Positions 1-48,103 of a DNA stretch of 48,103 nt are shown one piece after another. The stretch covers positions 11,495 through 59,597 of the forward strand of contig PFDI01000021.1 of NCBI GenBank assembly GCA_002772695.1. Direction: 5' to 3'. The translations under genes were made by a program, and so were the position numbers. Within the stretch, counting starts at the first letter, position 1, and each line of letters starts with the position of its first letter. The notes beneath the pieces were generated by a model. The model made no database searches. It was not told the origin of the DNA and was given only the letters and a program-made list of their open reading frames with translations. The DNA comes from Candidatus Pacebacteria bacterium CG10_big_fil_rev_8_21_14_0_10_44_54 (lineage in GTDB: Bacteria > Patescibacteriota > Microgenomatia > UBA1400 > PJMF01).

Positions 1-294
1 TTAGTCCCTGCCAACCTCACAAGTGATGAGATGATGGCGGCACAGACAGAATTGCGCGACCTACTCAAGAAAAATAAAGTCACCATCTTGGAAGAGATTG
101 ATTGGGGTAAAAAACAATTGGCTTACACAATTAAGCGCGCAGCTACCAGATATACCGAAGCAAACTACTTGCACTGGATCGTATCTGCCGCGCCAAAGCA
201 GATTGCAAAACTAGAGTTTGAGCTACACAATGCCTCTCGAGTAATTCGCCACCTTTTGGTGATAGCGGAGCCCAAAAAGGAGCAGGCAGCATAA
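1..294 (+). CDS. rpsF: 30S ribosomal protein S6 (5' end probably outside the window)
   Basis: WGKKQLAYTI and VIRHL motifs; frame is open to the window edge; rpsF-ssb-rpsR order. Confidence 0.9.
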   Translation, partial: LVPANLTSDEMMAAQTELRDLLKKNKVTILEEIDWGKKQLAYTIKRAATRYTEANYLHWIVSAAPKQIAKLEFELHNASRVIRHLLVIAEPKKEQAA

Positions 295-370
295 CGAGCG
301 CAGGGCTCTACGGTTTAGGTAATGATATTGTATATAGTAGAGATATAGTAGACAGCAGCCGAAAGGGAAT

Positions 371-874
371 ATGGCAACAAGATCACTCAACAAAGTAATG
401 CTCATCGGCAATCTCACTCGAGATCCAAATTTGCGCTATACGCCAAATAGTACCGCAGTTTGTTCATTTAGCATCGCGACCAATAGTTCTTGGACTCCTA
501 GGGATGGAGGAGAAAAACAAGAACGAGTTGAGTATCACAACATCGTTGCATGGTCCAAACTTGCCGATATTTGCGGACAACTCCTACACAAAGGTGACAA
601 GGTGTTTGTCGAAGGTCGATTGCAGACAAGAGACTGGAAGGGTGAGGATGGTGTAGAGCGCAGAACTACCGAGATTGTGTTGGAAAATATGTTGTTGCTG
701 CAGTCACGATCTGGCGGAGGATCGCAACCAAGTGCCAATGATAATTATGGCGACGACGATGATGATGTTTCGCCACCAAAAGCCAAGACTAGTAAAAAAA
801 GCACAAAAAAACAAGTTGATGCTCCAGAAGAAGCCATGAGCGCAGAGGATATTGCAGACGACGTACCATTTTAG
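371..874 (+). CDS. ssb: Single-stranded DNA-binding protein
   Basis: LNKVMLIGNLTRDP N-terminus; acidic DDVPF tail. Confidence 0.97.
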   Translation: MATRSLNKVMLIGNLTRDPNLRYTPNSTAVCSFSIATNSSWTPRDGGEKQERVEYHNIVAWSKLADICGQLLHKGDKVFVEGRLQTRDWKGEDGVERRTTEIVLENMLLLQSRSGGGSQPSANDNYGDDDDDVSPPKAKTSKKSTKKQVDAPEEAMSAEDIADDVPF

Positions 875-898
875 TCTAAAAGAATAAAAAGGAAAATT

Positions 899-1126
899 AT
901 GCCACCAAAACGTAAACCACGAAAAATTATTCGCAAGCGCACTTCGCCGATTGCCGAATCTTTTTCGTACAAAGAGATTGATGTGTTGCGCCAATGTTTG
1001 ACAGAACAGGGTGCAATTTTGACCCGACCAGAAACCGGCTTATCGCAAAAAATGCAGCGCCGCATGACCATTGCAGTCAAACGCGCCCGTCACCTGGCGA
1101 TGTTGCCGTTTACGCAGACGCTCTAA
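899..1126 (+). CDS. rpsR: 30S ribosomal protein S18
   Basis: TGLSQKMQRRMTIAVKRARHLAMLPF motif. Confidence 0.95.
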   Translation: MPPKRKPRKIIRKRTSPIAESFSYKEIDVLRQCLTEQGAILTRPETGLSQKMQRRMTIAVKRARHLAMLPFTQTL

Positions 1127-1173
1127 ATTTCCTAGTTCTCAAGCAAGAACTTACCAGTACAATGGTGAAGCTT

Positions 1174-2430
1174 ATGAAGGTTTCACTGCGGATTGTCTCC
1201 CGACTACTTACCATGGTTACGCTAATAGTTTTGGGAGCAGCCCTGCAATTTCAATGGAATATTGTTGGTCGTTTTGTGAGTACGCAGCGTGTACAGCAAA
1301 CTATTTCGACAACCAAGCTGTCTTCGCTGATCAACACCGATCAACCACCTAGTGTGGCTGAAGTTGATTTTTCTACCTTTTGGCAGGCATGGAATTTGTT
1401 GGAGTCTGACTATCTTGAAACGGATAAATTCGACCCAAAAGTGCTGACTGATGGTGCGATTGCTGGGATGACCGCCTCGCTCGGGGATCCCTATACGGTT
1501 TATCTCAATGAAAAGCAAACAGAACGGTCGACCCAAGACTTGGCTGGTGCTTTTTTTGGTGTCGGAATTGAACTTGGATATGTCGATGGCACCTTGGCAG
1601 TAATCTCACCATTGTCCGGCAGTCCAGCAGAGACTGCTGGGGTTAAGGCAGGAGATTTGATTTTGCGTATAAAAGATGAAGCCAAGGGTATTGATGAAAG
1701 TACTGCCAGCATTTCTATTCTTGATGCCGTCGATAAAATTCGTGGTCCAGAAAATACGCCGGTAGTATTGACGCTTTTTCGTAATAACAATGGCAATGAA
1801 CCGTTCGATGTTAGTATTACTCGAGGTGAAATTGTAGTTAAATCTGCCGAACTTGAGATAGTAGAGCAGGGTGGCAAGCGAGTTGCCCACATACAGCTAT
1901 CGCGCTTTGGTGGTCGGACAGATGGTGAGTGGGACAGCATTGTCACCAAAATCCTGGCAGAGAGAACAAAAATTGACGGCATTGTACTTGATGTCCGCAA
2001 TAATCCTGGCGGCTTTTTTGATGGCGCGATTGCTGTTGCGAGCGATTTTGTTCGATCTGGAACTATTGTGTCGCAGCAAGGCCGTTATCAGAGTCAAGAC
2101 TTTCCAAGTCTCGGTACGGCTCGCTTGGTCGGTATTCCGACTGTAGTGTTAGTCAATCGAGGCAGTGCATCGGCTTCTGAGATTGTGGCAGGAGCACTCA
2201 AGGATCAGGTGCAAATTCCTCTTGTTGGCGAGAAGACTTTCGGTAAGGGTACAGTACAAGATATTCGCACGCTCAAAAATGATGCAACTATGCACATCAC
2301 CATCGCGCGTTGGGTAATGCCAAATGGCGAATGGATTCATCATGAGGGTATTCCAGTCGATATTGAAGTGCAGGATAACCAAGAAACACCAGAAGACGAA
2401 CAGCTTGTGGCCGCGATAGAGTCACTTTAA
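1174..2430 (+). CDS. S41 family C-terminal processing protease (CtpA-like) with PDZ domain
   Basis: LGDPY, DVRNNPGG, SASASEIVAGAL and TFGKG motifs; start moved to ATG 1174 (1162 also possible) to avoid overlapping rpsR. Confidence 0.92.
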   Translation: MKVSLRIVSRLLTMVTLIVLGAALQFQWNIVGRFVSTQRVQQTISTTKLSSLINTDQPPSVAEVDFSTFWQAWNLLESDYLETDKFDPKVLTDGAIAGMTASLGDPYTVYLNEKQTERSTQDLAGAFFGVGIELGYVDGTLAVISPLSGSPAETAGVKAGDLILRIKDEAKGIDESTASISILDAVDKIRGPENTPVVLTLFRNNNGNEPFDVSITRGEIVVKSAELEIVEQGGKRVAHIQLSRFGGRTDGEWDSIVTKILAERTKIDGIVLDVRNNPGGFFDGAIAVASDFVRSGTIVSQQGRYQSQDFPSLGTARLVGIPTVVLVNRGSASASEIVAGALKDQVQIPLVGEKTFGKGTVQDIRTLKNDATMHITIARWVMPNGEWIHHEGIPVDIEVQDNQETPEDEQLVAAIESL

Positions 2431-2464
2431 TTTTTTTGTGCTTGGGTGTATAAATGGGTTTGTG

Positions 2465-3631
2465 ATGCGTATATCTGCTTCTGTTCGCTCATTCTTACTT
2501 GGACTTGCCATTTCACTTGTGGTGCTTGCTTCATTTGTTGCAGGGGGTTTGGCAGATCGAGTGTTTGTTATCAAGCCACTTGATATGTTTGCACCTCGAT
2601 TTGGTTCGGGAAACACACCCAAAGACTCTTCATCTCTTGGTCAACTCATTGACATAGGTGGCTCGCACTCAATTCCCGATGTAGTCGAAGCGGCCTCACA
2701 ATCAGTGGTGACGGTTTCAATCAAAAAACAACAGCGTGTGCTTTCACCTTCGGTAAACTCTATTTTTGGCTTTAGCTTTGGTCAAACCGAACTCAAAGAA
2801 GTCGAGCGAGACATCGGTACCGGCTTTATCGTTGGAACCAACCTGATCGTGACTAACAAGCATGTGGTGAGTGATGGCAGTGCATCGTATAAAGTGATCG
2901 ATAGTCAGGATAAGGAGTATGAGGTTGGCAAAATCTATCGTGATCCTATCAATGACCTTGCTATTCTCGAGGTAAAGGGCTTGCCAAACGTTGCATTGCC
3001 GCTTGGTGACTCCAATACTATTCGCGTTGGAGAGAGCGTTATTGCTATTGGCACAGCACTTGGCGAGTTTCGTCACACAGTGACTACGGGGGTAATCTCT
3101 GGACTTGGTCGCGGAATCGAAGCTGGCGACGGCTTTTCTCGTATTGAGACGCTCGAAGGTGTTATTCAGACAGACGCCGCAATTAATCCCGGAAATTCAG
3201 GCGGTCCGTTGCTCAATGCGCAGGGTCAAGTTGTTGGAGTCAACGTCGCGGTTACAGCAGGTGCGCAAAATATTGGTTTTGCTATTCCTATTAATGTCGT
3301 CAAAGCTTCTATAACCAATTTTAATGAAACAGGACAGTTTGACAGACCATTCTTGGGAGTAAGTTATCGACCAATCAGTGAGCAAGCGGCTTTGTTCAAC
3401 GATGTACCACAGGGTGCGTATCTGATTGAGGTGCGACCAGATGCTTCGGCTGGCCAAGCTGGCTTGCAAGCTGGTGACATTATTACTGCTATCGACGGTG
3501 AGCTAGTGAAAGACCAGGAACTCGCAGTTGTGCTCAACAAAAAGCGGATCGGGGAAGTGATAACTGTCCGCTACTGGCGTGATGGACAGTTTGAAGAGGT
3601 TAAGATTACGCTACAGGCTCCTCAGCAGTAA
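2465..3631 (+). CDS. HtrA/DegP-like trypsin serine protease with PDZ domain, membrane anchored
   Basis: TNKHVV, DLA and QTDAAINPGNSGGPL triad motifs; N-terminal hydrophobic helix. Confidence 0.93.
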   Translation: MRISASVRSFLLGLAISLVVLASFVAGGLADRVFVIKPLDMFAPRFGSGNTPKDSSSLGQLIDIGGSHSIPDVVEAASQSVVTVSIKKQQRVLSPSVNSIFGFSFGQTELKEVERDIGTGFIVGTNLIVTNKHVVSDGSASYKVIDSQDKEYEVGKIYRDPINDLAILEVKGLPNVALPLGDSNTIRVGESVIAIGTALGEFRHTVTTGVISGLGRGIEAGDGFSRIETLEGVIQTDAAINPGNSGGPLLNAQGQVVGVNVAVTAGAQNIGFAIPINVVKASITNFNETGQFDRPFLGVSYRPISEQAALFNDVPQGAYLIEVRPDASAGQAGLQAGDIITAIDGELVKDQELAVVLNKKRIGEVITVRYWRDGQFEEVKITLQAPQQ

Positions 3632-4541
3632 GCATAGGGCAAAGCTTATCGAGAATTGATAACAGAGCTCCGTCCAAAATAACTGGCAAGTTGTACCAAG
3701 ATTGTTTGCTTCTGTGATCCGTAATGCGATTTTGTGGGTAGTTGTAGGTGCGGATTTTTTCGGCTCTTCGTGCTCTTCCGATTGCACTGCGGGCTTTACC
3801 CAGTGTTGTTTGTCGTTTTTCTTCTTCGATTTCCCAGAGTTGTGAGCGCAATAGTTCCAGGGCTATTTTACGGTTTTGTTCTTGCTTCTTTTCTTGGCGC
3901 GCTGTAGCAACCAGCCCGGTTGGTTTGTGTGTCAGCCGAACTGCACTGCTCGTTTTGTTGACCGATTGCCCGCCAGCTCCACTCGAGCGCATAAATTGCC
4001 ACTCGAGATCTTCATCACGAATCGAAATAACACTTTGTGCTACTTCTGGCAAAACAGCAACAGAAGCAGTAGAGGTGTGAATACGTCCTTGCGACTCTGT
4101 TTCTGGCACGCGCTGGACACGATGTACGCCAGACTCAAACTGAAATGTTTCAAAAGCAGATAGAGTTTTGCCAGCAATCACAGCAGTACCTCGGATTTTG
4201 ATTATTAACTCATCAATAAATGTGACCGAAAACTTTTGTGTTTCGCAGAAGCGCACATACATGCGCAAAAGATCATTTGCCCAAATTTTTGCTTCATCAC
4301 CACCGGTGCCTGGGCGAATCTCGATGGCACAAGGACCTTTGGTTGGCTCAGCACCAACAGTTTCGTCTGCGCCAGAGGCAAATTGGGCCTCAGCGGTCTC
4401 GAGCATGGTTTTTTCTGCAGTCAGGCGTTCGATTTCCTGCTTTGCCATCTCGGCATACTCTGGGTCAGTACCAAGTGTTTGTGCCTCGGTAATTTTTTGT
4501 GCAAGCACGGCCAATTGAGCGGTATACGGAGAGTCTGACAT
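3606..4541 (-). CDS. prfA: Peptide chain release factor 1 (short N-terminus)
   Basis: HRVQRVPETESQGRIHTS (PxT motif), GAGGQ and IRTYNYPQNR. Confidence 0.93.
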   Translation of the reverse strand: MSDSPYTAQLAVLAQKITEAQTLGTDPEYAEMAKQEIERLTAEKTMLETAEAQFASGADETVGAEPTKGPCAIEIRPGTGGDEAKIWANDLLRMYVRFCETQKFSVTFIDELIIKIRGTAVIAGKTLSAFETFQFESGVHRVQRVPETESQGRIHTSTASVAVLPEVAQSVISIRDEDLEWQFMRSSGAGGQSVNKTSSAVRLTHKPTGLVATARQEKKQEQNRKIALELLRSQLWEIEEEKRQTTLGKARSAIGRARRAEKIRTYNYPQNRITDHRSKQSWYNLPVILDGALLSILDKLCPMLTAEEPVA

Positions 4542-4565
4542 ACGACTAAGGCTAGTATACCTTAG

Positions 4566-4898
4566 CTATTGAGTTTTCTGGGCTTTGGCAGCTGAGCGAA
4601 TTGCAATTTGTTGATTACGCAGGATTTCTTGGTAAGACTGTGGCGAAACTATTGGCTCATCCTCACTCTTTTTTGTTTTTTTTGCCTTGGGATCTGCCTT
4701 GGCAGCCGCCATTTTCTTGAGGAATTTATCGACACGACCTTGGCGATCGACAAAGCGTTGTTCGCCCGTGAAGAAAGGGTGGCACTTATTGCAGATGTCG
4801 ACAGTCAGATCGGCACTGGTAGAGCCAATGACAAAGGTGTTGCCACAACTACAGGTAACTTTGCAATCATCGTGCCAGTCAGCGTGAACGTGTTTCAT
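4566..4898 (-). CDS. rpmE: 50S ribosomal protein L31 (Zn-binding type, C-terminal extension)
   Basis: CSCGN...DICNKCHPFFTG. Confidence 0.95.
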   Translation of the reverse strand: MKHVHADWHDDCKVTCSCGNTFVIGSTSADLTVDICNKCHPFFTGEQRFVDRQGRVDKFLKKMAAAKADPKAKKTKKSEDEPIVSPQSYQEILRNQQIAIRSAAKAQKTQ

Positions 4899-4983
4899 AA
4901 CGAAAGGAGATTATAGCATATGAGTAGGAAATAGGGAGCGAACTACATGCTGACATCATAGTAAATGATATAGTAGGCTGCAG

Positions 4984-5427
4984 ATGAAAAAATTACTTCC
5001 TGGAGTTGACTATATCGCTATCACCTTTACTTTTTTTTGCCACGACGATGCCGGCCGGTTTGTGATGGCCAAGCGTGGCAAGAATGCGCGCGACGAGCAT
5101 GGGCGTTGGGATTTGGGTGGTGGCAAGCTAGAGTTTGGTGAAGATCCGATTGCGTCACTCAAGCGGGAGATTAAAGAGGAGTATTGCACTGATGTGCTTG
5201 AATATGAATTTTTGGGTTATCGCAGTGTGCTTCGTGAGCAAAAGGGCAAGCAGACGCATTGGGTGTCACTTGACTATAATGTTCGCGTAGATCCAGTGCA
5301 AGTGGCCAATGGTGAGCCACATAAGCTTGATGCGGTGGAGTGGTTTACTTTGGATACTTTGCCGAGGCCAATGCACTCTCAGGCGCCGGGGTTTTTTGAG
5401 CGATATGCGCAGTTGCTGAAGTTGTAG
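4984..5427 (+). CDS. NUDIX hydrolase
   Basis: Nudix box GGKLEFGEDPIASLKREIKEE. Confidence 0.9.
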   Translation: MKKLLPGVDYIAITFTFFCHDDAGRFVMAKRGKNARDEHGRWDLGGGKLEFGEDPIASLKREIKEEYCTDVLEYEFLGYRSVLREQKGKQTHWVSLDYNVRVDPVQVANGEPHKLDAVEWFTLDTLPRPMHSQAPGFFERYAQLLKL

Positions 5428-5534
5428 CATGTTGCCACCGCGAGTGGCACAGCGACAGCATCTTGATGAGTCTGTAGTGCCAGCGGTGGTATCGAAGGAG
5501 ATAGTGAAGCTGCGTTTGGCGAAAAATATGAACA

Positions 5535-6530
5535 CTAGAAAATCTTAGTTTCTTCCCACCTCACCCCAAACTTCTCCGGCAAATAAATCCCCGGCTCAAT
5601 TGTGAACACCATCCCAGGTTCTAGTACTTGCTCACTGCGAGTGTTGAGTGAGGGTGGTTCATGAATGGATAAGCCCAAACCATGTCCTGTTGTATGAATA
5701 AATTGCGGACCGTAACCCGACTTCACTATTACACTGCGTGCAGCATCGTCAATGCTTTTTGCGGTTGGTTTTTTTTGCTTTGTTGCTGTTTGGGCAGCAG
5801 CAAATGCTTTTTCGACCACTGTTTTAATTTTGACAAACTCAGGGTCAGGTGTTGTACCAAACCAGATGGTTCTGGTCATATCAGCGCAGTAGCCGCGTAC
5901 TTTGGCGCCACAGTCAATCAGGACGGCTGTGTTATTTGCGAGGGTTTTATCGGTTGGTTGATGGTGTGGGAGGGCAGAGTGCTCGTCAAACGCGACGATG
6001 GATGGGAAGGCAGTGGCGTCAGCACCAGCCAGAAACAACTGCGCATCAATACTGCGTCGCACATCCAGCTCACTCATACCTGGCTGGAGTGTCTGTAGTG
6101 CATTTTCGAGCACTTGCTTGGTAATCTCTACTGCCTCATTTATCATCGCTAGCTCTTGTTCATTCTTGCGCATTCGCAGTTGCCAAATAGTTTGCTCGTC
6201 CCAGTTTGAGAGAGTGTGCGCGGATTGCTGCAGCTGTATGTACTCAGCAGCAGTGATTGTCTGCATATCTACTGCCAACGGCATGTTGGTAGTGATCTGC
6301 TCAAGCACAGCCGCAATACTGCATGTTGGTACGTACGTAATCTCAGGCAATTTTTCGACTGGCGAGAAACTAGCGTACAACAGCGTTGTCTTGTGCTCCT
6401 GTACGAGCAGAAACGCCTCGCGTTCTCCTGGAGCCAGGCTCTCAAAACCGGTGAGGTACTGGATGTGATGGGGATTAGCGATGAGCACTGCGGTTTGAGC
6501 AGTGATAGTTTTTTGTAGAGTCGCAAGCAT
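5535..6530 (-). CDS. Xaa-Pro peptidase (M24 family)
   Basis: DCG..GYCADMTRT, HTTGHGLG, IHEPP and TIEPGIY motifs. Confidence 0.93.
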   Translation of the reverse strand: MLATLQKTITAQTAVLIANPHHIQYLTGFESLAPGEREAFLLVQEHKTTLLYASFSPVEKLPEITYVPTCSIAAVLEQITTNMPLAVDMQTITAAEYIQLQQSAHTLSNWDEQTIWQLRMRKNEQELAMINEAVEITKQVLENALQTLQPGMSELDVRRSIDAQLFLAGADATAFPSIVAFDEHSALPHHQPTDKTLANNTAVLIDCGAKVRGYCADMTRTIWFGTTPDPEFVKIKTVVEKAFAAAQTATKQKKPTAKSIDDAARSVIVKSGYGPQFIHTTGHGLGLSIHEPPSLNTRSEQVLEPGMVFTIEPGIYLPEKFGVRWEETKIF

Positions 6531-6531
6531 G

Positions 6532-7203
6532 TTACTCTTGGATCTCTAGAGGAGCGAGCGAACGAATGGTGGTGGCTGTTAGATCTGTCTCGTCCTTTTC
6601 GGCAATGACAAGAACAGTGAGATCTTCTTCTAGATCTTGGAGCGAGACTTCGGAACCATCTGAGTTCTGATACTCGGTAGATTTAGCGAGCAAAATCGCC
6701 TTTTGCTCTTTGCTGCCACGTGTTTGCAGTGACAAGCTATTTCTCTCGAGTACCGATAGTGTGCCAAGTAGAACGACACGCTCTTTTGGCTTTTCTGACG
6801 CATTCGAAGAGAGAATATACTTTGGCTCGAACATACCATCAACCTCTATACCGAGGGCGACAACCCAATCATCGACAACGAGATCAGTTACTTCAATTTC
6901 TTCCGATTTTCGCAAGACTTTTACCTGTGCATTGAGTGGAATAACAAGCGGTCCTTTGTGGGTAGTGAGAGTGATGGTGTTTTCTGTCACTCGCTCTATT
7001 GGTCCAACAAAACCGCGTTTTTTGGTATTAATTTCGGCAAGGGCACCAGCTACTTCTTGTTTTTTTTCTTCAATGACTCGGTCAATACGCTTTTTTATCT
7101 CTTGGTTAGCCCGACCGCTTTCACTCGCATCCTGAGCTTGGGTGACAGGAAGGATACAGAGGCTTGCGATAAGGAAGGTACCAAAAATAGCAATTCGATT
7201 CAT
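6532..7203 (-). CDS. Exported hypothetical protein with two similar beta-rich (OB/DUF5666-like) domains
   Basis: Signal-like N-terminus; two similar segments (EVTDLVVDDWVVALG and SLQDLEEDLTVLVIA). Confidence 0.6.
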   Translation of the reverse strand: MNRIAIFGTFLIASLCILPVTQAQDASESGRANQEIKKRIDRVIEEKKQEVAGALAEINTKKRGFVGPIERVTENTITLTTHKGPLVIPLNAQVKVLRKSEEIEVTDLVVDDWVVALGIEVDGMFEPKYILSSNASEKPKERVVLLGTLSVLERNSLSLQTRGSKEQKAILLAKSTEYQNSDGSEVSLQDLEEDLTVLVIAEKDETDLTATTIRSLAPLEIQE

Positions 7204-7205
7204 AA

Positions 7206-7670
7206 TTATTCTTCTTCGGCGGCAGGTGAGGCAGAATCGGTAGATTCAAAGAGTAGTGAGCTGACTACGATTGCTCGCTGCGCAGTCACTGTCTCGCCAT
7301 CCTCATTTACAGCGTGTACTGTCAGTATAGTGCTCCCTTCGTCAAGGTCAACAGTAAAGCTAAAGTTGCCACTAGCGTCACTGGTTGTGATGTACTCCAT
7401 ATCATTGGCAAACAAAACAATAATGGTGTCTGGTAAAGCGGTGCCAGTCACAGTTGTGCTGGATTCTTCTTGCACGGTGTTGTCTTCTGGGTGGAGGATT
7501 GTGAGTTGTGCAGCTACAGCAGGTTCTTCGGTAGGCGTAGTTGGGGCTGTAGTGCTGATTGGTTGGGTTTTGGCAGATTGTGTTGCCTTGCGCACGCGAT
7601 AGAGACCATAGGTGATAACTAGACCAAATGCCAAACCGATAATAATTGCCAGTAGGATTTCTTTTTTCAT
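7206..7670 (-). CDS. Membrane-anchored protein with Ig-like domain
   Basis: N-terminal TM helix, Thr/Pro linker, TVTGTA...DASGNFSF...L.EG Ig-like pattern. Confidence 0.7.
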   Translation of the reverse strand: MKKEILLAIIIGLAFGLVITYGLYRVRKATQSAKTQPISTTAPTTPTEEPAVAAQLTILHPEDNTVQEESSTTVTGTALPDTIIVLFANDMEYITTSDASGNFSFTVDLDEGSTILTVHAVNEDGETVTAQRAIVVSSLLFESTDSASPAAEEE

Positions 7671-7717
7671 CTGAGCGATCTGTATTATAAACCAAGACCC
7701 ATGTTATAGTACAAGCT

Positions 7718-8377
7718 ATGCAGATTACCTACCATGGTCACTCAACCTTTAAATTGAAAGGCAAACTTGGTTCAGTTGTCACTGATCCCTACAATGCCGA
7801 AATAGGTCTGCAGCTTTCGACACTAAGTGCTGATATTGTCACTGTCTCACATGCGCATGCCGATCACAATGCTTTTAATCAGATTAAAACAACTGCGAGG
7901 CGATCACATCCGTTTGTTGTCGAAAAACCAGGTGAGTACGAAGTAGGTGGTATATCAGTTTTTGGTGTGCCAACCTTTCACGATGACGCACATGGCAGTG
8001 AGCGAGGATTAAATACTGTTTTTACTATTTTGCTCGACGAACTTCGTGTTTGTCATTTGGGTGATCTGGGGCATGAATTGACTACCACACAACAAGAGGC
8101 GATTGGCAGCGTCGATATTTTGCTCTGCCCAGTTGGTGGCGTGTTTACACTCGACCCCAAACAAGCGATAAAAGTCATCCGAACCCTCGAACCAAGCATC
8201 GTTATCCCCATGCATTTTCGTACGGAAAAACATGACCCGACGGTATTTTCGGAACTTGCCACGAGAGAAGACTTTGTCGCTGCCTTTGGTTCTGAGGCCA
8301 AAGAAGTGGAGAAACTAGAAGTATCTCGTGCCTCACTGCCAGAAGAAACTGAGCTCACCCTACTACTCCAGACTTGA
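7718..8377 (+). CDS. MBL-fold metallo-hydrolase
   Basis: GHS, VSHAHADH, HLGD and IPMH motifs. Confidence 0.9.
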   Translation: MQITYHGHSTFKLKGKLGSVVTDPYNAEIGLQLSTLSADIVTVSHAHADHNAFNQIKTTARRSHPFVVEKPGEYEVGGISVFGVPTFHDDAHGSERGLNTVFTILLDELRVCHLGDLGHELTTTQQEAIGSVDILLCPVGGVFTLDPKQAIKVIRTLEPSIVIPMHFRTEKHDPTVFSELATREDFVAAFGSEAKEVEKLEVSRASLPEETELTLLLQT

Positions 8378-8378
8378 T

Positions 8379-9692
8379 ATGGCACAAAAATCTGTACGTA
8401 TCCCGCCGCATAATTTGGACGCTGAGCGGTCGCTCTTGGGTTCCATCCTGATTGATCCCGAGGCGATTATTAAAGTAGCCGACAAGCTTACTGCCGAAAG
8501 TTTCTACGCTCCAGCAAATCAGGCACTTTTTGCAGCTATGGAAGCCCTGTACGATTTGCGCCAACCGATCGACGCAGTAACACTGACCTCTCAACTCAAG
8601 AAAATGAAACAGCTCACCCAAGCGGGTGGAACAGCAGTAGTGGCCGAGCTTTCCAATGAAGTAGGAAGTGCATCCAATGTAGAGCACTACTGCAAGCTCG
8701 TGAGTGAAGCTGCGATCAAGCGCAGGCTTATATCAGTAGCTAGTGAGATTACGACGCTGGCTTTCGACGAGGGCAAGGACATCCAAGACATTATGGATAC
8801 GACCGAACAAGAGGTTTTTGCCGTTTCACAAAAGCAATCTCAGAAATCTTTTTTACCAGTCAAGGATACGTTGGTTGAGAGTTTTGAGCGCCTTGACGAA
8901 CTGCAGCGCACAGGAGGCGAACTGCGCGGAGTGCCAACTGGTTTTGTGGATCTTGACAATATGTTAGCTGGTTTGCAGCGTTCAAACTTGATTATTCTGG
9001 CCGCTCGACCAGGTATGGGCAAAACAGCTTTATCTCTCAACATAGCACATCATATTGGTGTGACAGCCAAGAAACGAGTGGGGATTTTCTCGCTCGAAAT
9101 GAGTCGAGAGGAACTGGTCGACCGCTTGCTTGTCTCTCAAGCAGATATTGATGCATGGCGCCTCAAGACTGGTCGGCTGAACCAACAAGATTTTTTAAAA
9201 TTATCAGACGCAATGGGAGTTTTGGCAGAAGCATCACTGTTTATTGATGATACACCTGGTTTGTCTGTTTTTGAAATGCGCACCCGAGCCAGACGCTTAA
9301 TGTCGGAGCAGCATATCGACATACTCATTGTTGATTACTTGCAGCTTTCGCATGGTCGTACTCGCGATAATCGAGTAACTGAAGTAGGCGAGATTTCCCA
9401 GGGTCTCAAAAACATTGCCCGCGAACTCAAAATTCCAGTGCTCGCACTTTCGCAGTTGTCTCGAGCCATCGAGAGTAGAGGAGAGAAAACACCGCAACTA
9501 TCTGATCTTCGTGAATCTGGCTCCATTGAGCAAGATGCCGATGTGGTGATGTTTTTGTATCGCAAAGACGATGATATTCCCGAGTCTATGTCGGTCAAAG
9601 TGGCCAAGCATAGAAACGGGGCGTTGGGTGAGATTGATCTCTTTTTTCGTGGTGATCGCATCAAATTTTATGGAATGGAGACGAAGCGGTAA
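8379..9692 (+). CDS. dnaB: Replicative DNA helicase
   Basis: PPHNLDAERSLLG, AARPGMGKT, VDYLQL and DLRESGSIEQDAD; start at ATG 8379. Confidence 0.98.
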   Translation: MAQKSVRIPPHNLDAERSLLGSILIDPEAIIKVADKLTAESFYAPANQALFAAMEALYDLRQPIDAVTLTSQLKKMKQLTQAGGTAVVAELSNEVGSASNVEHYCKLVSEAAIKRRLISVASEITTLAFDEGKDIQDIMDTTEQEVFAVSQKQSQKSFLPVKDTLVESFERLDELQRTGGELRGVPTGFVDLDNMLAGLQRSNLIILAARPGMGKTALSLNIAHHIGVTAKKRVGIFSLEMSREELVDRLLVSQADIDAWRLKTGRLNQQDFLKLSDAMGVLAEASLFIDDTPGLSVFEMRTRARRLMSEQHIDILIVDYLQLSHGRTRDNRVTEVGEISQGLKNIARELKIPVLALSQLSRAIESRGEKTPQLSDLRESGSIEQDADVVMFLYRKDDDIPESMSVKVAKHRNGALGEIDLFFRGDRIKFYGMETKR

Positions 9693-9696
9693 AACA

Positions 9697-9945
9697 CTAG
9701 TTGTTGGCCATCACGGGCGTCATGCCAAACAAAAAGTAAAATAGCCCTCCCGAGAGGACGAGGAACAAGAGTAGGGTGCCGACATTGCGCTTGAAGGCAA
9801 CAGAGGCGTTGTCTGGGTCAGAATTATCAACGCTCATGACAATGACAATGGCGATGACAAGCCAAATACCCGCTCGAACCAACAGTGACTGCATCGTAGT
9901 AATGTCAAATATGGCATGAAAAATAGCAGACAAATCCATAGACAA
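9697..9945 (-). CDS. Small two-TM hypothetical membrane protein
   Basis: 82-aa ORF filling the gap, with two hydrophobic segments. Confidence 0.65.
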   Translation of the reverse strand: MSMDLSAIFHAIFDITTMQSLLVRAGIWLVIAIVIVMSVDNSDPDNASVAFKRNVGTLLLFLVLSGGLFYFLFGMTPVMANN

Positions 9946-10017
9946 CTACTATGCAGGAGTAGTGGGGAAATTGCAAGTGAGTGCTCGAGGCAGGTGGTAT
10001 ATAATAACCAATCTAGA

Positions 10018-10103
10018 GCCGAGGTGGCGGAACCGGTAGACGCGTGGGTCTCAAAAACCCATGAGGCTCAAACCTCGTGAGGGTTCGAGTCCCTCTCTCG
10101 GCA
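10018..10103 (+). tRNA. tRNA-Leu (CAA), long variable arm, CCA not encoded
   Basis: Acceptor GCCGAGG..TCTCGGC+A; anticodon arm TGGGT-CTCAAAA-ACCCA; GGTTCGAGTCC T-arm; TATAAT upstream. Confidence 0.96.
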
Positions 10104-10489
10104 CGAAATTGTTTGTCAAAAAGTTATATAACAAAAGAAATAGTGACTGTTTTTTCGAGAGAGAAAGAGGCTAACAGAGCTTTACTTGGAGATTTTAGAG
10201 AACTTACATTTTCTGAGCTTGAGACGCTAATAGATAGTCCCATAGGCATAGTTTTGGGTTGTGTGGCATAGTTGCAATTTATGCCAGTGGTTTGTTGAAC
10301 GCGCCGGTGCTTTGGAAAGACATTCAATTTGATCCTAAAGCATTTAAGAAAATCTTCGATGGTAGGGTTAATAAAGATGGGGTAGGAAAAAGTAGTGTTG
10401 AAGTTTTCAGGGAAAGGTATAAGGAGAATGCTGGGATTTTTACTTTTGCCTCAAATGTCTCAAAATTGCCTTTGCCACAATATTCGTGA
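10104..10489 (+). pseudogene. Probable 5'-truncated, frameshifted gene remnant after tRNA-Leu
   Basis: Two overlapping protein-like frames (to 10271 and 10259-10489), no convincing start, lower GC. Confidence 0.4.
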
Positions 10490-11617
10490 TTAAGAAAGAA
10501 ACTCGATAAAATTTTCTTTGTTAATTACTTTGTACTCTGCACCTGGGTACTCTAACCAGCTTTTTGGTGATGTTCTTGATTTCTTCCACTTACATTCATA
10601 TCCAAAGAGTTTTCCCCCTCGCTCTTCAACTAGATCAATTTCCGCACCGTCATACGTTTTCCAAAAATACTGCACAGCATGCAAGTTTTTAACTTGACGA
10701 AGTTTCATCCTTTCTGCAATCAAAAAGTTCTCCCACAGCGCGCCAACATCATTACGCAGATCAAGCGCATTGAAATTATTTATGAGTCCATTGCGAATAC
10801 CTAGATCATAAAAGTATATTTTATTGAGCTTGGAAAGTGTTTTTCGTTGGTTTGTGTAATAGGGGGGAAGTCGAAACAAAACATAATTTTTTTCTAATAA
10901 GTCTATATATCTTTCGATCGTTTTTAAATCTAAGCCGATCAGGTTGCTTAGTTCGTTCAATGAAACCTCAGACCCAAGTTGGAGAGCAAGAGCAGAGAGT
11001 AACTTGTTGAGTGAGGCAGGATTTCTCACTTGTTCGAGTGCGAGAATATCTTGGTAGAGATAGCTGCTTGTGATTTCAATTAGTTGGCGTTGTTTGTCTT
11101 GTTCATTTATTGTATAAATTTCTGGATATGTTCCGAACACTAAAATGGATGCAAGTTCCTTTTCCAAGTCGAGCGGGTTTAGATCCGAGACTATTTCACG
11201 AATTGAGAGGCTAAATAGCTTATGCACGAATTTTCTACCAGTTAGTGATTCTTGCGTGTTTGAAAGTAAATTGAGACTTGAGGAGCCAGTTGCAATGATT
11301 TGTTTTTTGTCTTTGTAGTGATCTACAAGTAGCTTCAGCGTGTCACCGATATCGGTAGCTTTTTGCGCCTCGTCAATAAAAACTATCTGGTTGTCGCCAA
11401 TGAGGTTCTGCAACTTTTTTAAATCTTGGTTTTCTAATTTTTGCCTGTCTGTAGAATTGTCTGCGTTTAGGTAGAGCACTTTCTCAAAATCGGATACGAT
11501 TTTTGTTACGAGGGTAGTTTTTCCTACTTGTCTGGCTCCAGTAACAATAATGATTTTGCCTTTGAAGAAGTCTCCTCTGATTGCTGCTGAAATTTCTCTT
11601 GAGATGTTTTTTTTCAT
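10490..11617 (-). CDS. AAA+ ATPase (AAA_14 + DUF4143 type) with C-terminal PD-(D/E)XK-like motif
   Basis: GARQVGKT, IDEAQ, TGSS, LTGR, YFYDLG and EIDLV..YECKW. Confidence 0.9.
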   Translation of the reverse strand: MKKNISREISAAIRGDFFKGKIIIVTGARQVGKTTLVTKIVSDFEKVLYLNADNSTDRQKLENQDLKKLQNLIGDNQIVFIDEAQKATDIGDTLKLLVDHYKDKKQIIATGSSSLNLLSNTQESLTGRKFVHKLFSLSIREIVSDLNPLDLEKELASILVFGTYPEIYTINEQDKQRQLIEITSSYLYQDILALEQVRNPASLNKLLSALALQLGSEVSLNELSNLIGLDLKTIERYIDLLEKNYVLFRLPPYYTNQRKTLSKLNKIYFYDLGIRNGLINNFNALDLRNDVGALWENFLIAERMKLRQVKNLHAVQYFWKTYDGAEIDLVEERGGKLFGYECKWKKSRTSPKSWLEYPGAEYKVINKENFIEFLS

Positions 11618-11674
11618 TTTTTATGCCAAATATAAGGAATATAATCCATATATTACGCCTAATTTAATGACTTG

Positions 11675-12847
11675 TCAAGTGTTGAGTACCGCCCCCGCCA
11701 CAATATTAGCCAATCTCGGATGAAATGGGGTAGGGATAATATTTTCCGCAGTTGGCTTTTCTACACACTCGGCTAAAGCATGCGCGGCGGCTTGCTTCAT
11801 TTGTTGGGTGATCTTTGGCAATTTCCCCTGGATTACAGCCCGGAAGATGCCGGGGAAGGCGAGGACATTGTTGATCTGATTGGGCATGTTGCTACGGCCT
11901 GTAGCGACGATGGCTGCGCCAGCTTTTTTGGCAAGTTCTGGATCTATTTCTGGTACCGGGTTGGCGAGGGCAAATACGATCGGCTTGTCTGCCATACTTT
12001 CAACTATTTCAGGCGCGATTGCGCCTGGTCCTGAAACGCCAATGATCACGTCAGCATTTTTTGCAACTGTGACGAGCGAACCCTTGCGCATGCGTTTATT
12101 TGAACTATCTGCCAGCGACTGCTTGTACATATTTTGACTTTCTCTGCCAGAGACAAGAGCGCCAATTCGATCAACAATTATGACATCTGCAACACGGTCA
12201 ACTTTTGGCAGTAGCGAACAGGTTTTGCCCAGACACTCGAGTCCTAAGAGCATGCGAGCGACCGAGAGTCCAGCGGCCCCAGCACCGACAATGACAACAT
12301 TGAGACTGTCAAACGGTTTGCCAACGACTTTGGCGGCGTTGAGAAGGGCTGCCTTGACCACAATTGCCGTGCCGTGTTGGTCGTCATGAAAGACAGGAAT
12401 GCCGATATTTTGCAAGGCTTCTTCAATCTGGAAGCAGCCAGGTGCCTTGATATCTTCGAGGTTAATGCCAGCAAAGGTGGGCGCGACCTGCTTCACAAAA
12501 GTAATGATTTCTTCGGGGACTTGAGTGTTGAGTACGAGTGGGAAAGAATCAACACCGCCAAACTCTTTGAGTAAGAGCGATTTTCCTTCCATAACTGGTA
12601 GACTTGCTTCTGCGCCAATGTTGCCAAGCCCCAAAACAGCAGAACCGTCGGAGATGACTGCAACTGTGCGACCCTTGAGCGTGTGAGAGTAGGCGAGCTC
12701 CGGATTTTCGGCAATTGCCCTACAGACGTCGGCTACACCTGGGGTATAGACCAGTGGTAACAGCTCTTTGTGGAGCTTGCCCATTTTTGCGACCGTTTCT
12801 AGCTTGCCGGTGTACTTTTTGTGGAGGTCGAGGGCTGGTTGGTTCAT
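11675..12847 (-). CDS. NAD(P)-dependent malic enzyme
   Basis: YTPGVA, DGSAVLGLGNIG, INLEDI, HDDQHGT, GAGAAG and NNVLAFPG. Confidence 0.95.
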   Translation of the reverse strand: MNQPALDLHKKYTGKLETVAKMGKLHKELLPLVYTPGVADVCRAIAENPELAYSHTLKGRTVAVISDGSAVLGLGNIGAEASLPVMEGKSLLLKEFGGVDSFPLVLNTQVPEEIITFVKQVAPTFAGINLEDIKAPGCFQIEEALQNIGIPVFHDDQHGTAIVVKAALLNAAKVVGKPFDSLNVVIVGAGAAGLSVARMLLGLECLGKTCSLLPKVDRVADVIIVDRIGALVSGRESQNMYKQSLADSSNKRMRKGSLVTVAKNADVIIGVSGPGAIAPEIVESMADKPIVFALANPVPEIDPELAKKAGAAIVATGRSNMPNQINNVLAFPGIFRAVIQGKLPKITQQMKQAAAHALAECVEKPTAENIIPTPFHPRLANIVAGAVLNT

Positions 12848-12873
12848 ATGGGTGTAGTTTACCCTATCCAAAC

Positions 12874-13122
12874 TTATCTATACACTTCTTTTCTATGCTG
12901 CACTGCTTCAATGATGATCAGGTTTTGTTTTTGGTCAAGAGAGTACACAACCCGATACGGCCAAACCCGCAAGGATCTTTTTCCTCGCAATTTTCCCACC
13001 AGTTGTTTTCCTAAATCAGGCGTTGTTGGGAGTAACTCAATGGCATTGATTATTCGAGAAATTTGTTTTTTGTCTAGTTGCCTAAAGTGTTTCTTTGTTT
13101 TCGGCAGGTAGACAATCTGCAT
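12874..13122 (-). CDS. Type II toxin, RelE/ParE family
   Basis: GKQLVGKLRG..SLRVWPYRVVY...HRKEVY; directly downstream of an antitoxin gene. Confidence 0.9.
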   Translation of the reverse strand: MQIVYLPKTKKHFRQLDKKQISRIINAIELLPTTPDLGKQLVGKLRGKRSLRVWPYRVVYSLDQKQNLIIIEAVQHRKEVYR

Positions 13123-13401
13123 TTATACACCAAGTTGTTTTTTCATATCATCATGAGAGATGAAGTTTTTTGCCGCAATATCTTTTTGCCCCGACTCAAT
13201 GTCTTTTATCAATTCAGTATCTTGTTGCAGAGCTAGTGTTTCTTGATACATCTCAAATTCATCTGCTGATAGCAATACAACAGGGTCATGACCCCTTCTA
13301 GTAATCTGGTATCGCTTAGTACCAGCAGCAGCGTTGGTCAAAATATCATAAAAATTGGTTCGTGCAGTACTTGCAGAGAGTGATGTGTGCAAACTTTTCA
13401 T
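13123..13401 (-). CDS. Type II antitoxin, Phd/YefM family
   Basis: SASTARTNF, ITRRG..VVLLS..EFE..QETL. Confidence 0.9.
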   Translation of the reverse strand: MKSLHTSLSASTARTNFYDILTNAAAGTKRYQITRRGHDPVVLLSADEFEMYQETLALQQDTELIKDIESGQKDIAAKNFISHDDMKKQLGV

Positions 13402-13440
13402 AGTACTGTTAATGGTACTATTAAAAAAAAATAATGCAAG
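13400..13440 (-). promoter_or_regulatory. TA promoter with palindromic operator
   Basis: Minus-strand TTGCAT...TACCAT; inverted repeat ATAGTAC (13400-06)/GTACTAT (13415-21) overlapping the -10 and the start codon. Confidence 0.6.
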
Positions 13441-13442
13441 TT

Positions 13443-13886
13443 TTACCGCAACAACCCAATCGCAATCAACACTACTACCTGCGGCGCCAAACCATACACC
13501 ATATGGGGAATAGAGTGATGAAACTTACCATGAAAGTTATTGATCGGTTTGAGAAATTTTGGTTCCCAACCAAGAAAATTGCGTGGAGCCTCGAGAAAAT
13601 CGGGCAACAGACCAGCAAATGCGCCGATCCAAATATGGTAATTGAGCGGCTGCCCCTGTTGCCAGAGCAAGTAAATCAGTCCAGCAGTGAGAGCAAGATC
13701 GACGAACTCAAGTCGCACGGCCGTCTTTTTTTTGCGCGTGCCGTTGGATAGGCCCGTGCCGACATCCCAGTGGGGAATCCAATCTTGGAGGTAATGTAGT
13801 CCAATTGCAAGTGGAACATAAAGCAGCGGGTGACCAAGTTTGGCAGCAACAAATGCGCCGGTGGTGGCGTGAGCAAGTGATAGCAT
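13443..13886 (-). CDS. Membrane-bound putative metal-dependent hydrolase
   Basis: H..TGA, HYLQDWIPHWD, LLPD and FH..FH motifs; start placed at ATG 13886. Confidence 0.65.
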   Translation of the reverse strand: MLSLAHATTGAFVAAKLGHPLLYVPLAIGLHYLQDWIPHWDVGTGLSNGTRKKKTAVRLEFVDLALTAGLIYLLWQQGQPLNYHIWIGAFAGLLPDFLEAPRNFLGWEPKFLKPINNFHGKFHHSIPHMVYGLAPQVVVLIAIGLLR

Positions 13887-13936
13887 GAGGATATAGTATA
13901 CCGTACTAGAGTTTCTCGATGGTACAATCGACTGAT

Positions 13937-14746
13937 ATGTTTCCAACGTTGTTTGCTCTTGGTCCATTTGAACTTCGCACGGCTACGATCTGTACGCTTA
14001 TTGCTGTTTGTGCTGCGCTGTATGTATTTTGGCGCAAAGGTAGAGAAGAGCACTACGAAGAGCTACAACTATTTGATAGTTTTTTCTTGGCTGGTTTAGT
14101 TGGTTTACTTTTCGCTCGTCTTAGCTTTATTTTGCTACATGTGGCAGATTTTGGGTTTTCATTTAGTAAATGGTTCGATGTTGGGCTTTATCCAGGCATG
14201 ATTGGCAAGATTGGATTGCTTGCTGCGACGCTTGTTCTTTTGCGACAAGCCAAACACAACAAATGGGACGTATTTGAGGTTCTAGATTTTTGGATTCTAT
14301 CTCTCACTACTGGTTTTGTTTTTTTGTACCTGGGATTTTTCTTTGATGGCACGGGACTTGGTACCGCAACAAACTTACCAGTTGGTATTATTTTTCCGTC
14401 GGTGGTCGAGCCGCATCATCCGATTCAGTTGTATGCCATGCTATTTTTTATCGCGCTGAGCTGGTACCTGTGGAGTGTTGAAAAAAAATATCGCATGTAC
14501 CGTTGGTATCGAGCCAGTAAAACTGGAGCAGAGACAGGTTTTTTGGTAGGAATCAGCGCGGTGGCGACTGGTTTTTTCTTTACCCTGTTATCGTTTATCA
14601 CTCCTGACGTGTTAGTTTTTGCAGGCTTCGGTTGGGATTGGCTTGCTTTTGTTCTTCTTACCCTATTTGGTTTTGGCGTATTGTTTGTTCGGTCTGGGCG
14701 GACACTTTTCAAACGAAAGCAAGTCTCACGTGTTGTCCAGGGTTAG
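13937..14746 (+). CDS. lgt: Prolipoprotein diacylglyceryl transferase-like protein (divergent)
   Basis: MFPTLF.LG, ARL, G..TNLP.GIIF and HPIQLY; adjacent to lspA. Confidence 0.75.
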   Translation: MFPTLFALGPFELRTATICTLIAVCAALYVFWRKGREEHYEELQLFDSFFLAGLVGLLFARLSFILLHVADFGFSFSKWFDVGLYPGMIGKIGLLAATLVLLRQAKHNKWDVFEVLDFWILSLTTGFVFLYLGFFFDGTGLGTATNLPVGIIFPSVVEPHHPIQLYAMLFFIALSWYLWSVEKKYRMYRWYRASKTGAETGFLVGISAVATGFFFTLLSFITPDVLVFAGFGWDWLAFVLLTLFGFGVLFVRSGRTLFKRKQVSRVVQG

Positions 14747-15137
14747 TGTTCTAGTGATGGTGTTATTGTTTGACCAAGTCAGCAAGTATTTTTTTGCATC
14801 GATGACAATCCTAAATCAAGGTGTTGGTTTTGGGTTTGGCGCAGAGCTAGCAACACAGCAGAACACTATCTTGTTGCTGTTAGTTGTTATCGTCGCTTCC
14901 TGGTACGTGGCTCGCTGCTTTTGGCAGCGATCTGAGATAGCAACCGGACTTTTCTTTGGTGGGGCATTTAGCAACTTGTTCGACAGAGTACTAGTTGGAG
15001 GCGTGCGAGATTGGCTGCCAATTCCATTTACTAGCGTGAGCAATAACCTGGCCGACTGGGCTATTTTCTTGGCGCTGACTTGGATGGCTTGGCGCACTTT
15101 TGCAGATAGAGAAGGGAGGCGGTGTGCAGCTTGCTAA
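14730..15137 (+). CDS. lspA: Signal peptidase II (start uncertain)
   Basis: DQVSK, N.GVGFG, GAFSNLFDR, VRDW and NLADWAI. Confidence 0.88.
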   Translation: MLSRVSVLVMVLLFDQVSKYFFASMTILNQGVGFGFGAELATQQNTILLLLVVIVASWYVARCFWQRSEIATGLFFGGAFSNLFDRVLVGGVRDWLPIPFTSVSNNLADWAIFLALTWMAWRTFADREGRRCAAC

Positions 15138-15918
15138 ACAGATACTGTATGAAGATAGTGATGTGCTGGTAGTCAATAAGTCGGCCAGCATGGTGGTCAA
15201 CCGAGCTCGTTCAGTAAAAAGCAAAACGGTGCAGGATTGGGCGGAGGAGTATTTGGCAGGACAGAAACAACCAGTTGTAGACTGGCGCTTGCTTTTGCCA
15301 GAGGATTTTAGCCAAGAGTATGGCTCTCCAGAAGAAATTTTTGCTCAGCGCGGTGGCATTGCCCATAGACTTGACAGGGATACAAGTGGGGCGCTGGTTA
15401 TCGCCAAAAATCCTGGTAGTTTAATCTCGCTGCTACGTCAGTTTCGTGAACGGAGTATAAAAAAGGTTTACACTGCATTGGTGCATGGCATACTACCGAT
15501 GAATGAAGAGTTGTTTTCTGCCCCGATCGCACGTTTGCCGGGCAAGACCGGTAAATTTGGTATTGTGGCCAATGGTAGATCTGCCGAGACGCTGCTTCGT
15601 GCTACCAGGCATTTTGAATTACAAAAAAAAGAGTGGCCAGATTTTTATGGAGATTTCAGCCTGGTTGAGGCCAAGCCAAGAACCGGAAGAACACATCAGA
15701 TAAGGGTACACCTGGCGTACTTATCCCATCCAATCGTGAGCGATGCACTCTATGCGGGCAGAAAGCGTTTACGGATAGATAAGCAGTGGTGCCCGAGGCA
15801 GTTTTTGCACGCAAGTGAAATTGCGTTTATTCAGCCGAGGACGAAAAAAGAGGTGGTGGTGCAGACTAGGCTGGCAAATGATCTGGAGGAAGTCTTACGC
15901 GGACTTAGTTCGCGTTAA
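15124..15918 (+). CDS. RluA family pseudouridine synthase
   Basis: HRLDRDTSG and TGRTHQIRVH; GTG start after GGAGG. Confidence 0.93.
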   Translation: MQLAKQILYEDSDVLVVNKSASMVVNRARSVKSKTVQDWAEEYLAGQKQPVVDWRLLLPEDFSQEYGSPEEIFAQRGGIAHRLDRDTSGALVIAKNPGSLISLLRQFRERSIKKVYTALVHGILPMNEELFSAPIARLPGKTGKFGIVANGRSAETLLRATRHFELQKKEWPDFYGDFSLVEAKPRTGRTHQIRVHLAYLSHPIVSDALYAGRKRLRIDKQWCPRQFLHASEIAFIQPRTKKEVVVQTRLANDLEEVLRGLSSR

Positions 15919-16357
15919 GCTTCTTCATACTTGATGGTTTTACTTGATCAAACAAAGCTTTGCTAATTTTAGCTGTCGGATTTTTAATCAAGAAGGCGGC
16001 AAGGATCTCTCTTTCAAGTAGGTGAAAAGAATCTCCTTCTACCATGTCAGCACTCACTAGTAGCATGGTATATCCAATTCTGAGTATGCCAAGATTGATT
16101 TCAATTGTTCTGCCCTCTTCGTTAGTAAAAACAAATCCAATTTTTTGATATGAATAATCTGATTCTTTACCGGCTGGAGTTGGTAGTTGTACCATTTCAT
16201 TGGTATCACCTACCTGTGAAGCAAGGAAATCAGAGCAGGCTACTGAGAGGTCGGAAGAGTCTGCAAAACGGTTTTTAACTTCTTGATGAGTAGCTGTTGT
16301 GGTGAGAATAGGTTGCTGTTCAGTTTGATCGCCAGCAATTTCTGGTATTTTTGACAT
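15905..16357 (-). CDS. Hypothetical protein
   Basis: 150-aa ATG ORF with an upstream TATAAT on the minus strand; no recognisable motif. Confidence 0.55.
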   Translation of the reverse strand: MSKIPEIAGDQTEQQPILTTTATHQEVKNRFADSSDLSVACSDFLASQVGDTNEMVQLPTPAGKESDYSYQKIGFVFTNEEGRTIEINLGILRIGYTMLLVSADMVEGDSFHLLEREILAAFLIKNPTAKISKALFDQVKPSSMKKLNAN

Positions 16358-16433
16358 TTTCTTCTCTTTCTATTTTTTTATCCTATAAAACTAGCTATAT
16401 TATACTATATCAAACATACCTCAAGAACCCCCG

Positions 16434-16596
16434 TTGCAATACACACCTACTACGCTATAATAGCGCTACTTCTTTTCCAAAGAAAGAAGCGAGGCGGAGA
16501 CACCATCCAAGTGTTTTCGCTCCCAAGTAACAATCCCTGACTCTGTAGTGAGTAGGGGGGAAACCAAGAGAGCGAGAGTGCTCGAGGAGGTGTTTT
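16434..16596 (+). promoter_or_regulatory. Sigma70-like promoter plus structured 5' leader (unassigned RNA motif)
   Basis: TTGCAA-16nt-TATAAT (16434-16461), followed by extensive self-complementarity and an AGGAGG SD before TTG 16597. Confidence 0.55.
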
Positions 16597-17601
16597 TTGT
16601 TAGCTACTTCAGTTGAACTTCCAGATTCTGGACTAGAGTGGTTCTTAGAACACTTCAGACAATTCTTTTTGGAATTTCCAGAGATAACTGTTGCAGCTAA
16701 TGAATTATGGATGCAGGTGTTGGAATTTCTGGAAAAAAGTTTGTCAACGCTTGTCTCACATTGTGGCGAATGCGCGATTGGTCCTTTGCAAAAAGATGAT
16801 GTAAATAGATTGGTTGCTGAAGTACGAACATCCGTCATTGAATTAGGAGAAGATGCCGAACAGCATAGAATTCTAATTCAAATTTTTTCTAAATTTGAGC
16901 AAGAATTTTTGGATGGTCAATTTAATTCTCTTGAATCAAACTTCGAGGAACGAGTGCTACAGGTTGCTGGAGAACTAAACAAAGTAACCATTTTTCAACT
17001 CATGTCCACTATGATTGCAGGGCCAGAGTCTCGGCACAGAGGTACAAATCCAACTATTCACACAGCCCGAGTGATTTGCGAGTGGTTGCTCGAAGCTAGT
17101 TCCCGTTTTACTAAAGAAAATCTCACGGGAGAAAATCTGTGGTCTTTTCGAGAAGAACTACTAGCGGTCATGTTGCACGATCTTGGCAAAGTTTTGAATC
17201 CTCGATTTGACGGACATCATAAAATTTCATGGACTTTGGCAAGGGAATCAGTTAGCGCCTTATTTGCTCATTTTGATTTGGATTCGAGAAGTGATGACAA
17301 GGTAAATTTTATGATTAGCATGCATGATATGTGTGGACATATAGCGGCAGGACGAATGCCATATAGTGAAGTTCTTGAGGATTTTCAGAGAGTAGATGAA
17401 GACTACATGCGATCCTTATTCTACGTACAACTTTCCGATATGCGTGCAATTAAAGCCATGCCGATGTCGCATAAGCATGAAAATATTACGATCTGGTCTA
17501 TGCTTTGTTTCGATCTAGGCTTTGACGAGCTTATCGATGAGATGATCAAAAAGTTTCCTCAATTCTCTGACATCCTAAATAGAAGGCTTAGTTTTGCGTG
17601 A
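16597..17601 (+). CDS. HD-domain phosphohydrolase-like protein
   Basis: HTARV, LHDLGK, GHH, MHD and LSD motifs. Confidence 0.75.
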   Translation: MLATSVELPDSGLEWFLEHFRQFFLEFPEITVAANELWMQVLEFLEKSLSTLVSHCGECAIGPLQKDDVNRLVAEVRTSVIELGEDAEQHRILIQIFSKFEQEFLDGQFNSLESNFEERVLQVAGELNKVTIFQLMSTMIAGPESRHRGTNPTIHTARVICEWLLEASSRFTKENLTGENLWSFREELLAVMLHDLGKVLNPRFDGHHKISWTLARESVSALFAHFDLDSRSDDKVNFMISMHDMCGHIAAGRMPYSEVLEDFQRVDEDYMRSLFYVQLSDMRAIKAMPMSHKHENITIWSMLCFDLGFDELIDEMIKKFPQFSDILNRRLSFA

Positions 17602-17675
17602 GAGCAGTGACAATCTGCTGCATAAGTAACTGCACTATGCTATAACTTTCTTGCCCACCAAGAAAGGAATAGCCA

Positions 17676-18989
17676 GTGTCAGAACAAATATTTTCACTTA
17701 TTGCCAAAGAACAAAAACGCCAAAAAGAATTGATTGGCTTGATTCCGTCCGAAAACACTGTTTCGCCTGCTGTTTCCAGAGTTTTGAGCTCTTGTCTTTC
17801 CAACAAATACTCCGAAGGCTATGCGGGTAGGCGCTACTACGAGGGTAGTCAAGTAATCGACCAAATTGAGCAGCTCGCTATCGAGCGTGTGAGCAAGTTG
17901 TTCCAGGTGCCCTACGTCAACGTTCAGCCGTACTCTGGTAGTCCCGCCAACTGGGCAATTTACTTTGCGCTCATGCAGCCGGGCGATACATTGATGGGTC
18001 TCAAGTTGGCAATGGGTGGACACCTGACACACGGACATCCAACTGTGACAGCTTCTGGTCGGTTCTACAACTCAGTGCAGTATGGGGTCAAAAAAGATGC
18101 TCGGATTGATTTTGCCGAGCTCGAGCGTTTGGCCAAAAAACACCAGCCAAAAGTGATAGTTGCTGGCAACACCGCCTATCCATTTGAGCTCGACTTCAAA
18201 AAATTTCGCCAAATTGCCGACCAGGTGGGTGCTTGGCTCGTAGCAGATATTTCGCACATCACAGGGCTGGTGATCGCCGGTGAGCATATGTCTCCCGTAC
18301 CGTATGCTGATGTGATCATGACGACGACACACAAAACATTTCGTGGTCCACGAGGCGCGATGATTCTAGCCACAGAGCGGGGACTCGAGCGTGATCGGGA
18401 TTTAGGCAAGAAACTAGATGCTGCGATTATTCCAGGTACACAGGGTGGACCACACAATGCCACAACCGCAGGCATTGCCATTGCGGCGGCAGAAGCAAGT
18501 ACTACCCAGTTTCGCAACTATGGCAAGCAAATTCGCAAAAATGCCACAGCCTTGGCACAAGAGCTACTCAAGCAGGGTATCGATTTGGTTGGCGGTGGCA
18601 CACAGACGCATTTGATGGTGGTAGATCTCACCAAGTTTGGCATCGGACTCGGCACCCAGGTCGCTTTTGCCCTCGATGTGGCTGGTATTTACGCCAATCG
18701 CAATACGATCCCAACAGAGCAGGGCTCGCCCTTTTATCCCTCTGGCTTGCGCCTGGGAACACCACTGGTGACCTCGCGCGGCATGAAGGAAAAGGAGATG
18801 AAACAGATTGGCAGATGGATTGCGCAAGTTATCAAGCACGTGAGCGTACAACAGTTACCGACCGATCGCAAAGAGCGTGCGGCGTTCCTCAAGCAATTTC
18901 GCGCTGCTGCCCTCAAGGATCCAGTGCTAAAGCGCATTCGCAAAGCAGTAAAACAGATAACGGCAAAGTTTCCATTATTTGCGGAGTAA
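17676..18989 (+). CDS. glyA: Serine hydroxymethyltransferase
   Basis: LIPSEN, NKYSEGY, GGHLTHG and TTTHKTFRGPRG. Confidence 0.97.
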   Translation: MSEQIFSLIAKEQKRQKELIGLIPSENTVSPAVSRVLSSCLSNKYSEGYAGRRYYEGSQVIDQIEQLAIERVSKLFQVPYVNVQPYSGSPANWAIYFALMQPGDTLMGLKLAMGGHLTHGHPTVTASGRFYNSVQYGVKKDARIDFAELERLAKKHQPKVIVAGNTAYPFELDFKKFRQIADQVGAWLVADISHITGLVIAGEHMSPVPYADVIMTTTHKTFRGPRGAMILATERGLERDRDLGKKLDAAIIPGTQGGPHNATTAGIAIAAAEASTTQFRNYGKQIRKNATALAQELLKQGIDLVGGGTQTHLMVVDLTKFGIGLGTQVAFALDVAGIYANRNTIPTEQGSPFYPSGLRLGTPLVTSRGMKEKEMKQIGRWIAQVIKHVSVQQLPTDRKERAAFLKQFRAAALKDPVLKRIRKAVKQITAKFPLFAE

Positions 18990-18992
18990 CCT

Positions 18993-19847
18993 GTGCAGAA
19001 AAAAAATCTAAAGCGGGGCATTCACCTGATGGGTGTGCTCAATGTCACACCAGACTCATTTCATGACGGCGGTTTGTATCTGGATCCAAGAGTTGCCGTA
19101 AGTCATGCGACACAACTTATTGCTGATGGAGCGAGTATTCTCGATGTCGGGGCAGAATCAACTCGACCGGGTGCGCAAACACTATCTCCCGAGGAGGAAA
19201 TTACAAGATTGATGCCAGTGGTGTCTCAGCTAGTAGCCCAAACCAAAGATGCACCAGTGTACATTTCTATAGATACGCGCAAAAGCGAAGTAGCAGCTGC
19301 TCTGTTAGAGCAGGGGGCTACTATGATAAACGATGTCAGTGCGCTTCAGTTTGACCCGCAGTTGGCAACAATCGTAGCAAAACATGACGCGTGGTTAGTA
19401 CTGAGTCATAGTTTTGGTACACCAGCGACGATGCAACAAGCAGTGCGAGATCGAGAAGATGTGGTGGCAGATATTTTGAACGATCTACAAAAGAGCATTC
19501 AAGTCGCACGACAAGCGGGGGTTTCTCAGGACAAATTAGTCGTTGATCCAGGGTTTGGCTTCGGCAAGTCGTATGAGCAGAACCTCACCATCTTGTCACA
19601 GTTGGGCAGATTCAAGACACTTGGATTTCCGATTATGGTTGGTTTATCGCGTAAAAAGACTACTGGTATCGTGTTGCAAAAAAAGTTGGGTTTGGCACAG
19701 GTACCTGCGACTGACAAGCGATTATTGCCCAGTCTGGCGGCTCATTTACTGGCAGTAGAGCGCGGTGCCACAATCATTCGCACACATGATGTTAAAGCGC
19801 AACTTGAAGTATTGGCATTTTGGGAGGAACTTAAAAATGTCGAATGA
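18993..19847 (+). CDS. folP: Dihydropteroate synthase
   Basis: MGVLNVTPDSF, ESTRPG, DPGFGFGK, SRK and RTHDV. Confidence 0.96.
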   Translation: MQKKNLKRGIHLMGVLNVTPDSFHDGGLYLDPRVAVSHATQLIADGASILDVGAESTRPGAQTLSPEEEITRLMPVVSQLVAQTKDAPVYISIDTRKSEVAAALLEQGATMINDVSALQFDPQLATIVAKHDAWLVLSHSFGTPATMQQAVRDREDVVADILNDLQKSIQVARQAGVSQDKLVVDPGFGFGKSYEQNLTILSQLGRFKTLGFPIMVGLSRKKTTGIVLQKKLGLAQVPATDKRLLPSLAAHLLAVERGATIIRTHDVKAQLEVLAFWEELKNVE

Positions 19848-20322
19848 ACGTGTTTTTTTAGCATTAGGCTCCAATGTGGGCGATCGATTACAAAATCTGG
19901 TCAAGGCTCTACAGTACCTCAAGAAAAAAGTGGCGATCACACAGTGCTCATCGGTGTACACCTCCCAGCCGATGTATATACTCAAGCAGCCAGAGTTTTA
20001 CAACATGGCGATTGAGGTTGTAACAGAACTTTCACCAGAGGAGTTACTCCATTTTTGTAAAGAAATAGAACAAACAGTTGGTAGGGTACAGCGGCAGCGA
20101 AATGGTCCGCGCGAAATTGATGTCGATATTTTGTTTTATGGCAATCGAGAAGTCTCACAGCCAAATTTACAAATACCGCACCCGCGCATTGCTGAGCGCC
20201 CATTTGTAGTCGTACCGTTGGTAGAAATTGCGCCAGAATACCAGCACTTAGTCGAGGATTTGGGTGAATTTGAACCGTTGATAAAAAGTGTGTCAGCGGG
20301 GAAGTTGCAAACGCTTTTATAG
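19837..20322 (+). CDS. folK: HPPK (6-hydroxymethyl-7,8-dihydropterin pyrophosphokinase)
   Basis: ALGSNVGDR, GPREIDVDIL and IPHPR..ERPFV. Confidence 0.96.
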   Translation: MSNERVFLALGSNVGDRLQNLVKALQYLKKKVAITQCSSVYTSQPMYILKQPEFYNMAIEVVTELSPEELLHFCKEIEQTVGRVQRQRNGPREIDVDILFYGNREVSQPNLQIPHPRIAERPFVVVPLVEIAPEYQHLVEDLGEFEPLIKSVSAGKLQTLL

Positions 20323-20342
20323 CGTACGTTATACTGCTTTAT

Positions 20343-21224
20343 ATGAAAATGAGAAACGTAGGCGCCCACGTCTCAGCCGCAGGTGGCATTGATAAAGCAG
20401 TAGAACGTGTGGCTGCGATCGGTGGCAATTGTGTCCAATTGTTTTCGGGTAGTCCGCGGGTGTGGGCCAAGCCTGGTTTGGACCGGTATTCTATGGATAG
20501 ATTTGTCTCAAATTTGCAAAAATACAGCATAGCACCAGTCTTTACACATGCCCTCTATTTGGTCAATTTGGCTTCCGATAAGCCTGACAATATTCGCAAA
20601 TCCTTCGACTCGCTCAAATACGAACTGGAGTTTGACAGCTTGGTCAAAGGTTCGGGTGTGGTAGTACATCTTGGTAGTCATCAGGGTCGAGGTTGGGAGG
20701 CGGGCAAAGAACAACTAGCAAAACACATTGATGCGTTGCTAAAAGTTACACCAGACGATTCAACTTTTTTGATCGAAAACTCGGCAGGCCAAAAGGGGAA
20801 AATTGCAAGCGATTTGCATGAGATCCGCTGGTTACTCGACCAGGCAGAAAAAACGAACAAGTGGGTGAGCACGGGTAGGCTTGGCTGGTGCTTTGACACC
20901 TGTCATGGGCATGCTGCAGGGTATCGACTGGGTGATCCTGCCAAGATGCCTGCAAGCGAAAAAACTGCCTACGCCAGTATTACAGAACTTGAGCTCTGGT
21001 CGACGTTGCGTGTAGTACATGTCAACGACAGCCGTGATCCATTCGACAGCGGGCGTGATAGGCACGCCAACATTGGTGAGGGCAATATCCCGCAAGAAGA
21101 TGTGCGATTTTTTATCAACACGCCAGAAGTGCAAAAGTTGCCGCTGATTCTTGAGGCGCCGGGGTTTGATGGCAAGGGGCCGGATGCGGAGAATATTAAG
21201 CGGATTGGGAAGTTGATTAGCTAG
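20343..21224 (+). CDS. nfo: Endonuclease IV
   Basis: GAHVS, HALYLVNL, IEN, DTCH, HVNDS and DRHANIG. Confidence 0.95.
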   Translation: MKMRNVGAHVSAAGGIDKAVERVAAIGGNCVQLFSGSPRVWAKPGLDRYSMDRFVSNLQKYSIAPVFTHALYLVNLASDKPDNIRKSFDSLKYELEFDSLVKGSGVVVHLGSHQGRGWEAGKEQLAKHIDALLKVTPDDSTFLIENSAGQKGKIASDLHEIRWLLDQAEKTNKWVSTGRLGWCFDTCHGHAAGYRLGDPAKMPASEKTAYASITELELWSTLRVVHVNDSRDPFDSGRDRHANIGEGNIPQEDVRFFINTPEVQKLPLILEAPGFDGKGPDAENIKRIGKLIS

Positions 21225-21919
21225 TTGTTCGCTCCAATTGGTTGCACGATTGGAGTTTGTTCACTAGGTTGTCTTCCACTCACAAATGGGAGCCATTCGT
21301 AATACCAAACATCTGGATCTGGAGTAAATTTCACATCCGGCGTTGCCGTCGCAGTAGCTGTTGGGCTTGGGGTGTTTGTTGGCGTACTCGTCGGAGTTGG
21401 TGTGTTGAGTTCAAGCAGGTAGCCGTATCCTTGTGCAACCATTAAAATCTCCAATGCCCTGAGCGGATTGAAGTAGCGACTATCGGTGCTTGTGCCTTCA
21501 ACGCTTCGTCCAGAACTCCAGAGCACTGTGAGTATATCCTCTGGGGACAACTCAGGAAAAACCTTAAGTAGCTGCGCCATTATTCCAGCAACACCAGGAG
21601 AAGCCTGGGATGTGCCAGTGAGAGAGCCATATGAATCTTCACGTATTGTAGAGGGAATACTAAACCCGTTCCAAGTCACTTCGCCGCCACCAAGTGAGTA
21701 TCTGTAACCTTGCTTGTTCATACTTGGATACACCGTTTGATTTTCTCCATCCCAGGCAATAAACCCCCCATTTACGCCTTTGACATAACCACTTGCCGCT
21801 GGCCAGATTTGCTGCTCGGGATCTAATGAGCTTGTCAGGTTGCCAGCGAGCGCAAGTATTCTGATAGCGATACTAGTTCTCGAGTTTTCATGAAACGCTA
21901 TTTTACTCCTTGCAGACAT
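21221..21919 (-). pseudogene. C-terminal half of an S8 subtilisin-like protease with Thr/Pro linker
   Basis: AGN oxyanion and GTSQASP catalytic Ser motifs are present; Asp and His motifs are absent. Confidence 0.7.
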
Positions 21920-21946
21920 ACCCTTACTCAGTGGTATATTCAACCT

Positions 21947-22047
21947 TGCTGTGGAACACGGTGAAAGTCCGTGACTGTGCCGCAACGGTGTTTGGGAATT
22001 GTCCCATGAGTCCGATCTTCAGCACACTACATACTGACGCGCATCGG
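21947..22047 (+). ncRNA. Cobalamin (B12) riboswitch, compact form
   Basis: P3 TGCTG/CAGCA, GGAA, T-loop hairpin CACGG-TGAAAGT-CCGTG, ACTGTGCCGCAACGG, GAGTCCGA, and downstream hairpin CTGA-CGCGCA-TCGG complementary to TGCCGC (kissing loop); TGGTATATT extended -10 upstream. Confidence 0.9.
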
Positions 22048-22061
22048 GAAGTTTGCTTTTT

Positions 22062-22084
22062 GCTCCCGTCTTTGGGAGTTTTTT
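22062..22084 (+). terminator. Intrinsic terminator (riboswitch expression platform)
   Basis: GCTCCC-GTCTTT-GGGAGT followed by a T-tract. Confidence 0.75.
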
Positions 22085-22160
22085 GTTCAACCAAGTAGTG
22101 TGAAGCCTCCACAGCGGTAGTAGGTGCAATCTGTTTGCATGGCAAACAGGAAGGAGGAGT

Positions 22161-22883
22161 ATGAGACGCGTTTCCGCTATGGAAAGATACGTTAAGTGGT
22201 ATGGGGAAAAGCCAGAGACACCAGGTGAGCATGATTTAGTCTCACTTGCAAGATTTGTACCAGGCTTGTTAGCAGAGTTACGTTTATTTGGCGAATCTAG
22301 TGGGCGACAATTGCAAGAATTGTTTGCGGTGGTCAGCTTGGGAGCAATCGAGCTGTTTGCGGCTGTCAGAGAACAAGATGCAGCTCAGAGATTGCGCGCG
22401 CTTTTTGGTGAACCACACCCAGATCTAGAAACTGCTGTTCCAGTTGCAGTTCAATTACATTCTGACGAAGCAGTTGCGGTTGACATCGCGAGAGAGCAAC
22501 AATTTAGTGTAGAGCAGTTTGTCGAAAAATTTATGCAGGCTGCAGTACAGGAATTTCTTCGATTGCAGGCTGGTTTAGTGGCCATAGAAGCGAGGATAGA
22601 AGCCAAAAAACAAGCTGTTAAACAAACAAACACCATGCAACTTCATGTAGAAGCTCAAGCAGACAAGGGTGCATTTATTAATTTTACTGATAAAAGACTG
22701 CAAGAACTGCTTCAAAAAAAGAGAGAATTAGAAGTTCAAATTGCTGTGCTTTCTCGAGCATTTTCTCAGATAGCAGGTCCGCTGTTACATACTGCCCAAG
22801 AGCTGTCTAGACAGTTGTTTGTTTCAAAGCTTGATGCTAGTCAAGCCATTCCAGTAGGTCCAATCGATGTCCAACCAGATTAG
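22161..22883 (+). CDS. Hypothetical alpha-helical/coiled-coil protein
   Basis: 240-aa ORF with a strong AGGAGG SD; no recognisable family. Confidence 0.7.
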   Translation: MRRVSAMERYVKWYGEKPETPGEHDLVSLARFVPGLLAELRLFGESSGRQLQELFAVVSLGAIELFAAVREQDAAQRLRALFGEPHPDLETAVPVAVQLHSDEAVAVDIAREQQFSVEQFVEKFMQAAVQEFLRLQAGLVAIEARIEAKKQAVKQTNTMQLHVEAQADKGAFINFTDKRLQELLQKKRELEVQIAVLSRAFSQIAGPLLHTAQELSRQLFVSKLDASQAIPVGPIDVQPD

Positions 22884-22933
22884 CTACTACTTGTAACCTT
22901 ACATCTGGTACGTCATTATTGAGTTATATATTT

Positions 22934-24973
22934 ATGTCAGCACGACTAAGAAGATATCCCGTCAAGCATAAAAGATCTATTCCTTTAGTTCCTGCGCTTT
23001 CCATTTTGTTGATTGGCGGTGGTCTTATCGCTGCCATGTTGATTTCCAAAGGCGGTTTCGATTTTCGCCGACAAGCATCTGAAAATTCTGGGGAGGTGTT
23101 GCGCGATCAGTTTGGGATAGGCTCAAGTTGTGGTATAGCGGCAGAGATGGGAATTCCTTGGATGTATGCGTGGGGTCATGGGAGTAAATACCCAAACTCA
23201 GCCGAGGTAGATTGTAACCGGTCTAAGGGTTTGTCGTTCTTTTTTACCATTGGCAAAACAGACAACGCAGAAAAGTATCCCGACTTAGGGCAATGGGAGG
23301 CCAAGTGGATTTTGCCTGAGGAAGAAGCAGCGTACGAGGCATATAAGAATTTGCTTGCGCAAAGCACGAAGCCAGAGTATTACCCCAATGCAATCGCAAG
23401 CTACGTTTTGATTCCGATGTATATAACCGAGCTTGGCTACAAGGGCGCGTATTATGCTGTTGCCAATGAGCCAGATTTTGAGCCTCTATTCCGTCCCGAA
23501 TTGTATGCTGACTTTTATAAATTGATCCATGATCGTATCAAAAAGTATGATAATACTGCGAAGGTAAGCGTTGGGGGTTTGCTCGAAGTTGCCCCTGAGT
23601 CTTGTAGCAGGCCGCAATCAATTGGGGTGGCCTGCGGACCAGAAGGAGATGCCCGCTTCGCCTGGCTTACTGCAGTACGAGATAATTATCAGGCAAAGCA
23701 TGGCACATCACTTCCTGTTGATTTTTGGAATATTCATCCCTATGTATATGCATATAACTTCTCTGCAGCTGAGACACTCGATAGAGTGGACCAATTTAAG
23801 GCATATCTCGATCGTATTGGTGAGGGAAACAAGAAGATTTGGATTACAGAGTATGCCGTACTCGAACGTGAGGGAGCATTGATCGGCAAACCATGCTCGC
23901 CAAATAGAAAATTGCCTGATGGATCGGTAGAGTATTGTCTTCCTTTAGAAGACAGAATGCGTGAGCAAGCGCTTATGGCAGATTTTGTTGAGGAAGTGAC
24001 GAGGGGATTTATGGCGCGCGACTATGTTGAGCGTTGGTTTTATTTTTATGGCGGAGAAAGTTGGAGCTGGTCACAAAGCAAGACAAACTACGTAGGGGAT
24101 ATTTACAAAGTGCGAGAGACTGGAGAGTACAACGAGATTGGCAAGCGATATATGCAGTTGATACGGGGAGAAGTTTCACAACCTCGTTCTCCAGCAATCT
24201 GTGACCAACCGTGTACCGACACATTTCAATGTACAGATGTAGCTAAAGGTGGTAATCCTGAATATACCTGTTATCGACCAAATGCAGGCAATGGTGAAAA
24301 CAATTGGTCGAGTCAGTGGATAGATATATCAGAAGTCGACACAGTGCCTGTAGAGGGAAGAGTTACGAGCTTTATGAGTTTGACTCAGCCAGATGGTAGC
24401 ACCAAACAATACCTGACAAAAGGCGGCGAGTTGTATGTGAGGACCTCTGACAGTAATGGACAAAATTGGTCTGGATTAATTGGTCCAAACAAGGCTATGG
24501 AAGGTGTTGGGAGTGGACCCATTACTGGATTTTCTGCGGCAATACTTCGCGACGGTCGCATTCGACAGCACGCAGTGAAAGGTGGTGCAATTTGGTCAAG
24601 ATTTTCACCCGATAACCAAGACTGGTCTACATGGGAAGATCACACCATCAATGTTCAATCTGTGGGGTCGGGAGAAATTACGAGTTTTTCGGTTTTTATC
24701 CAACCAGATGGTGTTCTAAAACAATACTATATTCGTGGTGGTGAGCTTTGGGTAAGAACGCAATCTCCTCAGGGAGACTGGGGTGAGTGGACAGGTTCAA
24801 ACGCTGATTTTGATACTGTTGGCTCTGGAGACTTCACAAGTTTTTCGGGATTATCCCAAAGGGATGGTTCTATAAAACAATTTGGTGTGCGAGGTGGCAA
24901 GATCTATGTTCGTGACAATGCAGGAGGTATTTGTCGTCCTGCGCAAAATCCGACTGTTGCCTGTACTCAATAA
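22934..24973 (+). CDS. Membrane-anchored clan GH-A glycoside hydrolase with C-terminal repeat (lectin-like) domain
   Basis: N-terminal TM helix; ANEPD acid/base, NIHPY and IWITEY nucleophile motifs; four ~52-aa repeats. Confidence 0.8.
   Translation: MSARLRRYPVKHKRSIPLVPALSILLIGGGLIAAMLISKGGFDFRRQASENSGEVLRDQFGIGSSCGIAAEMGIPWMYAWGHGSKYPNSAEVDCNRSKGLSFFFTIGKTDNAEKYPDLGQWEAKWILPEEEAAYEAYKNLLAQSTKPEYYPNAIASYVLIPMYITELGYKGAYYAVANEPDFEPLFRPELYADFYKLIHDRIKKYDNTAKVSVGGLLEVAPESCSRPQSIGVACGPEGDARFAWLTAVRDNYQAKHGTSLPVDFWNIHPYVYAYNFSAAETLDRVDQFKAYLDRIGEGNKKIWITEYAVLEREGALIGKPCSPNRKLPDGSVEYCLPLEDRMREQALMADFVEEVTRGFMARDYVERWFYFYGGESWSWSQSKTNYVGDIYKVRETGEYNEIGKRYMQLIRGEVSQPRSPAICDQPCTDTFQCTDVAKGGNPEYTCYRPNAGNGENNWSSQWIDISEVDTVPVEGRVTSFMSLTQPDGSTKQYLTKGGELYVRTSDSNGQNWSGLIGPNKAMEGVGSGPITGFSAAILRDGRIRQHAVKGGAIWSRFSPDNQDWSTWEDHTINVQSVGSGEITSFSVFIQPDGVLKQYYIRGGELWVRTQSPQGDWGEWTGSNADFDTVGSGDFTSFSGLSQRDGSIKQFGVRGGKIYVRDNAGGICRPAQNPTVACTQ
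24305..24920 (+). repeat. Four ~52-aa tandem protein repeats
   Basis: Repeating W...G.G..T.FS...Q.DG..KQ...RGG.LW/YVR unit. Confidence 0.85.
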
Positions 24974-25008
24974 TGCTTGTGTAGTTTCCTGCTACAATAG
25001 TCCCTCCT

Positions 25009-25422
25009 ATGAAACAAAAACTACCTATTATCGTTGCAGTTGTGGTTGGTGTAATCGGTGTTGGTGTTTTTTTCACCCAATTTAGTAACAAGACCAAAAA
25101 CAGCGTTTTGCCAGAGAAAACAATGGACGCAACTGCTGCACCATCCGCGAGCCCAGCCATAGCGTCCCTCTCTTTTGAAGCAATTGTTGATGACCAAACT
25201 GCTCTTGACTTGCTCAAGGACTCCGCTCAGGTGGAGTATGAGGAGTTTGACTTTGGCGTGATGGTGACAGGGATAAATGGTGTCGTTGTAGACGAGAAAC
25301 ACTATTGGGCGCTATACGTAAATGATGAGTACGCTACAGCTGGAGCAAGCGAAACTATTCTCAAAACAGGTGATACTATGAAGTGGGTCTATGAAGAAAT
25401 TTCTCAAACACCACTGGAGTAA
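25009..25422 (+). CDS. DUF4430 / transcobalamin C-terminal-like protein, membrane anchored
   Basis: FGVMVTGING, YWALYVN..YA..GA and L..GD..KW pattern. Confidence 0.82.
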   Translation: MKQKLPIIVAVVVGVIGVGVFFTQFSNKTKNSVLPEKTMDATAAPSASPAIASLSFEAIVDDQTALDLLKDSAQVEYEEFDFGVMVTGINGVVVDEKHYWALYVNDEYATAGASETILKTGDTMKWVYEEISQTPLE

Positions 25423-25900
25423 TCATGCAATTTCGGCAATCGTAGCCGCAGTAGTTTTTGCCACCCGCGGTGGGATGTTACCTCCAAACGTTAGCCCACT
25501 CGGCGCATCTGGCTTTTCAACCAAAAACTTTTACTGGTTTTTTGCCGGAATTTTGGCATTCGACTTGTTTCGGGGCGGCACTTATCCGGGCGTTTTATTG
25601 ACCTATACAGGATTTGCCATGTATCCTTTGCTTGGCCGTTTGGCTGGCAAATCACTGCACAAGCAAGTCATATTCTTGCCACTTGCGTCGCTGTTATTTT
25701 TTCTACTTTCAAACTTGGGGGTTTGGTGGTTTTGGTATCCGCGCACACTCGATGCCCTTATGCTTTGTTACGCCTTGGCACTACCTTTTTATCGCAATAC
25801 TTTTCTTTCTGATCTTGGCTTTTTTGCGACTGTCGTCTCGGTTCGACGAGTTTGGTCGATTTTGCATAAAAGAACCAGTAGAGGATTGGCCGTTGTATGA
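25391..25900 (+). CDS. DUF6580-type small membrane transporter (ECF S-component-like)
   Basis: PPNVSPLGA, FFLLSNLGVW and CYALALPFYRNT..SDL; multiple TM helices. Confidence 0.72.
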   Translation: MKKFLKHHWSNHAISAIVAAVVFATRGGMLPPNVSPLGASGFSTKNFYWFFAGILAFDLFRGGTYPGVLLTYTGFAMYPLLGRLAGKSLHKQVIFLPLASLLFFLLSNLGVWWFWYPRTLDALMLCYALALPFYRNTFLSDLGFFATVVSVRRVWSILHKRTSRGLAVV

Positions 25901-26784
25901 CATCAATTTTTGATGGTTTTAAGGCAGCGCGGGCAAAAGAAATTTTGCTTGAACAGCAGATTGTAGCTGCAAATTTGTTGCAACCCATCACTCTCCAGGC
26001 GATTGTATTTACCGAAGACGAGGGGAGTATGTTGTATACACGCCTCAAGGCTGAGGCAGCGGAGCGAGTTGGTGTAGCATATCGCAAGAAAGAATTTTCT
26101 TTGTCTGATCCTATCGAAGAGGTCCAAGCGGCTATTGCGGCTGCCAACCAAGACTCTCACATCACTGGTTTGATTATCCAGAAACCAAGTCGTGCGGTTT
26201 ACGAGACAAATGCTGCCGCATCGTACAGTCAATGGTGGTTGTCACTGGTTACCCAAATTGCTGTAACAAAAGATGTTGACGGATTGCACCCCGAGACGCT
26301 AAAGTCGGGAACAATTTTACCTGCAACCTGCCGGGCAGTATTGGCGATTATGACAGAAGCACTGGGTGGCTCGCCAGACAACTTGCAACACCAAGGCAAA
26401 AAAATTGCTATTGTTGGTAGGTCGGATCTACTTGGCAGGCCATTGACGCAGCAGCTAGAGCGTCAAGGTGCGGATGTCGAATTGCTCGGCAAGAAAGAGT
26501 TGCGAGCGCGCCAATTATCTGGAGCGAAACTGTTTGATTCTGATGTTGTTGTATCAGCCACGGGCGTGGCAAATCTCATTACACCGGATATGGTGAGCGA
26601 TGGCGTTATCGCGATTGATGTTGGTGAACCAAACCCCGATATTTCTCGAGCAGTAGCAGCTAAAGCAAGTTTTTTTACCCCAGTTCCTGGTGGGGTAGGG
26701 CCAATGACGGTAGTGTCGCTACTAGAGAACGGACTTCAGATCCAAGCGGAGTTGCTTCGCAAGCAAATTGATTATTTGAGATAA
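25897..26784 (+). CDS. folD: Methylenetetrahydrofolate dehydrogenase/cyclohydrolase (divergent)
   Basis: Y...K, KDVDGL, VGRS.LLG.P and TPVPGGVGPMT. Confidence 0.92.
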   Translation: MTSIFDGFKAARAKEILLEQQIVAANLLQPITLQAIVFTEDEGSMLYTRLKAEAAERVGVAYRKKEFSLSDPIEEVQAAIAAANQDSHITGLIIQKPSRAVYETNAAASYSQWWLSLVTQIAVTKDVDGLHPETLKSGTILPATCRAVLAIMTEALGGSPDNLQHQGKKIAIVGRSDLLGRPLTQQLERQGADVELLGKKELRARQLSGAKLFDSDVVVSATGVANLITPDMVSDGVIAIDVGEPNPDISRAVAAKASFFTPVPGGVGPMTVVSLLENGLQIQAELLRKQIDYLR

Positions 26785-26821
26785 TCTAGTCTCTTTTTAC
26801 TAGCGTATACTACCCATAGCA

Positions 26822-28174
26822 ATGTCGGATACTTCAGTGCTAAACGCACTCTCACCACTCGATGGTCGCTATGCAGCATCTACGCGAGATCTTTCGGAGT
26901 ACTTTTCGGAATATGCACTTATCCGCTATCGAGTACAAGCAGAGATTGAGTACTTTATTGCGTTTTGTACAACTACCAAACTTGCCTTGTTCTCGACCGA
27001 ACAAACTACAAAACTTCGCAGTATTTTCACCAAATTCTCGCTTGCTGATGCTGAGTTGGTAAAAGCGTACGAAGCCAAGTGCCACCACGACGTCAAAGCA
27101 GTCGAGTACTTTTTGCGTGACGCGCTTGCCAATCTTGACTTAGCCAACTTTATACCGTATCTCCATTTTGGTCTCACCAGCGAAGACACCAACTCAATTG
27201 CATATGGTCTAGCACTCAAGGGGAGTAGGGATCAAGTTGTGGTGCCAGCACTGAAAAAATCTGCGGCAGTCCTGGCTAAGTTTGCCAAGAAAAACGCAGC
27301 CATTCCAATACTTGCCCGCACCCACGGCCAAGCTGCAATACCAACCACATTTGGCAAAGAATACGCGGTGTTTCTCACCAGACTCTCTCCAGAATTAGAG
27401 TCACTCACAGACCTATCATTTGTCGCCAAAGTCTCTGGAGCAGTCGGCACGTATGCAGCACACGATCTGGTTTTTCCAGAAATAAATTGGCTAGGGTTTG
27501 CTCAGAAATTTTTGCAAGAGCTTGGTTTGCAGGCTGATGCACTCAGTACACAAGTCGTTTCGCCAGAAAGCTATATTCGCTACTTTCAAACACTCTCGCG
27601 GATCAATAATATTTTGCTGGATTGCTGCCGAGATACTTGGCAATACATCTCAGACGGCTGGATGGTACAGGCGGTAGCACAAGCCGATGTTGGTTCGTCA
27701 ACAATGCCGCAAAAAGTCAATCCGATTGATTTTGAGAATGCAGAAGGCAATTTTGGTTTGGCCAATGCACTTCTGACACATTTTTGCCAAAAACTACCTA
27801 TTTCTCGTCTCCAGCGAGATTTGTCCGACAGCACAGTCAAGCGTTCGATCGGTGTAGCACTCGGCTACGCAGCACTTGGTTACACTTCGTTTGTTCGTGG
27901 TTTTGACAAAATCTCCGTCAATACACCAAAGACAGAGCAGGCGCTTATGGCATATCCAGAGACTATCACAGAAGGCTTGCAGACACTTTTGCGCGCAGAT
28001 GGTGTGTCAGATGCTTATGAAATTCTTAAAAAAGCTGCTCGAGGCAAGCAAAACGTCACATTGGAAGAACTGCGACAAGTTGCGCTCAAACACGCCAAAA
28101 CAACTGCTACCAAACAAAAAATTGCCAAGCTGTCCCCCACGTCATATACTGGTCTTGCAGCCCAAAGTAGCTAA
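26822..28174 (+). CDS. purB: Adenylosuccinate lyase
   Basis: ALSPLDGRY, HDVKAVEYF, ARTHGQ and GSSTMPQKVNPIDFEN. Confidence 0.96.
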   Translation: MSDTSVLNALSPLDGRYAASTRDLSEYFSEYALIRYRVQAEIEYFIAFCTTTKLALFSTEQTTKLRSIFTKFSLADAELVKAYEAKCHHDVKAVEYFLRDALANLDLANFIPYLHFGLTSEDTNSIAYGLALKGSRDQVVVPALKKSAAVLAKFAKKNAAIPILARTHGQAAIPTTFGKEYAVFLTRLSPELESLTDLSFVAKVSGAVGTYAAHDLVFPEINWLGFAQKFLQELGLQADALSTQVVSPESYIRYFQTLSRINNILLDCCRDTWQYISDGWMVQAVAQADVGSSTMPQKVNPIDFENAEGNFGLANALLTHFCQKLPISRLQRDLSDSTVKRSIGVALGYAALGYTSFVRGFDKISVNTPKTEQALMAYPETITEGLQTLLRADGVSDAYEILKKAARGKQNVTLEELRQVALKHAKTTATKQKIAKLSPTSYTGLAAQSS

Positions 28175-28187
28175 CAGAAAGGATCGT

Positions 28188-29537
28188 ATGCCAACACGAC
28201 CACGCAGTTTCGCGTTTTGTGGCGGAGCCTATGGAGACGAGGGCAAGGGCCGACTAGTTGATCAATACGTCAGTGATTACGCCAAGCAAGGTCGGGTAGT
28301 TGTGTATCGCGACAATGGTGGCTCCAATGCGGGCCACACGGTTGCATTCGACAATACAAAAGTTGCGTTGCATCAGTTGCTCTCGGGCACCTTCATAGAA
28401 GGTGTTACGACGATCCTTGGTAAAGGGATGGTTTTGCATCCTGGTGATTTGCTTGAAGAAATTGCCACAGTGAAAGCAGCGACTGGCGGTGGTATCCCAG
28501 CCAAAATTTTGATAGACGAAATGGCAGTTGTCCTGCTCGACACGCATAGGGCGTATGAGGCAGTGCTGCAAGATTTTCGAACAGGCAATCGAGGCACAAC
28601 AGGGCGTGGCATTTCACCTGCTTATGTTGATGTGTTGTTGCGACATCCTATTCGCATGCGTGATTTCAAACCTTTGAACAAAAAAAAGCTTTCAGAACAT
28701 TATCGTTTGTACCAAGCCCTCTGCGCAGGACTCGGACAGGAATTGGAGGAAAAGGAAGTTCCAACCCTATCTGGTTCAAAACAAAAGGTGGGGAATGAAA
28801 CGGCATTTATCAAGCGTGCGCAAGCACAGGCAGCCGAGCTGGAACAATTTATTTCAGGTGTTTTCGATGTTGTACAGGATGCTTGGGGTGACGAGAAGAC
28901 TACTTTTGTGTTTGAAAAAGGTCAAGCAGTTGGACTTGATGTGCGTTGGGGTGTGTACCCTGATTTCACTGCATCAGAAACGACCTTTTCGGGTATCTTT
29001 TCTTCGACCGAAGGGGTGGTGAATCCTCGAGATATCGAGGTGCGTGCTGGCGTGATCAAGGCCACCTATATGTCGAGTGTGGGTATTCGCCAACTCCCCA
29101 GCGTGATGGACAAGAAACTAGCAGACAAGATTCGCGAAGACGCAAATGAGTACGGAGCGACCACCAAACGACCGCGGGATATAGTCTATTTTGATGTACC
29201 AGCATCAGCATTTTTCGCTCGAGTTGGCGATCTCACACACTTGGTTGCAACGCACATGGATATTGTGTATCCAAATATGCCGATCAAAGTTTGTGTCGCT
29301 TATCTGCACAATGGCAAAACGGTGCCGTATCGACCAGACCAGGCCTATCTGCATACGGTCACGCCGGTGTATCAAGAATTTGCACCTTGGGATGTTGCAC
29401 AGCTAAAAGCAGCCAAGACGCGCGCAGATCTACCAAAAGAAGCGCAGCGCTACTTGGAATTTTTAGAAAAATCACTTGGAGTGCCGATGTTGGCTATTAC
29501 GACGGGGCCGAAGCGTGAGGAGGGGATTGAGTGTTAG
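28188..29537 (+). CDS. purA: Adenylosuccinate synthetase
   Basis: GDEGKG, GGSNAGHT, GTTGRGI.PAY and EYGATTKRPR; start at ATG 28188. Confidence 0.94.
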   Translation: MPTRPRSFAFCGGAYGDEGKGRLVDQYVSDYAKQGRVVVYRDNGGSNAGHTVAFDNTKVALHQLLSGTFIEGVTTILGKGMVLHPGDLLEEIATVKAATGGGIPAKILIDEMAVVLLDTHRAYEAVLQDFRTGNRGTTGRGISPAYVDVLLRHPIRMRDFKPLNKKKLSEHYRLYQALCAGLGQELEEKEVPTLSGSKQKVGNETAFIKRAQAQAAELEQFISGVFDVVQDAWGDEKTTFVFEKGQAVGLDVRWGVYPDFTASETTFSGIFSSTEGVVNPRDIEVRAGVIKATYMSSVGIRQLPSVMDKKLADKIREDANEYGATTKRPRDIVYFDVPASAFFARVGDLTHLVATHMDIVYPNMPIKVCVAYLHNGKTVPYRPDQAYLHTVTPVYQEFAPWDVAQLKAAKTRADLPKEAQRYLEFLEKSLGVPMLAITTGPKREEGIEC

Positions 29538-29656
29538 ATAGTGTGTTATACTATCCACCTCTGTAATAAACAACAGGTGATTGCGTAGCTTGAAGTCCTG
29601 ATTTTTTGCTACCACCGCCATCTGCTCAAAGCCGAGCAGAAAAACAAGGACGCCGT

Positions 29657-30436
29657 ATGAAATCTTTTTTTGCTGATTTACCCGATGTTGCTCCAGACTA
29701 TAGTCTTGAGGAAATGCTCGAGGCAGGCTGCCATTTTGGTCACCAGAAGGTGAAATGGAACCCGCGCATGGCAGAGTGGATTCACTCCGAAAAAGATGGT
29801 GTACATATTTTTGATCTCATCAAGACCAAGCAGCAGTTGCAAACAGCCCATAATGCTGCTTACAAGCTAGGGCAGGAGGGCAAGACACTCGTGATCGTCG
29901 GCACCAAGCGCCAAGCTCGCGAGCTGGTTGTCAAAGCTGCGCAAGAGAGTGGTGCTTTGTATATTTTTTCTCGTTGGCTTGGTGGCTTGTTGACCAACTG
30001 GGACCAGGTGAAGTTGTCTCTCAAGCGAATGCTCAAGGTAGAAAAAGGATTGGCAGATGGTTCATACAAAAACTACACCAAGTACGAACAAGTGCAACTC
30101 GAAAAAGAACTCGCCCGTTTGCGTCGTTTCTTCTTTGGTATACAGACACTCAAAGAGCAGCCAGACTGTCTGTTTGTGGTCGATACTGTGCGTGAACACA
30201 TTGCAGTAAAAGAGGCAAACAATGTTGGTATCCCAGTGATTGGTGTTTGTGATAGCAACGCCAATCCAGACGATGTCACTATTTGTATCCCAGCCAATGA
30301 TGATGCTCAAAAGAGTTTGGAACTCATCGTGCATGCAGTGACTGCGGGGTATGCAGCAGGCAAAAAAGCCAAGAAAACTCCAGCAGCAAAGCCAAAAGCA
30401 GCAGCTGACTCAGTCAAAGCAACAGAAACAAAATAA
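29657..30436 (+). CDS. rpsB: 30S ribosomal protein S2
   Basis: MLEAGCHFGH, WNPRM, RWLGGLLTN and IPANDD. Confidence 0.97.
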   Translation: MKSFFADLPDVAPDYSLEEMLEAGCHFGHQKVKWNPRMAEWIHSEKDGVHIFDLIKTKQQLQTAHNAAYKLGQEGKTLVIVGTKRQARELVVKAAQESGALYIFSRWLGGLLTNWDQVKLSLKRMLKVEKGLADGSYKNYTKYEQVQLEKELARLRRFFFGIQTLKEQPDCLFVVDTVREHIAVKEANNVGIPVIGVCDSNANPDDVTICIPANDDAQKSLELIVHAVTAGYAAGKKAKKTPAAKPKAAADSVKATETK

Positions 30437-30445
30437 GGAGTTGAT

Positions 30446-30904
30446 ATGTCATACACCCCAGCAGATGTAAAAAAACTGCGCGAGCAAACAGGCGCAGGCA
30501 TAATGGATTGCAAGAAAGCACTTGAAGAAGCCGAAGGCGACTTCAAAAAAGCTACTCAGCTGGTTAAGGCACGTGGTCTCGAGCGAGCAGAGAAGAAGCA
30601 AGATCGCGAAACAACCGAAGGCTATGTAGCAAGCTATGTGCACAGCAACGGTAAGTTGGCGGCGATGGTAGAGCTCGTGTGTGAGACTGACTTTGTCGCG
30701 CGTAACGAAGAATTTCGCTCGCTTGGTCAAGATATTGCTATGCAAGTAGTATCGATGCAGCCAGAGAATGTAGACGAATTACTAGATCAAGAATTTATTA
30801 AAGATGGTGGTGCCACAATTGGTTATCTTATCAAGTCGCTTAGCGGCAAAATTGGCGAGAAGATCGCTGTCAAACGGTTTGTGAGATATCAGGTGGGGGA
30901 GTAG
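30446..30904 (+). CDS. tsf: Elongation factor Ts (short form)
   Basis: VKKLREQTGAGIMDCKKAL and CETDFVA. Confidence 0.97.
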   Translation: MSYTPADVKKLREQTGAGIMDCKKALEEAEGDFKKATQLVKARGLERAEKKQDRETTEGYVASYVHSNGKLAAMVELVCETDFVARNEEFRSLGQDIAMQVVSMQPENVDELLDQEFIKDGGATIGYLIKSLSGKIGEKIAVKRFVRYQVGE

Positions 30905-30924
30905 GGTAGAATCACTTCTACCGT

Positions 30925-32109
30925 ATGTCCGCTGATTTCTCTTTCAAACTACAAGCTACCTTAGGACATGCCCGCGCAGGGCAGGTGACTACGCCGCATG
31001 GTGTGGTAAATACTCCGATGTTTATGCCTGTTGGCACAGTGGCGAGTGTGAAGTCGCTCGATGCGCAAGACGTGCAAGCTACTGGAGCAGAAATTATTTT
31101 AGCTAATACATATCACCTTGGTATTCGCGAACAATCTTTGTATTCACTCGAAATGAGTGGAGGAATCCATGATTTTATGCATTGGCAGTTGCCTGTCTTG
31201 ACTGATTCTGGCGGATTTCAGGTTTTTTCGCTTGGTGCACAATTACCGCATAATTCCGGCACTATTCCCGCACAAGTTGACGATTCGGGTGTTTTATTCC
31301 GCTCACACCTAGACGGGAGCAAACAGTTTTTTACCGCCGAGCGCTCAATAGAACTACAGCGCACGATTGGTGCCGATATTATTATGGCCTTCGACGAGTT
31401 ACAACCAGATGCATTTACAGAAACTCAGGCGCGGACATCACTCAACCGTACACACTCTTGGGCAGGGCGATGTCTCGATCACTGGAATAAGCACGGGCGG
31501 TTGAGTCGTTATGGCAAATATCAAGCACTTTTTGGCATTGCACAAGGCGGACTACACAAAGAGCTGCGCAGAGAGTCTGTCGCATTTATGGCGGCACATG
31601 ACTTTGACGGTATTGCTATTGGGGGCGAAACCATTGGGTATAACAGCAAGGGAACAGCGCAGATCATGGAATGGGTGCGCGATTTGTTGCCCAATGACAA
31701 ACCGCGCTATGCTATGGGTTTGGGGCGTGATTTGTCTGATATCGCGTTGGCAGCCAACATTGGTTTTGATATGTTTGATTGTGTTGGTCCCACACGATTG
31801 GCCCGCAACGGCGCTCTTTTGTTTGGAGAGATTGTTTTTGACGGCACTACATTCCGAGTAGATTCTCCTTTCCCTAGAGGAAGATTGGCAATTGGTCGAG
31901 AGCAGTACAGCAAGGACCTTTCGGTTTTGGACAAAAATTGTGATTGTCACACCTGCAGGGCAGGGTACAGCAGAGCATATCTGCGTCACCTGTTTCGCTC
32001 CAAAGAGTTGAGTTATTACCGGTTGGCGAGTATCCACAATGTGCGAGCCATGCTGCGAGCAGTCCAAACCGTACGTCTGATTATCTTGAAAAATGGAGTG
32101 GGGGAGTGA
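30925..32109 (+). CDS. tgt: tRNA-guanine transglycosylase
   Basis: TPMFMPVGT, ANTYHL, TDSGGFQ, FDC and C.C..C..H Zn site. Confidence 0.95.
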   Translation: MSADFSFKLQATLGHARAGQVTTPHGVVNTPMFMPVGTVASVKSLDAQDVQATGAEIILANTYHLGIREQSLYSLEMSGGIHDFMHWQLPVLTDSGGFQVFSLGAQLPHNSGTIPAQVDDSGVLFRSHLDGSKQFFTAERSIELQRTIGADIIMAFDELQPDAFTETQARTSLNRTHSWAGRCLDHWNKHGRLSRYGKYQALFGIAQGGLHKELRRESVAFMAAHDFDGIAIGGETIGYNSKGTAQIMEWVRDLLPNDKPRYAMGLGRDLSDIALAANIGFDMFDCVGPTRLARNGALLFGEIVFDGTTFRVDSPFPRGRLAIGREQYSKDLSVLDKNCDCHTCRAGYSRAYLRHLFRSKELSYYRLASIHNVRAMLRAVQTVRLIILKNGVGE

Positions 32110-32981
32110 AAAAAACTATAATTCGATTCTTGATCATTTTTGGTTTTTTAGCATTTTTTACTTGGCTTTTATGGTGGCGGGGATTATATTTTTTGAACAA
32201 ATATACGCCGTACGAAAATAATATAATTTTACTCACTTCATCTAGTATTAATGATGATAAGGGTATTTTTATGCTCGCACATGTCGGATCAGAAATAACA
32301 GAACCACGCTTATTTGTTTTGCCAGCAAGCACGCTGGTCCAACTACCCGACGATTATGGCGAGTATGAGCTTGGAGCTGTTTTACCACTCCTAAACTTAG
32401 ATGAGAAATCAGAGGCATACAAGCGAGCAGTTTTTTCTCGTATTTTTGGTGTGCCAGTTTCTGCTTTTTTAGCAGTATCAGAACCAACCCTTACTATACA
32501 AAAATTTGGCAGAATACAACAGATTTTACAGTTTGCAGCACTCAAGCAACTACGATACATGCAAACACCATGGCTTGAGGCAGCCATTGTGCCACTTTTG
32601 AGTGAGCGACATGTGGTGATCACCAATACACTCGAGGACATACGTAAGCAGCTACAACAAAATGTCACCCGAACACTTTCTCGCTCTCAGCTGTCGTGTA
32701 CGCTTGCGATCATCAATACTACCCCAAAGAGCGGTTTGGCCGGCGAGCTTGCAGCTATGTTGGAGCAGAGTGGCGTTCGTGTTGTGCGAATAACGGATTC
32801 GTCACAAGAATTCGAGCGCTCAAAATTTGTAGTAGATTTGAGTCGTCAAGAGTGTGGATGGGTAAAAGCATTGGTACAGTCGTGGTTTTTTACTGAGCTC
32901 GAGTTAGTGTCGGAAAGCAGTGTGGCAGAAAGTGAGTATAGAGCCTGGGGAGCAGTATTTATCGGAGCAGATGCGTACTAA
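32106..32981 (+). CDS. Membrane-anchored protein with LytR C-terminal-like domain
   Basis: N-terminal TM helix; INTTPKSGLA...L...G and terminal FIGAD. Confidence 0.7.
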   Translation: MKKTIIRFLIIFGFLAFFTWLLWWRGLYFLNKYTPYENNIILLTSSSINDDKGIFMLAHVGSEITEPRLFVLPASTLVQLPDDYGEYELGAVLPLLNLDEKSEAYKRAVFSRIFGVPVSAFLAVSEPTLTIQKFGRIQQILQFAALKQLRYMQTPWLEAAIVPLLSERHVVITNTLEDIRKQLQQNVTRTLSRSQLSCTLAIINTTPKSGLAGELAAMLEQSGVRVVRITDSSQEFERSKFVVDLSRQECGWVKALVQSWFFTELELVSESSVAESEYRAWGAVFIGADAY

Positions 32982-33730
32982 CGAGCTGTTTCTGTGGTGA
33001 ATTTTTCCTCGTCCGAGATTTCTTCAAAAGACTTGGGTTCTACGTCGACATCATGATTGGTGATTTCTACAGGAATTTCTTCTTTGAGCACTATGTACTC
33101 GTCATTTTCTTGGGTTCCGGTATTGGCTCGTACAATTGGGAACGAGTGCTTATCCTTGTTTTTTACCGAGCGATGTGTTTCTTTGAGATATACATCGACA
33201 TGGTTCGGGGCTACGGCATGAATAGAGCAGTGATATGTATTGCCAGTTTGCAGTAGTTTTGAAAGGCGAAACGAAATATCTTCTGGTAGTGAACCAATAT
33301 ATTTGCCAGCTGACTCAATTGAGATGTAGCGTTGCTTGAGCTTGAACTCACAGTCTTGTCCAATCGCAAGTGACTCGAGTGTTGGTTTGCCTGCCAAACG
33401 ATGCAGTTGCACTATCTTGGTTTTGCCTGGTTCTTCGATAAATTCTTGCCGGAAGAATGATGGCGCATGGTGTGCTCGTTTAGCCTTGATCGCAGCCAGA
33501 TGTTTTTTTGCAATGATATTGGTTCGGTCATGCTCAAGTACTTGTAAGAAGGTTGCTTTTGCCTTGTCGAGCTTTTTTAATTGCAAGTACGCTACACCCA
33601 AACGGTTGAGAGCCAGGGTGTTTCGTGGTTCTTGTTCGAGTAATTCACTGTTGATGACGACAGCCTGTTCCCAGTCACCATTTTTGGCGGCGGTGATGGC
33701 TTGTTGTTTTAGTGAGAGAGTAGTTTGCAT
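32978..33730 (-). CDS. TPR-repeat protein
   Basis: ALNRLGVAY..L...A...F..VL..D..N.IA TPR pattern. Confidence 0.75.
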   Translation of the reverse strand: MQTTLSLKQQAITAAKNGDWEQAVVINSELLEQEPRNTLALNRLGVAYLQLKKLDKAKATFLQVLEHDRTNIIAKKHLAAIKAKRAHHAPSFFRQEFIEEPGKTKIVQLHRLAGKPTLESLAIGQDCEFKLKQRYISIESAGKYIGSLPEDISFRLSKLLQTGNTYHCSIHAVAPNHVDVYLKETHRSVKNKDKHSFPIVRANTGTQENDEYIVLKEEIPVEITNHDVDVEPKSFEEISDEEKFTTETAR

Positions 33731-33825
33731 GACAAGAAGCGCTGTACGCTCGCGGCAGAATAGCGTTATCACCTCCAATTGTCAACCAGAGTCTCAAGTG
33801 TGTGACGGTATATAATGAGAAAATT

Positions 33826-34383
33826 ATGGCAGGACACAGCAAATGGAATAACATCAAGAATCGAAAGGGCGCAGTTGATGCCAAAAAAGGCAAGGTTTTT
33901 GGTCAAATAAGTAAACTGATTCGTATAGCAGTCAAGGAGGGTGGTGGTGACGATCCAATTAGCAATCCAGGATTGCGTTTAGCTCTCGAGAAAGCACGAG
34001 CAGCTAATATGCCAAAAGTCAACATAGATCGTGCACTCAGTAAAGGCATGGGTCGAGGAGTCTCAGGCAGCGCAGTACAGGAAATCATGTATGAGGCATT
34101 TGGTCCCGGAGGAGTTGCACTCTTGATAGAGGCGGTAACCGATAATGCCAATAGAACCAGCTCTGAAGTAAAGCATGCGCTTTCTAGAAATCATGGTTCA
34201 TTGTCTGGCCCAGGTTCAGCACAGTTTTTATTCACTAAGCAAATTTCAGATGGGATACTTTGCTACGAGCCAATTCACACGCAAACCCTCGACCCAAATC
34301 AAGCGGCGACACTCGAGCAGCTACTTGATGCTCTCAAAGAACTTGAGGATGTTGAAGAAATCTATACGACAGCAAACTTATGA
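33826..34383 (+). CDS. yebC: YebC/PmpR family protein (short form)
   Basis: MAGHSKWNNIK, NMPK.NI.RA, YEAFGPGG and TDNANRT. Confidence 0.93.
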   Translation: MAGHSKWNNIKNRKGAVDAKKGKVFGQISKLIRIAVKEGGGDDPISNPGLRLALEKARAANMPKVNIDRALSKGMGRGVSGSAVQEIMYEAFGPGGVALLIEAVTDNANRTSSEVKHALSRNHGSLSGPGSAQFLFTKQISDGILCYEPIHTQTLDPNQAATLEQLLDALKELEDVEEIYTTANL

Positions 34384-35147
34384 GACGGCGTGAAAAATTT
34401 GTTCTCAGCGCGATTATCTTGAGTCTTGGCTTGCTCGCTCTGCAGTATGTTAGTTTAGAGTATCGCTACTACGCAGTTGCAGTGCTTGCATTTGTATCGT
34501 ATTTTGTCAGTGCTTGGGCACTGTCGGAAGATTTGCAGCGAATTGAGTTACTCATGTTAGTGCCAGTTCCAGCACTTTTTGCTACCGCCGTTAGTTTGTT
34601 TTACTTTTTATTACCAAGTGATATGTTCTCAAGAATTATCTTGCTGAGCGTATTTGGTATTGGTGTGTACGCCAATTTGCTAACTGCCAACATTTACTCA
34701 GTTGGCAAAGGTAGAACTATCCAGCTTCTACATGCAGCCCATGCGATTGGCTTGTTTTTGACTCTTATTACCTCGCTACTACTCTCTAACACGATTTTTT
34801 CTCTCAACCTGCCTTTTTATGCAGTTGGAGGGCTTGTTGCGCTGAGTCATTTCCCGCTAATTTTATCCGGCTTGTGGGTTGTTCAGTTGACGCCACGGAT
34901 AGAAAAAACAGTAGTTTATTCTTCACTTCTGCTGGTTTTTCTCTTGTTTCAATTTGCTACAGTACTCACTTTCTTGCCGTACTCAATCTGGTATACCTCA
35001 CTATTTCTCATGTCTATTTTATATCTTGGCATCAGTATTTTGCGCAGTTCGCTCGTTGAACGCCTCTTTTCACGCGCTCTAGTCGAGTACGCCCTGGTAT
35101 TTATTTTTGTTGCTGTGCTGTTCATTTTCAATTTTCCCCTCAAGTAA
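34380..35147 (+). CDS. Multi-pass membrane protein
   Basis: About 8 hydrophobic segments in 255 aa. Confidence 0.7.
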   Translation: MRRREKFVLSAIILSLGLLALQYVSLEYRYYAVAVLAFVSYFVSAWALSEDLQRIELLMLVPVPALFATAVSLFYFLLPSDMFSRIILLSVFGIGVYANLLTANIYSVGKGRTIQLLHAAHAIGLFLTLITSLLLSNTIFSLNLPFYAVGGLVALSHFPLILSGLWVVQLTPRIEKTVVYSSLLLVFLLFQFATVLTFLPYSIWYTSLFLMSILYLGISILRSSLVERLFSRALVEYALVFIFVAVLFIFNFPLK

Positions 35148-35395
35148 CCAGGCAAAGAAAAACATCTCTAAACCAGGGGAGAGCAAGAGAGAATTTGTCT
35201 CAAATCGGGGTATTTTAAGTCGTGTAGTAAAAGCTCTGATGTTCATTCTAAACACCTGGCAAAATACTACCTATAGCGGCACAGTTATTTTGGGCATGGC
35301 AAAAATCCTAAGAACAAAGAAATGGGGTAGTGAAGAAACAACAGAGGAGACTCGAGTAAAAAGGGAGAAGTGATATAGTTTGATACATTAATCTA

Positions 35396-35404
35396 ATGTG
35401 GATA
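35396..35404 (+). promoter_or_regulatory. Consensus DnaA box (single)
   Basis: TGTGGATAA in the long intergenic region. Confidence 0.4.
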
Positions 35405-35707
35405 ACCCAGAAAGTTATAGGATATTACCAGGTTACATGCAAGAATTATACAGTTATGTTGTTGTTTGTGTGCGTGAAATCTAGTATCAAGCCTGGTGGA
35501 GGATAAACGCATAATACCCGAAGGACAATTTTGAGAATCTCTGGGGGTAGTGCATATTCTGGCAAGATAGTTATGCAGTCAGTCATTGGCCACACCTATT
35601 GGCCAGCACACGCTTGTTTAGTTTGTTACAAAAAAATTGGCACAGCATCACTCTCCCCACGTGAGAGGGGGGGTTACTTTTACTCAGTGCTATTTTCAAC
35701 TTGTATT

Positions 35708-35735
35708 ATGTCGCACAATATTACTTTTGCGACAC
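35708..35735. other. Candidate dif-like Xer recombination site
   Basis: ATGTCGCACAA-TATTAC-TTTTGCGACAC (11-6-11; arms 9/11 complementary), ~570 bp upstream of the xer gene. Confidence 0.55.
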
Positions 35736-36304
35736 AACGATATGTTGTTGCGAGAGCATTGTTTGTAGCCTTAATTTTAGTGCGGGTATTGTTACTTCTG
35801 TATGTTTTTTTATTTTTTGTCACACTAACCCTCTATCTTTAGGTATATTTCCTCATCTATTTAATAAAAAGCCGATTTTGAGCCCCTCAGAAGCTATAGT
35901 CTGACTATAAATACATATTTACTTGATGCATCATAGTTTATTTATTATAATAAAAAGTCACTAAGAAGCTATTAACAGATTGATTCTTTTTGAACTCAAT
36001 TGCTCGCGAATTCTAGTAGGATTTTAGGGTGGCTTTTAATTCCTGCACGCATGATCTATCATTGATTTATTAGATTGTTTTAGAAATTTTTTTTCTATCC
36101 AATGTTTGTTTCACTGACTTTTGCTGCGCGGTATTGTTCATCAGCTTCTGATATTGGATTTTTTTATAACTATCAAACAATATCAAATATAATCAAAATA
36201 TATCATTTAATAAACATAGATATATCAATCTTTTTTCGATCTGAACTAAATTAGCAATAATTTCACTACTCTGCTAATTTTGGCTTGAGGTTTATAATGA
36301 AACT

Positions 36305-37243
36305 ATGAGTACAATTTCTACCGAGCCGACTGTAGCTCTAAAACTATTTCTCGAACACCTTGAAGTCGAGAGAAATGTTAGTAGACTGACTATTCGCAAC
36401 TACCGTCACTACCTACAACGTTTTTGCAACTGGTTTGCTCAGGCAGGTCACAGTTCCCTGCGCGATTTAGACCTCGAGGTAGTCAGGCAGTACAGAGTGT
36501 ATCTTTCGAGGTACAGTGACGATCAAGGTAGAACCCTCTCAAAACGTACACAAAGCTATTATACTATTGCATTGCGGAGTTGGCTCAAGTTTTTGGTAAA
36601 ACGAGACGCTCCAGTTTTGCACCCAGAAAAGATTGATTTGCCCCGGGGAGAGTCGATTCCCATGCGATTTCTCTCGCTAGATAAAATGGAAAATTTATTG
36701 TCGCAGCCGTCTATTTCAAAGATTCATGGTCTTCGTGATAAGGCAATTTTAGAGGTACTCTTCTCTACTGGGTTACGTGTCAGCGAGTTAGTGGGTCTCA
36801 ACCGAGAGCAAATTGATTTCGAGAGTCGAGAATTTGGAGTTATTGGCAAAGGTAGGCGACCTCGAGTGGTGTTTTTGAGTGATCGAGCGGCTACCTGGCT
36901 AGAAAAGTGGCTCAACCAGAGATCTGATCACTGGCGACCCGTTTTTATTCGATTCTCTGGTAAAATAGCCGCACCAGACGAAGACGGAGAAAAAATGCGT
37001 CTTACTGCCAGAAGTATTCAGAGAATCGTCGACAAGTATGCCAAGAAAGCTCACTTGCCACTCAAGATTAGTCCACATGGCATGAGGCATAGTTTTGCCA
37101 CAGATCTTTTGGCAAATGGAGCAGGTTTGCGCGATGTTCAGGAGATGCTTGGTCATAAAAGTATCGCGACCACACAGATTTATACCCATGTCACCAGACC
37201 TCAGCTCAAAAAAGTTCATCAGCGCTTTCATACCAATGAATAG
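36305..37243 (+). CDS. Xer family tyrosine recombinase (XerC/XerD-like)
   Basis: TGLRVSEL, GKG, HGMRHSFAT, LGH and TTQIYTHV catalytic residues. Confidence 0.93.
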   Translation: MSTISTEPTVALKLFLEHLEVERNVSRLTIRNYRHYLQRFCNWFAQAGHSSLRDLDLEVVRQYRVYLSRYSDDQGRTLSKRTQSYYTIALRSWLKFLVKRDAPVLHPEKIDLPRGESIPMRFLSLDKMENLLSQPSISKIHGLRDKAILEVLFSTGLRVSELVGLNREQIDFESREFGVIGKGRRPRVVFLSDRAATWLEKWLNQRSDHWRPVFIRFSGKIAAPDEDGEKMRLTARSIQRIVDKYAKKAHLPLKISPHGMRHSFATDLLANGAGLRDVQEMLGHKSIATTQIYTHVTRPQLKKVHQRFHTNE

Positions 37244-37496
37244 TGCACCCAAAACTAGCAATCTCTTATTTAGACTGCTAATTTAGAGTTTTTATATATT
37301 TTGTCGATTTATCAGTGTTTTTTTGTATTACAGCTTTTTGATTATATTTGACTTATTACTATATCTTTAATCATATTGTTATAGATAAATATGTATTTAT
37401 TTGGAGAGTTGCACTTCAAAATACTATCAAAATATAAAGTAATAAAACAAAATATATCTTTTGAAGAAATGATACAATATCCAAGTTGAAAATAAT

Positions 37497-37570
37497 GGGC
37501 TCATAGCTCAGTTGGCTAGAGCGCCTGCATGGCATGCAGGAGGTCGCGGGTCCGAGTCCCGCTGAGTCCA
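37497..37570 (+). tRNA. tRNA-Ala (GGC), CCA not encoded
   Basis: Acceptor GGGCTCA/TGAGTCC with G3:U70; anticodon arm CCTGC-ATGGCAT-GCAGG. Confidence 0.94.
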
Positions 37571-37585
37571 CAAAGAAAATCCACC

Positions 37586-40222
37586 CTACTCTACTTCTTT
37601 GTAGGTCAGGGCGACAGCGACAACAGCATCGTCCTCCTTTAGTCGCATCAAAATGACGCCTTGTGTTGGTCGAGTGAGGATGGGGATAGATTTTTTAGTT
37701 AATGGCAGCTTAATTGTCTGGCCATCCTTGGTACTGATAACAACTTCTTCGAATGTTTCATCTACTCGAAGAGCAGCAGCTACCGCGCCAGTACGTTTGG
37801 TAATATCAGAGACTTTCACCCCAAGACCAGATCGCTTTTGGGCTGGATACTGAGACAGTGGTGTACGCTTACCCATACCATTCTCGGTAATAACCAATAA
37901 ATGATCAGTTTTATCGAGATTTTCACTAATTGCCTCGACGCCAACCACATAATCACTCGCACGCAAAGATATGCCTTTAACACCTTTTGTATCGCGCTGT
38001 GAGGCTTTGACTTGTGTTTCGCTAAATCGAATGCATTTTCCCTCGTGTGTAATGAGCAAAATATCGTCCTCTCCAGAGGTGAGTTTGCCCCAAACAAGCT
38101 GGTCATCACTATTGAGCGTGATCGCAATAATGCCGTTTTGACGGATGTTGTTAAAAAGACTAACTGCGGTTTTTTTAATCAAGCCTTTTTTGGTAGCCAA
38201 AGATATGTACTTTTCGGCATCTGCTTGCTCATCTATCACCAGGAGGGAGCGCACTACCTCTTCTGTCTGAAGACTGAGAAGATTTACGACTGCTGTCCCC
38301 TTCGCTTGACGCTGCGTCTCAGGGATTTCGTGAGCCTTCAGCTTGAATACCCGACCAAGATTAGTAAAAAGTAGCAAGGTATCGTGGGTAGAGGCAGTCA
38401 ACAGTGATTGTACGACGTCCTCATCCTTCATTTTTACCCCAATACTCCCCTTTCCACCTCGAGACTGAGAGCGAAACGCGGTTGGGTTGAGTCGCTTTAT
38501 ATAGCCGGTCTGAGTGAGGGTGATAACGGTAGTTTCTTCTGGAATGAGATCTTCTTCGCTCATTTCGCCAATTTTGCCCTTCACAAGTCGAGTTTTTCGC
38601 TCATCACCGTAGGTAGTGATTAATTCTTCGGTTTCTTGGCTAATTACTTCGAGTATTGCTTGTGGATCTTGCAGTAATACTAGGAGTTTTTTAATTGTTT
38701 CTTGAATTTGTTTGTACTCGTCCTCAATTTTTTGCCTTTCGAGTGCTGCCAGGCGTTTTAGCTGCATTTCGAGGATAGCCAACGCTTGCAGCTCACTGAG
38801 GCCAAAACGCTTCATCAGCTGTACTTTTGCAGTTTCGGTGTCGGGAGATTTGCGAATGGTCTCGATTACTTCATCGAGATTCTTGAGGGCAATCAGCAAG
38901 CCTTCGAGTATATGAGCTCGTTTGCCAGCGGCTACCAACTCGTACTGAGTTCTGCGGACAATGATTACTTGACGATGACCGAGATACTCAAGGAGAATTT
39001 GGCGAATATTCATGAGTTGTGGAGTACCCTCGCTATTGAGCGCCACCATGTTCATTGGGAAGCTAGTCTGAAGTTCTGAGTACTTGAAGAGTTTGTTGAG
39101 CACGACTTTGGGGATGGCATCACGCTTGAGCTCGATTGTGATCTGCATTCCTTTTCGGTCGGAGTCGTCATTGAGATCGCGGATGCCAACAATTTTTTTG
39201 TCACGCACGAGATCTGCAATTTTCATCAGGAGGCGAGCTTTGTTAACTTGGTATGGCAGCTCGGTTACGATGATTTGAAAGCCTTTCTTGTCTTCCACAA
39301 TCTCAGCTTTAGCTCGCATGACTACTCTACCCTTGCCAGTCCGGTAGCCTTCGATAATAGCCTTGGAATCGTACATGATGCCGCCAGTTGGAAAATCAGG
39401 ACCTTTGATGATCTCCATGATGTTATCGATGGTTGTCTCACTAATGAGTGTGCCTGAAAGTACTTTTGGATCAGTTTGTGCCAATTTTTCGATCAGTGCT
39501 GCTTGGGTTTGTGTTGTCTCAGTTGCTTCTACCACCTGCGGCTCAATCGTTGCCTTGCTATTTTTGAGAACGAGTAAAATTGCCTGACAGATTTCAACAA
39601 GATTGTGTGGAGGGATTTTGGTTGCCATACCGACGGCAATACCTTCTGAGCCCATCAGGAGCAGATTTGGCAATTTGGCAGGCATAACCAGTGGTTCTTT
39701 GAGTGAGCCGTCAAAATTGTCGCCCATTGGTACTGTTTCTTTATCTAGATCGACCAACAATTCTGAGCTGATTCGAGCCAGGCGAGCTTCGGTATACCGC
39801 ATAGCTGCGGGGCTATCACCATCGACAGACCCAAAATTTCCTTGTCCATCAATCAATTGATAGCGCATGCTAAAATCTTGCGCCAGACGAACTAATGCCA
39901 TGTAGACGGGTGCGTCACCATGGGGGTGATACTTGCCCAACACGTCACCGACAATACGAGCAGATTTTTTATAACTGCTTGTGTGGTGAATGCCGCTCTT
40001 GTACATCGAATAGAGAATCCTGCGATGAACGGGCTTGAGGCCGTCACGAACATCTGGCAGCGCGCGAGAGACGATGACGCTCATAGCATAGTCGAGATAG
40101 CTTTGCTTCATTTCGCTCTCGATGGAGGTGTAGCGCAGTTTGCCGTAGCGAGATTCTTCTACAGAACCAATTGCTGGCTTGTTTTCTTCTGCTGGTTGCT
40201 CGTTTTCTGCTTGATCAGTCAT
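37586..40222 (-). CDS. gyrA: DNA gyrase subunit A
   Basis: [21 protein letters not shown] and GyrA-box QSRGGKG. Confidence 0.97.
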
Positions 40223-40228
40223 ATGTCA

Positions 40229-40723
40229 TTACTTTTTTACTCGATCTATTCCTTGTTGGAGTACTTTTGTGGCCATTTTTGCATCTTGCCAGTTATGTAG
40301 CTTGACCCACTTGCCTTCTTCCAAGTCCTTGTAGTGTTCAAAAAAGTGTCGAATTTGTTGCTTTTTAGCTTCTGGAACGTCTGAGAGACTTTCCCAGGCT
40401 CCACAAATTGGATCAATCTTAGTTTTCACTGGTACACAGACCAATTTATGATCAATGCCTTCTTCATCCTCCATCTCTAGCATACCAATAACTTTGCAAC
40501 TAATCGTCACACCAGGCACAACTTGTTGGCTGAGAAATACGAGCGCGTCGAGTGCGTCGCCATCTTCGCCAACCGTCCCCTCGATAAGTCCATAGTTGAC
40601 GGGGTAGTCCATTGCAACAGGCACCAGACGATCAACAGTCAACTGGTTGGTCGCTTCATCTAACTCATACTTAACCCGAGATCCTTCAGGAATTTCAATG
40701 TAGACGGTTACTGTTTCTGCCAT
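40229..40723 (-). CDS. ppa: Inorganic pyrophosphatase (family I)
   Basis: EIP, KYE, YP.NYG, DGDALD and FFEHYKDLE. Confidence 0.95.
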   Translation of the reverse strand: MAETVTVYIEIPEGSRVKYELDEATNQLTVDRLVPVAMDYPVNYGLIEGTVGEDGDALDALVFLSQQVVPGVTISCKVIGMLEMEDEEGIDHKLVCVPVKTKIDPICGAWESLSDVPEAKKQQIRHFFEHYKDLEEGKWVKLHNWQDAKMATKVLQQGIDRVKK

Positions 40724-40737
40724 ACTATGGTCCTTTC

Positions 40738-42756
40738 TTATATATCCAATTCTGCTAATTGCGCATGTGACTGAATAAACTTTTTGCGTGGCGCGACATC
40801 ATCTCCCATTAAAGTACTAAAAGTTATGTCGGCAGCATCGGCATCTTCGATCGTAATGCGCTTGAGCATGCGTGTCTGTGGGTTCATAGTAGTGTCCCAG
40901 AGTTGTGTTTCGTTCATTTCTCCCAAACCTTTGTAGCGCTGAATGCTAATTTTTGCTGATGGCGTCTCAATCTCGATCTCTGCCACTCGTTTTTCGCGTT
41001 CTTCATCTGAGTAGACATAAATGTCATTTTTGCCTGCTGTAATCCTGAAAAGTGGTGGCATTGCCACGTAGAGGTAGCCGCCTTCGACAATTTCGGGCAA
41101 ATGGCGAAAGAAAAAAGTAAGGCCAAGTGTAGTAATATGCTCACCATCGACGTCGGCATCATTCATGAGGATAATGCGATGATAGCGCAGTTTTTCTGGC
41201 TTGAATGTGTCGCCAATACCAGCACCAAGTGCAATAACAAGATTTTTGAGTTCTTCGAAGGCGACAATTTTATCGAGTCTGGCACGCTCGGTATTCAAAA
41301 TTTTACCGCGTAGCGGAAAGATAGCCTGAAACTTGCGATCTCTCCCTTGCTTGGCAGTGCCACCAGCTGAATCACCTTCTACAATGTAAATTTCACTTTC
41401 GGCGGCGACTTTGGATTGACAATCGGCCAACTTGCCAGGCAATGAGCTGCCCTCAAACAAGCCTTTGCGGATAACTGCTTCTTTGGCAGCGCGAGCCGCG
41501 AGGCGAGCGCGAGCTGACAACAAAACTTTACCAATGATATTGCGAGCTGCTTGGGGGTTTTCCTCGAAGTACTCGGTTAGTTTGTCACGCAAGATTTTAT
41601 AGACTGCCGACTGTGCCTCAGTGTTATTCAATTTTGCCTTTGTTTGTGACTCAAACTGCAGGTCGTTGGACGACATTTTGACAAACACAACAGCAGTCAA
41701 GCCTTCTCGAAGATCTTCAGAGGTAAATGATTCTTTATCTTTGATCAAATTATTTTTATCGGCGTAATCTCGTACCACTTTGCTGAGTGCCATGCGAAAA
41801 CCATTGACGTGTGCCCCACCGTCTGCGGTGTGAATCACATTGACGTACGACTCGAGTCGTTCGTTGTATGAGTCGTTGTATTGAAGCGCGATCTCGGCAG
41901 CAATCTGAAATTTGCCTGTATCGTCAGTCCAGGTATCTTCGCAGTACATGACTGGGTGCAGCGTCTTCTTGTTCATATTGAGGTGTTCGACCAACGACTT
42001 AATGCCGTTTTCAAAGTAATAGTCGTGTTCTTGGTTGGTGATGAAGTCGCGAAACTGAAAGTACAGACCAGCCATAAGGTAGGCTCGGTCCTTAATGGCT
42101 TCAATCAATGTTTTGTAGGAAAACTCAGTTGTCGAAAATATCTCCGGATCGGGAATAAAGCGTAAAATAGTGCCCGTTTGATAGCCAACAAATGCACCGT
42201 GCTCCTTGGGGAATAATTTTTTAGCCTCTGTTTCGGAGATGACGGCGACTGTTTTCTCTGGATTGCCGCGATTGTAAGATTGATAGTGATACTTGCCATT
42301 GCGCTTGACGAGTACTTGCAAAACTGCACTGAGTGCATTTACTGCAGATGAACCAACGCCGTGTAAGCCTCCCGAAGCTTTGTATGCTGAGTCTTCAAAC
42401 TTGCCGCCGGCGTGGAGTTTGGTCAAGACTACTTCGAGAGCAGAAACGCCAGACGTGTGCATACCAACGGGAATACCACGACCATTATCTACGACTGAGA
42501 TAGCTTCAGCGCCGAGCGCTCGTTTGCCTGCAAGCTGTTGTTCTATTTCGGTTGGTTTGTCGCGAAATATCTGGATAACTTTGCCGTATCCGACCAAGGC
42601 TTCATCGACTGCATTATCGAGGATTTCTTTGGCAAGATGATGGAGACCTTTGCTATCGGTCGAGCCGATATACATGCCTGGACGTTTTCGAACAGGCTCA
42701 AGTCCCTCGAGTACTTTGATTTCTGCAGCTTCGTATGATGATACTTTGTCGGCCAT
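40738..42756 (-). CDS. gyrB: DNA gyrase subunit B
   Basis: VRKRPGMYIG, GLHGVG, EGDSAGG, PLRGK and QRYKGLGEM. Confidence 0.96.
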   Translation of the reverse strand: MADKVSSYEAAEIKVLEGLEPVRKRPGMYIGSTDSKGLHHLAKEILDNAVDEALVGYGKVIQIFRDKPTEIEQQLAGKRALGAEAISVVDNGRGIPVGMHTSGVSALEVVLTKLHAGGKFEDSAYKASGGLHGVGSSAVNALSAVLQVLVKRNGKYHYQSYNRGNPEKTVAVISETEAKKLFPKEHGAFVGYQTGTILRFIPDPEIFSTTEFSYKTLIEAIKDRAYLMAGLYFQFRDFITNQEHDYYFENGIKSLVEHLNMNKKTLHPVMYCEDTWTDDTGKFQIAAEIALQYNDSYNERLESYVNVIHTADGGAHVNGFRMALSKVVRDYADKNNLIKDKESFTSEDLREGLTAVVFVKMSSNDLQFESQTKAKLNNTEAQSAVYKILRDKLTEYFEENPQAARNIIGKVLLSARARLAARAAKEAVIRKGLFEGSSLPGKLADCQSKVAAESEIYIVEGDSAGGTAKQGRDRKFQAIFPLRGKILNTERARLDKIVAFEELKNLVIALGAGIGDTFKPEKLRYHRIILMNDADVDGEHITTLGLTFFFRHLPEIVEGGYLYVAMPPLFRITAGKNDIYVYSDEEREKRVAEIEIETPSAKISIQRYKGLGEMNETQLWDTTMNPQTRMLKRITIEDADAADITFSTLMGDDVAPRKKFIQSHAQLAELDI

Positions 42757-42811
42757 AAATGTGTCCGTATTGACGGCCTATTGTATATCACACCTGACTA
42801 CTAGAGTCCAG

Positions 42812-43498
42812 TCAGCTGGCGTTGTGCCGACTTAGTCGAAAAAAGAGTCCCTCCATTACCAATCGTGTATTGGTGTTATTTGCTAACTGATCAAGCGCAA
42901 CTAAACAGTAATCGATGTTTGCGAGTGTTGTTTGCAAGGTTGGTAGGTTTGTATCCTGGGGTAATACTTCATTTCGCAAAAATCTAACCAGCGCTTCTAC
43001 CACTGGCAGTGTTTCGTCTCGTTTTTTGTAGTTCTCGGCGGTTTTTATCGCATTGCTGATACTGAGTTGTTGCCAGTTGGCATAGTTTTCTGCAGATTTT
43101 TGATCTTGCTGTTTTGCGACGGCTATAATCTGTCGCTCGTGGCAGCGGGAGCGGATTGTCGCCAGTAGGGCTTGTGGTTTGGACGAGACGAGGACAATCT
43201 GGGTGTTGCTTGGTGGTTCTTCGAGTAATTTGAGCAATGCGTGTTGGGCTTGGACGGTCAACAAGTCGGCGTAGAGCAAAAAAACAAACCGTTTGGTACC
43301 AGAGCTGAAACCGAGTTGTTCTTGGAGCTGTCGAATCTGATCAATGCCAGTACGAGTAGCTTCCTCGTTTTGCCAAATACTGGAGGTGTTGTTTGCTACC
43401 TGCTTGAGGACAAGTTGCTTTTGGTCTGCTTTTGCTGTCACACTCCAGAGTTCTGTGGGGTAATGTCGGCTGGTAATTGCTTGTGGCGCTGTGATCAT
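42812..43498 (-). CDS. holB: DNA polymerase III delta'-like subunit (reduced)
   Basis: IDQIR, AQHALLKLLEEPP and LLATIRSRC. Confidence 0.8.
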   Translation of the reverse strand: MITAPQAITSRHYPTELWSVTAKADQKQLVLKQVANNTSSIWQNEEATRTGIDQIRQLQEQLGFSSGTKRFVFLLYADLLTVQAQHALLKLLEEPPSNTQIVLVSSKPQALLATIRSRCHERQIIAVAKQQDQKSAENYANWQQLSISNAIKTAENYKKRDETLPVVEALVRFLRNEVLPQDTNLPTLQTTLANIDYCLVALDQLANNTNTRLVMEGLFFRLSRHNAS

Positions 43499-43536
43499 TT
43501 ATAGTTATTGTACTTATAACCTCTGGTTTACTTTGT

Positions 43537-45303
43537 ATGCAACAGTCTGCCCCGACGCCAGCGCCCGCCAAAAACTTTAATAACATTCTTGACGTACTGG
43601 TAAGCAAGGGTCAACTCACTGCTGAGCTGGCCAACGTACTGCAGGTTGAGAATATCAGCACTGGCAAGTCATTTGAAGAGCTCATTGTCGAAAAAAATAT
43701 TATTGACGAACAGTCATTTGCACAAGCAAAGGCAATTTTTCATAATGTACCATACATCAATCTTAATGAGGTTGGTGTTGCTCCAGAGGCAATTAGTCTT
43801 TTGCCAGAAGGTTCGGCGCGGCACTACAAAATGTTGCCGTTTATATACGAAAAAGAATCTGGCTTGCTCAAAGTAGCGATGATCGATCCGCTCGATCTGA
43901 GTGCGATTGACTTTGCCCAGCAAAAAACTGGCTTACGGGTTGAGGCGTACTACACACCACCCTCAGTTTTGGAGCAAAAATTGGCTGAGTACTACTCCCA
44001 GACTCTGACGGGAGAAGTCACCGCTGCTCTCGAACAAACAACGCAAGTAGCAGAAGATTTGGCTGAAAAACAGAATTTTTCAGAACTTTCTGGTAAAACA
44101 ATTAAGCAGGCGCCGATCACCAAGATTGTCGAAACAGTTTTGGCATTTGCCATGAAAGCTCGCGCCTCCGATGTGCATATTGAGCCACAAGAAGATCGGA
44201 CCCGCATCAGATATCGTATCGATGGTATTTTGAGTGAAAAACTTATTCTTCCTCGCAGCGTACACGACGCAGTGGTGTCGCGTATCAAAATTTTGAGTAA
44301 GCTCAAGATTGATGAGAAACGCGTACCGCAAGATGGTCGTTTTGGTTTTGCACAACAGGGACAGCAGATTGATTTGCGCGTCTCGACACTTCCGACGATT
44401 CACGGCGAAAAAATAGTGATGCGTCTACTCAAAAAGGACCAGGCAGTGCCGCCGTTGCCAGACCTTGGATTGACAGGGTTTGCGCTGCGCAACATGCAAG
44501 ATGCGATCAAAGTGCCACACGGCATTGTCTTGATCACCGGTCCAACTGGTTCGGGCAAAACCACTACGCTCTACTCTGTTTTGCATACGATAAACACGCC
44601 AAAAGTGAATATTATGACCCTTGAAGATCCTGTTGAGTACCAAATGCCTGGTATCAACCAGGTACAGATTAATCCGCAGGCAGGTCTTACATTTGCCTCT
44701 GGTTTGCGGTCATTTTTGCGACAAGACCCCAACGTAATTATGGTCGGTGAAATCAGAGACAGTGAAACCGCCGAGCTTGCGATTCAAGCCTCCCTGACTG
44801 GTCACTTGGTTTTCTCTACTCTGCACACGTCCTCTGCCGCTGGTGCGCTGCCGCGTTTGCTCGATATGGGTGCAGAGCCATTTTTGCTCGCATCGTCGAT
44901 GACATTGGTAGCAGGACAACGGGTGGCACGAGTCCTCAATCCCGATTTTAAGGAAGCCTACACGCCAGAGCCAGAAGTAGTAGCCGATATCAAACAAGTT
45001 CTTGGCGTTCAGTACGAGCAGTTTTGCAAAGAGAAAAATCTTGATCCAGCCAACCTAAAGCTGTATCGATCTCGAGCCGATCGGCCAGAAAACCAGCTTG
45101 AGTACAAGGGTCGAGTGGCTATTTTTGAAGTCATACGAATTACCGAGGCAATTTCCAAATTAATCTTGCAACGTGCGCCAGCTAGTGATGTCGAAAAGGT
45201 AGCCAAATCACAGGGTTCGCTTGTTATGAAGCAGGATGGTTATCTCAAGGCTTTGGAGGGACTAACTACTTTAGAGGAAGTACTGCGGGTAGCAGAGATA
45301 TAA
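43537..45303 (+). CDS. pilB: Type IV pilus assembly ATPase PilB/GspE
   Basis: ASDVHIEP, PQDGR, GPTGSGKTT, LRQDP and TGHLVFSTLH. Confidence 0.93.
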   Translation: MQQSAPTPAPAKNFNNILDVLVSKGQLTAELANVLQVENISTGKSFEELIVEKNIIDEQSFAQAKAIFHNVPYINLNEVGVAPEAISLLPEGSARHYKMLPFIYEKESGLLKVAMIDPLDLSAIDFAQQKTGLRVEAYYTPPSVLEQKLAEYYSQTLTGEVTAALEQTTQVAEDLAEKQNFSELSGKTIKQAPITKIVETVLAFAMKARASDVHIEPQEDRTRIRYRIDGILSEKLILPRSVHDAVVSRIKILSKLKIDEKRVPQDGRFGFAQQGQQIDLRVSTLPTIHGEKIVMRLLKKDQAVPPLPDLGLTGFALRNMQDAIKVPHGIVLITGPTGSGKTTTLYSVLHTINTPKVNIMTLEDPVEYQMPGINQVQINPQAGLTFASGLRSFLRQDPNVIMVGEIRDSETAELAIQASLTGHLVFSTLHTSSAAGALPRLLDMGAEPFLLASSMTLVAGQRVARVLNPDFKEAYTPEPEVVADIKQVLGVQYEQFCKEKNLDPANLKLYRSRADRPENQLEYKGRVAIFEVIRITEAISKLILQRAPASDVEKVAKSQGSLVMKQDGYLKALEGLTTLEEVLRVAEI

Positions 45304-45310
45304 GGAGATT

Positions 45311-46366
45311 ATGAATATCCATGACATCATGATGCAGGTAGTTGAAAAGGAGGGATCAGACATTCATCTTAATGTCGATACACCGCCAATGTTGCGAGTT
45401 GGTGGCAAACTTGTTGCAGTCGAGGGTGCACCTGTTTTGACCCAAGAGCTATCAGAAAAACTCATTCTGCCGATCTTAACCCAAGAGCAAAAAGATTATG
45501 TCCGTGTCAACAAAGAACTCGATTTTGGCTATCAATTTCAGGACAAAGGAAGATTTCGCGTCAATGTCTTCCACGCGCTCGGTACGATTGGTGCAGCTAT
45601 GCGCCTTATTCCTGACAGAGTTAAGTCGCTCGAGGAGTTGAACCTTCCTCCAGCCATTGCCCAGTTTGCCGACTTTAACCAAGGACTCGTGCTTTTGACT
45701 GGACCAACCGGCGAAGGAAAATCGACAACTTTGGCAGCACTCATTGATACTATCAACAAAACTCGATCAGAACACATTGTGACGATCGAAGATCCAATCG
45801 AGTTTCGCTACCGAGCAAATAAGAGTATTATTACCCAACGTGAGATTGGGCACGATAGCAATAGTTGGCAGGTAGCGCTTCGCTCTGTTTTGCGAGAAGA
45901 TCCAGATGTTGTATTGATCGGCGAAATGCGCGACTTCGAAACAATTGCCTCGGCAATTACTATTGCCGAGACTGGCCACTTAGTTTTTGCCACTCTCCAC
46001 ACCGCGACCGCAGCCGAGACAATGAGTCGTATTATCGATGTTTTTCCAGCTGGTCAACAAGGCCAGATTCGCCAACAACTTGCAGCGACCGTCAAGGCTG
46101 TTGCGTCACAGCGACTTTTGCCAGCTGTAGATGGCTCACGCAGAGCTGCAATGGAAATCATGTTTGCCAACTCGGCAATTCGCAATCTTATTCGCGAAGA
46201 AAAGGCTTTCCAAATCGACACAGTCATGCAAACTTCGGCAGATTCTGGCATGATGTTATTCGAGACACATTTAATGCAACTGATTCAACAAGGAATTATT
46301 AGCAAAGATGTAGCGCTTGAGCGGGCCTTTCGTCCTGCTGAGATGGCGCGTTTGCTCGAGAAGTAA
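45311..46366 (+). CDS. pilT: Type IV pilus retraction ATPase
   Basis: GPTGEGKST, EDPIE, LREDPD and AIRNLIRE. Confidence 0.95.
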   Translation: MNIHDIMMQVVEKEGSDIHLNVDTPPMLRVGGKLVAVEGAPVLTQELSEKLILPILTQEQKDYVRVNKELDFGYQFQDKGRFRVNVFHALGTIGAAMRLIPDRVKSLEELNLPPAIAQFADFNQGLVLLTGPTGEGKSTTLAALIDTINKTRSEHIVTIEDPIEFRYRANKSIITQREIGHDSNSWQVALRSVLREDPDVVLIGEMRDFETIASAITIAETGHLVFATLHTATAAETMSRIIDVFPAGQQGQIRQQLAATVKAVASQRLLPAVDGSRRAAMEIMFANSAIRNLIREEKAFQIDTVMQTSADSGMMLFETHLMQLIQQGIISKDVALERAFRPAEMARLLEK

Positions 46367-46369
46367 CCT

Positions 46370-47572
46370 ATGCCATTTTTTGCCTATACAGCCAAGAATG
46401 AATTTGGAGAAAATCTGCGCGGCAAGGTCGAGGCACGCAATGTTCATCAGGCAGCGAGCGTACTCAAGGAGAGAAATCTCTTGGTTATTCAGCTCAAGCC
46501 TCTAACAGAAGACGCCTTTGCTCCGCTCAAGGCCATGTTTGTTGGTGTCAAGACCGATGACATCGTCAATTTTACTCGCCAGCTTTCTACTATGATTTCG
46601 GCTGGTTTGCCGCTCGCCTCTTCTCTTTCTATCCTCGTCCAGCAAAGCAAGCCAGAAATGTCTCGTCTTACCGCCGCAATTCTCGAAGACGTCGAGGGTG
46701 GTATTTCGTTTGCCGACGCGCTCGAAAAACACCCGGATGCTTTCGATAATCTCTACACACAGTTGGTCCGAGCCGGAGAGCTTGGTGGCGTGCTCGACGA
46801 AGTTCTTGCGCGTCTAGCCGAGAACATGGAAAAGTCCAAAGCGTTTCGAGCCAAAACCAAGGGCGCCATGATTTATCCCGTGATTGTTTTGCTTGCGATG
46901 GTGATTGTTGGTTTTATCATGATGATTTTTGTTATCCCCAAATTGACTGCTATGTACACCGACTTTGGTGCAGAACTACCACTTGCGACCAGAGCGCTCA
47001 TCGGTATCTCAGAATTTATGAAGACTTTTTGGTGGCTGTTTATCGGCGGTGGTATTGGCGGATTCTTGGCCTTTAAACGTTGGATAAAAACAGAAAGTGG
47101 GAGAGCAATTTGGCATACATTTATTCTACGTATTCCGATTATTGGTGTCCTGAATACCAAAATTGTGTTGACTGAGTTTGCCCGAACAACATCTCTCCTA
47201 ATTGGCGCTGGTGTTTCACTGCTTAACGCTTTAGAAATTGTGACAAAAGGCGTGAGCAACCAGGTTTATCAATCCGCACTCGAGGATGCGACAAAGGATG
47301 TCGAAAAAGGTGTGCCACTCTCTGAAGCGCTCGAGCGGGGCGCGGCGTTTCCACCAATTCTTTTTCAGATGACAGCGGTAGGAGAAGAAACTGGCAAACT
47401 CGATGAAATTCTCAAAAAGTTATCAGATTACTTTGAGCAAGAAAGTGAGCAAGCGGTCAAGAACCTTACTGCAGCTATGGAGCCACTGATTATGGTAGTG
47501 CTTGGTATTGGCGTGGGTGCTATGGTAATTGCCATTATCATGCCTATCTACAACTTGACGAGCCAGTTTTAG
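46370..47572 (+). CDS. pilC: Type IV pilus platform protein PilC/GspF
   Basis: FTRQLSTM, AGE.GG.L, AMIYP, GEETGKLD and MEP. Confidence 0.94.
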   Translation: MPFFAYTAKNEFGENLRGKVEARNVHQAASVLKERNLLVIQLKPLTEDAFAPLKAMFVGVKTDDIVNFTRQLSTMISAGLPLASSLSILVQQSKPEMSRLTAAILEDVEGGISFADALEKHPDAFDNLYTQLVRAGELGGVLDEVLARLAENMEKSKAFRAKTKGAMIYPVIVLLAMVIVGFIMMIFVIPKLTAMYTDFGAELPLATRALIGISEFMKTFWWLFIGGGIGGFLAFKRWIKTESGRAIWHTFILRIPIIGVLNTKIVLTEFARTTSLLIGAGVSLLNALEIVTKGVSNQVYQSALEDATKDVEKGVPLSEALERGAAFPPILFQMTAVGEETGKLDEILKKLSDYFEQESEQAVKNLTAAMEPLIMVVLGIGVGAMVIAIIMPIYNLTSQF

Positions 47573-47602
47573 GTATCTAGATAACCCTGCTATACTATTG
47601 GC

Positions 47603-47827
47603 ATAAAGCAAGCACAGCAAAAAACACTATCTACCCGCGGTCTTCATGCACTTATTTGGCAAGAGGAGGATGTGTTTGTATCAAAATGCGTCGAGCTGGA
47701 AGTTGCTAGTCAAGGTGCAACCGAGCAGGAAGCGTTGGCAAATCTTGAAGAAGCCTTGCAACTATTTTTCGAGAATGAGCCAGTAAAAGCGTCTGGTCTT
47801 ACCAATCTACGCATTGTGCCACTGTAG
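47603..47827 (+). pseudogene. hicB: HicB-family antitoxin; no canonical start codon at the expected position (ATA)
   Basis: Manual translation ...LHALIWQEEDVFVSKCVELEVASQGATEQEALANLEEALQLFFE...; not in the ORF track. Confidence 0.75.
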
Positions 47828-47829
47828 TT

Positions 47830-48054
47830 ATGCCTAGGCGCTATTCTGCCAAGGAAGTGCTTAAAGCGTTAAAAAATTTGGTTTTGTGAAAGTCTCACAA
47901 AAAGGTAGTCATATAAAACTGCGTGGCGTGAGAGATGGCAAGCTTCAGACAGTGATTGTCCCCAACCATAAGCAGATTGCTGCTGGTACGCTCTCGAGCA
48001 TTCTTACATCAGGCTGCTCTCTCTAAGAGAGAGTTTGAAAGCGTTTTGCTATAA
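47830..48054 (+). pseudogene. hicA: HicA-family toxin with two frameshifts
   Basis: MPRRYSAKEVLKALK / FGFVKVSQKGSHIKL...VIVPNHKQIAAGTLSSIL / HQAALSKREFESVLL, with frame changes near 47875 and 48006. Confidence 0.8.
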
Positions 48055-48103
48055 CTCCCACTTGCATCGAGCTGCAAAATTGGTATAGAGTATATAGAAC
48101 AGG

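Follow-up and report, generated by a model that had tools for sequence, protein, structure and literature searches.

The locus behind the cobalamin riboswitch in the window (the whole 48,103-nt stretch of DNA analysed here) is probably not one new system; we favour the view that three units lie head to tail within a long co-directional gene array. The first would be an AdoCbl riboswitch with its target, ORF1; the second ORF2, a glycosidase that has a membrane anchor and a lectin-like propeller and was inserted in one sub-lineage; and the third a membrane-anchored DUF4430 binder of the transcobalamin C-terminal type together with DUF6580, a small permease. We prefer three units side by side because ORF2 appears to have been inserted recently and the uptake-like pair seems to have a promoter of its own. 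The comparisons below draw on the genome under study (G000, 844 kb), on four sister genomes of the same genus (G001, G002, G003 and G004), and on a survey in which 140 genomes of the same bacterial family were scanned for the aptamer, the ORF1 family, DUF4430 and DUF6580. A sequence-only reading of the same DNA had guessed at a CPR bacterium, which fits the public labels of the relatives (Candidatus Pacebacteria / Paceibacterota).

The gene order on the plus strand is aptamer, ORF1, ORF2, DUF4430, DUF6580 and folD (Table 1), with 35 nt between ORF1 and ORF2 and again between ORF2 and DUF4430, and with overlaps of 32 nt (DUF4430/DUF6580) and 4 nt (DUF6580/folD); the riboswitch followed by five tightly packed, co-oriented genes that the sequence-only reading described is confirmed. 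Shared orientation is nevertheless the ordinary state of this region, where, from 13.9 to 33 kb, 15 ORFs on the plus strand and one on the minus strand reach 180 aa, so that the co-orientation of five genes carries a caveat of chance. From ORF1 to folD the terminator scan found none outside coding sequence, the 35-nt gaps being too short to house one, and a generic promoter scan returned nine sites against 9.1 +/- 3.4 in shuffles, that is, no excess. The loci of G001, G002 and G003 read aptamer-ORF1-DUF4430-DUF6580-folD, without ORF2, and the order aptamer-ORF1-DUF4430-DUF6580 is common to these three genomes and G000.

Table 1. Features of the riboswitch locus and the genes that follow it (positions in the window)
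Feature	Position	Strand	Profile or basis
Promoter-like site: CAGACA, 16 nt, TATATT, with TG ahead of the -10 (candidate)	21913..21940	+	Consensus scan, 9/12
Aptamer core of AdoCbl-type cobalamin riboswitch (predicted), closing helix UGCUG...CAGCA	21947..22024	+	RF01482
Intrinsic-terminator-like hairpin, GCUCCC-GUCU-UUGGGAGU, then U run	22062..22085	+	Terminator scan
Switching segment, AGCCUCCACAGC	22104..22115	+	Conserved; alternative pairings
Shine-Dalgarno GGAGG of ORF1	22153..22157	+	Read from sequence; paired with CCUCC in the aptamer-less fold
ORF1, 240 aa, all-helical soluble protein, unnamed family	22161..22883	+	Direct riboswitch target
ORF2, 684 aa, membrane-anchored clan GH-A-type glycosidase, C-terminal lectin-like beta-propeller	22919..24973	+	PF11790
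Extended -10, TGcTACAAT	24990..24998	+	10 nt ahead of the DUF4430 start codon
DUF4430 protein, N-terminal membrane anchor and transcobalamin-C-terminal-type domain	25009..25422	+	PF14478
DUF6580, small polytopic membrane protein	25391..25900	+	PF20221
folD, housekeeping	25897..26784	+	PF02882 (96.4 bits) and PF00763 (45.8 bits), both above cut-offs
purB	26822-28174		After folD
purA	about 28188-29537		After purB

The riboswitch and ORF1

In a permissive scan the aptamer core matched the AdoCbl model RF01482 at 43.0 bits (E 3e-6) over positions 22-99 of the 149 in the model, which is below the Rfam gathering score of 50 bits and would go unreported at that threshold; it was the sole match in the genome. 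Its coordinates fall ahead of the interval 22161-26784 marked out by the sequence-only reading. The G002 leader aligns with that of G000, and its copy reaches 55.1 bits over the full model (positions 1-149), which supports the riboswitch identity proposed earlier. An alignment of four leaders from the genus shows the aptamer almost unchanged, and matches occur in 103 of the 140 family genomes, 23 of them above the cut-off. The aptamer ends 136 nt before the ORF1 start codon as placed by the ORF coordinates, or 137 nt before the match to the ORF1 profile, on the same strand and in the position of a 5' leader. The promoter-like site ahead of it is a candidate only, since the scan total was no higher than in shuffles.

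The leader is predicted to be an AdoCbl-type riboswitch whose expression platform comprises a terminator and an anti-Shine-Dalgarno segment. The terminator hairpin appears in both computed folds; G000, G001 and G003 have it, and G002 has lost it by deletion. Within the switching segment, UCCACAGC can pair with the aptamer 5' strand GCUGUGGA (21948-21955), and CCUCC can pair with the GGAGG of ORF1; the first pairing is seen when the full-length leader is folded and the second when the aptamer is left out (z -0.38, not significant and no better than shuffles). All four leaders carry an identical segment, which is invariance of sequence without covariation. With AdoCbl plentiful, the aptamer would be closed, CCUCC would be free to mask the ORF1 Shine-Dalgarno and the terminator would form, whereas ORF1 would be produced when B12 is scarce, a direction of switching that we infer. 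Since G002 retains the anti-Shine-Dalgarno segment without the hairpin, the control that is conserved may act on translation and concern ORF1 alone.

The ORF1 family is the aptamer's own partner and its commonest direct target, not an insertion. Directly behind an aptamer and on the same strand lie 42 of the 46 ORF1-family matches in the 140 genomes (distance 59-274 nt, median 118), and the family supplies the first gene after the aptamer in 41 of the 103 aptamer-bearing genomes. The three sister genomes in which this interval is assembled all keep an ORF1 homologue, and nine of 43 ORF1-bearing genomes have no DUF6580; in G020 and G024 the ORF1-family gene is followed by convergent genes and therefore stands alone.

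In 34 of the 103 genomes the first gene belongs to another family, unnamed and unrelated, of about 600 aa, and neither this family nor that of ORF1 is recognised as a transporter, a biosynthesis gene or an isozyme. In this the bacterial family differs from the classical cobalamin-riboswitch regulon of B12 transport and B12-independent isozymes such as nrdDG, with which it shares the AdoCbl-clan aptamer, the terminator and the masking of the Shine-Dalgarno. There are further likenesses, in that the relative G044 has the same riboswitch ahead of nrdD-nrdG, and riboswitches in other phyla control BtuB-type receptors adjoining DUF6580.

A Pfam search of ORF1 gave no match, and its family comprises 77 cluster representatives among 1.84 billion proteins. 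In the AF2 model (pLDDT 91.3) the helices form an elongated bundle that includes a long hairpin, and the family alignment contains no conserved Cys or His. Fold searches with the model returned no significant match, and none at Foldseek E 1e-3; the best near-full-length natural matches were the soluble forms of ClyA-family pore-forming toxins, namely AhlC (Foldseek E 4.4e-3, TM 0.46-0.53; VIA Z 10.6 over 196 aligned residues, rmsd 4.3), ClyA (Z 10.0) and Cry6Aa (Z 9.8), all of them below the Z of about 13 up to which VIA treats helical bundles as noise, with a designed bundle at the top of the ranking. The modelled length, bundle and hairpin resemble those of the toxins, and ORF1 has no signal peptide; to our knowledge, neither does ClyA. 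That ORF1 might be a host-directed, ClyA-type helical pore-former or membrane-active effector, made during B12 starvation and freeing host corrinoids, strikes us all the same as scarcely credible. The likeness in fold lies within helical-bundle noise and is unaccompanied by sequence similarity, no partner components were found in the neighbourhood of ORF1, and the family has no conserved hydrophobic head or segment (mean 19-residue hydropathy peak 0.79; 6 of 64 members reach 1.6). We infer instead that, most likely, ORF1 works in the cytoplasm under B12 starvation and assists in the handling or sparing of corrinoid.

The glycosidase gene ORF2

ORF2, for which the ATG at 22934 is a possible alternative start, matches Glyco_hydro_cc (PF11790) at 28.1 bits (cut-off 21), over profile positions 123-237 of 237 only. 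A hydrophobic anchor spans residues 19-47, and NEP at 183 and ITEY at 309 are what we take to be the acid/base and nucleophile glutamate motifs of clan GH-A. The C-terminal part carries four GGxhWVR-type repeats about 52 residues apart. Pfam yielded nothing for residues 431-684 at E up to 10, with the PLL/tectonin families PF26607 and PF19193 considered, and a comparison with PLL/tectonin clusters gave an atlas feature score of 0.87, which is a lead only, and a TM of 0.62.

The first option of the sequence-only reading was one operon for glycans and corrinoids, that is, a single system under B12 repression whose surface glycosidase-lectin would bind host glycans or cleave them and so aid corrinoid capture. 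Its attraction is that in G000 a membrane-anchored protein with a lectin-like propeller lies after the riboswitch and ahead of the uptake pair, 35 nt from the gene on either side, and that a homologue is found directly before DUF4430 in G004 too. We nevertheless regard such a system as very unlikely, and as largely refuted by synteny. ORF2 is missing at three of the four sister loci, and in G004, where it follows nfo and a HEPN gene, neither aptamer nor ORF1 was found at the locus or elsewhere in the genome. Its C-terminal domain is not alike in G000 and G004, and G002 carries the propeller at a different place in its genome, as part of another protein. Moreover, of the last 34 alignment columns, which run up to and just into the DUF4430 start, 31 are identical between G000, where they lie downstream of ORF2, and G002, where they include the ORF1 stop codon, as would be expected of an insertion.

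Since ORF2 is absent from G001, G002 and G003 and riboswitch-free in G004, and since a G002-like junction is kept downstream of it, it appears to be a recent, lineage-specific insertion between the first and third units in the sub-lineage of G000 and G004, and it would seem to have no conserved tie to B12. The second option of the sequence-only reading, that insertion of the first two genes parted the riboswitch from its original targets, is accordingly upheld for ORF2 and contradicted for ORF1 by the link of the latter to the aptamer; in G001, G002 and G003 the riboswitch precedes ORF1 and then DUF4430.

The DUF4430-DUF6580 pair

The DUF4430 protein scores 52.6 bits against PF14478 (gathering score 23.8) over residues 62-129, behind a hydrophobic stretch at residues 1-27 that forms a single membrane anchor, and DUF6580 scores 66.7 bits against PF20221 (gathering score 27) over residues 13-151. 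The former is presumed to be an outward-facing corrinoid binder and the latter a corrinoid permease. The proposal that these two genes resemble cobalamin binding and uptake families is supported, both by the Pfam matches and by PMC4350170, in which DUF4430 is the C-terminal domain of the vertebrate B12 binders transcobalamin and intrinsic factor; unlike those, the protein here has the small domain only, on a single anchor, with no alpha-toroid N-terminal domain. Further support for the B12 link comes from other phyla, where a cobalamin-clan riboswitch scores above the curated cut-off within 2 kb of DUF6580 in 23 of 40 scanned loci, many of them from Flavobacteriaceae and so not independent. 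The neighbours there include TonB-dependent receptors and DUF4465 proteins, and in four scanned loci DUF6580 is the first gene after the riboswitch, as Pfam confirms for L112, L114 and L118 and position for L105. At L120, a fifth locus with a same-strand upstream riboswitch, the single ORF selected at the site of the DUF6580 match hit DUF4465. A PDB search with DUF6580, as a single protein or a 13-sequence profile, gave no match at E up to 10.

Within the family, DUF4430 and DUF6580 are a separate conserved pair, usually without a riboswitch link. In 73 of 77 cases the gene immediately before DUF6580 is DUF4430, and an aptamer occurs within 10 kb upstream of DUF4430 in 5 of 75, four of them in this genus, leaving 70 without; no riboswitch was found for the pair in G014. 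These counts speak against the suggestion that the pair was the riboswitch's original target.

The TACAAT reported earlier at 24993-24998 is present, with a TG two bases upstream, although the generic promoter scan did not list it. It is unchanged in all five genus genomes despite divergent flanks and a differing upstream gene, which strengthens the earlier doubt about co-regulation, and at other CPR loci hexamers of the related form TAnAAT lie 12-16 nt ahead of the ATG. Between the extended -10 and the DUF4430 start there is no Shine-Dalgarno. Judged by its conservation, the hexamer is probably a promoter of DUF4430, and the pair would then be transcribed as a nearly leaderless mRNA, with folD-purB-purA next; the order DUF6580-folD-purB-purA is found also in G002 and G004. 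Read-through from the riboswitch may bring some B12 control to the pair in this genus, and would not be a conserved design.

A true operon in this genus is an alternative that we hold to be unlikely. The riboswitch would then mainly regulate ORF1 through DUF6580, and perhaps folD, by transcription attenuation; the joining of ORF1 to the uptake pair would have been selected, so that B12 capture is on only when B12 is scarce, with TACAAT giving basal expression only and the glycosidase a passenger. The terminator in the leader, the gaps and overlaps free of intergenic terminators, the order kept in G000 to G003 and the four loci of other phyla headed by DUF6580 are all consistent with this. Against it stand the loss of the hairpin in G002, where the anti-Shine-Dalgarno segment is kept, the invariant -10, the presence of the same pair without a riboswitch in G004, and the 70 family loci that lack an upstream aptamer. 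Each of the four genus genomes in which both modules can be viewed has them joined, which counts against their separateness and may mean selection for joint B12 control.

B12 in this organism and in known systems

The genome encodes a PduO adenosyltransferase and an RTPR-type AdoCbl-dependent reductase, the sole ribonucleotide reductase found, the search having returned no NrdD, R2 or PF02310 domain. Both genes are on other contigs, unclustered with DUF4430-DUF6580. No EcfT and no ECF module were found in the genome, and DUF6580 would therefore act like a solitary carrier. The folD gene is a divergent member, since all NCBIfam equivalog scores are below their cut-offs (best 123 versus 465).

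A solitary S-component-like B12 transporter, BtuM of Thiobacillus denitrificans, is described in PMC6072759, and DUF6580 would resemble it as a small polytopic protein of about the same size that is linked to B12 through its genomic neighbourhood, in a genome that yielded no EcfT; it differs in matching no solved chain by sequence and in having DUF4430 as a partner. Likewise, Lactobacillus delbrueckii, with ECF-CbrT and its nrdJ-cbrS-cbrT-pduO cluster (PMC5997447), would share the logic of an auxotroph for B12 that combines an AdoCbl-dependent reductase and PduO with a small membrane carrier of the vitamin, whereas here no ECF module was found and the uptake genes lie apart from the contigs of the reductase and pduO.

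In summary, ORF1 is the novel element at this locus: its family is helical, evolves fast, measures about 240 aa and has no known relative. It would act when B12 is scarce, and the sole ribonucleotide reductase found in this genome requires AdoCbl.

The riboswitch leader and its setting

The window's genome (844 kb, 96.8% complete) belongs to a CPR lineage, its relatives being publicly labelled Candidatus Pacebacteria or Paceibacterota. Between nfo and purB it carries five co-oriented genes, separated by gaps of 35 nt after ORF1 (the 240-aa protein gene behind the riboswitch) and 35 nt after ORF2 (the glycosidase-lectin gene) and joined further on by overlaps of 32 nt and 4 nt, so that the close packing described in the sequence-only reading is borne out. 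Co-orientation has little meaning here because a strong strand bias is the local norm: among ORFs of at least 180 aa between 13.9 and 33 kb, 15 lie on the plus strand and one on the minus strand.

Positions of the features discussed (window coordinates unless a comparison locus, L, is named)
Feature	Position	Length	Remark
nfo	20343-21224		
Subtilase-like ORF	21221-21985 (-)	254 aa	domain match at C-terminal part only (profile positions 215-273 of 288)
RF01482 AdoCbl aptamer	21947-22024		
Terminator-like hairpin and U run	22062-22085		3' of aptamer; terminator scan
Conserved segment AGCCUCCACAGC	22104-22115		invariant in 4/4 leaders
ORF1	22161-22883	240 aa	no Pfam match
ORF2	22919-24973	684 aa	Glyco_hydro_cc, partial match
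TACAAT	24993-24998		TG two bases before
DUF4430	25009-25422		PF14478
DUF6580	25391-25900		PF20221
folD	25897-26784		both FolD domains
Glycosidase homologue, G004	L044:52-1137 (+)		
About 600-aa family	L047:2900-4831 (-)		
About 600-aa family	L049:2232-4073 (+)		
About 600-aa family	L050:3098-4810 (-)		
About 600-aa family	L051:3207-5147 (-)		
Riboswitch-led nrdD locus, G044	L148:382-3209 (+)		
Aptamer-ORF1 unit, G088	L059:7379-8333 (-)		
Aptamer-ORF1 unit, G088	L061:1444-2401 (+)		

A scan of the window at Rfam gathering scores gave two tRNAs only and no cobalamin riboswitch; a permissive scan gave an AdoCbl riboswitch aptamer at 43.0 bits (cut-off 50; E 3e-6), the sole RF01482 match in the whole genome. 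This aptamer is real, as the leader is nearly invariant across four genomes of the genus and the copy in the sister genome G002 scores 55.1 bits and covers the full model. Of the 140 genomes in this taxonomic family, 103 (counting one match in G094, flagged unpublished) have a match, 23 of them above the cut-off. The riboswitch proposed ahead of the five genes is thus present, but it lies upstream of position 22161, at which the proposed locus had been made to begin.

The leader appears to have a standard switch layout. In the full-length fold UCCACAGC of the conserved segment pairs with the 5' strand of the aptamer, and in a fold without the aptamer its CCUCC pairs with the ORF1 Shine-Dalgarno sequence GGAGG; the latter fold does not do better than shuffled sequences (z -0.38), and the pairing bases, being invariant, give no covariation support. 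The conserved control may be translational and specific to ORF1, since G002 has lost the terminator hairpin and retained the anti-Shine-Dalgarno segment; direction and mechanism of the switch are presumptive. The gap between nfo and the aptamer is a variable spot that is different in every sister genome, with a HEPN gene in G004, a DUF5674 gene and a 91-aa ORF in G003, and a 349-aa ORF of unknown kind in G001. The subtilase-like ORF found there in the window, which would overlap the aptamer if TTG is its start, is probably a gene remnant.

The ORF1 family

A search of 1.84 billion cluster representatives with an eight-sequence ORF1 alignment (E <=1e-3) gave 77 relatives, nearly all of 210-266 aa, and a 64-sequence profile was then searched, together with RF01482, over the 140 genomes of the family. 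Forty-two of the 46 ORF1-family matches lie 59-274 nt (median 118) 3' of an aptamer on the same strand. The exceptions are a strong match in G041, with tRNA genes upstream and no aptamer found, a partial match in G017, where the aptamer is on a different contig, and two marginal matches in G045 and G065 (E about 1e-4) that are probably spurious. In G020 and G024 ORF1 has convergent genes after it, which leaves aptamer and ORF1 alone there. On this evidence ORF1 is the riboswitch's own target. The relative G088 has two aptamer-ORF1 units; one of its aptamers scores best as AdoCbl-II (RF01689), and after the ORF1 copy behind it comes the gene of a 1307-aa protein that Pfam does not match.

The gene directly behind the aptamer belongs to the ORF1 family in 41 of the aptamer-bearing genomes, to a second unnamed family of about 570-750 aa in 34, to neither in 28 and to both in none. 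This second family, with invariant cysteines, no Pfam match and no signal peptide seen, stands directly 3' of an AdoCbl aptamer in 34 of the 38 genomes having it. No genome has this family and the ORF1 family together, as though one could stand in for the other; their kinship was ruled out (hhalign probability 0.1%). When eight of the 28 'neither' genomes were sampled, five proved to have a first gene encoding about 206-235 aa, and in a small local search three of these matched the ORF1 profile weakly (E 9e-10 to 4e-8); two had first-gene proteins of 508-576 aa with no Pfam match, and one, G044, had nrdD-nrdG, the classical B12-independent reductase. In G044 nrdD (ATP-cone plus NRDD) and the gene of a radical-SAM activase follow this same riboswitch, the textbook arrangement in which B12 represses a reductase that does not need it. 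The window's genome is without such a backup.

The AlphaFold model of ORF1 built from 64 sequences (pLDDT 91.3, pTM 0.80), which replaced a poor one built from eight (pLDDT 67), is all-helical, with helices at 6-14, 23-40, 45-82, 92-158 and 163-218. Conservation falls at the end of helix 3 and in the following loop (E71, A74, A75, L78, F82, G83, P85, V95 and L99); no hydrophobic segment is conserved in the family, nor is any Cys or His. Neither Foldseek nor an independent aligner gave a significant fold match. The best Foldseek match was AhlC, a soluble pore-toxin component (E 4.4e-3, TM 0.46-0.53), followed by many ClyA-family rows; the aligner placed a designed bundle first (Z 11.5), then AhlC (10.6), ClyA (10.0) and Cry6Aa (9.8), all below its noise bar of about 13 Z for helical proteins.

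Database searches gave ORF1 no name. No Pfam family was matched by more than one of the 64 relatives, the one NCBIfam match (Rad50 coiled coil) was spurious, the Atlas returned unnamed clusters only, a word-index search returned two proteins, one being the window's own, and family members in public sources are 'hypothetical proteins'. A canonical B12-binding or PduO-type protein was rejected for want of a Pfam match, PduO being encoded elsewhere, as was a binder ligating cobalt through Cys or His, neither residue being conserved.

The glycosidase gene and the sister loci

The label of surface glycosidase/lectin given to ORF2 is reasonable. The protein has a single hydrophobic anchor near its N-terminus. 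Its NEP and ITEY motifs we take to be of the type bearing the catalytic glutamates in clan GH-A enzymes, and it contains four repeats spaced by about 52 residues; the Atlas places the repeats near PLL/tectonin lectin propellers, which is a lead only, Pfam gave no match over the repeat region, and a PDB sequence search gave nothing credible. Its start is uncertain (TTG at 22919 or ATG at 22934, within 22919-22936, neither with a Shine-Dalgarno sequence), and the Atlas record begins at the ATG.

Comparison of the sister genomes separates ORF2 from its neighbours. The order in G002 is nfo, aptamer, an ORF1 homologue (31% identity), DUF4430, DUF6580, folD, purB and purA, and G001 and G003 likewise have the aptamer, an ORF1-like protein (224 and 251 aa), DUF4430, DUF6580 and folD. 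ORF2 is absent from all three loci, and a whole-genome search found its propeller domain only, carried by a different protein of G002, with no credible match in G001 and G003. The order in G004 is nfo, the HEPN gene, an ORF2 homologue, DUF4430, DUF6580, folD and purB; the homologue is split across two contig ends by an assembly gap, the part encoding its N-terminus (72% identity) comes straight after nfo and the HEPN gene, and neither aptamer nor ORF1 was found at the locus or elsewhere in this 96% complete genome. ORF2 thus comes and goes independently of the riboswitch. It is an insertion, since the junction of ORF1 stop and DUF4430 seen in G002 persists 3' of ORF2 in the window, with 31 of 34 columns identical.

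The glycosidase is therefore a passenger, and the proposal of one B12-repressed operon pairing glycan binding or cleavage with corrinoid capture, a tempting story, is wrong. The opposing proposal, that ORF1 and ORF2 were both inserted between the riboswitch and its original targets, is upheld for ORF2 and fails for ORF1, which its family places right behind the aptamer; the G001, G002 and G003 loci do lack ORF2, but in none of these does the riboswitch directly precede DUF4430, an ORF1 homologue standing between. The locus consists of three adjacent units and is not a single designed system.

Surface domains are being shuffled. The G004 homologue differs from ORF2 in its C-terminal domain, ending in two copies of a Cys-containing module of about 125 aa with no propeller, and the propeller in G002 (47% identity) is on a different, 768-aa protein elsewhere in the genome (L055, G002:C22).

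The DUF4430-DUF6580 pair and the need for B12

In the wider family DUF4430 and DUF6580 are a separate unit: DUF4430 is directly 5' of DUF6580 in 73 of 77 cases, and a same-strand aptamer lies within 10 kb upstream of the pair in five of 75 (the window's genome, G001, G002, G003 and G088), with 4.4 kb of ordinary metabolic genes intervening in G088. The -10 hexamer that the sequence-only reading had assigned to DUF4430 is present, and does not vary among the five genomes of the genus, in which it stands 10-11 nt 5' of the ATG, amid divergent flanks and behind an upstream gene that differs (ORF2, ORF1 or the G004 glycosidase). DUF4430 has no Shine-Dalgarno sequence, and of 22 other CPR loci about half have a similar TAnAAT hexamer 12-16 nt ahead of the ATG; a generic promoter scan requiring a -35 match did not list the site. 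DUF4430 would accordingly have a dedicated promoter and a nearly leaderless mRNA. Read-through from the riboswitch, which in this genus would add B12 control to the pair placed behind aptamer and ORF1, we consider unlikely.

In vertebrate binders of the transcobalamin type DUF4430 forms the C-terminal domain (PMC4350170); the window's protein shares this domain and differs in being carried on an N-terminal membrane anchor. Other phyla provide independent evidence that DUF6580 is a membrane protein linked to B12. Eighty loci were taken from reference genomes, and the 40 from other phyla were scanned at Rfam curated thresholds; 23 of these 40, which are not independent, many being Flavobacteriaceae, have a cobalamin-clan riboswitch within 2 kb of DUF6580, on the same strand just upstream in five, divergent in six and just downstream in 12, where it controls a TonB-dependent receptor. 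Neighbours include BtuB-type receptors, DUF4465 proteins and NrdD. Loci L086-L123 (Flavobacteriaceae and other Bacteroidota) show three fixed layouts: in one, DUF6580 and a riboswitch-led TonB receptor are divergently arranged; in another, DUF6580 follows carB and lies just ahead of such a receptor; in the third, it is first after the riboswitch and followed by DUF4465 proteins.

The pair would bind and transport corrinoids. EcfT was not found in the window's genome, so a DUF6580 carrier would need to act like the solitary BtuM (PMC6072759) and not like ECF-CbrT (PMC5997447). PDB sequence searches gave DUF6580 no similarity to solved chains and DUF4430 nothing credible, and the predicted complex of DUF6580 with the DUF4430 soluble domain scored 0.00 against a mark of 0.32, which counts neither for nor against binding. 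The product of folD, which passes both Pfam domains and stays well under every NCBIfam equivalog cut-off (at best 123 bits against 465), is a divergent FolD.

The genome depends on B12. It encodes a PduO adenosyltransferase and a full-length RTPR-type AdoCbl-dependent reductase (237.6 bits, equivalog cut-off 340; aligned over 10-723 of 724), and searches of it for NrdD, class I R2 and PF02310 domains were negative. Literature searches found no paper mentioning DUF6580 in full text and none on cobalamin-riboswitch targets in CPR bacteria.

Genes controlled by cobalamin riboswitches have been a repeated source of new B12 biology, and genomic context gave the first predictions of both BtuM and CbrT. 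We tentatively infer that the ORF1 family, and perhaps also the family of about 600 aa that replaces it behind this riboswitch in other genera, may be unrecognized B12-starvation proteins. Such proteins would add a new step in the cytoplasm by which corrinoid is acquired, stored or spared, or would hold back replication under starvation, in ultra-small cells that rely on one AdoCbl-dependent reductase for DNA synthesis. In the window's genus the ORF1 family has been joined to the DUF4430-DUF6580 uptake pair. In this taxonomic family of ultra-small, host-dependent bacteria a single B12 sensor is aimed mostly at two unnamed protein families, and the only ribonucleotide reductase found in these bacteria needs AdoCbl. 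Solving ORF1 would show how such cells survive B12 scarcity.
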